Source of the DNA: Mytilus trossulus
Taxonomy: Eukaryota
Direction: 5' to 3'
DNA: 64,000 bases
Assembly: GCF_036588685.1 (NCBI RefSeq)
Contig: NC_086377.1
Coordinates: forward strand, 22,320,001-22,384,000
Shown: positions 1 through 64,000 of the stretch, piece after piece
Layout of the letters: every line of letters begins with the position of its first letter
Position numbering within the stretch: the stretch's first letter is position 1
Program-made: the position numbers and the translations under genes
The notes under the pieces: generated by a model
Databases searched by the model: none
Told to the model about the DNA's origin: nothing
Seen by the model: the letters and a program-made list of their open reading frames with translations, nothing else

Positions 1-354
1 GAGTGCATTAATCCTCAATTTTTAATGCAAACTCATAAACAAGTAAATTTTAGCTCAAAATGATCTTAATATATTTCTCTTTCACCAAAAGTTTCATTTC
101 TGCCAATTCGTTGGTTAGTTTAAGTAAACAATGACATCAAATGCACTATTTTTTGTCCGAGTAGGCATACTTTCACTTTTAAATTTGAGGGAGTAATTGG
201 TGGTATGACACCTAAATGACATGTGTGAAACGATTCAACTAAAAAAGCACTATTTTACAACAAAACTAATCACGAAAAACAAATATGACAGTTAAGGTAT
301 TCAGTTATCTCTATGCTATGTAACTCATCTTAAAAAAAACCTTGTAATACGTAC

Positions 355-3300
355 GTGACTGTGTTAATGCTGGGATTTGCATATCCTCTGATTTCAGGAA
401 ATATGGTAGAACATCTCTATAACTCCAGCCTGTTGCTCCTTCAGCCGCCCATTCATTATAATCTATAACAGATCCTCTGTGATGAGTGGAATACCCTGTA
501 CTACTACAACCACCAAGTATTTTACCACGTGGCCAATATTCTCGCTTTAATTGTAAAAAAGTCAATTATACATGTAACAAACATAGGTTTTTTTTATCTT
601 AGTGTTTTGAGTTTTGTTTACAAAAAACACAAAAAAAATGTTTCAGCATATGTTTGAAATCAGGAATTATTTAAGCACCAAACTGAAACATATCAATACT
701 AACGTGCAATATGCTGCTAAACAATACATTAAACGAAGGAAAAGAAATACAGAGTATGTCTTGTATGGCATGTCCATTGCTTGTTATGCTTGTTTCTTGT
801 GTGCTGTTTATGTACTTTCCGACTATTTTATGTACTAGATATTTAAACTTGAATCAGTTCGATTCATATACAGATTAGGCAGAGCCTAATAAACAGTTCA
901 GATCTCAATAAAAACACTACTAGTTGTTATAATTAGTGCAAAGATTAGTGTATTGGTGAAAAAAAGGGGGGGGGGTAATTTCATGTGCTCCAGGGGAGGT
1001 GCACTCATTGAACATTATTTATTGTTTGATATTTTAATTATTACCCTGTCGTTCATGGCAAGCCCAGTTCTCTGCTGAGGGACGGAGTAATAGTTCCAGT
1101 CGTCTTGTGTCAGTTGAATGTTTGCGGCATACGCCGGGACAGGAACATTCTCGTTTTCTAAATCAGATCTTCCGGCTTCAACCAACAAAACAGAATCAGG
1201 ACCTTCTGACAAACGGGAAGCTAAAACAGCCCCGGATGTCCCACCGCCAACTATTTAATGCAAAGAAAATCAGTGCAATGATGGTTAATCTTTCTGATTT
1301 GCTGGTATTTTATATCGAGGTATTTCCGAAAACATCAAAACATAAAATTATCTATTATTGCTTACATCCATTTATTTCCACTTTGTTGCTTATGTTTTAG
1401 TTGTGACATTGGCACTAATTCTAAATCATCTCCTTATTTTTATAAAGCTTCATTGTTTAACAAATATGTAATAATGGAAAGACACCATTGTTCCATCCTA
1501 TTTCAACTAATTGTATACATGTATCTTGTTTGTGAAGTAATACATGTAACGAGGAAAGTTCAAACTTTAGTTATATAACAAGAACAGTTTGATCGCTTTG
1601 GATTAAAAGTTATGTTTTTACTGACTATGGTATATACATATAGGATGAAACAATTAAGGGTGTGTGTATGGGGTTTACAAAATACAGAATAGAACAGAAA
1701 CAAGAGGCTCTCAAGAGCCTGAATCACTCACCTTAATTTTTTTGGTTAAATCTCTCATCAATGATTGTTTTGGCTTTTCAATTTATTTAAATGTTCTTTG
1801 AATCGTCCTATTTTCTTCAAAAGCAAAAAAAAAATCGTTTTCTCCTATGTTCTATTTAGCCATAGGAGCTATGTTTCTTGACACACAAGGAAATGAAATA
1901 TAAAATTTATACTAGATACTCTGAAACTCATTTAGCCTAAGTTTGGCTGAAATTGATACAGCAGTTTCAAAGGAGATTTTTTTTAAAGTATGTTAACATG
2001 ATGAACAAATTGTGAAAAAAGTCTTTAAAGGGCAATAACTCCTTAAGGGGTCAAATGACAATTTTGGTCAAATTGACTTATTTGTAGATCTTACTTTGCT
2101 TAACATTTTTGCTATAACAGTTTATCTGTATCTATAATAATATTCAAGATAATAACCAAAAACTGCAAAATTTCTTTAAAATCATCAATTCAGGGGCATT
2201 ATAACTGAAAAACCAGTTACCCAATTCGGCTGAAAATTTCGGACAGGTAGACCTTGACCTAATAAATACTTTAACTTCTTGTCTTATTTGCTCTAAATGC
2301 TGGAGTTTTTGAGATATAAGCGAAAAACCGCATTTTACCCTGTGTTCTATTTTTAGCCAGGACGGCCATGTTTTTGACGAAATAAAATATAAAGCACAGA
2401 TTTTATTTTATACACCCTACTGATCATTCAGTTGAAGTTTGGTTGAATTTGGTTTAGTAGTTTTAGAGGAGAAGATTTTTTAAAGTTAGCAAATTTGATG
2501 AACAAATTGTGAAAAGTTGTCAGTAAAGGACAATAACCCCTTAAGGGGTCAATTGACAATTTTGGTCATTTAACTTTTTTGGAGATCTTATTTTGCTGAT
2601 CATTTTTGCTGTTTAAAGTTTATCTTTATCTATAATAATATTCAAGATAATGACCAAAAACTGCAAAATTTCCTTAAAATTACCAATTAAGTGGCAGCAA
2701 CCCAACAATGGGTTGTTTGATTCATCTAACAATTTCAGGGCTGATAGATCTTGACCTAATGAACATATTTATCCCATCTCAGATTTTCTCTAAATGCTTT
2801 CGTTTTTGAGATATAAGCCAAAAACTGCATTTGACCCCTGTGTTCTATTTTAAGAAACGGCGGCCATGTTTTTTGACGGATCAAAAATCGAAGCGCACAC
2901 TTTGTGCATGATAATCTAAGGAACAATCATGCTAAATTCATCCAAATCCATTCAGTAGTTTCAGAGGAGAAGATGTTTGAAAAATTGTTAACGACGACGG
3001 GCGCCAAGTGATGAGAAAAGCTCACATGGCCTTTTAGACCAGGTGAGCTAAAAATGGGAACATGATGCCGCATAAATGAAAAACAACATAAACAACAAAG
3101 AAAATATCGAGGTACATCAATATAGAATTATATGCAAAAAATTAAGAATACCATCAAATTACTTACAAAAATAAAGAATACAAAAAATGAAGGACTCCCT
3201 TTTTTTCACCTGGGAAATTGTAATGCTGCCGTAAGATCTCAAACATGCCGAAACTCAAGACTGACCAAGGCACCCACTTACAATGGAGCTCAGTTTTTGA

Positions 3301-4204
3301 CATAGTTCAATACATGTTTTGACTTAAGCACAGTGTCGGTTAAAAAAAAATCATTAAATGGGAGGACTGGCTGCTTAAGAGAGGACCCGCATCAGTCATG
3401 TCTCGGTTATTCCCTAACTAATCAAAAGGATAGGGCCTGGCCCCCAAGAAAACCCCTCTAAATTCTTCCCTAGCTGACAAGGCATTATCAAAAAAGACAT
3501 TTGACACACACATATATCAACTATTTTAGCTAAATGAGGTTAGCTCACGTAATTCTGATCAGATGCATACATGTAAAGGTAGAACTACATGTATTAAGGA
3601 AGGTTTTACAAATGTTGCTTTAATGCAAAAACGTAGCCCAAAAAAATAGTAGGAATAAAGAATTTAAAAAACAAATCAATTGTGTTACTGATGTAAATGT
3701 CTTAATAAGAACGCCGGAAACAAATCTTTTTATTGATTAACATTTGTGTCTGATTATTCTAGATTCCGCGAGCAAGGCCACCATTAAGAGATTCTTTGTT
3801 TGACATTGCATATATAGATCTGTGCCTTGTAGGGTTGAGAAGGAAAATTATGATTTCCTTGAAAAGGGGGTGGGCAAGAAAGAGACGATAAAAACTGCAG
3901 AGTCAGGCATTTTATAAGAATTGAACTATTACGGTCATTGCACTTTTTTTTAGTATAGGCTGCTCTTTTAGATGAGTGGATTGGCATCACTAAACAACTT
4001 AAATTTTGTGTTGGTCCTAAACGACTTTGATACAGTTTTACAAATAGATAATGTGGTAGACCTAATTATTAATGATTTACCTATTATATAATCGTACGAC
4101 GGACGAAGTTGTCGTTGTAATGGACGATCATTGCCAAGCTGTGTTACATAATTTGTTAATACGGCTTGTAACGCCATGAAGAACATAGGCGGAATTCGGA
4201 TCAT
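355..4204 (-). CDS. GMC oxidoreductase (glucose/choline dehydrogenase-like), 5' part; gene continues beyond the left edge
   Basis: Exons 4204-4081 (MIRIPPMFF...SYDYII), 1250-1045 (VGGGTSGAVLASRLSE..VLLVEAG..WNYYSVPQ) and 544-355 (REYWPRGKILGGCSS..RG..DYNEWAAEGATGWSYRDVLPYFLKSE). GT-AG junctions have compatible phases. FAD-binding YDYIIVGGGTSG and the GMC-typical WPRGK-LGG and GWSY..VLPYF.KSE motifs are present. Confidence 0.93.
1699..3054. mobile_element. Non-autonomous Helentron-type element (HINE-like) with ~500-bp internal tandem repeat, in a GMC intron
   Basis: Terminal palindrome aggctct-ca-agagcct, sub-terminal ctcacct/aggtgag inverted repeat, two ~500-bp internal units, a (gac)n microsatellite and terminal agctcac..aggtgagct hairpin before an A-run. 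Homologous to 5927-7245. Confidence 0.7.
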
Positions 4205-4264
4205 CTACAAAAGAAATAATTATAACTGTTCAACTTTCTATATATTTCTATCCGTTATCATGAA

Positions 4265-4631
4265 GTAAATAGGTTAGATAGAAAGTGTACTCTTTGTAAT
4301 TTGAATATCACTGAAGATGAATTCCATTTTGTTTTACAATCATGTGAAAGCTATAGAGACTTAAGGAGACAGTTTATTAAACCTTATTATTATAGACGTC
4401 CATCGCCGTTCAAATTAGTGCAACTTCTCAGCACTGAAAATGTAAAAGATTTGAGTAATTTGTGTAAATTCTTGTTTAATGCATATAATCATAGGACCAA
4501 ACTGTTATTGGTCAATACTTGATATTTATTTGCTTCTCTGATGTATTATGTTATGTTGTGTTATAGAAATGTATTTGTATTTATTGCACTGATAAGCATA
4601 ATGTGCTTAAAGTAATAAAGAATTGAATTGA
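4265..4631 (+). mobile_element. 5'-truncated LINE 3' end (CR1/L2-like ORF2 C-terminus)
   Basis: Translates RKCTLCNLNITEDEFHFVLQSCESYRDLRRQFIKPYYY (C-x2-C..EDEFHF..C zinc-binding tail of LINE RT). Followed by aataaa and an (aattg)n tail. Confidence 0.75.
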
Positions 4632-5926
4632 TATACAAATGTATACACAAGTATTAACATGTCTTATTCCAGGTATCCTTTGTCTTATCGTGGAATTTTT
4701 TTTTTTTTTGATTTCTATAGCCTCTCATTATTCTTTATAGAATGACACTTTTATTTTAATTCATGTATTACAAGTAGTGAGACTCTAGTGAAAGATTGGC
4801 TTTGAATCTGTCTTTCCATCATTGGGGCTTCAAGCACTTTGATTATACCTGTATGTCATTAAAAGCTTGGTAATTGAAGGGTATTTTATTTCCTTTAACG
4901 GTATTTAGCGTAAATAATAATATTGCATTCATAATGTTTTAACAATTTTAAAATTATTTTATATACTATTGTTTGCTCTGAAACAAAGTAATAACACTAA
5001 ATGGTTTATGACACTAATTTAGCTTTTCCGCGTGTATTATTTACATTTTATGATCACATGTTAAAAAGTTAATCTGACAAATATAACCATGATAAACGAT
5101 TGACATATTATAATTTGCATAAATAGTAAACTGCAATGTTTTTTGTTCATATATCATGTTTTACAAAAAGGCAAATTAAAGAGTTGGGGTGTGTAGATGG
5201 ACACAAAAGCGTGATATTTAAGCAATTTTAAAGACTTTTCGAATCAAATTCACCACAGTTCAACGACGTTTTTGCTGATACGGACATACGTCACCAATTT
5301 CCTCGAATGTTGTATAAACCAATGACTGCGACACAAAGCAATACAAAAAACAAGACAGATCATAGTTGTACGTACAAAATACTTTTCATTTGATACAAGA
5401 CCGGTTGTTGATTTATTATAGAATATTATGTATAGACTACCATCAAACATACACAAACATGTATCATTTGAACAAGTGCTGCAAGGTTGTTAAACTAGTA
5501 TAGAGTATTATATATAGACTTTAAATTAAATTAATGCCCCAAATTTAGAGAAAGTAATATAGTTTTGTACACTCTCGATTTTTTTTTCGTCACTGCATAA
5601 CAAAATTTATAAAATAAAACACATTTTGCACATGGATTATACAGTTTCATTATTTGCAGATACAACATGTTTTACAGTTGAACTTCAGAGTTAAAATTAC
5701 ATTGAATAAGAATGAATGAGGCTTAATCGTCAGTTAGACAGCAACTCAACGACACAAACACACACAAAAAGAACGAATAGAAAGCTCGAGATCGAGTACT
5801 ATGAAGTGTCAATGAAAGTCTTTGTGAGCTCTTCAATTAGATTTTAACCATCATGCCCTTTTTACACACAACGTGTCAAGACTAAGAACTTGTTTGTTTT
5901 ATTTCAGTAAGATTAATAGGATCTTT

Positions 5927-7245
5927 AAACTAGAGGCTCTAAAGAGCCTGTGTCGCTCACCTTGGTCTATGTGCATATTAAACAAAGGACACAAATGGAT
6001 TCATGACAAAATTGTATTTTGGTGATGGTGATGTGTTTGAAGTTCTTACTTTACCGAACGTTCTTGCTTCTTACAATTATATCTATAATGAACCTTGCCC
6101 ATTAGTAACAGAGAAAAATATTTGGTAAAAATTTACATAAATTTACCGAATTAATGAAAATTGTTAAAAATTGACTATAAAGGGCAATAACTCCTTAAGG
6201 GGTCAATTGACCATTTAGGTCATTTGACTAATTTGTAGATCTTACTTTGCTGAACATTATTGCTGTTTACAGTTTATCTCTATCTATAATAGTATTCAAG
6301 ATAATAACCAAAAACAGCAAAATTTCTTTAAAAATTAACAATTGGAGGGCAGCAAGCCAACAACCGATTGTCCAATTCATCTGAAAATTTCAGGGCAGAT
6401 AGATATTGACCTGATAAACATTTTTATTCCATGTCAAATTTCCTCAAAATGCTTTGGTTTTTGAGTTATAAGCCAAAAACTGCATTTTACCCCTATGTTC
6501 TATTTTTAGCCGTGGCGGCCATCTTGGTTGGTTGACCGGGTCACGCCACACATTTTTTAAACTAGATACCCCAAAGATGATTGTGGCCAAGTTTGGATTA
6601 ATTTGGCTCAGTAGTTTCAGAGGAGAAGATTTTTGTAAAAGATTACTTAGATTTATGAAAAATGGTTAAAAATTGACTATAAAGGGCAATAACTCCTTAA
6701 GGGGTCAATTGACCATTTAGGTCATTTGACTTATTTGTAAATCTAACTTTGCTGAACATTATTACTGTTTACAGTTTATCTCTATCTATAATAATATTCA
6801 AGATAATAACCAAAAACAGCAAAATTTCCTCAAAATTACCAATTCAGGGGCAGCAACCCAACAACAGGTTAACAGATTCATCTGAAAATTTCAGGGCAGA
6901 TAGATCTTGACCTGATAAACATTTTTACCCCATGTCAGATTTCCTCTAAATGCTTTGGTTTTTGAGTTATAAGCCAAAAACTGCATTTTACCCCTATGTT
7001 CTATTTTTAGCCGTGGCGGCCATCTTGGTTGGATGACCGGGTCACGCCACACATTTTTTAAACTAGATACCCCAATGATGATTGTGGCCAAGTTTGGTTT
7101 GATTTGGCCCAGTAGTTTCAGAGGAGAAGATTTTTGTAAAAGCTAACGCCGGACGACGACGGACGACGGACGACGGACGACGGACGCCGGACGCCAAGTG
7201 ATGAGAAAAGCTCACTTGGCCCTTTGGGCCAGGTGAGCTAAAAAA
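5927..7245. mobile_element. Non-autonomous Helentron-type element (HINE-like), second copy
   Basis: Same termini as 1699-3054. Near-identical ~502-bp tandem units starting ~6171 and ~6673, a (ggacgac)n microsatellite at 7151-7190 and a ggccc-ttt-gggcc hairpin. Confidence 0.75.
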
Positions 7246-8114
7246 CAAATAAGAGCAACGAGATCAAACCTACATACATGTATAAGCCTCCCTTGCTGAT
7301 ATCTGCAGTCGACTTGTTATTGCCCTTAAATGATCATTTATGACGTCTGTTTGTCATTTTTTGCAAATTATATATTAAAAAAAACCTAGAATAGACAAAT
7401 AGAAACTGTTAAAAGGAAAATTATCAGCTGGATACGATCTACAAGTATGTCAATATGAATAAAATTGTCATTTACATGTATTTCTTTATAATAAACATTT
7501 CCCTGGGTGAATGATGATTTTCACAAAAGATGCTGTTGTTGGAGATGCAATCTTCAATATTGGCGAGGGTCTATTGTTTTATAAGCACATATAACTAGTT
7601 TAGCGACACATAGATATAAGAACATATCTTATGAGTGCCAATGAAACAACTCTCCATCCAAGTAACAATGTATACAAGTACTACAATTATAGGTCAATTT
7701 ACGGCCTTTAACATTTTTTTTATCATTGATAATTCATGTTATCATTATGTCAGAAGAAATCAAATTCAACACCGTATTTCCACCCGATCGTGTAGACAAA
7801 TCGAACGAACGCCACTCTTATGATGGCTTTTATTGGTTAAATTATGACCTTATCATCAATAAGAAAATAATAATATAAATGCAACTGATTGTTGGTCGAT
7901 TGACAGCCAGTGGCAAATATATCATACATTTTCAGGACGATTTATATATAATTTCAGCAAAACAATCTTAATTTATTTGATAAGTTTAAATAGAAAATTA
8001 AATACAATGACTAATACACATTCGATTACATTTTGAATTTATATGTTAGGAATAGTTTAATTTGATATTTCTATTTAAAAGTATAACAAGTTGAAATAAA
8101 AAAAACCCACTTAC

Positions 8115-8165
8115 CTTTACACACCGCTCTCCCTTTTCTGGCAGTGTTTTCAATTAAAATACTGA
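8115..8165 (-). promoter_or_regulatory. Candidate non-coding first exon/TSS of the GMC gene
   Basis: The GMC ATG is immediately preceded by an acceptor (tttcttttgtag|ATG), so an upstream exon is likely. Here a TCAGT Inr-like motif is followed by a strong donor AAG|gtaagt at 8114. The assignment is inference. Confidence 0.3.
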
Positions 8166-8505
8166 TGGATAATGCATATCGTAATCAAAGAAAAAAATGT
8201 TTTACGCCATCTTATTATGACTGATGTAAAACTTAATTACCATTATTCACAATGAATAATGCAGTTAGAATAAATAAAGGGTCACCTTACAATAGGACAA
8301 AAAAATATATATAGATTTTGAAGCAACCGTTTTGTCATAAAAATTACACTGGTTATATATCAGTTTGACAAACACCAATTTTGATCTTTGAGAAGCTTGA
8401 TGTTCCCTTTACAACACAACGTAATTAAAACGTTTAGCTGACCATACAGAGTTATCTCCCTGGAGTGTTAGGTACCACCTTATTATACAACTTACATCCA
8501 CTTAA

Positions 8506-8778
8506 GGTGGTACCCAACACTTTCACTAAAATTAATTTGGCTCGTTTAATTTTCATAAAATTTTGACAAAGTATTAAATTTGACCCTTTGACAAAAATAT
8601 AAAAATTTAAAAAATTTGGAACCAACCATTTAGTCAGAAAAATTACACTGGTTATATAGCAATTTGACAAACACCAATTTTGATCATTGAGAAGCTTAAT
8701 ATTCCTTTTACAACACAACGTAATTAAAACGTTAAGCTGAATTTACAGAGTTATCTCCCTGTAGTGTTAGGTACCACC
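8506..8778. mobile_element. 273-bp MITE with TTAA target-site duplication (Kolobok-like GG..CC termini)
   Basis: TIR ggtggtacc(c/t)aacac, with TTAA at 8502-8505 and 8779-8782. A partial copy lies directly upstream (~8318-8482), a same-length inverted copy at 40453-40725 and a fragment at ~58180-58330. Confidence 0.8.
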
Positions 8779-9194
8779 TTAATTGAAACTGGTGGATAGT
8801 TTTGAAACATTGACAGTCATACACCATCTCCTTATTTTCATATCGACTATTGTCATCATGGGTATTTTACTAGGCAAAGATTAGATTTTAAAATGCGAGA
8901 CAGGAGTTTTGAGTACAACAAAAGCAGGATGACAATTTACGAGTATGTAAAAAAAGACAGAATAACATAATAAAAAGGCAGGATCGAATAGAGTGAAACA
9001 CAAGGAGACATGACAGCCATTACAACTGGACAACATATCAGGACATTTTTTTGTTTCGAAAATTATAATCTTTAAAAAAATTATCCTTTTGTCTTTTTAT
9101 TTAACCATAACGAGACCATTCGCATTGAATATACAACTCCTGAGTGACAAATTTTGAAAGAAATTTATATATTTTGACAAAATTGATTTATTAA

Positions 9195-9430
9195 TTGTGT
9201 TGGTGTTAAAACGCAACTTTTAAGCGCCACTTTTGGAATATTTCGTGGCGGTAGGTTTTTATGGGTGGAGGAAACCGGGGATGCCCTGAGAAAACCACCA
9301 ACTTTCAATAGGAAAACAAATATTCTTAGTCAATTAAGATTGGACTCCAGTGTACTCGTACGAGCGGGGTTCGAAAACTCAGCGTTGACTGCAATGATAA
9401 CAGTTAAATGTTCTTGGCCACCGAGGCCCC
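9195..9430 (-). mobile_element. tRNA-derived SINE with V-domain-like core (degenerate)
   Basis: Minus-strand head ggggcctcggtggccaag (A box) and ttcgaacccc (B-box-like). Core ggtggttttctcagggcatccccggtttcctccacc resembles the V-SINE domain. Confidence 0.55.
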
Positions 9431-10244
9431 AAATCAAAAAAAAAAATAGTGCTCACAAAACTTGTGTTGCTTAAAACAAAAACGCATAAGAAAATTCTAA
9501 ATTTTTCAATTACACAAATAACTTAACTTGTCAAACATAATTTTTTGATTTATTGAATTCTTAAGACTAATAAACATGATGAAGTATATATAGAAAAAAA
9601 TAAAAAAGTGTGTCAACACTATGGAAAAAAAAAGATAGATGCATGTTAACTTTGAACTTGTCACACTCTTTATATATTGTTATCTAACGTGTATACTGAT
9701 AATTCTATGACAAGAGAAAACAACAATAAATAATGAAAAGTAAACACAATACAAATATTTTACTGTCAGTTAGTAAAAATGTATATTGTGGATTTTAATG
9801 TAAAAATATGTTTATATGTACAGTATATAATATATCTTAAAAGACTCTCATGCATCTTTTTAAGATTGGTGCATGCAATGCAACTGTTTTAAGGTTTAAA
9901 TCTATGTATGTGAATCTCATGTTATACTTGTATGTGGTGAGACTATATTAAAATATTGTAACTGAATCAAATTAATTGTTAACACTTTGTTATAATTGCA
10001 TGTCACCAATTAAGAACTTTTACTTGTAAAGACATTTTCCTAATTTTTAGTAGATTTATGCAACTCCCACATTTTGGCTGTTTATAGATTCTCCCGCTGC
10101 AAATTTGAAAAACTCAACTGTCTTAAATGCGTAATTGTACCACACGTAATGCAGTTGTGGGATCCATGTAAACATTTACATATATGAAGGACTTGTAATG
10201 GCATTTAGAACCGCGGAGGTCAAGTTGATGCTCGAGGTTTTGGC

Positions 10245-10822
10245 GATGAAGTGGGGTTTGATCACGTTAAAGTTGTTTTTTGATATAGCTGCAATGGGTT
10301 TTTGAGCACGCTGAAGTGTGATCTTGCTCAAGTTGAAGTGGAATTGTGATCAAGCTGCAGTAGGTATTTGATCTCGGTGAAGTGGATTTTTGATCACTCT
10401 GAAGTGGTTTTTGGTCACGCTGAAGTAGATTTTTGACATAGCTGTAGTGTGTTTTTGTTCACACTGAAGTGTGTTTTTGATCAAGCTATAGTGGGTTTTT
10501 GATCACGCTGAAGTGGATTTTTGATCACTCTGAAGTTGTTTTTGGTCACGCTGAAGTAGATTTATGACATAGCTGTAGTGTGTTTTTGTTCCCGCTGAAG
10601 TTTTTTTTTTATCAAGCTGCAGTGGGTATTTTATCACGCTGAAGTGGGTTTTTAAATAAAACTAGTGGGTTTTTGATCATGCTGAAGTGTGTTTTTGATC
10701 AAGGTGCAGTGGGTATTTTATCACGCTGAAGTGGGTTTACGAATAAAGCTGCAGTGGGTTTTCATTCACGCTGAAGTGTGATTTTGATCAAGCTTCAAAG
10801 GATAATTCATCACGCTGGAGTG
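10245..10822. repeat. Degenerate minisatellite, ~21-22-bp unit (gctgaagtgggtttttgatcac)
   Basis: Roughly 25 tandem imperfect copies are visible, with higher-order duplication of blocks. Confidence 0.9.
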
Positions 10823-12387
10823 TGTACTGTATTTATTTGGAAATAACAAAATCCATCGTTTAGAAAAAATCCACTGGAAAAATATGCACATAAAATATCA
10901 GCGATACATTCGTTTTATCATATTCTTATAGAAAAAAAAATGATATAATTTAACCCAATGATAAAACTAGCTTTCTACATATATTTAGTCATTTATTTGA
11001 AGAATTGCTGTAGCCGTGTGATATGACTTTTCTTGTTAACTGCTTCCGGTTTATATCAACTGCTTGCGTCTCATATCAATTACTTCCGGTTATTATCGCA
11101 TGCTTTTCTGTAACTTTATCGCATGACATTTCGATTTCAATTTTCAAATTCTGGGAAAAACACCTCATTGATACCTTTTTATTTGTGGGTAAAACATTAC
11201 AAAATATGGATAAAAAAATTAAGAATCAGGAAAATACATTATTTATAAATGCAAAACAAGTATTACAACACATGCAATTTTCTAAAGTTTTAAAAATAGT
11301 TTTCTGTAAATATTCTGCTATGAAGTATACGATGAAACGCAGCAAAAAAAGTACAGAAGATCTTCAATTTCTTAGAAATCGCTGATTAAAAATAAGCGGT
11401 TGGGGGAATTACACCAAAAAGAAGTGACATGTCAGGTCATAATTGTTACCAAATGTAACCATAGGATGCAATAAAATAGTAATTTGTGAGAATTAGGATG
11501 ACATTAAACAATTATTGTGTTTGTCTGTTTGTCTTTTTCATTTTTAGCCATTAAGTTGTCAGTTTGTTTTAGATTTAAGAGTTTGACTGTCTCTTTGGTA
11601 TCTTTCGTCCCTCTTTTAAATAAGATCGTTAAAAATTACCTTGTAGACGTAATGCATGAACGTTCTTTTGAATTGATAAAATTTCCAATGTTCAATGTCT
11701 TGAACTGTGTGTGAACGTTGTTAGTTTTAAGTTTGATTTTTTTAAATCTTTTATGGATGCAAGATTTCAAAGTATTTATGCATATGAAATTGTCACTGTT
11801 ATGTACTTTTACGAAATAACCAATTTATTATGATATTTTAGCGTTAATGTATTTATAAGACTTTTTAAGCCTTTTGCAAGTATCTAATACCATTTTTACT
11901 ACAATCATGTAATATTGTTTGTAAATACTATGATGTGCATTTTGATGACGCAGGAGTCAGTACCCCGCTGGGGCTTGCCCCCGTTGTAAAGGGGTAGTTT
12001 CACAATAAAATATATATATTACATGATTTGTTATTTCCGCATTGATCACACTATTTTTTGTATCGTAGGGCTTTCCTATTCGTCAAAAATGGAGAAGGCC
12101 TGTTGATATCGTATTGCTTTAACATTTACTACATTAAAACATGGCTGTACCAAGTCAAGAGTATGACAGTTGCTGTCTTTTCTTTATCCTCCTCAACATG
12201 TGTACAGAAAAAATAAAGAATAATTTTTTTAGAAGGCTACTTTGGAAAATGTTCGAGTTGTTGACAAAACGTAATTAACAAATACAGAAATCTTCTAATG
12301 GCATACTTTTTACAACAAATGATTTGATGTGGCCTCTAAAATAAATGCAGATTTTGCAAATCTAATGTTCATTAAAACTAATAAATA

Positions 12388-12600
12388 AACTCATCACCAG
12401 TACTAAATTAAATATATACGCCAGATGCGCGTTTCGTCCACAAAGGCTCATCAGTGACACTCGAATCCCGAAAAGTAAAAAAGGCCAAATATAGTACGAA
12501 GTTGAAGAGCATTGAGACCCAAAATTCCTAAAAGTTTTGACAAATACAGCTAAGATAATCTATGCCTGAGGTAGAAAAGCCTTAGTATTTCGAAAAATTC
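12388..12600 (-). mobile_element. Retrozyme family 2 fragment with partly degenerate hammerhead
   Basis: Minus strand gtgtca-CTGATGA-gcctttgtggac-GAAA-cgcgca-TC-tggcgt. Flanks are homologous to 22371-22604. Confidence 0.65.
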
Positions 12601-13889
12601 ATACAACATTATTAATTTGAGAGATAATTTCAATCAACTTAAAAAGAATATACATCTTCCATTATCTTAACAGCACTATTTGTCAAGGGTATTTCAAGGT
12701 TTTTATTCTTACTGATATAGATTACTTCTTCAAAAAATAAATTAGAATGCATTAAACTCTGTAAATGCATTAAGGTAATTCACACAGATGTATGTGCTCC
12801 TGGCTAAATTGGACTTCATATATTGTGTTAGCAACTGTTTTATTGTTTTGTCTTGTTGTAAATATTGTATATAATTGTCGTATATGGTGTATTTAAAATA
12901 AAGATACATATACAATATATTCAATAGTAAACACAGCGGAATGTAATTTTATGCAGAACGTATAAGTAATAATCTTAAAAACATTGTAATTTGCAAGTGA
13001 TCCTGGCTGATGTTTCACTAATAAACGAGAGATAACCCAACGTGAAAATAATCTGTGTTTGAATGATGTTTCGTTTATATACTAGTAAACAATATAAAGT
13101 TTAATTGTTCCAATTACAGAAGATTTTGTATGCCAGGAAAAAATAACCTGGGCTGTTTTTTTGGAAAAAAAACTTTTGTGAATTTGGTCACTTAATGCTC
13201 TTCAACTACGTTCTTTATTTGAAAAATGTTTCTATACGCACATCACTGATGATTCTATTATAATGCTCGTCTGCTGTACAAAACTATAAACCTGGTATCG
13301 TAAATAAAGAAAACGGAAGTAATTGTGGTTTTTTTAAATCCTATAAGTGATACTAGAAGCCAAGTTTTGGGAAGTTCCAAACACAAAGGAACAGAATTAA
13401 TTAGCTATACATAAGGGAGATAAATCTTTAAATTTTCTTTCACATTGGATCTGTATTTTAATTATATTCAGATCGTATTGGTTCAGGGCTTTATTGACTT
13501 TACATATTGTCTATTAAAATTAAAAACATTTTCCAAGAAGATGTTTCAACTACAAAAATGTACCTTCGGCAAAGTTGATCTTAGATGAATTGGGATGTAC
13601 GTAGGTTGTTTGGTCTTTTTGGTCTTTGTTTGTTATCTAGCTCTAGACTTATACATGTTTTTTAATACTCGGCTTCGGGCGTCATGATCAAAGCAAAAAC
13701 ATTTAAATATATGTATTGAATGCTTCTTTTTGTAATTTCATCGGGTGTAAAAGTGGTAAAGGTACCTTACAAAAAAAGTTTCATTTCAATCAAAGTAACG
13801 AGTTTTTCTAAAAAAAACATTTTACTGTTATTCTTTTCATATTGTATTTTTTTTAAATCCTTGAATTTTCTGTTTCTACTCAATGATTA

Positions 13890-34724
<20,835 letters not shown>

Positions 34725-35132
34725 GTCAATAGTTTTATAATAATCCACAGGTTTACAATTATACTAGTATTGTTATGTACCTGTATGATATTGGTAAAGT
34801 AAGATAAGAGGTCATATACATGTCAGTAGAATATTCAAAATCACGAACAATTGTAATACACTGTTATTAGAAGTTTTGTCAATTGTCATGCATGTGTACA
34901 ATACTTTGCACTTATAACATACATGAAATCTGATGTTTTTGACAGCAAAATGTTGCTACAAAGAGAAAAGAGCAAGTTTTGTCGGAGAAACATAACATGT
35001 TAAAAATGACGAAATTATCAATGTTACAAGACAGGTTTATGCAATTCAAATTGATGAGCAAAAATAAATTATACAATTCGTGTCAGTTTGGTATGTTTAA
35101 ATTATTGTTTGCAAATAAAACGGACAACTTAC

Positions 35133-35192
35133 CCACTGTAATATTCAGTTGGATTCTCTGTTTTACATGTATGCGATAAGGTTAATATTATA
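35133..35192 (-). promoter_or_regulatory. Candidate TATA-like element and non-coding exon 1 of the EGF-Ig gene
   Basis: tataatatt at ~35192-35184, donor TGG|gtaagt at 35132 and a plausible acceptor (tttaccaatatcatacag) at 34781 upstream of the ATG. Confidence 0.4.
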
Positions 35193-36748
35193 ACGGTCAA
35201 GTATGGAAATCGTAAAGTCAGATAAGGTGCCACATTCTTCATATACATGTCATTATGATAGTCAGGCCACTTACACTATAGTAGACTATTATGAAATGTG
35301 TGATACAATCTTTCTATTTTGAAAACCAAATTTTCTTTTCATATAGGAAAATAATTTATTGTCAACAGGGTGAATTTTAAATACTTCGGTGGGAATCCAC
35401 ATGTTCGGTGACCGTTTTGGATTATCTGTTTCACAGATGACAACATCTATGTTTCAAATAGAGGAATCACAATTCCTTCGAATACAAATTCATATAAGAT
35501 GGATTTTGTCTTAACTGTATCCCATTTTGTTACATCGCTTCTCAAGTTAAGTTTATTTTATCTCAATTGCCTTTTAAGATTGAAGTTTTAGTGTTAAGAA
35601 CAGATTTGTGTTTCTTATTTTGTACGGTAATTGTGTCTTGTTTTCTTATTTCATTATTTTGTACGGTAATTGTGTTTTTGTTTTCAGAAATCAGTATCCC
35701 TATGAATGAAGTGACAATTAAAATCAAGTTATTAAATGGGGGACTTCATAACACACGGTATCTTGATTCTTTTACAGACTTATCTCATTTTTATAAACAA
35801 AAAGTGGACTTTTAAAAAATAGAGAATGGAATTGGAGAATGTATTAACGAAACTAAACACCGATTTAAATGCAGAAACAGTTGAAAGTTATTGGTAAAAT
35901 TAGTACGAAGCAGTTTTGTTTCATTCTTGGCTTTGAAAAAGGTTATGATATATGTGAAACAGTATATTATATCTTTAAACTTAATCTGTTGGTCCGGTTT
36001 CATATATCAGCAAGTCTTGATTTTGGTATGTTTTGTAGAGATTTACAAAAAATGAAACTTGTTTTTATGATTTTGTTTTTAACTTCATGTAAATCCAATT
36101 TGTTTTTAATAAAACTGCAACATCTGTGTCTGTGCCAAGTAAAATGACTGCAATTTAGTGGTTGATTTTGGTTTGTGTCTGTTATGTTTGTGATATGTTT
36201 ACTGCTGATTTGAAATAAAAATTACATCGGGTTTTTTTTTTCTGTTCGTATCTTATCATTTGACTTTGTTTAACATGACATTTTTGGATACGTTTTAGGT
36301 GTTTGCCTCGCTTTTTATAGTTTCAGTATAGTAACTATAGTTGATGAAATCCAAGAAATTTCGGTTATAATTGCCTCATATGCAATAAAAGAAGTTGAAT
36401 TTTATATAAGACCGTTTTGTGGTCAGTAATTGTTGACCATTTTTTTTTTTTTTTATTAATTGCTTATAGAAAAACAGTTATACCATAAACAAAATATTAT
36501 TTTATATAATACTTGTCGATCTCTAATTACATATCATACTCATTGCTCTAGTTTTTACATACATGTAATGGCTCCCAAAAAATAAGAAATTAACTTGTGC
36601 AAAATAATTACTATTTTCAACTTGTTTTGATATAACTATTACACCAGACAAGAACACAAGAAACATATTTTCAAGGTTGTGATTTACTATTGCAAGATAT
36701 ATAAATGTGCGCTATAATACATGGATTTGTGTTAACAAAATATTTAAT

Positions 36749-37093
36749 TTAGAAGTATTTTTTGCCAACGACTAATCTTCGTCCTCCACCAAATCTCCCT
36801 CCTCGTCCACCGCCAAACCCTCCTATAAATCGGCCGCGAAATCCCCCTCCACGTCCACCTCCAAATCCTCCTAAAAATCTGCCACCGAATCCTCCGGGAA
36901 ATACTCCTCCTTTACCAAATCCAATCCATGGAGCTCCTATACCCCATCGATATCCACCACCTACGCCCCAACTTATTCCTCCTGCTCCCCATCCGGGTCC
37001 TCCAAATCCGCCGCCCCATCCACTTATTCCTATAAAGGTGGCATTAGTGCACACTGCTGCCAGTAGTAATCCCACGGCAATTGAGAGCTTCAT
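36749..37093 (-). CDS. Secreted glycine-rich, Trp/Phe/Arg-rich small protein (114 aa; shematrin/shell- or byssus-protein-like, or antimicrobial-like)
   Basis: Signal peptide MKLSIAVGLLLAAVCTNA, GGF/GGW/RGG repeats, no acidic residues, basic tail RRLVVGKKYF. Single coding exon with an acceptor tttag at 37101-37105 just upstream of the ATG. Confidence 0.88.
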   Translation of the reverse strand: MKLSIAVGLLLAAVCTNATFIGISGWGGGFGGPGWGAGGISWGVGGGYRWGIGAPWIGFGKGGVFPGGFGGRFLGGFGGGRGGGFRGRFIGGFGGGRGGRFGGGRRLVVGKKYF

Positions 37094-37198
37094 GTTATAC
37101 CTAAATATATATATATATATATATATAAATGTCTAAGAATATAACTAAAACACACTAATTGATACATTAAAAAGTTCTATTAGATGTTAAATAGAAAT

Positions 37199-37237
37199 AC
37201 GCAATATTTCGCTAAACAAATTAGCTTCATCAGGCGT
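37199..37237 (-). ncRNA. Minimal hammerhead ribozyme in the third Penelope 3' fragment
   Basis: Same motif, about 100 nt upstream (transcript sense) of the Gly-rich gene splice acceptor. Confidence 0.7.
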
Positions 37238-37886
37238 GTGCATCTCTCAAGGTGAAATCGGATGCATGACAGAAAAATATTTTTGTAGCTTAATCTATAC
37301 AAGATTTGAGGGATGGGTGTAACATATTAATTCGGTCATAAAATATGTTTGTAGCTACAACTACATGAAGTTGGAATAAAAGTTTAACACATTTATAGAT
37401 GTTCGATTAATTGTATAAATTTTTATAAATTAATTTGTATGATTTCAAGATAACTATGGTTTTGATTTGCTTTGAAATCTTTTTTCGTCTCTCTCATTGA
37501 GTCCATCAGTTTCAAGAGTTCGTAACTGGTGCATCCAAAATCTCTCTCTTTTTTGTCTTCCTTGTATAGATTAAGCTACAAAAATATTTTTCTGTCATGC
37601 ATCCGATTTCACCTTGAGAGATGCACACGCCTGATGAAGCTAATTGGCGACTTTGCAGCACTTACAATTGCCCCTTCCGCATTGTGTATAACCTCCATAT
37701 ATATATAATGTCTATATATAATGTCTAAAAATAGCAACAATCAACATTCAATCTAATTAAGCGTGGATCAGTTTGTGAAAATAAACTGATACAGTTACTG
37801 AATTAAAATTATGTAAATGTCTAAGAATATAACTAAAACACACTAATTGATACATTAAAAAGTTCTATTAGATGTTAAATAGAAAT

Positions 37887-37925
37887 ACGCAATATTTCGC
37901 TAAACAAATTAGCTTCATCAGGCGT
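37887..37925 (-). ncRNA. Minimal hammerhead ribozyme, mirror copy in the left arm
   Basis: Reverse complement of 39419-39457. Confidence 0.7.
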
Positions 37926-38141
37926 GTGCATCTCTCAAGGTGAAATCGGATGCATGACAGAAAAATATTTTTGTAGCTTAATCTATACAAGATTTGAGGG
38001 ATCGGTGTAACATATTAATTCGGTCATAAAATATGTTTGTAGCTACAACTACATGAAGTTGGAATAAAAGTTTAACACATTTATAGATGTTCGATTAATT
38101 GTATGAATTTTTATAAATTAATTTGTATGATTTCAAGATAA

Positions 38142-38677
38142 CTATGGTTTTGATTTGCTTTGAAATCTTTTTTCGTCTCTCTCATTGAGTCCATCAGGTT
38201 CAAGAGTTCGTAACTGGTGCATCCAAAATCTCTCTCTTTTTTGTCTTCCTTGTGTATCCCAATTTTGATTTTTCTCAATGATTTGAAATGTGATGTTTTC
38301 AAAATCATGTCCTGCTCTTAAAAGGTGTCTTGTAATTGGGCAGTTCCTTTCTTTTGTATAAAATGACCGATGGTTATTTAGTCGGATGTTAAATGGGGTT
38401 TCTGTTTCACCAACATATTGTAATTTGCAAGTTCCACACGTTAGAACATAAATGCAATTTTGCGTTTTGCAATTTGATGTTATGAATATGTTGTAATTTT
38501 TCTTTGTGACTGTGCTGATGAACTTGGTTTCTATATTGGCGACTTTGCAGCACTTACAATTGCCCCTTCCGCATTGTGTATAACCTCCAATTGTTGATAT
38601 CTCCCGTTTAGATACTTTGGATGATACTAGAATATCTTTGAGGTTTTTTGGTCTGCGGTAAGCCATAACGGGAGGTG
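38142..38677 (-). pseudogene. Penelope-like GIY-YIG endonuclease domain (5'-truncated, left arm)
   Basis: PPVMAYRRPKNLKDILV, Cys-rich linker CGRGNCKCC, CIYVLTCGTCKLQYVGET (GIY-YIG), RLNNH, RERFWMHQLRTLEPDGLNE. No RT present. Confidence 0.88.
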
Positions 38678-39202
38678 ATGGCTTACCGCAGACCAAAAAA
38701 CCTCAAAGATATTCTAGTATCATCCAAAGTATCTAAACGGGAGATATCAACAATTGGAGGTTATACACAATGCGGAAGGGGCAATTGTAAGTGCTGCAAA
38801 GTCGCCAATATAGAAACCAAGTTCATCAGCACAGTCACAAAGAAAAATTACAACATATTCATAACATCAAATTGCAAAACGCAAAATTGCATTTATGTTC
38901 TAACGTGTGGAACTTGCAAATTACAATATGTTGGTGAAACAGAAACCCCATTTAACATCCGACTAAATAACCATCGGTCATTTTATACAAAAGAAAGGAA
39001 CTGCCCAATTACAAGACACCTTTTAAGAGCAGGACATGATTTTGAAAACATCACATTTCAAATCATTGAGAAAAATCAAAATTGGGATACACAAGGAAGA
39101 CAAAAAAGAGAGAGATTTTGGATGCACCAGTTACGAACTCTTGAACCTGATGGACTCAATGAGAGAGACGAAAAAAGATTTCAAAGCAAATCAAAACCAT
39201 AG
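38678..39202 (+). pseudogene. Penelope-like GIY-YIG endonuclease domain (5'-truncated, right arm)
   Basis: Same translation as the left arm from MAYRRPKNL onward. Confidence 0.88.
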
Positions 39203-39418
39203 TTATCTTGAAATCATACAAATTAATTTATAAAAATTCATACAATTAATCGAACATCTATAAATGTGTTAAACTTTTATTCCAACTTCATGTAGTTGTA
39301 GCTACAAACATATTTTATGACCGAATTAATATGTTACACCGATCCCTCAAATCTTGTATAGATTAAGCTACAAAAATATTTTTCTGTCATGCATCCGATT
39401 TCACCTTGAGAGATGCAC

Positions 39419-39457
39419 ACGCCTGATGAAGCTAATTTGTTTAGCGAAATATTGCGT
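39419..39457 (+). ncRNA. Minimal hammerhead ribozyme in the Penelope 3' UTR
   Basis: ACGC-CUGAUGA-A-GCUAA(uuugu)UUAGC-GAAA-UA-UU-GCGU. Stem III is vestigial and palindromic (AUAU), as in PLE-associated HHRs. Confidence 0.7.
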
Positions 39458-40452
39458 ATTTCTATTTAACATCTAATAGAACTTTTTAATGTATCAATTA
39501 GTGTGTTTTAGTTATATTCTTAGACATTTATATATATATATATATATATATATCATTTAATATGTAGTATGTGATACTATACATATTTTAATCATTTACA
39601 ATTCATGATTTTAGGATGATAACGTTATCATGTTATGGTATTATGCAGGTGTTTTTAGTTTTTTTAGAGACATACTATATTAATTCAGTACAGTGTTTGT
39701 AAGTAGACATGATAAACTGTCATTCATGCACATTTTAGTATGCATAAGAATAATTTGTTCTAATTATGTTAGAATGTATATTTAAGATTGATTTTCTTGT
39801 TGGTTTGACTTAATGATCGGTTGTTGTTCGATGCCCGTATGAATGAGGAATACACTTCATCTAAGTATGAATCAAATATATTGAAACTGTGAATACATCA
39901 AATATGTTATCCTCTTTAAATAAAATATTGCGTTTCAGAAAAAGCAGCGTAGAATATACAGTGTTTTCCATCATTGACACAAATAACCACAAGCAACTAT
40001 TAAGACCACATACCGAGTTATCCTATTGCTATATAAGATAGATGCAGATATAGTGTACATTAATTAAATGTATAAAGCAAAGGTACAACCACTATATGTG
40101 TTCTATGTTACAGGATTTTACCTTACATACAAACAATTGGTTTATATATGTGCAAAATTCTATGATCAGAATTGCCTGAGTACATTATAGATCTGTCTGA
40201 TTTCGTAAAGATTTACCTGATTTTACGTTAAAAGCATATTATTTTTTTCTAGTTTTATTTTAATTTAGTTTTACAGTAGATATTCCTTGTTTTACAATCG
40301 ATTTACACGATTGTAGCATATATTGACATGAGTTACTCATGGATCTACTGCAATTTACCATTTGTAACATGATTTTAGCATCAATTTGCCTGAATTTGTC
40401 TTACATTTTATTTCAACTTAATATGGATTTATTTTACACTACGCTAGATTAA

Positions 40453-40725
40453 GGTGGTACCTAACACTACAGGGAGATAACTCTGTAAAGTCAGCTAAAC
40501 GTTTTAATGACGTTGTGTTGTAAAAGGAATATTAAGCTTCTCAATGATCAAAATTGGTGTTTGTCAAATTGCTATATAACCAGTGTAATTTTTCTGACAA
40601 AACGGTTGGTTCAAATTTTTTTATATTTTAATATTTTTGTTAAAGGGTCAAAGTAAATACTTTGGCAAAATTTTATGAAAATTAAACGAGCCAAATTAAT
40701 TTTAGCGAAAGTGTTGGGTACCACC
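40453..40725. mobile_element. 273-bp TTAA MITE (inverted copy of 8506-8778)
   Basis: TTAA at 40449-40452 and 40726-40729, same TIRs and same length. Confidence 0.8.
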
Positions 40726-43008
40726 TTAATATAATTTGACCTGGCATATATCTGTTTATACCCTTAATCACTGATAGTTTTCGGATGGTCGTATCGTAAT
40801 GTTACGACCACCCGAAAATGGGAGACATGTTTTGTAAATAACAAACAAGAGGCAATAACAATATACCTTTCTCAAAAAAATCTTTCGAGAAAGTAACACA
40901 GCTCCGGTTATGATAATTATTAGTTACGAATATAGAAAGTGCGTTTTTTTTAAGAAATTGGACATTACATGAAATAACAAAATCTTCAATGATGTCTTTC
41001 TTTATATTTTGCATCTATTATGTCTATTGAAAAGATGATTTAAAACAAACTATTATGCATCAACTAGGTGGAATTAAAAAAAATCTACCATTTGAATTTA
41101 CACTTTAATTCGAAACGGAATAAAAAAAATCATTGTTGAAGGCCGTACGGTGACCTATAGTTGTTAATGTATGTGTCAGTTTGTTCTTGTATGGATAGTT
41201 GTCTCAATGGCAGTCATACCATATCTTCTTTTTTATAAGCATGATACGTAAGGAATCAAAATAAGCTAAACATATTTATATGTTATGGCGGTCGTTGTCG
41301 AGACTAACGTACCTGAATTGAAAGACATACATCTTGTTCCCATAGCCTAGATTTTGAGGAGTCGTATTGTAATTTGGTAAAGTAAAGCTGATTTTAAGAA
41401 GCAATGTCGAAGTTCAGGTATAATTATAACGCGTGGTTAATTGAAATTCTGAATACGCCTATTGGTACCATGCTTTCCGATATACACACTGAACTTAAAA
41501 AAGGAATCAAATATAGGTATGTGAAGCTTGTATCCAGGATAATATTTAGAAAATAGAACTGTATGCTTCAACTCAGCGTACTGGTTTTTTAAAGCTACAT
41601 ACATTCATACAAATAAACATATGATATAAATATTATTTTCAATCTGCATATGTATGTGATAGTTGCCGCAGTACATTTAGTTCTACCTTGTAATATTATC
41701 ATGGCTCAAAAGCCTGGCCACAAACTACTTTATTTGTTTATCTTACTCTTAAATTCAACGAGTGTAGTAGTGTCAAATATATATCAACAATATTCATCCA
41801 TTCGAGGTTATCAAAATGTTCATGGTTTCAGTTTTTATTCCGTACAAATACTTAGAAATAAAACCAATGATACACTGCAATATATGATCGTCATGTATTC
41901 GACACGTTAAATACACCAGGACTTCGAAGTGCATTTGTGGATGTACCTTCATCTTGAACGACCATAAGTCGAATGTTTGTAGGCCAATGTTTTATAAAAA
42001 CTGCAATAGCTGATTAAAAATTAAAGATGATTCAATAATTTCATCTGCCGACATGATTACAATTAACAAAAAAATCGTAAATAAAACAAAATCTAAAAAC
42101 GAATATGAGGGAATACATATATATTCAACAATGTGTTGCCTTGACGTACAGGAAAACATATATTAATACTAATATTAATTTGAAAGGATGTGAAACAATT
42201 TGTATATGATTGGTATGTCGCCCCCTTACAAATATTTCTACATGTGAAATAAATTGAAAAGTTATTTAAAAAAAAAAAAAATTTGCGGCTTCAAGATGAC
42301 TGAGAAAGGTTTAAGAACTCAGACTAATCTGGGTAACACATAATATTGTTTATAGTAAACCATGTATGAACACAGAGTTTATCAACATAGTAATGTGGAC
42401 AGTACTTTTAAAATACTTTGATAAAAATTTATCTAAATACTCGAGTTACGGTCATCTTTCAAAGTTACAACCATCTTGTCTTGGTTATGATTATCATCCA
42501 AACTACTATGGTTGACATCAAACATTTAAAGTAATGGCCATCATGCTTGACTATTTTAATGAATATTTGACGGAAATTTGAATGATTTTATGTATAAAAT
42601 TTGGTTTCAATATCAACGCCCTTACGATAGGTGTACTAATATATATGAGACAAGCGAGTTGGCTTAAATGAACTTTGTACTGCACGAAAATCGGAAATGA
42701 AAATCTTATCCCTTGTTGGGTCCCATATTCAGAAGGTCGTAACTTTACTTTACGACTTTCTGCTTACCACTAGTGATTAATATATTAATCAACTTCGATT
42801 CAGTTTAGTTCATTCAATATAGTTTTACAATTTAGAACTGAAATTATATATACGTGTGTTTAATTTCAAATGAATGAATTCTACAGTTCACAAAAGTAAT
42901 TATGGGATCAGATTTAGATTTCTTGATTATTTTCGTAACATATAGGTTCAACATCAGAATAAGAAGCTGATATTTATTACATTAACCTATATCAAAATCA
43001 CACCTTAC

Positions 43009-43068
43009 CTAGTATATGTTCTTAATCTTTTCACTGTGTTCCAAACATATTCTTAAAAAGTTTATATA
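43009..43068 (-). promoter_or_regulatory. Candidate TATA promoter and ~30-nt non-coding exon 1 of the Gly-rich gene
   Basis: TATATAAA at 43068-43061, an ACAGT Inr-like motif ~30 nt downstream (~43037) and donor TAG|gtaagg at 43008. Would splice to the acceptor at 37101. Confidence 0.5.
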
Positions 43069-44011
43069 CTACATTATGCTATAAAAGATTGATGAGGAAT
43101 AATTTTCAATTCATCAAAAAAAAAAGATGAAAGTCTTTATTATCTTGTTTAATCACCTAATTGATGTAAAAAAATCATAAATATTCACTTATTAAAATAT
43201 CATTTATCATAAGTGATTAGTAAAATGTAAATAATAAAATGATTTTACATAACATGCATACGTACTTATTATAATTATTCTATAGATATAGGTAAAATGT
43301 GGCATGAGCGCCAATGAGACAACTCTCAATCTAAATAAGAAGCGGTTATAGGTCAAGGTACGACCTTCAATACGAATATTTGGCTCACACAAATCAGTAA
43401 GCGATAAAGTGCGCCAAAAAATTACAAGTGTCAAACCATTCTAACGGGTAAACCAACGCTCTATTCTAAAAACGAAAAACACCTATGAACAACATAAACA
43501 GACGACAACCACTGAACATCAGATTCCTAGCCTATTTTAAATATTTCAGTTGGACATGTTAAGCTTTATTAAAAAACTTACCATACTGCATTTTTTTTTA
43601 AATCAATGGACTGTGTAAGAAAAACAGTTTTATCTCTCACCTAAAAAAGTATCAGCCAATATTCAAGAGGAGACAACTCCTGTAAAATAGTATTGGTATG
43701 CTTGATCTACATGGACTACAAATATTGTTTATTCTAAGCTTTTTAGATATCAAAATGTTTTAAGTGGGTTCGCCAATTATGGAAAACGAATTATACATAC
43801 TCTTTCCATAAAGTTTTGATAGGTTGAGATATATTTTGTACTTGCTTGATATGTCTCCCCCTTAAACACATTGCAAGATGTGAAATAAATCGACTAGTTA
43901 TTTGAAAAAAATATGAACAAATAACTGAGGTTTAAACAATCAGACTAATCTTTAATTGTATCTTGATAATAAATATATTTGTTTAAAAATAATTGTATGT
44001 CTGATACAAAA

Positions 44012-44812
44012 TAAGATGTGGTAGTATCGCAGATGAGACTCCTATCCACAAAAGACCAAAATGACCCAAACATTAACAACTATAGGTCACCGTACGGCCT
44101 TCAACAATGAACAAAACCCATACCGCATAGTCAGCTATAAAAGGCCCCGAAAAGACGATGAAAATAATTCAAACGAGAAAACTAACGGCCTTATTTATGT
44201 AAAGAAATGAACGAAAAACAAATACATAAAATTGAGAATGGGAATGGGGAATGTGTCAAAGAGACAACAACCCGACCAAATAAAAAACAACAGCAGAAGG
44301 TCACCAACAGGTCTTCAATGTAGCGCGAAATTCCCGCACCCGGAGGCGTCCTTCAGCTGGCCCCTAAACAAATATATACTAGTTCAGTGATAAGGAACGC
44401 CATATTAATTTCCAAATTGTACACAAGAAACTAATATAAAAATAATACAAGACTAACAAAGGCCAGAGGCTCCTGACTTGGGACAGGCGCAAAAATTCGG
44501 CGGGGTTAAACATGTTTGTGAGATCTCAACCCTCCCCCTATACCTCTAACCAATGTAGAAAAATAAACGCATAACAATACGCACATGTATGTAACACATA
44601 AACATACGACATCCACTGAATTACAGGCTCCTGACTTTGGACAGGCACATACATAAATAGTGTGGCGGGGTTGAACATGTTAGCGGGATCCCAACCCTCC
44701 CACTTACCTGGGACAGTGGTATAACAGTACAACATAGGAACGAACTATAAAAATTAGTTAAAAAAGTCTTGACTCATCAGATAGACAAAAAATACAAGTG
44801 GACGTGGCCGGG
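44012..44812. repeat. Interspersed repeat family C interrupted by a nested family B copy (44228-44584)
   Basis: Family C (aagatgtgg...gccaatgagacaactctc...cgtacggccttcaacaatga) also occurs at ~7615, 15330, 18640, 41130, 43295, 55888, 61150 and 61860. Here it resumes (tgtaacacataaaca) after the B insert. Confidence 0.7.
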
Positions 44813-45502
44813 TAATTATTTGTAATTATTAGTATACAAAAAACAATGATCCCATGCCTTTTTCTTAGGATCTACGCACAAAAACACTGTAAAAAAGCCT
44901 TGCAGAATTAGATAATTTTTTTTCGGAAAATAAGTTTGGGAAAGTCTTCTTCTATCACTATGTTAAGTTTTGTTTGTTTTTAATAAATACAATAGGAAGT
45001 GTTTGTTTTTAAAGAAGTCTTTTTTCAAACAATACCTTTGCCACTATCTTCATGAGACTGCCGAGTTAATATAAATACTGATCGAACTGATTGATATGTG
45101 ATAACATTGCATACCTTTTGCAAATCAGTATCGTGCACTTCAAATGTAATGGCATAATAACATTTCTTAAAACACAAAAATATATAATGTGATGTCGTTT
45201 TAATAATGATTCAACATAAATTAAGCTATTCTTCAACAATCAAATAGTAGCAACTTTATTTACGAGGTAAATTATTTGAATAAACAATTATGTGACTATC
45301 ATAAGTACATTTAATTATATAACGATAAAATCAGAAATGTATACATAAACGTAGTTGTTATTCCATGCATTGCCGACATTATTAAGAGTGATTGATAAAA
45401 ACTGTCTGTCATCAATGATGATTCACTTGGATAATACACATTACATGCATAACATTATAAAGAAAGTAAACTCCTTTCTACAGCTTATTATTAGTACAGT
45501 TA

Positions 45503-45829
45503 GTTTAAACATATTTATTTATAGTGGATAGGGAAACAAGTTTTGGAATTTGAATTGATCCCTTTCCACTTTGCGGCATTAGCCTACTCTTTTTCGAAAT
45601 CTACAAGGGTGTCTTTAACGTGCAAGAGATATGGCTCTCTCTTAACACGGGTCAGCCATTTATCGTCCCCTTCCGACGGACTATCATCGTTTCCTTAAGA
45701 CAGTACTCGCACATGGTGTCAAGGTAGAGCCGATAATTGAGTTCCTGAAATTTTCACCCCCAACGGGAATCGAACCAGGAACCTTTGTGTTAGTTGTCCG
45801 ATGTTCTAACCACTACAGAACGGCTCTTA
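45503..45829 (-). mobile_element. tRNA-derived SINE with Deu/Nin-like core and 10-bp TSD
   Basis: Head with A box (tgtagtgg) and B box (ggttcgattcc), core gcacgttaaagacaccc, AT-rich tail. TSD agtacagtta at 45493-45502 and 45830-45839. Confidence 0.8.
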
Positions 45830-48575
45830 AGTACAGTTACATAATATATATATTAACGAGTGTTCAATGGTTATGAAAGTAGTGGTATAATCATCTACTG
45901 CAATACGTTTTACCCTTAGGACATACAATTTCTTTTGCAATGAAAAAAGTAACGGTGCGACAAAATATAACCACGTTCCAGGTGAATAACATCGGTTTCT
46001 GACAAATCTTATAGCTCACGTAACGGTACCCAAATTGCACCTATTTTGACAGTTTTTTCACCTACTTTTTTATAGTCAAGACCACATTTTTCATTCTGTA
46101 TTGAATTTGTAGCCGTATCCTTCTTTATTATAGAAGTGCACCAATTTATTTTTGAATCCATTGTGAATCATAGGAAAGAAATGGGCTTGAAACAACCGCT
46201 AAATAAAGGCAACAGTAGTATACCGCTGTTCAAAACTCATAAATCCATGGACAAAAAACAAAATCGGGGTAACAAACTAAAACCGAGGGAAACGCATTAA
46301 ATATAACAACGACACAACACCGAAACGCAACTCACACAGAAACAGACCACGCATCAGACAAAATACCACGAAAATAACAAATATAACATCAAAACCAAAT
46401 ACATGAATTTGGGATAGACAAGTACCGTCTTATCTTAATATCTCAAAAATAAGAGAAAACAAACGACACAACGTTAAAATGCAACACACACAGAAACGAA
46501 CAATAATATAACAATGGCCATCTTCCTGACTTGGTACAGGACTTTTGTAAAGGGGAATAAAAATGGTGGGTTCAACCTGGTTTTATGGCATGCCAAACCT
46601 CGCACTTTAATGGCAAAGTTAAATATAGCATTGAAATGACAACATAATATTACAGGACTACAATACAAATTAATAGGAGAACATATTAGACAAAGAAACA
46701 CATGATTAATAGATAACAAAAAGCATCAGGTTTAAAATTCAATACGCAAAAAACGCGCCTCGTCCACACAAGACTCACCAGTGACGCCCAGATATAAAAG
46801 ATCGAAAGTGAAAAAAGTACAAAGTTGTACAGCACTGAAGATCAAAAGTTGAAAAAGGTTGTGCCAAATACGGCTTTGTTTTTATACTTGGGATTAGACC
46901 ATCCTCATTATTTAGAACAATTCATGCTATTGCAAACAGTAAATTTTATCAAATGAATATGAAAGAGATCTACATAATGAAACTGAAGTATTAACTAATT
47001 ACAGAAAACTAAACCCGAATACATAATGCTAAAACCAACACAGAATAGACACACCCGACTCAGTCCAGGCGTCCATAATTCATGATTCCGAAATGAGGAA
47101 TACTCAAATTGCATCCATGCTTAAACTCACATCATTAAAAATCAAATGCAGAACAATTTGACCTTATTACATGCTCACTATTCATTTGTTTATAAAATGG
47201 ATGCTTGAAATTTTAAAATATCAAAATCAATAGACATCACTTATGTGAGGTCAAACATGGTATACTAGAAGTACTGGATATCTCGGGAAAAAATATTATT
47301 GTCGCACGTCATTAACTATATCAGTTTCGATATGCCGCATTAATCCAAGTTGGTCGTCGCAGAATATCAAAATTAACAAATGTTCTTCAGATTGGGTTAT
47401 TAAATGTGTAGTTTTGACGTTCCATCATTAAAACTAAGAGCCCTATGACACCAAGTCCATGACATATTGATCAATTGAGGAACAGGAAAGAAATATGACA
47501 TGTAATGCGGATGATATCTATAGGTTGCATTTCTGTAAATATTGACAATGCCATTTCCCATAGGAACTCCTTTAACGGATAAAACTGTACCACTTTTGCT
47601 ATGAAGTTTTGAAAAAAATCTTATTCTAGAATTGAAAGTTAATTTGCACCACATTTTTTTTCAAAGGTCAATATATAGGGCTGTGCGGCATATTTTCAAC
47701 GTTTGTATGCCCTGAACTTCTCAAAGTTTAAACTTACACTAATGTTCTTAACTACCGCTACCTCGAATGAAAGGTTACCACAGATTTCAATATAAACAAT
47801 ATGCACGTGTTTATTTACTGGTAACATTCCCAAGTTCTGTCTCTGCGATATTGAACACAATGAGCATAACTGGGAACCAGTATGTAAAGAACATTATTTT
47901 TATATAAATATACGATTACTCCCCAAAAGAGGAGGGTTTTCAGAAACAGTTGTATTTACAAAGTGCAACCTATAGTCATATGTTACAGAGACATTACTTA
48001 ACTGTCAAAAAGATCCTGAAAGCATCCTGATATTTTTTTAAATGTTTCCATTTTTCGAACACTTGGTTCAATTGTATTTGTATTTTAGCAGCAACCTTTT
48101 ATCACTACAACACAATCAAAATAATATCGTATGAATTGCAATATTCACAATACATGAAATCAGTATTGTCTCAAACTTTCATGCTCTCAAACACCAACAA
48201 GTAAATGCAAACTAAATCAAAACCATGGCAAAACGTAGGCGACAAAACACAACACAACATAAGAAACATAAACTATACCAAGACCGGCATGTCCTACTTA
48301 CTGACGGTAACGAAAATTTGATGCCACAATACGTGACAACGACTGATCAATGTGCAAGTTGAAAAATTCAATTTAAGACCTTACTTGTAATAATGTGTAA
48401 CTTTCTTTTCGAACATAATACAATATCAAGTTATTACTTTCAGTACAGTTTTTAAGTGTTAATATTTTTAAATTAATTTATTTTCCTTCCAGTTTTATTC
48501 TTTCTATTCTATCTATTGTAATTAGTATATATAAAATGAAATAAAACACTATGTCCTTCCGTTATTGTATATATG

Positions 48576-51500
48576 CTATGTTGGTGTTTTGGGAATGACT
48601 TGTTTAGAATCAAGTGTTTTCGGAACCAGGATCCTTTTATCCGTAAAATCTGTAAATTTCTCACATGCCTTTATTGCAGTGTTTTGTACCTAAAAAAAGG
48701 CAAAGTATTTACATTAGCAATTCACCAAATTTCAAAATATTACGAGATTAAATCAGGAAAAGAAGAAATTGGAGAAAGACTATATCAAAGCAGATCATTG
48801 AGTCCATTGTTTCAGTCATAGTACTTTCAATTTGACGAAATAAATAAGACATTGAAAGAGGACCATGTCTGCATAGTTAGTTTTACGTATAAAACGTTAA
48901 TTTATTACAAAATGATTAGCGATGTGTGAAAATGTGGAAAAATCCGTTCAGATATATACCAATTTTATACTGTTTAAAACACAAAACGTGGGGTTTTACC
49001 ATACTCATTATTCCTATCAAAAATGTTTGTTGTAAAGTAATTATTTTCTAATTAAGGGAGTGACGAAAGATACCAAAGGGACAGTCAAACTCATAAATAT
49101 AAGATAAACTGACAACGCCATGGCTAAACAAGAAAAAGACAAACAGACAAATAATAGTACACATGACACAACATAGAAAACTAAAGAATAAACAACACGA
49201 ACCCTAAATAAAACTAGGGGTGACTCAGGTGCTCCGGAAGGGTAAGCAGATCCTGCTTACATATGTATGCGTATTATGTTTTATGGCCTTAGTATTAAGA
49301 GATACTCACCAGTTTTAATTTACCTTTCATTAAAACCCTAATCGAATCGTTTAAACATCAATGATGTAACATTGATTTTACCTCATTCAATTCAGTAATA
49401 TTACCTTCAATGCAAGAGACTTTCATCGTCAATTGGACGAGTATAGGTAAAATAAATACAAACAACAAATCTTTGTTAGAAACTTGCTAAAATTAAAGCA
49501 CAGAAAAGATACCCGATTAACCTAATAAGGGTCAAATTCGTACCGAAGAAAAAAGAAAACGTACTTTCTCCAAGCGTTGATATTGTGGATGATGATGTGG
49601 TTTACATGATTGGTTAGACACCGTGTTGTATGCTGTCAATAAAGCCCATCGTCTGTTTGCACTGCTATTCTGTCCACTACAGTGCAATAAATTGCAATGA
49701 AAAAATAGAGCGTCTCCTTAAAATAAACATGGCAAAAAAAATACAATCATGATAACTAAAATTTTAAATATCACTGATATATTTTCATGCTTTCACACTT
49801 AATGTAAGACTTCAATGAAGGTCCATTTCTATGTTCCTATTTACTTAAAACAAAACATATAAAAGCGTCTCAAAAACACAGCTTACTTTTCTAGCTGCTA
49901 TCGATGATTAGCTTCTACTGCATTGTTTTTGTATAATTTTATATGCGTTATGTAGAGGGAAGAAATAATTTTTCTTATGGAGACTCAAGGGTACAAAAAA
50001 ATCAGCAAAAAAAAACAAAAACATTTCATTACAAACTTAATTCATAACACTATTCGTTGTTACTTTATGATATTGTACAAAAATCGGCTAAACAAAAAGA
50101 AATTCGTTTTGGCCCAAGGTGACTTTTAGAATATAAAATTGAGAATGGAAATGGGGAATGTGTCAAAGAGACAATAACCCGACCAAATAAAAAACAAACA
50201 ACAGCAGAAGTTCACAAACAGGTCTTTAATGTAGCGAGAAATTCCCGCACCCGGAGGCGTCCTTCAGGTTTATCAATGAAAAAGTTCAAAATTATCTGCC
50301 ATAAATGCCATTTTTTCCCCATTAAAATTGAAATAACTTTCTTAACTCATTATTTTTTTTCAATTAAGCTGTGCTTAAACTGAACTAAAAAATAATTTTT
50401 AGTTTACAATAGTCAATATGGTCAACAATGATACATCACTCAAAATTTATAATTATTATTCCTAATGTATCAAATATTTTCTACAGTAAAAAGAAATAAC
50501 AACAAATTGTCCAATTTAAGACAAAATCGTTAAAAAGGTAAATCTTTTCTACTTTAAATTCCTCTGAAAGTCGCAAACGTTCATTCATTTTGTACAACAC
50601 TCGTCAACAGCAACACGCAATATCTGTACATGTATACAAATACGAAAACATGCTTGCGACATTTGTTGGGCTATTAATGAATAAATAATAATGCTGGTTT
50701 TTTTTCTTCGGTCGGGCTGTTGTCTCTTTGACACATTTCCCATTTCCATTTTCAATTTTAATCAAATAAAAATAAACCCCGATATGCTGTATAAATGTTA
50801 AGTTGTCAGTTGTGTGGAATTATTTCTTTCTATTTCAGATGTTAGTCTTAACAAACCCGACAGGTCAATGTTTTCGTCGCATACCAAAGCAACTGCATTC
50901 TTGCGTATTGGTTTTGCAAGTGTTTACATATTTGTTCTAGTTAAGATACTAAGCATAGTTATTCTATATTAAATAATAAGATGATATTTCACCTGGATTG
51001 AGTAAGCAGTATTTCATCGGAAAACGGGCCATTATTTTATCAAGTCTTGACGAGTCAGTGACAGTCAATTGCCCTTCTAATTTGTGATCTAGACGTCCGC
51101 ATTTGTGGGAGCCTTCTATTATCTGTCACACAAAAAAGGGGCTACGTTATTAAAAAACAAAAGACAACATGATAGTTATATTATAATGTTTTATTATGAC
51201 ATATGCTTATCCTTTTATTGTGGAAAAAACATTTTTTTCTGTTGAACTGATATTTTTTGTTTCATCTGCCGTCTGTCAGTTCATGTTTTTATGTTTACTG
51301 ACATAATGGAAGACATGTTTGCCATTCAATTCTTAGAGATGTTGAGTGTCTCGTTCATTCCCTGTAACCGGACTCTTGTTCTAAATAGAAGTTATCTCCC
51401 CATGTCCCATTTTCTTGGTATAATTTTCAGTTCTCTAAAACCGTTATATTATAAATAAACGTTCTTAACAAATTGTTCGTATATTCAAACAAAAGGATAT

Positions 51501-54500
51501 TGAATGACATTGTATGGGAGTTATTCCCCTTCAAATATGTGATATAAAGTGAGAAAAGTCAAAGTAATGTTCTTTGTTTTAAACTTAACCTGTTATTTAT
51601 TCCAAAATATAATTTAATACAATGTTTTCAATGCCAATATTGCAAACTTTCGTTTCTTGTAACAGTATAATCAACAATCACAACTGATATTGATAATATC
51701 AACAAATAGAAAACAATATATATCAAATTTTAACTAAAATATGAGAAAGTTATCAGCTAATTCGACAAGTGAGTTTATTAATCCAAATTTCAGTGGTTAG
51801 TCCCTATTTGAAGGATTAATATGGCAATACAGTTTAAAGCGTGTATCGTAGTTACTTGTGCATGTGCATTGCCAGAAAAACGAATACCATCTAAAAGATT
51901 TTGTAACATCATTTTACTTTTTGAACCTTTTGGATTATAGCTCTTCATATATTATATAAGCTTTGGATCACTGAAGAGACATGTTTTGTCGAAATGCGAA
52001 TCTGGTGCAAGAATATTGCTACCGTTATTTGTATTACTGTCATTCCGTTAAAAATGGCAAAATCATTCTAAATTTGTCATTGAAAATAAAAATATCAAAA
52101 ATGGGCCGCCTTCAAACTCAGATAAAAATCTACAAGTACTATGCTCAGTCATTCGAAGACGAAACAAGAAGTGTGTATTGTCATAGACATGTCAAGCTGT
52201 ATTCTGTTATTAAATTTAGCTTTAATGACGACTATGGGGGTTGTTGCATTGACTCATTATGTTGCTAAATTTAACGAACTGCTACGAGTAATATAAAAAA
52301 GCACTTTTGTTTAAATGTGATTACCTGTAAACATCCGTTTGTTTTCTCACATTTATCTAAGGCTATAAATACTGTCATCATATTTGGCTCCAAAAACTCA
52401 TTTTGATACCAATATCTGTAAAGTTTGTTGAATGTAAAAAAAACACCTATTACTTGTTTGAGTAATGTAATTTACTCTTTTTTTAAGTATTAATAAACAA
52501 ATTTTCTGCACATATGTCAGAAAAAGTCTTTTAAAACAATGCCGGCATAATCCAGAATTAATAAAAGAACGAAGAGATATAGTATGATGAACAGTGCGAC
52601 AAATATTAACTTGAACGTGATCAAATGAATGTATATGATGAGCAACCGTTTGGATTTCAGCCATGAGAAAAATGTTGTATAAAAAAAGAACCAACTTAGC
52701 AACATTGAAATAAAGGAATTATTTCGGTAAACATATATAATTATCATAGAAATGATCTCTTTAACATATCACTATGCGTTGCTGTACAAAAGGGTGATAC
52801 AAAAAGTTTATCACATATTTGTTATGAATACCTTAGGTTTTGCATATCCAATAACCTCAAAATTGTCCGGGGCAAAAAAGAGGTATTGATATTGTGCCCT
52901 GTTCCTACTGACGTGACGTCATTGTATCCTTAACGACACGTTCGTGATAAATTGTTTAAGATTTTACCTTTTATGTATCATTAAAATGTTATAATTGACT
53001 TTTTTTCTCTCTTCTGCAGAACTTAAATATGTGCTAAAGCCTCGAGGTCGATATGGAAAAGGGCATTGTTCTAATCTATACATATTGCATACCCATAATC
53101 TTGATGCCACAAATGAGCTCCTCCTGTAAAAGGCTCTTTGGTAACCAACTTTCCATGATAGTGGTACACTTCGTCTCCAAGTAACTAAATAAAATGTTTA
53201 AATAAGGAAATTGTTTTGTATCAAAAATAGAATATTACAATATTTTGCAAATTTAAGCTATCACTGGCATCAGTTTAGTAGGTTTTTCAAATTGGAACAA
53301 GCATTTTCCAAGCCGATATGCCGATACCATATATATTCTGTTAAAGTGTGTTTGCGTCTATCTTTGATTAAGAGAAAGTATAGTTTTGTTTACAAATCTT
53401 TAACACAAACTATAAATTGTTACAATCTGATCTGTTTTATTTGATTTCTCAAACAATTTTTAGAATTGCATGAGGTTTCTTTCACAATTACAAATTTTGA
53501 ATCAACATGATGAATTATTCGAGTTCGGTCTATCTTAGAGTTTGCAATTGAGGAGAACTGTAATTAAAATATATTTATATTAGTGCATTATACATGTTAT
53601 ATACGGTGTTAATCTATTGGTTTTAGCATTGTACCAAGATATAGACGCATACCTGTTCGCATGTCCCGGCTACTTTTTCCGATCTACTGACCATTCCAAT
53701 GACGTCGTTACCCGGATGTCCCCATATGGTCAATTTTGCTTCACGACCTTGACAATCAGAAACCTTCAAAATACATGGAGGGAGCTTTTTATTAATAGCA
53801 CTTAATATCTGGAAGCCAAATATAAGAATATATCTGATTGATATACAAATCGACTCGGTATCTAACATGCAGGTGTTTTGCACTATGTTCTATTATTCAA
53901 TTGTCCAATTTCAAGTGCACTTATATCCTAAATTGTTGCATCAATTTATATACAAATAACAAAATTCTGAATAAATACAGCTTTCGTTTGAGTACCATTT
54001 GTAGCGAGAGGCTTGTACCTTATCGTCGAGAGAGCCAAACATATGCAGTACTATTAAAAATACATGTTGACATTTTCTAATCAAATTAAGTAATTTGAAT
54101 TTCGTTGTAAGTCTTAATATCGGATGTGTCGTTGATAACAGATAAAGATTACATAGTATGTTCTTTACTAAACATGGTTGAATTGAGAAATTAAACAAAC
54201 TACTTGATTAAGCAATACAATTAAGTGTCATGCAGGTACAATTTTTTGTTGGATTGAAATTTATGTTTCGTTGTTAAAACTGTTTAATTATTATGACAAC
54301 TTTACCTGCACTTTATTATTATTTAAAAGCTCTGCAGTAGATGGATCTTCAAACTCATTTATAACTTTCTCTACTTCTGTTGCATCTAAGACATTTCTGA
54401 TTATTAAAATGAAAATCAAACATGTTCAAACGTGCAAAATAATAAACACAGCTTTTTGAGTTAATTGCTAAATGTATCTGTAATTTAGATAGAATATCGC

Positions 54501-56521
54501 CTAAAGCGTAGTAATATAAAAAAAACGGATCGTTTTACCTGAGGAATAGATAACCTAAGCTATATCTTGTAAAATAATATTAAGAATAACGAATGTCCAA
54601 GGCTCTTCTACTTCGTTTTTAATTTAGCTTTTTTAAGTTTTACTTTTGTCTAAGAACGTTACCAAAGGGTGGTTCATCGAAAAAAAAATGTGCGTCTTGC
54701 GCATTAAATTTTAATCCGGGTAAAAAAAAATGTGTATTTAGTTTGATGAGTTATTCACTGCGTGTGCATGTTTTTTTTTTCAACTCATGAACATATTTGT
54801 TAAATAAACATTGGAAATTCACTTCTGTAAAACTACACACCAATAGTACGCTGGTTATTTTTGATGTGTCAACTGTTTCCATCATGAATCGTTTTCATAC
54901 CATTTATAACGCTGAGCAAAGTAAAATGGTATGAAAAAATGGTTTTAATTGCTTTTTTGTAAATTGAACCGAAATTAGGACATTCCTTTGGTAATCTTTA
55001 GTGTCCATTTAAAGACAACAACATTGAAAAAATACCGAACTCATGTAACGCGTATAGTCTTTTTTGCAAAGGACGCAATCCAAAGATCCAACACAACAAA
55101 CGATATGACCACAAAAGAGGGACGAAAGATACCAAAGGGACAGTCAAACTCATAAAGCTCAAATAAATTGGCAACGCCATCTGTCATACTGTGGACATGG
55201 TACAGACATTTCTTTATGTAGAAAATGGCTTATTACAACTGGTTTTCTAGCTATCTCACATCACGTCTGGTGTTGCATGTCATGTGTGATTTCAAGTGAT
55301 ATCCCAAAGTTTCCTCCTTATGACACCTTGTACTATAACGACATATAATTTGTATGGTAAAACGTCGACATACCTGATTACGATATATCCATACTTTTCA
55401 AAGTCTGTTTTTACTTTTGGTGTCACTTGAAATTGATCTCCATTAAACTGATAGACTTAAATAACAGAAAAATATTAGACATGATTCATGAAGAAAAGGA
55501 AAAGATTTCACTAATTTCAAAATAGAAGCAGTAGAAAGGAACTATTTAACGTATAATAAAAAACAGTCAACAAAATACATCATACAAAAAAAATAAATAC
55601 AGAGAACACAACATCAACTTAAATACGTGACCATATGTGTCCAGAATTGGCAGTATTTGCCCGAACACCTATAACTCGTTGTGTTGCCTTATTCAATTAA
55701 TATCCAGGAATTTCGTAAGTATTACATAAGTTGTTTACTTGAAGATTATTTTTATATTGATTGCTTTGCTCATAAATCTATTATAAATGATAAGAACTAT
55801 TCGTATGTGTTCGTTGACAATTGTTTTGCTTATTCAAATACGTGTTGTGCTGTAGAATAATATTTTTACAAAGTTTTTATACGATAAGGAGACGTGGTAT
55901 GATTTCCAATGAAAATACTATTCGCTAATCTTTAATTAAAGTGGATGTAAGGCAATTGTATGGTCTTCAAGAATGAGAAGGTCTCATTCATACCGTATAG
56001 TCGGCTATAAAAGGCGAAAACATGAAGAAAAAAAACCAGTTCACTTAATGTAAAAAAGCAACAATTTACAAAAAACAAATGTGACAGACATCAACCAACG
56101 TAAACCACTGACTTGCAGTAGCTCTTTTTAAAAAAAACCGTACCACTAAAATTGGTCTTAAGTCAAGAACAAATCAGTTAATTTACGATCAATCATAGTC
56201 TGTTTTTTTTTTTGCGAAATCGACTTCAGGCTCGTAACTTGGGAAAGCATACACATTATTTGAATATGACGGTTTTAAACATGTTTGTTATCGCTTAACT
56301 CTATTCCCAAACTTAGTACATTTGTAAAACACCACAAAATAAGACAAAAGGGTAAAAATCAGTTAAAAAAACTCATCAGATCGATGCAATCAGATAAAGC
56401 ACCCAACATAAACTCGACAGAAGAAGAGATATCAGTTACTATGGTACTTAACTATAACATGTATAAGGGTTATATTTGGGAAATGGCACTTACCTCCATT
56501 TAAGTCGCACTCCCCCGACAT
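48576..56521 (-). CDS. PhyH-family Fe(II)/2-oxoglutarate dioxygenase (L-proline trans-4-hydroxylase/ectoine hydroxylase-like), 296 aa
   Basis: 9 in-frame coding exons (891 nt incl. stop): 56521-56494, 55455-55374, 54396-54306, 53763-53653, 53184-53093, 52415-52325, 51122-50993, 49716-49565, 48689-48576. Motifs: [33 protein letters not shown] (HxD), IALD...[38 protein letters not shown] (distal His and 2OG-binding Arg). Confidence 0.93.
49058..49260. repeat. Interspersed repeat family A (gacgaaagataccaaagggacagtcaaactc...ggtgctccggaagggtaagcag)
   Basis: Copies at ~11516-11615 and 14140-14245 (inverted), 29011-29180, 55113-55180 and 57168-57275. Confidence 0.75.
51967..52008 (+). ncRNA. Hammerhead ribozyme motif in an internally deleted family 1 retrozyme fragment
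   Basis: AUCA-CUGAAGA-GACA(uguuu)UGUC-GAAA-UGCGAA-UC-UGGU. Antisense to the dioxygenase intron; the stem III palindrome is mutated. Confidence 0.65.
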
Positions 56522-59500
56522 TGTGTAGCTTTTTTTCCTTTTGAAAAATATTACAACATTTTTATTCTGATTGGTGTACAATTTTATGAATAATTTCGTT
56601 TTGTAGAAAATATACTCAACTGTTTTGTCTACACATTGATTGAATTTTCTAACATAGTGGATACTCAATTGCGTTGTTGTTTTTAACGGAAATGTAAGTT
56701 TTTAACTAATCTTTTTGTATATGTTTCTGATTAACATTTAAATTGAATTGAATGATATCCGTTGACAGTGTTTAATTCATGTGGCACTTTCTCAAGATAA
56801 TTATATTCGGATAGGTCTACATTTTTATGGATTATTATTCTATATAACCTAAACAACACAGTTTTAGAAGGCTTATATTTTTCTTATATGGTGCGTGGAT
56901 TGTGGACGACAATGTGTGTTTTTCAAATATTGTTGTTTACAAATTACTTTACTATACAACTTAAATTGAATGGAGTTCTTAGAAAGTGTTTAATTTTTCA
57001 ATAAATCTACCGCATTGTTTATACAATTAAAATAATAGTATAACTAAACAGTGATACATTTATCTAGTGCAAGAATATAGACAACAGTGTTGGTTTTAAA
57101 TCAAATCAAACCAAACTTTCTTGACATTGGTTTATAATGCCATTTATAGTAAAATTCAAGAGTTGTAAAGAGGGACGAAAGATACCAGATAAACTCATAG
57201 ATTGAAAATAATCTGACAACGGCATGGCAAAAAAAAAGACCAAGAGCAAATACTATCACATAAGACACAACATAGATGCATGATAATATAGCAAGTTGAT
57301 GTAGTTGGGTAATGGATGTTGATGTTCATTTCATTTATACAAAATAGTGATCAATAGCGATTAAGTTAAAGTATGTCTGACAAGCATTATTATCCATACA
57401 TCACGACGATAACTGTAGACAACATATACACATCGTAAATAATATTACACTATCCAGAAACTGTTATAATTTATCAATTGTATTATGCGCAATGGTATAC
57501 GTTCAATAACCAGTCGAAAATAACTGTGAATCTTACCTAAATTATATATATGGTGTCCTTTTGTTACATTATTATCTTTCGTATATGCATAAAGGTAAAG
57601 GTTATCTCTGATTATAAGGTAAATGTAAAATCTAGTCCAAAGGTTACCCTATATTTTATTGTTTTAAGTAATATAAAATAGGTACATTCCCTTCTAGAAT
57701 TAAAAAGTAAACCTTGACTTTAATTTAACATGTTGTGTTATTTTTCCACATAACAGCTCCTATTAAAAAAAATAACAAATGTGAAATACCTGAACGGTAC
57801 AAATTTAAAGTATGATAACAATTAGTAATTATATTTACCAATTACATGAATTATGCCCTTGTAAGAATGATTAAAGTTGCGATAAAGAAACCCATGGTGT
57901 AATAACTTCGATGTAATACAAAGATTGTTTTCGTTAAAATCAAAATCGTAGATACATACACGAGCGAATGGAACAAATTGAGATTTATAAACACCATAAG
58001 ATTGTTAGAAAGAAACATCTTCGTCTACGTGTAACAATATATAATTAACAATAACAATTGAAAAAATAATCTATTCTATCAGTATTAAATCACGTAAGGT
58101 ATTACAATTCTCTGCATGGTCATGTTTTTAACAGAGAGGCATATGTGGATGATAATAAAAGTATCTCACTGTGTTATCCTTCACCTTCACTAAAATAGAT
58201 TTGGCTCGTTTAATTTTCAGAAAACTTTGACAAGGTATTTACATTGACCCTTTGACAAAAATACAGAAATATTACACTAGTTATATAATAGTTTGACGAA
58301 CACTTATTTAGATCAGCAAGAGGCTTAATATTAACAACAAGTCCTGCAATCAAGCTATTGAATTGTACAAATATAACATTTTTTTAAATTTCTTAAATCA
58401 TAAGTATGTCGTTTATCAGTATTACCAATGTTATTTAAACTGATCGGGCGGAGCTTAAGTTTTAATTAGCATAAGGACAGTCTATTTGAAGATGTGTGTG
58501 GCAAGGATGATTACCGTTATAATTATAACTGATTTCTAATCACCTATCAGTGTTATCAAAGTAATTTACTAAAGAATAACTGGACACTTCATTAATGAGT
58601 TTATCCTAAAACACCTATTCATAGATGGAATGGTTTGTGATGAGCGAACTGGTGAAGCTCCGCCCAGTCAAGTGAAATAAATAGAGTAATATCAATAATC
58701 AGTAAACATGTGAATTTCAATAGTGTCCACACGGGTATGCTGATATGAACTGCTTGCTTCCTGTTTCTGTATGAATATGACATTATTTTTTGTTTCAAAG
58801 CCCTTATCAAGTTTCCTTGTGTACATTGATTTATAATGATGTGTGTTTTTATTATAAATAGGTAATAACAGCGTTATGACCATAACTCAACCCGTTCAGT
58901 TACAGTAACACACATTAATCATGACAGGTGAGTTTGTATATATTTATTAATTGAAACGTTAAATGTGTTAACATCACATGTAAAGGCAAAATAGGACTAA
59001 CTTTATAAACAAAAAGCTTCTTATATCTTTACTTGATATATAAGGGAAACAAACAGAAAATATTCACTACCAAATATACATACTTCTTCAGAAAAACTAA
59101 ATGGTTTTCAACAATAGCATATCCAATTAATCCGGTCTTTAATACGGAAATGATGAATGTTTATCATGTTTATTGTTTGAAGGTAACATATAATCACAAT
59201 TTTCCAAGGGAATCCATTTCAATTATATTTTCCCCGAGTTTGTTCGCATTTCCTCCCTGATCAATTGTATTTATGACAACCATATTGTGAAAGTTCGCTA
59301 TCCTCCCCCCGTATATTCAAAAGAACCTTCAAGTACACATATCAAATTATAACACTAAAGGTTTTTCTCATTGAGTAAGACTCCTCAATACATCAACATA
59401 ATTTAAAGACTTCACATGTAAATATAATCAAAACAATACTAGTGTACGAGGGTATCACCAGCCAAGTAGCCAGTACTTCGGTACTGGCATGAAAATACGG

Positions 59501-59683
59501 ATTTGTTTGTGTTATTAAAATTTGCTGTTACAAAATATTAGAAATTATTATAAATTAAGGAATGTATCTCCCTCATGCAAAGCTCTGATTCCTTTCATGA
59601 ATTTGACTATACTTTTTGGACCTTTTGGATTGTAGCTCTTCATCTTTTATTTAAGCTTTGCATTTCAAATATTTTGGCCACGA

Positions 59684-59727
59684 GCATCACTGAAGAGACA
59701 TTTTTTGTCGAAATGCGCATCTGGTGC
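59684..59727 (+). ncRNA. Type I hammerhead ribozyme, unit 1
   Basis: GCAUCA-CUGAAGA-GACA(uuuuu)UGUC-GAAA-UGCGCA-UC-UGGUGC. Predicted cleavage after 59721. Confidence 0.88.
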
Positions 59728-60034
59728 AACAAAATTGGTACCGTTGATTTTATTACTACCACTGGGTCGATGCCTCTGCTGGTGGACTATTAGTCCCCGA
59801 GGGTATCACCAGCCCAGTAGCCAGTACTTCGGTACTGGCATGAAAATACAGATTTGTTTGTGTTATTAAAATTTGCTGTTACAAAATATTAGAAATTATT
59901 ATAAATTAAGGAATGTATCTCCCTCATGCAAAGCTCTGATTCCTTTCACGAATTTGACTTTACTTTTTGGACCTTTTGGATTGTAGCTCTTCATCTTTTA
60001 TAGAAGCTTTGGATTTCAAATATTTTGGCCACGA

Positions 60035-60078
60035 GCATCACTGAAGAGATATTTTTTGTCGAAATGCGCATCTGGTGC
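60035..60078 (+). ncRNA. Type I hammerhead ribozyme, unit 2
   Basis: Same core. A C>U change in stem II keeps a wobble pair. Predicted cleavage after 60072. Confidence 0.85.
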
Positions 60079-60373
60079 AACAGAATTGGTACCGTTGATT
60101 TTATTACTACCACTGGGTCGATGCCTCTGCTGGTGGAACATTAGTCCCCGAGGGTATCACCAGCCCATTAGCCAGTACCGAAAAATACGGATTTGTTTGT
60201 GTTATTAAAATTTGCTGTTACAAAATATTAGAAATTATTATAAATTAAGGAATGTATCTCCCTCATGCAAAGCTCTGATTCCTTTTACGAATTTGACTAT
60301 ACTTTTTGGACCTTTTGGATTGTAGCTCTTCATCTTTTATATAAGCTTTGGATTTCAAATATTTTGGCCACGA

Positions 60374-60416
60374 GCATCACTGAAGAGACATTTTTTGTCG
60401 AAATGGCATATGGTGC
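60374..60416 (+). ncRNA. Type I hammerhead ribozyme, unit 3 (variant)
   Basis: Core intact, but there is a 1-nt deletion in the stem III palindrome (UGGCA) and the cleavage site is UA. Confidence 0.6.
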
Positions 60417-60519
60417 AACAAAATTGGTACCGTTGATTTTATTACGGGTTTAAAATCTTCTGAACATTGACGAAGAAAAGAAATCAATGTAACTTAGTAC
60501 ACACTATTGGAATCTCATT

Positions 60520-60900
60520 CACTTCGAAGGAAGTGAAATCGGGTTCGTCGTCAGAGTAAGAGGGTTCTCCTCTGAATGGTTTTCCCGCTTTGTAAATCCA
60601 AAGTCAGTCAAAATGTTACATTCGGACAAATACGGATCTTACGACTTTTCTGATAGCAAAAGATCCAATACATGAACTATATGCCGATAGTAAGACGATA
60701 CACTGACATATCGTGCTTGTCTACTGATTCGTGTTGTTGATCGTTAAATTTAGGTAGTGTCATCTTCAATCGTTATTCTTTATCATTTTGTGATGGCGTA
60801 CGTAGCATTCACCGTTTGTAGCCCTTTGTTTATAGCTTCCTTGTGAAAAGAACTCTATCTCAAGAAAATTTCAATAGGAATTACAGGTTCTGTATAAAAT
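60520..60900 (-). mobile_element. Highly decayed Penelope-like RT C-terminal fragment
   Basis: Broken translation YRTCNSY*NFL / RVLFTRKL*TKGY resembles the PLE motif YARACS.Y.DF..R..LLT.KLL.QGY. Confidence 0.35.
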
Positions 60901-60910
60901 TTGAGATATA

Positions 60911-62401
60911 TGTTAGACTCAGATCGACGTCCGGCCTCTAATCGACGTCCGTTCCTCAAATCGACGTCCGTTTCTCAAATCGACGTCCGAATCTGACGTC
61001 ACATTCTCAAATCGACGTCTAATATTTTGATACTCTTATTTACGTCTAATCAGTCGGCATTACTTGCCAAAACTACGCCCGATTGATTGTTGTCGTCTTA
61101 AATCAATGTCCAGTATCAATAAATAATAAATTATTGATCGCAGATATTAAGGCTTTTGTTTTTTCGTTTGACTTGTTTTATACTGTCATTTTGGGGCCTT
61201 TTATAGTTTACTATGCGATATGGGCTTTGCGCATTGTTGAAGGCCGTATGATGACCTATAGTTGTGGAGAGTTGTCTCATTGGCAATCAGACCACATCAT
61301 CTTTTTTATATCAATTGTTTACACTTATGCATGTACACAATTTATTTTTCAATCCGAAATAGGTATCATGTATATTAAAGATTATCTTGATAAAAAGTAA
61401 ATCCAATATATTTATCACACCAAGGAGCGTGTGTCATTCCTATTCATAATAATAAATTACGTGCATGTAAATGTAGGCAATTAGTAATGCAAACAGCGAC
61501 AAAGAAAACCAAACGGCATCTAGGAGCTTTATTCAGTCTTCATCAATAGACAAAATAAAGAAGCACAGCCAAGTGTTTTGAGAGTATTATAATTCGGGGT
61601 TTTATTTTAACAAATTTCTGTGTTTTACACCAGGAGTGAAACGTAAACGCAAGATGATTGGAATTATGTTTTAATGTTATGCTTTTACCTTTACCTTTTC
61701 TAGGTTGACTGCTCACACATATGTGTAACCCCGACATATTCTGTATGGGCCTGCATTACATAGGTTTTCGATGGTTTATATCTGTCATATTTGTTTTTCG
61801 GAATTGTTTTTAATAAATAGAACCGTTAATTTTCTTATTTGAATTTTTTACATTATTCATGTCGTGGCCTTTTATAGCCTTTGCGGTATGGGTTTTTATC
61901 ATTGTTGAAAGCCGTATGGTTTATAATTGCTCACATCCATTTTATTTGATCTCTGGTGTATAGTTGTCCCTTTGAAAATCATACCAATTTTTTGAAAAAT
62001 TGAAATTACAACCTGTTTACATACTTAGTCTAGTAACTGTATAATAATTTAAAAAAAAACACACATTTCTTATTTCTTCCGTATTTTTCTTATAACTGGA
62101 CTTTTTGTTTTGCTAGATCTTATTTGTCTCGCTCTCACATAATATGATATGTTTAAAGGTCTAAATGTTTCAGCTGCGTTCGGTTCAGTTTAGTTTTGTA
62201 TTCTGTGTCCAAAACGGACGTCGATTAGAGAAGTCCAAAATCGGATGTCGATTAGAAGATTCCAAAAAAAAATGGACGTCGATTAGACAGGCATGGAATT
62301 TGCCGTCGATTTGGAATGCTATTTTATTGTGATGTCACATTTGGACGTCGATTTGATGAACGGACATCGATTAGAGACTGGACGTCGATCTGAGTCTTAC
62401 A
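60911..62401. mobile_element. 1.5-kb non-autonomous TIR element with TGT..ACA termini and sub-terminal aatcgacgtcc repeats (Ginger-like or TA-targeting)
   Basis: Left tgttagactcagatcgacgtcc.. mirrors right ..ggacgtcgatctgagtcttaca, with TATA on both sides. Contains nested family C copies. Confidence 0.7.
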
Positions 62402-63349
62402 TATATACTCCGTATGCTAGAGTGTATTCCACTAAAGTTATAAGAAATCTCAAATCAAAAAAAATAATGCATATGTTTTTAATAACTCAATAGACATATA
62501 CTTTTTTCTGAAGAAAATTCTTTGATTTATTCATATTAAGAAGAAGTTTACTTTATTTTGATTACTTTCTTCCAGGTAGCAATTCCCCCGACATATTTTC
62601 CGTATGCAAAGTGACCTCAGTGTGACCCATCTCGTAAAAATGCGGTGATCACAATACGCATGGATGTCCTTAAGATAAACTATTATCTGAATTTACATGT
62701 TATACACGTGCTATATTTCCATGCTTTTTTGTTGATTGTTTGTCGGTTGTTGACGAACAGGTGACAATCGTTAAACTTCGGCTTCAAAACACGAACTTTA
62801 TTTACCTGCTATATTTTCACAGCAACACTGACCAAATGAAAAAAAATTGACGATTATACGAAATTTACACGAAAAAAAATGACAAATTCGCGCACAGAAG
62901 ACTAAGTTAATGATGTGTGTATGCATTGGTTCAAGAATTGGAAGAACATTATTTTTCAACGGTCAATCGTTTCTTATGACTGTAAGTTAGATGCTTATAC
63001 GACAATACGAGTCAGTGTGTGTTTGCAATTGCTTTGAAATTGGAAGTTGACAATTAAAAGGAAGAGTTCATCATGCTTGTCATATTTGCTAAATTGACAA
63101 TTTTCTTCAACCAAATATGAAGATTCAAGGCAGAACTAGTTTCGGTCATATCCTTATTCTCAAATCAACTAAATCAGAATAAAACAAAACGTGTTTTTCT
63201 TTTTGCTTAATTATCGTGAAATCTGATCTCTCACTCAAAAACAATATATCAGTTCTCGTAGTTCCAAATGTGTAGTCAAAAGACCTAATCTAAAATGAAG
63301 ACACGCTCAATTCTGAGAATGGTAATCGAATTTCCTTTTTTTTAAACGA

Positions 63350-63790
63350 AATCCACTGATTTTTTGAAGACGAAACACGCGTCTGTCGTAAATATTAGAT
63401 TGTATTCCTGGTATCTATGATGAGTTTATTTGTAACCACTGGATCGATGCCATTGCTGGTGAAGATTTATTTCCCCGAGGGTATCACCAGCCTAGTAGTC
63501 AGCACTTCTGTGTTGACTTGAGTTATCATTGATATGATTATAATTAAAAATTAACTGATAACAAAATGTTGTAGTTTTGAAAAACCAACTTAAAGGACTT
63601 TCTTCCTCTGGAATAGATTGTATTTGGCAAACCTTTTAGTAATTTTTGGTCCTCAATGCTCTTTAATTTCGTACTGTATTTGGCCTTTATAACATTTTTG
63701 ATTCGAGTGTCACTGATGAGTCTTTTGAAGACCAAACGCGTGTCTGGTGTAAATATTAAATTTCATTCCTGATATCTTTGATGAGTTTAT
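63350..63790 (+). mobile_element. Retrozyme family 2, ~1.2 tandem units (period ~361 nt) with two damaged hammerheads
   Basis: HHR remnants end at 63383 (core partly deleted) and 63744 (GAAA mutated to CAAA). Shares the structured module of family 1. Confidence 0.75.
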
Positions 63791-64000
63791 TTGATAGGCA
63801 ACTGGTTGATTATAACCTATCAAAATATTAAAAAAAAACATCTTCGACAGTAAAAAAAAAGTAATGGTTGGAATTTTAAAAAGATGTTTGCCTGACGATC
63901 TGGACGACCCGACACGGCTGATTGTGTTTTAGTCAAGGTATTTAATACAAAGAATACGGATTTTCAGTGTCTTTTTTATTGTTCACCTGAATATGTTATA

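What the first reader, a model, noticed from the sequence alone, without database searches (positions are those of the whole stretch)
37101..39553. Penelope complex sits ~25 nt from the splice acceptor of the Gly-rich gene, placing two sense hammerheads and a giant hairpin in its pre-mRNA
The insertion is in a (TA)n tract directly next to the tttag acceptor and would displace the native branch point by ~2.4 kb. If exon 1 is at ~43009-43038, the pre-mRNA carries two same-sense minimal HHRs (37887-37925 and 37199-37237, 688 nt apart) that could pair through their palindromic stem III, as PLE HHRs do as dimers. One of them can alternatively be sequestered in the 853-bp duplex. This is a potential TE-imposed switch or a natural knock-down allele.
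Basis: partly seen in the sequence, partly recalled or inferred. Interest (0 to 1): 0.7.

Follow-up and report, generated by a model that had tools for sequence, protein, structure and literature searches.

The report
Self-masked Penelope hammerheads beside splice acceptor
Broken-off copies of a common Penelope-like jumping gene sit 26 bases from the likely splice acceptor of a mussel glycine-rich protein gene, but each of their two same-sense ribozyme motifs is predicted to be zipped shut by a mirror copy inside the same insert, so this is likely an ordinary recent insertion and not a ribozyme switch.

Summary
The anatomy is real: a 2.4-kb insert (37128-39528) between two (TA)n tracts, ending 26 nt before a TTTAG acceptor, with an 853-bp perfect hairpin and identical minimal hammerheads at 37887-37925 and 37199-37237. 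It is likely two adjacent 5'-truncated insertions of an abundant mussel Penelope-like family (GIY-YIG). A 96%-identical native copy also ends in (TA)n and shows that the apex is a fold-back at a 4-nt microhomology. The dimer switch is not supported. Exon 1 and an empty allele have only indirect support; expression of the filled allele was not measured. The insert supplies branch-point-like motifs, and the three nearest cryptic acceptors add no upstream ATG, so a mild knock-down through dsRNA or altered 3' splice-site use stays open. The scan noted three similar intronic Penelope palindromes in other genomes. Ordinary; interest 0.2.

The parts
43061..43068 (-). TATA-like box of the Gly-rich gene (inferred)
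   Evidence: about 30 nt before an initiator-like CA
43009..43038 (-). Candidate non-coding exon 1 with AG|GTAAG donor (inferred, junction not shown)
   Evidence: indirect fit with the 33 extra letters of the X12 exon-2 contig
39530..39553 (.). Right (TA)n target tract
38678..39528 (+). Unit 2 inverted arm (fold-back copy; antisense in the pre-mRNA), ending at the family's first terminus
39419..39457 (+). Third minimal hammerhead (plus strand); its reverse complement covers a sense hammerhead in the pre-mRNA
38667..38677 (.). 11-nt hairpin loop; native element sequence runs to 38681, then folds back at a CCAT/ATGG microhomology
38142..38681 (-). 5'-truncated ORF end: CX4CxxC linker and GIY-YIG endonuclease
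   Evidence: PF01541, E 3e-7, scored on the mirror ORF 38669-39202; 97% to an RT+EN protein
37816..38681 (-). Unit 2 sense arm (ORF end plus pLTR)
37887..37925 (-). Minimal hammerhead A, predicted cut after 37891; paired in the long duplex
37720..37815 (-). 96-nt native tail running to the family's second terminus
   Evidence: continuous alignment 37697-38681 to L001
37698..37719 (.). TA remnant with a repeated terminal heptamer, between the two units
37643..37697 (-). Unit 1: 55-nt GIY-YIG fragment (template switch)
37561..37645 (+). Unit 1: 85-nt fold-back piece, antisense to the 5' half and core of either sense hammerhead
37128..37565 (-). Unit 1: sense 3' end of the element (3 substitutions against the arms); carries branch-point-like motifs (A at 37180, 37167) and cryptic YAGs
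37199..37237 (-). Minimal hammerhead B, predicted cut after 37203; core paired with the 85-nt piece
37106..37127 (.). Left (TA)11 target tract
37101..37105 (-). TTTAG splice acceptor (inferred)
36749..37100 (-). Exon 2 with the CDS of a 114-aa Gly-rich protein with a signal-peptide-like start
   Evidence: covered by a depth-252 contig of run X12

Best explanation
The insert is likely two recent side-by-side insertions of an abundant mussel Penelope-like retroelement into the (TA)n tract at the 3' end of a likely 5'-UTR intron, and the fold-back copies made during insertion are predicted to base-pair with both sense hammerhead cores, so the host pre-mRNA would not be cut by them. Shown: element family, termini abutting TA, native apex and tail, microhomologies at the strand switches, complementarity. 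Inferred: reverse transcription primed at nicked TA from two alternative termini 96 nt apart; the cDNA 3' end snapping back on itself (4-nt match at the apex, 5-nt match at 37565) to give the 853-bp and 85-bp inversions. Predicted: the antisense arm is transcribed first and zips hammerhead A as it emerges, and the 85-nt piece then captures hammerhead B. Any effect on the gene would come from long dsRNA or 3' splice-site choice, not self-cleavage, and the three nearest cryptic acceptors would leave the coding sequence intact.
For: GIY-YIG hit; 97% identity to an RT+EN protein whose cluster has members named from Mytilus edulis and M. trossulus. L001 aligns at 96% over 989 nt, includes tail and hammerhead, ends in (TA)13, and reads I-F-P-S-P-P across the apex where the window reads G-K-P-S-P-P. 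Summed contig depth on the element reaches 77,225 against 36 on the flank in X1, and 7,988 against about 10 in X2. MFE pairs both cores; the alternative fold too; probability that any core base of hammerhead B is unpaired is <=0.001 in unit 1 alone; a prefix ending at 37880 already has hammerhead A fully paired; dimer penalty 87.9 kcal/mol. Inverted 5'-truncated copies, one-sided tails, palindromic junctions by self-priming and (TA)n targets are described for PLEs (PMC8557442, PMC3846280, passages).
Against: Energies are secondary-structure only, with no tertiary core, proteins or A-to-I editing; even with the 85-nt piece held unpaired the model charges the dimer 11.2 kcal/mol, so part of the penalty is model bias. 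No run was shown to carry the filled allele. The exon 1 junction and the empty allele are indirect. The two-event reading rests on the TA remnant and 3 substitutions; one complex event is not excluded. The tail (96 nt) is longer than the 30-40 bp usually described.
Confidence: 0.8

Rival explanations
1. Ribozyme dimer switch: hammerheads A and B pair through stem III and cut the pre-mRNA unless the long hairpin sequesters one.
For: Both motifs have intact cores and a palindromic stem III, same sense, 688 nt apart; the dimer fold is nested and can be drawn; PLE hammerheads are proposed to act as dimers (PMC4209133).
Confidence: 0.03
2. Knock-down allele without ribozyme action: the 853-bp dsRNA (editing, retention, dicing) or changed 3' splice-site use lowers mature mRNA from the filled allele. 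Compatible with the best explanation.
For: Insert ends 26 nt from an acceptor that has no pyrimidine tract; it adds five YAGs within 112 nt of the AG, one AATAAA (39276) and one ATTAAA (39485) on the pre-mRNA strand; the gene is expressed in X12.
Against: Branch-point-like motifs are supplied; YAGs at 37155, 37145 and 37133 add no ATG (the one at 37177 would add an out-of-frame ATG at 37167); both poly(A)-like motifs lie in the duplex; no expression data for this allele.
Confidence: 0.3
3. Host-driven hairpin that yields siRNA against the active family, in the manner of maize Mu killer.
For: Perfect 853-bp hairpin covering ORF end and pLTR downstream of a likely host promoter; family copies are 96-97% alike, so siRNAs would match them.
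Against: No small-RNA data; inverted PLE insertions are common, so this locus need not matter; the family is already at very high copy.
Confidence: 0.1
4. The palindrome is an assembly or fold-back-read artefact.
For: Arms identical over 853 bp; no independent contig was shown to cross any junction.
Against: The inverted arm stops exactly at the family's terminus and rejoins TA and unique flank; unit 1 differs from the arms at 3 sites; junctions carry microhomologies and match native termini. A fold-back read would not return to the correct flank.
Confidence: 0.05
5. The gene starts in or just upstream of the TA tract, so the insert hits the promoter and most of it is not in the pre-mRNA.
For: The junction 43009-37100 was not seen; X12 had no depth in the 43006-43132 bin; its 33 extra letters could also be TA.
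Against: Unique TATA + initiator + donor arrangement at 43068-43008; 33 letters fit 7 nt of exon 2 plus 26 of a 29-30-nt exon 1; a 26-nt piece across a site where X1, X2 and X6 differ from the window (43027) may be too short to lay; X12 has no depth on unique intron bins.
Confidence: 0.1

Closest known systems
Insertion units of canonical endonuclease-positive Penelope-like elements, Neptune/Nematis type (PMC8557442, PMC3846280; passages)
   Same: C-terminal GIY-YIG with CX2-5CxxC linker, 5' truncation, adjacent inverted copy, palindromic junction, one-sided tail, (TA)n target, insertion next to an earlier copy.
   Different: Tail is 96 nt, not 30-40; the inversion is long (853 bp) and includes ORF; clade was not placed by phylogeny.
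Minimal type I hammerheads of metazoan PLEs (Cervera and de la Pena 2014, PMC4209133; parts 1-2 of 4 read)
   Same: Short helix I (4 bp), extra base between A9 and G10.1, G10.1-C11.1 pair, palindromic 15.2-16.2 without loop 3.
   Different: Helix II is 5 bp (7-8 in Schistosoma); here both sense copies are covered by cis antisense.
Poseidon element of Anolis (PMC11167929; parts 1-2 of 4 read)
   Same: Two reverse-transcription start sites defining a tail; ATT at AT-rich targets; its hammerhead did not cut without protein.
   Different: Different clade and host; its tail lies in the ORF start, here no open frame was found over the tail.
Maize Mu killer (PMC3440606; start of abstract in a search listing only)
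   Same: Inverted duplication of element sequence read through from a flanking gene into a long hairpin.
   Different: DNA transposon in a plant with shown silencing; nothing of the kind is shown here.
Shematrin / KRMP shell-matrix proteins (PMC3896809; passages), for the host gene
   Same: Small Gly-rich protein with a signal-peptide-like start and a basic, Tyr-bearing C-terminus (ends KKYF).
   Different: Gly is interspersed with Phe, Trp and Arg, not GnY repeats; the listed C-terminal signatures are not matched exactly.

Membership tests
EN+ Penelope-like element | GIY-YIG endonuclease C-terminal to a PLE-type reverse transcriptase | tested here: met
   PF01541 in the window; 97% to P0001, which carries PF00078 + PF01541. 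The RT itself is truncated away in the window.
EN+ Penelope-like element | pLTR with hammerhead motif, inverted 5'-truncated copy, one-sided tail | tested here: met
EN+ Penelope-like element | AT-rich / (TA)n target with target-site duplication | tested here: inconclusive
   TA at all termini and in L001; a duplication cannot be delimited inside a microsatellite and no empty-site letters were seen
Neptune/Nematis clades | CX2-5CxxC linker before GIY-YIG and internal CCHH motif | tested here: met
   C-x4-C-xx-C, then CxxC and two His, in the translation; definition from PMC8557442
Neptune/Nematis clades | Placement in the RT phylogeny | not tested
   no reference set was fetched
PLE minimal hammerhead | Core CUGANGA/GAAA/UH, helices I and II, extra base after A9, palindromic 15.2-16.2 | tested here: met
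PLE minimal hammerhead | Self-cleavage as a dimer | not testable with these tools
   needs an assay; folding predicts it is blocked in this context
Ribozyme-controlled expression switch | Two accessible folds, one of which frees an active ribozyme | tested here: not met
   two near-equal folds exist but both pair both cores
Mu killer-type silencing locus | Hairpin transcript processed to siRNA that silences the family in trans | not testable with these tools
   no small-RNA data for carriers
Shematrin/KRMP | GnY repeats and RKKKY-type C-terminal signature | tested here: not met
   sequence against PMC3896809 passages; no Pfam hit, no homolog at E<=0.001

The most novel reading that the evidence does not exclude
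The insert gives the pre-mRNA two folds within 0.5 kcal/mol of each other. In the first-formed fold the element's own branch-point-like motifs next to the acceptor stay outside the long duplex. In the second, reached by strand exchange from the paired (UA)n tracts, the long antisense arm buries them and loops out the whole 2.4 kb, bringing the native intron back against the acceptor. A transposon-built conformational splice switch (not a ribozyme switch) could so set 3' splice-site choice and mRNA level of a likely shell-matrix gene, while the hairpin feeds siRNA against the active family.
Probability: 0.06. Interest if true: 0.65.

Novelty: new member of a known kind. Interest (0 to 1): 0.2.

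Why it matters
As an ordinary case it shows why intronic Penelope insertions may be tolerated: the fold-back step that builds the inverted copy also supplies the antisense strand that would mask the ribozyme. The locus records both termini, two snap-back junctions and a repeated terminus, a compact test case for the PLE self-priming model. If the filled allele proved to change splicing or yield siRNA, it would be a natural handle on how long dsRNA next to a 3' splice site is handled in bivalves.

Tried and rejected
No whole genome is held for this window, so copy number and other sites could not be counted in an assembly. Rfam gave only sub-threshold miRNA hairpin matches. The Gly-rich protein had no Pfam family, no homolog among 7,992 scored candidates of similar length, no exact record in the cluster collection, no relative among 594 pattern matches in metagenome contigs, only Atlas hits under 0.8, and no paralog in the window. 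Reads were laid on two stretches (36200-37600 and 39450-43250) using 5 of the 24 listed runs (X1, X2, X12 twice; X24, X6 once); the tool skipped 37094-37138 and 39450-39562, so neither the splice junction nor the insertion borders were shown in letters. X1 matches the flanks without a difference over 894 and 910 nt but its contigs end at both TA tracts, which fits a filled or an empty allele; by the tool's own warning the best DNA holder may not be independent. X24 (about 6% of the run read) gave 84 reads, all on the element and none on exon 2, so it says nothing on this gene. Absence of X12 depth on exon 1 is not taken as evidence. L002-L004 (3 of the 4 loci) had no nucleotide match to the insert and were set aside. 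Look-ups of earlier findings by place and by sequence were empty. Literature searches for a Penelope insertion at a bivalve splice acceptor, Penelope hairpin siRNA and intronic ribozymes with exon tethering listed no paper on this locus; only listings were seen.

Full report
Observation. The stretch 37128-39528 lies between (TA)11 at 37106-37127 and a TA tract at 39530-39553. On the minus strand the left tract is followed by TTTAG (37105-37101), 7 nt, and the ATG of a 114-aa glycine-rich ORF with a signal-peptide-like start. The element ends 26 nt before the AG. Arms 37810-38669 and 38675-39534 differ at 2 of 860 positions, both terminal, so 853 bp are perfect around an 11-nt loop. Identical minimal hammerheads lie at 37887-37925 (A) and 37199-37237 (B) on the minus strand, a third at 39419-39457 on the plus strand, and a half motif at 37627-37645. 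Each has a 4-bp helix I, an intact core, an extra A, a 5-bp helix II and a 4-nt palindromic stem III, matching the minimal PLE hammerhead of PMC4209133 (parts 1-2 of 4 read; supplements not seen, and they may list mollusc examples).

The element. The arms encode the end of an ORF with a GIY-YIG domain (PF01541, E 3e-7). Of 145 longer candidates, 12 scored E<=1e-20; the best, P0001, is 97% identical and carries RT and GIY-YIG domains. Six of its 19 cluster members are named, all from Mytilus edulis or M. trossulus. A C-x4-C-xx-C linker and an internal CCHH fit the Neptune/Nematis type as defined in PMC8557442 (passages); no tree was built. Summed contig depth on the element reaches 77,225 against 36 on the flank in run X1 and 7,988 against about 10 in X2; this is no copy number but shows a very abundant family.

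How it was likely built. One of four metagenome loci, L001, aligns to 37697-38681 at 96% over 989 nt, carries the same hammerhead, and ends in (TA)13. It shows that 37720-37815 is a native 96-nt tail between two termini, and that native sequence runs through the loop to 38681 (native I-F-P-S-P-P, window G-K-P-S-P-P). The cDNA end at that point can pair back over CCAT/ATGG (predicted -2.5 kcal/mol), which would prime the inverted arm. Unit 1 shows the same habit: a 5-nt match at 37565 starts an 85-nt fold-back copy, a 3-nt match at 37643-37645 switches to 55 nt of the GIY-YIG region, then TA. A TA remnant with a repeated terminus (37698-37719) and 3 substitutions between unit 1 and the arms suggest two events; one complex event is not excluded. 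Inverted truncated copies, one-sided tails, self-primed palindromes and TA targets are described for PLEs (PMC8557442, PMC3846280, passages), two start sites defining a tail in PMC11167929 (parts 1-2 of 4), and insertion next to earlier copies in PMC6765202 (passages). An artefact is unlikely because the inverted arm stops at the family's terminus and rejoins unique flank, but no independent contig was shown to cross a junction.

Is it in the pre-mRNA? The only TATA + AG|GTRAG pair on the minus strand between 37101 and 64000 is 43068/43009; 7% of 500 approximate shuffles of 6 kb gave such a pair. In run X12 (guessed RNA) a 369-nt contig of depth 252 covers exon 2 (36758-37093, 11 differences in 336) and has 33 further letters, which fits 7 nt of exon 2 plus 26 of exon 1 but could also be TA. 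X12 has no depth on unique intron bins, and none on the exon 1 bin. So the gene model is likely but not shown, and X12's allele is not this haplotype. In X6 a contig of depth 2.83 with 19 differences in 295 nt starts at 39569 and has 163 unlaid letters towards the site.

The ribozyme claim. In the MFE of the whole insert, A is in the long duplex and B's core is in the 85-bp duplex. A prefix ending at 37880 already has A fully paired; in unit 1 alone each core base of B is unpaired with probability <=0.001. Forcing the long arm onto B gives a fold 0.5 kcal/mol higher in which the 85-nt piece holds A. Two states exist, but neither frees a core. In the short transcript monomer A has P about 0.08, but single minimal hammerheads showed no activity in PMC4209133, dimers only low activity, and the anole one needed its protein (PMC11167929). 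Proteins or A-to-I editing could loosen the duplexes; editing would also be expected to hit the A-rich core (own knowledge).

Splicing. The native side has no strict YTNAY closer than about 155 nt to the AG; the insert offers matches at 25, 66 and 79 nt and YAGs at 37212, 37177, 37155, 37145 and 37133. Use of the nearest three would lengthen the 5' UTR without an upstream ATG; 37177 would add an out-of-frame one. The two TA tracts pair in the whole-insert folds, which would bring the native intron near the acceptor. So splicing could survive; a partial loss through dsRNA handling is possible (0.3) and untested.

Comparison and verdict. This works like, and by the tested features is, an insertion unit of an endonuclease-positive Penelope-like element. 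It fails the test for a ribozyme switch. A 2026 preprint (10.64898/2026.07.22.740005, part 1 of 5 read) reports exclusion of hammerhead-bearing retrozymes from genes in vertebrates, so selection against such insertions is plausible in general. Three earlier notes of this scan describe similar intronic Penelope palindromes in other genomes (not checked by me); they agree with a reading I had recorded before seeing them. Searches listed no paper on this locus. The host protein resembles shematrin/KRMP proteins but misses their signatures (PMC3896809, passages). The boldest open reading is a two-fold structure that sets branch-point access, with the hairpin as an siRNA source like Mu killer (PMC3440606, listing only); probability 0.06. 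Overall: new member of a known kind, interest 0.2.

Noticed in passing
window 37232 and 37228 (hammerhead core, family copies in runs X1, X2, X24): Family copies vary in the core: a change equal to U4C has about 17% of depth in X1, 20% in X2 and 8 of 28 reads in X24; one equal to G8A has 12% in X2. The window's copies have the standard core.
   Followed up: no
window 36749-37093 (-): 114-aa Gly/Phe/Trp/Arg-rich protein with a signal-peptide-like start ending KKYF; no homolog found by sequence search, though the Atlas holds the exact sequence; high contig depth in X12.
   Followed up: partly
window 40449-40730: Very high-copy ~280-nt repeat in the same intron (summed depth over 1 million in X1), with sharp ends; likely a MITE or SINE-like element.
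   Followed up: no
window 41130-41240 and 44001-44110: Another very high-copy short repeat, present as an 83% inverted pair around the candidate exon 1.
   Followed up: no
window 59447-60445, 1939-2982, 10257-10825: Tandem arrays with periods 351 (95% matches), 498 and about 22/44/87 nt.
   Followed up: no
L003:3465-3510: A more canonical-looking hammerhead motif downstream of a distant GIY-YIG match.
   Followed up: no
L001:14-350 and 3286-3622: A second, 64%-identical RT-region segment in inverted orientation on the same 3.7-kb contig.
   Followed up: no

What the first reader, a model, noticed from the sequence alone, without database searches (positions are those of the whole stretch)
37814..39530. 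853-bp apparently perfect inverted repeat with an 11-nt loop made of Penelope GIY-YIG endonuclease sequence
Both arms are 853 bp and I saw no mismatch, so the event is very recent. The loop continues the authentic reading frame (PSPPVMAYRR) and is closed by ccat/atgg, which suggests fold-back self-priming of truncated cDNA. Transcription from either strand would give long dsRNA (endo-siRNA/ADAR substrate able to silence the family), and the DNA could extrude a cruciform. Both arms retain an open ATG-initiated ~174-aa endonuclease-only ORF.
Basis: partly seen in the sequence, partly recalled or inferred. Interest (0 to 1): 0.7.

Follow-up and report, generated by a model that had tools for sequence, protein, structure and literature searches.

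The report
Mirror-image Penelope-like insertion in mussel
A shortened copy of a Penelope-like jumping gene sits here as a flawless 853-base mirror repeat between two TA runs, likely because its new DNA copy folded back and copied itself during insertion; this layout is already described for these elements, so it is a clean example rather than a new kind of thing.

Summary
The palindrome is confirmed: arms 37814-38666 and 38678-39530, 853 bp, no mismatch, 11-nt loop. It is the 3' end of a multi-copy RT+GIY-YIG Penelope-like family whose relatives are annotated in Mytilus. The CCAT-N11-ATGG at the junction is native element sequence, which fits fold-back priming.

It runs from about 37128 to 39530 between (TA)n tracts. 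It also holds a 96-nt native tail on the left arm only, a third truncated copy, two short captured pieces and three minimal hammerhead motifs.

An inverted 5'-truncated copy with a one-sided tail is the published layout of these elements (PMC8557442, PMC3846280). This scan noted the same layout in several other genomes. Fold-back is favoured over priming from both cut strands but is not proven. The junction was not verified in independent reads.

The endonuclease-only ORF starts at an internal Met and is probably not expressed. dsRNA, siRNA and cruciform effects are untested. The insert likely lies in an intron of a glycine-rich secreted-protein gene.

The parts
36749..37093 (-). Host ORF, 114 aa, signal-peptide-like start and glycine-rich body. 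A splice-acceptor-like TTTAG/G lies 7 nt before its ATG, directly after the left TA tract (gene status and intron inferred)
   Evidence: no homolog found; only weak look-alikes (0.76-0.77)
37105..37127 (.). Left (TA)n target tract
37128..37565 (-). Copy A: 5'-truncated third copy ending at the proximal 3' end, 3 internal differences from the arms
37199..37237 (-). Minimal hammerhead motif in copy A
37561..37645 (+). 85-nt inverted piece, a subset of copy A (37219-37303), joined by 5-nt microhomology CTTGT; ends inside the hammerhead motif
37643..37697 (-). 55-nt piece of the endonuclease region, identical to the arms (38535-38589), joined by 3-nt microhomology ATT
37697..37719 (-). Short (TA)n plus a 13-nt duplication of the element's distal 3' end (likely an aborted start of reverse transcription)
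37720..37813 (-). Native 3' tail (about 96 nt between the two ACATT ends), present on the left arm only
   Evidence: L001, L002; table 8, contigs crossing 37813/37814
37814..38666 (-). Left arm, 853 bp: endonuclease coding part and 3' UTR/pLTR
37887..37925 (-). Minimal hammerhead motif, left arm
38667..38677 (-). 11-nt loop, native element sequence belonging to the left copy; flanked by CCAT (38663-38666) and ATGG (38678-38681)
38678..39530 (+). Right arm, 853 bp, no tail; stops at the proximal TTTA(TA)n end
38678..39202 (+). 174-aa open frame: CX4CxxC linker plus GIY-YIG domain, starting at an internal Met (mirror copy 38142-38666 on minus)
39419..39457 (+). Minimal hammerhead motif, right arm
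39529..39553 (.). Right (TA)n target tract

Best explanation
This is a 5'-truncated, RT-less insertion of a Penelope-like retrotransposon between two (TA)n tracts, and its mirror arm was likely made when the first cDNA strand folded back on a native 4-bp hairpin and copied itself. SHOWN: the layout; the family identity; that CCAT-N11-ATGG is native; that the right arm is wholly contained in the left copy; and that it stops at a site where the family carries a TATATA run. INFERRED, in order: (1) The element's endonuclease nicks the (TA)n tract and the + strand 3' end primes cDNA at the RNA's distal 3' end, with one 13-nt false start. (2) RT copies the tail and 868 nt of element and stops at about 38681. 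(3) The cDNA end ATGG pairs with CCAT 11 nt back, and RT or a host polymerase copies the cDNA for 853 nt. (4) At the first TATATA run the new strand is captured by the other (TA)n end, leaving the tail on one side only. Copy A and its inverted piece are likely an earlier insertion of the same subfamily in the same tract. The product is likely a dead copy with no function of its own.
For: Zero mismatches in 853 bp, although family copies differ (96% to L001, 3 differences in about 440 nt to copy A). Both arms share K48, found in 0 of 9 relatives covering it, so they come from one template. The native sequence upstream of the ATG is TTTT-CCAT-N11-ATGG (L001; loose ends). Only 108 of 1682 positions of the L001 element offer a 4-bp stem with a loop of 11 nt or less, and 34 of 1682 with at least 2 G/C. 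The copy that owns the loop is also the copy that owns the tail, which fold-back requires. In L001 the first TA run of 6 nt or more after the junction lies at the arm end. A second inversion with 5-nt microhomology onto its own upstream sequence sits in copy A. The only three (TA)5+ tracts in 64 kb all abut element ends. Fold-back at 2-bp microhomologies is described at L1 insertion sites (10.1101/2024.12.14.628481, passages) and at yeast breaks (PMC11724301, abstract).
Against: A 4-bp stem is weak and occurs at 6% of positions, so it is suggestive only. The right arm stops at the same site as copy A, which must be a real RT start site, so independent priming of the right arm explains that end equally well. 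A purified PLE protein cuts and extends both target strands and has two RT start sites (PMC11167929). The window's own left arm has a rare base at 37813 that breaks the TATATA run, so the capture step needs that change to be later, or needs only 2-4 nt of pairing. The fold-backs reported for L1 copy flanking genomic DNA, and the synthesis tracts given in PMC10191854 are about 52-220 bp, not 853 nt of the insert. The junction rests on this assembly alone.
Confidence: 0.55

Rival explanations
1. Priming from both cut strands. The element's protein nicks both strands of the (TA)n and starts one cDNA from each end, at its two start sites (distal on the left, proximal on the right), on the same 5'-shortened RNA or on two RNAs from one master copy. 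The two cDNA ends then anneal through CCAT/ATGG.
For: PAc cleaves and extends both strands, is predicted to be a dimer and starts at two internal sites that define the tail (PMC11167929). The two arms end exactly at the two family ends seen in copy A and in L001/L002. The final sequence is the same as under fold-back.
Against: It needs both cDNAs to stop within 15 nt of each other, which is unlikely unless one truncated RNA is copied twice. It does not predict that the right arm is nested in the left copy at both ends, and it would allow arm differences; none are seen.
Confidence: 0.27
2. Assembly or read artefact: a chimeric junction, or two similar inverted copies polished to identity.
For: The family is very deep in short-read data (summed contig depth in the thousands against about 35 on the flanks). 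Such structures are known to trouble assemblies (PMC8557442, section 6). The assembly method is unknown to me.
Against: A read fold-back would mirror the tail and the flank. Here symmetry stops at a biologically defined element end and runs into a different unique flank. Both flanks exist with 0 differences and similar depth (36.4, 33.7) in run X1, which may be the source sample. The one-sided tail is the known biological signature.
Confidence: 0.11
3. The palindrome arose after insertion, by repair of a DNA break in an older copy (fold-back at the same micro-hairpin), or is kept identical by arm-to-arm conversion.
For: The arms share changes that are rare or absent in relatives (table 3). Against L001, 12 codons differ non-synonymously and 4 synonymously, so the template may have been a decayed copy.
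Against: A repair fold-back has no reason to end at the element's own proximal end followed by a fresh (TA)n. No RT-coding remainder is found elsewhere in the window (tblastn).
Confidence: 0.07

Closest known systems
Inverted-repeat insertions of endonuclease-bearing Penelope-like elements (general layout in PMC8557442 Fig. 2 legend; Pen2a_Av and Pen2_Av in PMC3846280; Drosophila virilis Penelope form C in PMC2377424)
   Same: 5'-truncated copies in partial tandem, an inverted 5'-truncated copy directly adjacent at the 5' end, a tail at one end only, a hammerhead motif in the terminal repeat, a microsatellite target that hides any target-site duplication, and microhomology junctions.
   Different: Here the inverted copy is almost as long as the direct one, so the unit is a near-perfect palindrome. 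The tail is about 96 nt rather than the 30-40 nt described. There are extra captured pieces and a 13-nt false start.
Neptune/Nematis clades of EN+ PLEs
   Same: C-terminal GIY-YIG after RT, a CX2-5CxxC linker (CGRGNCKCC), a CCHH-type core, a DKG motif in long relatives, and a microsatellite target.
   Different: Clade placement was not tested by a tree; no labelled reference sequences were at hand.
Poseidon element PAc of Anolis (PMC11167929)
   Same: Two 3' ends separated by a tail, AT-rich target, hammerhead motif.
   Different: PAc starts in an AC-rich stem-loop without homology to the target, at sites 111-118 nt into the ORF. Here both ends abut TA runs, so pairing with the (TA)n target may guide priming (inferred).
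L1 twin-priming inversions and fold-back inverted duplications (PMC10191854; 10.1101/2024.12.14.628481)
   Same: Inversion at the 5' junction with short microhomology; hairpin-primed synthesis is proposed.
   Different: L1 twin priming inverts without duplicating (recalled). The L1 fold-backs in those passages duplicate flanking genomic DNA, not the whole insert.

Membership tests
EN+ Penelope-like element | [quoted passage not shown] | tested here: met
   Met for the family: P0001 (97% identical to the arm protein) and P0037 have RVT_1 then GIY-YIG. This copy keeps only the endonuclease part.
EN+ Penelope-like element | CCHH-type motif with two cysteines in the GIY-YIG core | tested here: met
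   IYVLTCGTCKLQYVGET...RLNNH...ITRHL read directly from the translation; definition from PMC8557442 section 6.
EN+ Penelope-like element | 5' truncation, partial tandem and/or inverted adjacent copy, one-sided tail | tested here: met
EN+ Penelope-like element | Minimal hammerhead motif in the terminal repeat | tested here: met
   Own descriptor: core CUGAUGA, one bulged nt, 5-bp stem II, GAAA, 2-nt loop III, 4-bp stem I; 3 copies in the insert and 0 hits in 30 random 64-kb sequences. Rfam found no hammerhead. Cleavage untested; L002 has a changed core base.
EN+ Penelope-like element | Target-site duplication | tested here: inconclusive
   Both ends lie in (TA)n, so a duplication cannot be told.
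EN+ Penelope-like element | RT groups with telomerase/PLE RTs in a tree | not tested
   No tree was built; only the Pfam RVT_1 match and the DKG motif.
Neptune/Nematis clade | CX2-5CxxC linker between RT and EN | tested here: met
   CGRGNCKCC in the arm protein and equivalent motifs in P0001-P0004, P0008 and P0010.
Neptune/Nematis clade | Phylogenetic placement of RT | not tested
Naiad clade | N-terminal EN, DKA motif, no hammerhead | tested here: not met
   EN is C-terminal, the motif is DKG, and a hammerhead motif is present.
Hairpin-RNA / endo-siRNA locus | Transcription through both arms and production of small RNAs | not testable with these tools
   No stranded RNA or small-RNA reads were laid. 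Folding shows only that a read-through RNA would pair 852 of 853 arm bases.

The most novel reading that the evidence does not exclude
The insert sits in the 5' intron of a secreted glycine-rich gene, so each host pre-mRNA would carry a perfect 853-bp hairpin covering the endonuclease and 3' end of an abundant element family. Fold-back insertion would then be a one-step route by which Penelope-like elements create their own silencing loci. The locus would also show a (TA)n-pairing mode of priming with two start sites 96 nt apart, unlike the homology-free priming shown for PAc.
Probability: 0.12. Interest if true: 0.55.

Novelty: new member of a known kind. Interest (0 to 1): 0.2.

Why it matters
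As one locus it matters little: it is probably a dead, young copy in a published layout. Its value is as a data point. How Penelope-like elements make inverted copies and one-sided tails is still called open in PMC8557442 and PMC11167929. This insert records a native hairpin at the junction, two 3' ends, a false start and three microhomology jumps. A genome-wide census of such palindromes in one mussel assembly could separate fold-back from two-sided priming. If the intron reading holds, it is also a natural test of whether such inserts yield siRNA or disturb a host gene.

Tried and rejected
Read check of the junction (window 38645-38714). None of the 30 pieces listed, out of 67 laid in runs X1, X2, X3 and X12, bridges 38677/38682. 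That includes all 8 of 8 laid in X1, the run that holds both flanks without a difference. The pieces and loose ends show the native continuation instead. These are assembled contigs, which drop rare paths between deep repeats, so this is neither confirmation nor absence, but it is a failure to confirm.

could not show an empty or filled site, because the tool cuts reads at both TA tracts. At several arm positions (e.g. 38860) every X1 contig laid carries another base than the window, which is equally uninformative.

No whole genome is held, so no census of family palindromes was possible. Scans of genome contigs and viral contigs found no relative. Metagenome contigs gave 6 loci, of which 2 are close (L001, L002); neither is palindromic, and they share identical sequence beyond the TA tract, so their flanks are not independent.

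Rfam found nothing at gathering thresholds in the window and no hammerhead by E-value.

Host ORF (query lacked the first Met): no Pfam family, no homolog among 7995 candidates, atlas hits only 0.76-0.77. Three differences seen in one X2 contig give 2 synonymous changes and 1 replacement, too few to show coding constraint.

Rejected: a DNA transposon or MITE with long terminal inverted repeats (the arms are coding sequence of an RT-EN ORF); a functional endonuclease-only gene (internal Met, no promoter evidence, ATG inside the stem); the Naiad clade.

Full report
Observation. The palindrome is in the sequence as described. From the centre at 38672 there is no mismatch between offsets 6 and 858, giving arms 37814-38666 and 38678-39530 (853 bp) and an 11-nt loop closed by CCAT/ATGG. 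Each arm carries a 174-aa open frame with a GIY-YIG domain above Pfam's cut-off. The window has no N. No whole genome is held.

What family it is. A search among longer proteins gave 15 hits of 129 candidates, the best 97% identical over the whole query. That cluster has 19 members; 6 carry names, all from Mytilus edulis or M. trossulus, so the window is likely a Mytilus mussel (inferred). Long members have RT followed by GIY-YIG, a DKG motif and a CX4CxxC linker. By the definitions in PMC8557442 (passages and section 6 read) this is a canonical EN+ Penelope-like element of Neptune/Nematis type, not a Naiad. I built no tree. No RT-coding part is left in the window. The ATG that opens the 174-aa frame is an internal Met in EIFPSPPVMAYRR, so the 'endonuclease-only ORF' is a by-product of where the copy was cut.

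The insert spans about 37128-39530. Along the + strand it reads: (TA)n; copy A, an antisense 438-nt 3' end with 3 internal differences from the arms; an 85-nt sense piece that is a subset of copy A, joined by CTTGT; a 55-nt antisense endonuclease piece identical to the arms, joined by ATT; a short TA run and a 13-nt duplication; a tail; the left arm; the loop; the right arm; (TA)n. L001 (96%) and L002 (77%) align through the left arm and the tail down to 37697, and contigs in X1 and X12 cross 37813/37814, so the tail is native. The family thus has two 3' ends 96 nt apart, each ending in ACATT or ATATT before a TA run. The right arm and copy A use the proximal end, the left copy the distal one. 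The only three (TA)5+ tracts in the 64 kb are at these ends. A minimal hammerhead motif, matching the description in PMC4209133 (part 1 of 4 read), lies in each arm and in copy A; my descriptor gave 0 hits in 30 random 64-kb sequences. Rfam does not detect it, and cleavage is untested.

The junction. The left copy extends through ATGG, and the right arm begins within those 4 bases. A 4-bp stem with a loop of at most 11 nt is available at 108 of 1682 positions of the L001 element, and at 34 with two or more G/C: supportive, not decisive. Both arms share residue K48, found in 0 of 9 relatives covering it, so they derive from one template.

Mechanism. I favour fold-back (0.55). A cDNA primed on the + strand from the distal end stops at 38681, pairs ATGG with CCAT, is copied back 853 nt and is captured by the other (TA)n end at the first TATATA run, which in L001 falls at the arm end. 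Fold-back requires the second arm to be nested in the first and the loop to belong to the tailed copy; both hold. The main rival (0.27) is priming from both cut strands. PMC11167929 (parts 1-3 of 4 read) shows that a PLE protein cuts and extends both strands and starts at two sites that define the tail. This explains the two different ends naturally and gives the same final sequence if one shortened RNA is copied twice. Against my reading: the right end is a real start site in any case; the window's left arm has a rare base at 37813 that breaks the TATATA run; and the L1 fold-backs I read about copy flanking DNA, over about 52-220 bp in PMC10191854 (passages of that paper and of 10.1101/2024.12.14.628481; abstract of PMC11724301). 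An artefact (0.11) is argued against by the asymmetry and by two different unique flanks at equal depth in X1. I could not confirm the junction in reads; details are under Tried and rejected. Later repair or conversion gets 0.07. Whether copy A is a separate earlier insertion, and to which event the 55-nt piece belongs, is unresolved: A has derived bases at 2 of its 3 differing sites relative to L001, while the 55-nt piece matches the arms, not L001.

Context and consequences. On the minus strand the left TA tract is followed directly by TTTAG/GTATAAC-ATG and a 114-aa glycine-rich frame with a signal-peptide-like start. Donor-like sites lie at 39675, 40013 and 40130. The insert therefore probably lies in an intron before the first coding exon (inferred; the gene has no confirmed homolog). 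A read-through RNA would pair 852 of 853 arm bases, which would also bury the hammerhead motifs and the ATG. Nothing here shows transcription, small RNAs, editing or cruciform extrusion.

Comparison with what is known. PMC8557442 states that an inverted 5'-truncated copy often lies directly at the 5' end, forming inverted repeats, with a tail often at one end only and (TA)n targets that hide duplications. PMC3846280 (parts 1-3 of 5 read) describes inverted pLTRs overlapping the direct one by 15 bp, and short terminal palindromes. PMC2377424 (passages) describes large inverted terminal repeats of varying size. The locus works like these and meets every tested structural feature. It differs in degree: near-equal arms, a longer tail, several jumps. 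The listings of my searches showed no paper on this locus or on PLE palindromes as hairpin-RNA sources in mussels. That is a listing-level result in an open-access library, and I read no supplements, which may hold such structures. Passages of 10.64898/2026.07.22.740005 had no bearing. This scan's earlier notes list the same layout in other genomes and none for look-alikes of this stretch; they are unchecked and not used as support.

Verdict. The feature is real in the assembly, an ordinary kind and a clean example. Interest 0.2.

Noticed in passing
window 51967-52006, 59686-59725, 60037-60076, 60376-60414 (+) and 22398-22437 (-): Five more hammerhead-like motifs from other repeat families; the 59.4-60.4 kb copies lie in a tandem array of about 350 nt, resembling retrozyme or pLTR-derived repeats.
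   Followed up: no
window 36749-37093 (-): Glycine-rich 114-aa ORF with a signal-peptide-like start and no identified homolog; a related sequence with 10 differences in 146 nt appears in run X12, possibly a paralog or an ortholog.
   Followed up: partly
L001 1-1860 and 2253-3689; L002 54-1240 and 1634-3415: Both metagenome contigs show this family tail-to-tail with a second, more distant RT-bearing PLE family across a (TA)n tract; they share the sequence beyond the tract, so this may be one locus or an assembly join through the microsatellite.
   Followed up: partly
window 20550-28479: Nine copies of a 125-nt unit at 0.5-1.35 kb spacing, 64-74% alike; some overlap cysteine-rich reading stretches on the minus strand, possibly tandem exons of a repeat-domain gene.
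   Followed up: no
window 10252-10826: Diverged 22-nt tandem array with higher-order spacing (87-109 nt) and strong strand skew.
   Followed up: no
window 8317-8783 and 40445-40729: Very high-copy element of about 280 nt present in both orientations (95%), MITE-like by depth and loose ends.
   Followed up: no
window 23585-23847: 43-nt minisatellite.
   Followed up: no

Follow-up and report, generated by a model that had tools for sequence, protein, structure and literature searches.

The 64,000-nt stretch of the Mytilus trossulus genome analyzed here (contig NC_086377.1, positions 22,320,001 to 22,384,000; hereafter the window) holds tandem retrozyme repeats in which the hammerhead is followed by a second conserved RNA segment, and it raises the question of what this segment is and why a non-coding repeat should keep it. 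A sequence-only reading had drawn it as a pseudoknot and had offered four guesses at its role: reverse transcriptase (RT) recruitment, ligation, stability or a new ribozyme. Our data replace the pseudoknot with a nested hairpin and, of the four guesses, favor RT recruitment on comparative grounds; no positive evidence emerged for a ribozyme, ligation or stability role.

Retrozyme families and the fold of their shared module

The module occurs in four retrozyme families (F1, F2a, F2b and F3), whose units of 351, 354, about 364 to 385 and 349 bp fall within the ~170 to 400 bp of retrozyme tandem units; hammerhead core motifs, of the type I expected of a non-LTR retrozyme, are present in the F1, F2a and F2b units. 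One window copy reached 33 bits with the Rfam Hammerhead_1 model (cut-off, 34), and the F1 copies gave no Rfam match at E<=5. In the F1 array (Table 1), the first predicted cut lies 39 nt ahead of the first helix, close to the 40 nt given by the sequence-only reading; a second hammerhead copy has its predicted cut after 60072, and the 3' end of the array stops ~6 to 7 nt short of the expected start of the next P0 helix. Exact matches to the 5' half of the module number 15,867 across the 1.3-Gb genome, versus 2 for a reversed control, and one hammerhead motif has 25,828. Family F3 (349 bp; L181, L171, L173 and L460, e.g., G000:C6:61793648-61796678) keeps the module beside a variant hammerhead and is found in RNA reads. 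The window further contains unrelated tandem repeats, with 22-bp, 43-bp and 498-bp periods (10257-10825, 23628-23847 and 1939-2982, respectively). A 125-bp repeat occurs at 20550-28479 in nine dispersed copies, spaced 0.5 to 1.4 kb apart, which are possibly repeated exons.

Table 1. Retrozyme features of the window, with the basis or remarks for each.
Feature	Position	Strand	Basis or remarks
F2a fragment, decayed	26084..26193	+	Internal deletion took the 3' half of the module
Family F1 retrozyme array	59447..60445	+	351-bp unit, 2.9 copies; 5'-truncated within a module
Hammerhead motif of type I with CUGAAGA core, GAAA and a minimal stem III	59683..59727	+	Predicted cut after 59721
U/A-rich linker, 5' of hairpin	59745..59760	+	Putative RT start site 59754-59756; 3'-end mode, read ends
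Module, nested bulged hairpin	59761..59818	+	RNAalifold, pair counts, per-family tables, z-scores
Helices of the module	P0 59761-67/59812-18; PA 59769-74/59802-07; 4-nt bulge 59808-11	+	
Invariant core CUGCUGGUGGA / variable loop / UCCCCGAG	59776..59801	+	Three short predicted helices, GC and U bulges
UUCG-capped hairpin, 8 bp	59820..59839	+	Compensated among retrozyme families; Naiads without it
CAUGA	59839..59843	+	9-21 nt past P0 in 8/8 families
Second F1 module copy, degenerate	60112..60180	+	Altered loop, truncated terminal hairpin
Family F2b retrozyme array	63362..63793	+	Module 63438-63517; 3' end just short of next module

Every strand named by the sequence-only reading is in place (ACTGGG 59761-66 with CCCAGT 59813-18, GATGCC 59769-74 with GGTATC 59802-07, and GCTGGTG 59778-84 with CACCAGC 59807-13), as are its inner hairpin, GGACT-ATT-AGTCC at 59784-96, and the 8-bp UUCG hairpin. 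Shuffled sequences fold less well than the module (z = -2.86; 2 of 200 shuffles equally good), and the module is more conserved than the remaining unit (83 to 93% versus 61 to 78% identity among the four families), which bears out the claim of a second conserved RNA structure.

Covariation was assessed on a MAFFT alignment, made from sequence only, of three retrozyme rows and four rows from three families of Naiads, the autonomous elements described below; these rows are few and related. Naiad A, whose inserted 24-nt hairpin was misaligned by MAFFT, was kept out and scored by anchors instead. RNAalifold folded the seven rows as a nested hairpin with a 7-bp P0, a 6-bp PA, a 4-nt 3' bulge, a bulged core and a variable loop. 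In this model, 161 of 161 cells are paired and 7 of the 23 pairs are altered on both sides, a double-change count matched by 0 of 500 shuffles, and slid controls were 36 to 50% paired. P0 and PA covary between the retrozyme and Naiad families, and anchor scoring of Naiad A added three further double changes in P0, together with the extra 24-nt hairpin, which follows PA. The core is invariant in 7/7 aligned rows and in both Naiad A rows and, among the matches listed, near-invariant in published Naiad consensus sequences. As eight core pairs never vary, it is folding energy and not covariation that argues for them. The invariant core is likely to form a protein-contact surface.

The element is therefore a nested bulged hairpin (59761-59818) and not the proposed pseudoknot. 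None of the five pairs of the crossing helix shows a double change, and 30 of its 35 cells are paired, versus 100% for the nested model. Because the helix is invariant among the retrozyme families compared, it is untestable there, but autonomous relatives can test it: with the Naiads added, one or two mismatches break it in three of the four families (G, A and F), and it is kept in H with two G-U pairs. An invariant 5' strand means that no double change could have arisen in it. The helix would also use C59807 from PA, G59812 and C59813 from P0 and G59784 from the inner hairpin; its pair probability in the nested ensemble is 0.00, ViennaRNA being unable to score it jointly with PA; and the GCUGGUG strand belongs to the invariant core, where it is predicted to pair with UCCCCGAG.

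Other parts of the sequence-only reading held in part. Its covariation between families is seen in the inner and terminal hairpins, but both "crossing" helices are invariant among the families compared. The family 2 copy at 63438-63517 does keep both of these strand pairs and a compensated terminal stem, although its outer helix is mismatched at one point and a sequence other than UUCG forms its loop. A copy placed near 26123 is present (26091-26141), with the 3' half of its module missing. The UUCG hairpin, counted there as a part of the module, is compensated between retrozymes but specific to them, being missing from the Naiads.

The pseudoknot might nevertheless form transiently, with the 4-nt bulge docking on the core UGGU to act as a switch, such as one between translation and reverse transcription. 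Complementarity is complete (7/7) in F1, F2a and F2b, extends to Naiad H with its two G-U pairs and is partial for the bulge of Naiads G, A and F. We consider such docking unlikely: there are zero double changes, 5 of 35 cells are unpaired, Naiads G, A and F each carry one or two mismatches, and the bases required are already engaged in P0, PA and the core. In the published Naiads of oyster, pearl oyster and deep-sea mussel, inspection by eye shows no complementarity.

The hairpin is probably not a ribozyme. Rfam gave no match at E<=5, either at this locus or at the four Naiad module loci searched, which agrees with the earlier impression that the HDV, twister and pistol layouts do not fit; covariance models of twister, twister-sister, pistol and hatchet likewise gave no match at E<=5 at any of these loci. 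HDV-like ribozymes form a P1-P2-P3-P1.1-P4 nested double pseudoknot with a catalytic C in J4/2. The module has no P3 adjoining the 3' strand of PA, no P4 or J4/2, and no Rfam match to this class.

Naiad elements as carriers of the module

A GIY-YIG search of the genome yielded Naiad-type ORFs and four canonical Penelope-like element (PLE) families. Among these ORFs, the module accompanies only the Naiad type, where it lies directly past the usual 3' end and ahead of the start codon, so that the suggested look at autonomous Penelope-like elements led to Naiads as the candidate partner. Pattern and protein searches added three further Naiad families with the module, making four in total (G, A, H and F). 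Canonical PLEs with a C-terminal endonuclease were rejected as partners: the flanks of 12 ORF copies from the four families lack the module, and most end in (TA)n.

Naiad G is closest to the retrozymes (83 to 86% over the module) and is represented by nine intact 1000-aa ORF copies that are 97 to 100% identical. Its frame carries an N-terminal GIY-YIG at 136, CxC at 431, GPKY (GxKF/Y) at 466, DKA at 558 and a C-terminal RT with YIDD at 844, with Pfam matches in the expected domain order, below cut-off; the N terminus of Naiad A resembles, by eye, the published Naiad_Mgal. At L449, Naiad G forms a 3,370-bp tandem (pLTR), the sense strand of which holds no CUGANGA..GAAA hammerhead core. Outside one local array, 22 of 23 Naiad G modules are preceded by at least 39 nt of the element's own 3' UTR. 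In BLAST comparisons with Naiad G, the F1, F2a and F2b units match significantly only over their first 61 to 68 nt (unit 1-68; 85 to 87%). CAUGA, 9 to 21 nt past P0 in 8/8 families, holds the first ATG of the ORF in Naiad G, which suggests capture of a Naiad leader; the retrozyme CAUGA would then be a relic of a captured Naiad 5' leader, and within the Naiads a G-like family appears, by closeness of sequence, the most likely partner.

Craig et al. 2021 (PMC8557442) searched Naiads for SECIS elements and hammerheads, and passages of that paper describe them as lacking canonical hammerheads; its main-text passages and supplement metadata yielded no description of a 5' hairpin. Among the matches listed from its supplement, judged by eye, at least 16 of 54 published Naiad consensus sequences carry the core at or near their start: three from corals, nine from bivalves, three hemichordate families and one from a fish, that is, four phyla. 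These look-ups covered 20 of 22 matches in one set and the first 30 of 124 in another, which extended past the Naiad file, and a motif broken by a line break may be missed, making 16/54 a lower bound; presence of the core is not universal among Naiads. In these published sequences, viewed by eye and not tool-aligned, P0 and PA still pair despite many changes, and the crossing helix is unpaired in several.

Further carriers exist, since predicted proteins P0013, P0014 and P0041 from other assemblies start with a translation of the module region (e.g., GGQFVPEGI), meaning that gene callers read through it. JGI/ENA metagenomes gave four loci, three of them retrozyme copies and one a chance match inside an ORF; an IMG/VR scan with the bare core gave 120 loci, 4 with six flanking pairs and none in a retrozyme or Naiad context, and was taken as chance. 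Module-only tandems occur ahead of the ORF in family G (78 bp x 11, L468, G000:C5:60421608-60422405) and in family A (131 bp x 7, G000:C12:27544300-27545109), and may be the trace of template jumping that recurred at the start site. The Naiad 3' UTRs contain an apparent second conserved segment ~90 to 190 nt before the end (L449:6510-6615; equivalents in A and F), with no retrozyme match.

Insertion ends and a possible start of reverse transcription

Insertions of the non-LTR type are copied from their 3' end, so that fixed 3' ends combined with scattered 5' ends mark the start of reverse transcription. We mapped the ends of retrozyme arrays by BLAST with natural reference copies, taking positions relative to the first P0 base; the interval from -15 to +2 was set after terminal hammerhead copies had been seen stopping just ahead of the module. 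A "blind" set comprised 97 loci (761 kb) not chosen for retrozymes, 7 of which had been among the loci inspected beforehand. The interval captured the 3' ends of 29/39 blind, 40/58 module-picked, 35/44 hammerhead-picked and 7/9 window cases (111/150 overall), with 10/39 blind and 39/150 total ends outside it, versus 1/41, 8/56, 1/42 and 0/9, respectively, for 5' ends. For the blind set, 3' and 5' ends differ with a Fisher p of 3e-12, and the binomial value is 1e-29 against a chance expectation of ~5%. Since the 3'-end mode stays at -5 to -7 in F1, F2a and F2b while the distance from cut to P0 is 39, 47 and about 52 nt, the ends track the hairpin and not the ribozyme. In F3, with a different hammerhead and a cut-to-P0 distance of 44 nt, 9 of 11 3' ends lie at the module boundary; these are the rows that reach F3's own end region, the other 40 of 51 being cross-matches of other families and excluded. 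Target-site duplications of >=7 bp flank 3 of the 97 arrays.

A fifth hammerhead repeat, F4, lacks the module and served as a control. At its loci (L469-L480, e.g., G000:C1:1538664-1543266), the unit is ~550 to 577 bp (573 bp in L472), sense expression is strong in three runs, and a TAGAC..TATAT motif precedes the (TA)n end, as in canonical PLE families B and C. This 573-bp repeat has nearly the F1 hammerhead and 2,867 motif matches; 5 of 9 ends lie at another position, 4 of these running into (TA)n. F4 is probably mobilized by a different PLE.

Over 81 Naiad loci, alignment ends fall at -15 to +2 in 40/69 cases for G, 38/77 for A, 34/36 for H and 3/20 for F, and 0/202 pass +2, alignments starting <=30 nt from P0 or later having been excluded as module-only retrozyme matches. 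In Naiad A, 30 of 30 ends stop ahead of the module. Roughly 40 to 50% of the G and A alignment ends lie further upstream, many at shared positions, and we read these as probable decay or cross-matches between Naiad families. Genome-wide, end motifs number 11,946 versus 141 modules for Naiad G and 1,039 versus 50 for Naiad A. In the window, 3'-end fragments of Naiads G and F at 29008 and 30608, respectively (both on the minus strand), end 4 to 5 nt ahead of the module position. Elsewhere (L067:5239-5400, L066:6894-7050 and L351), retrozyme ends adjoin Naiad 3' ends in opposite orientation, which suggests a common target preference or nested insertion.

Four RNA-seq runs under the same species label, from other individuals, show that the retrozyme repeat is transcribed in hammerhead polarity, the polarity that the sequence-only reading had given to the module: first mates over the module are ~3- to 5-fold more frequent on the minus than on the plus strand in three of the four runs and balanced in the fourth, the strand call assuming the usual stranded chemistry. 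Sense-strand depth is unbroken across the module. First-mate starts pile up at 60069, 3 nt ahead of the second hammerhead cut, in 3/4 runs, and no pile of read starts or ends occurs at -6 in the four runs, a weak test as the RNA was fragmented. Heterogeneous loose read ends appear at 59754/59755 in 4/4 runs, and Naiad G reads diverge into heterogeneous sequence at L449:6693-96 (-8 to -5), beyond which depth drops from several hundred to about 20 or fewer. The loose ends are most likely genomic insertion ends within host transcripts, not RNA ends, and as such they confirm the boundary at population scale.

Taken as positional and comparative support for binding and initiation, these data suggest that the hairpin common to retrozymes and Naiads is quite probably the site where the Naiad RT binds and is positioned to start copying. 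Passages of PMC7229834 describe how hammerhead cuts release mussel retrozyme monomers, which are then ligated into circles, and report circular RNA and self-cleavage as demonstrated; the sequence of the circle junction is identical to that of the tandem junction. In the mechanism that we propose, the Naiad protein would bind the invariant bulged core while its GIY-YIG domain nicks AT-rich DNA. The nick would be primed on the U-rich linker 5 to 8 nt upstream of P0, leaving the hairpin ahead of the start, where it is not copied first. On a circle or a tandem transcript, the enzyme would copy round through hammerhead and hairpin and so produce arrays with a single fixed 3' end and scattered 5' ends. 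Such a start 5' of the hairpin, with copying round, would explain the tandem arrays, the pseudo-LTR and a hairpin that is absent from most copies yet conserved. The retrozyme lineage may have taken the Naiad leader, from the hairpin to the start codon, and fused it with a hammerhead, which Naiad G lacks; the most likely donor is a family-G-like element. More tentatively, and with slightly more doubt than confidence, we propose that the hairpin is a portable docking domain of ~60 to 85 nt, conserved from corals to a fish, that would be enough for a telomerase-related RT to prime at a fixed distance 5' on any RNA, including an end-less circle.

The genomic ends fit internal priming and an RNA end made at the same place alike. 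Instead of docking an RT, a self-cleaving or protein-assisted processing element might cut ~6 nt upstream of the hairpin, replacing the hammerhead missing in Naiads, and the RT would then start at the new RNA 3' end in a LINE-like manner. Sharp 3' ends and an invariant bulged core would suit such an element, and the HDV-like ribozymes of other retroelements, which cut at their own 5' edge, offer a precedent. The canonical hammerheads that Naiads lack, according to passages of PMC8557442, would leave room for it. We nevertheless judge processing to be as improbable as transient docking. It predicts full-length copies from -6, but full-length-type 5' starts <=15 nt from the module are rare: 1/41 in the blind set, 1/24 in Naiad A and 1/23 in Naiad G outside one local array, with 8/56 in the module-picked set. 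Reads pile up near the hammerhead cut and not at -6, within the limits of fragmented RNA; no Rfam ribozyme matches; and mussel retrozymes are mostly intact circles in the passages of PMC7229834.

A role at the level of DNA or transcription is less likely still. The sequence could be an internal promoter, a terminator or an endonuclease site in the pseudo-LTR, with an RNA end or a DNA nick setting the boundary; its location in the Naiad 5' leader, just ahead of the ATG, would agree with this, as would the need of the Drosophila Penelope endonuclease for tail sequence in recognition (work cited in passages of PMC11167929). However, double changes and one-sided changes of the G-U type preserve RNA pairing, sense RNA depth runs on through the module, and the inserted ends are without the module, which therefore cannot be the target at new sites. 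Least probable of all is a translation-control leader of the Naiad ORF carried passively by retrozymes, which accords with the CAUGA spacing past the hairpin in 8/8 families but leaves unexplained both the fixed 3' ends and the 83 to 93% conservation in four non-coding families whose other sequence is at 61 to 78%.

Relation to known systems

In the Anolis Poseidon PLE (PAc; Frangieh et al. 2024, PMC11167929), internal initiation at a stem-loop was shown directly, and genomic ends fall on the start sites. The likeness to PAc lies in a putative start inside the RNA, near the pLTR-ORF junction and downstream of the hammerhead, in genomic 3' ends that mark this start and in AT-rich targets; in retrozymes and Naiads alike, 3' ends in the genome fall at a fixed internal position next to a structure. 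PAc has two start sites, a 30- to 40-bp tail and a start that lies in a stem-loop of AC-rich sequence, none of which is seen in the Naiad/retrozyme element, with its single peak and U/A-rich start region. The element also differs in that it belongs to the Naiad clade with its N-terminal endonuclease, that the predicted start is placed on a single-stranded linker 5' of a long hairpin with bulges, that the core is kept across four phyla and that a non-coding element would use it in trans; moreover, initiation is inferred here and was observed in vitro for PAc.

Cervera and de la Pena 2020 (PMC7229834) described mussel non-LTR retrozymes, with PLEs proposed as mobilisers, and the repeats studied here share with those in its passages the ~350-bp tandem units, the type I hammerhead, motif copies in the tens of thousands and sense transcription. 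Whereas the main-text passages of that paper name no cis element or partner family, we describe a candidate partner clade and a shared RNA element, along with four module-bearing retrozyme families and one without the module. Xenopus retrozymes were described by Li, Clavereau and Pollet 2026 (bioRxiv 10.64898/2026.07.22.740005) as pLTR derivatives and non-autonomous partners of PLEs, on the basis of homology to the pLTRs of Repbase-annotated PLEs; that work includes no mollusc and no structure and leaves the mechanism open. In the mussel, unlike in Xenopus, homology is confined to a 60-nt hairpin from a Naiad that has no hammerhead core. That preprint and the passages of PMC7229834 left open the identity of the RT that copies the retrozyme circles of animals and its way of priming on RNA without ends; the element would name the partner clade and offers a 58-nt target with a predicted start site. 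A hammerhead-less clade such as Naiad is unexpected as the likely partner because the shared hammerhead was a main argument linking retrozymes to PLEs. We found no description of the motif in the literature searched, which did not extend to Repbase reports or to papers available by subscription only.

According to passages of PMC8557442, TERT has the PLE RTs as its sister group. If the proposed role is true, an RT of telomerase's sister group would have an RNA motif conserved across phyla, and the common end of the truncated Naiad and retrozyme copies sampled here would be explained. If the hairpin is moreover a portable docking domain, each retrozyme would be a chimera in which a hammerhead is combined with a start signal captured from a Naiad, and the retrozyme/Naiad pair would be a minimal two-part system that writes circular RNA into genomes. 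The hairpin would be a potential portable signal for RNA-templated insertion tools.

The hairpin would resemble the template domain of telomerase RNA in layout, as a structured domain that positions the enzyme next to an internal template. It has no short reiterated template and no supported pseudoknot. In SINE-LINE pairs, the non-autonomous element keeps only the RNA part recognized by the partner RT, namely a shared 3' tail; the hairpin, in contrast, would derive from the 5' leader of the partner, is situated downstream of the predicted start and is missing from the inserted 3' end. By analogy, the element may work both like the internal-initiation signal of a PLE and like the tail that a SINE and its LINE share for recognition. 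Unlike either of these, it is a hairpin with deep conservation that sits downstream of the predicted start and would have been acquired from a hammerhead-less partner.
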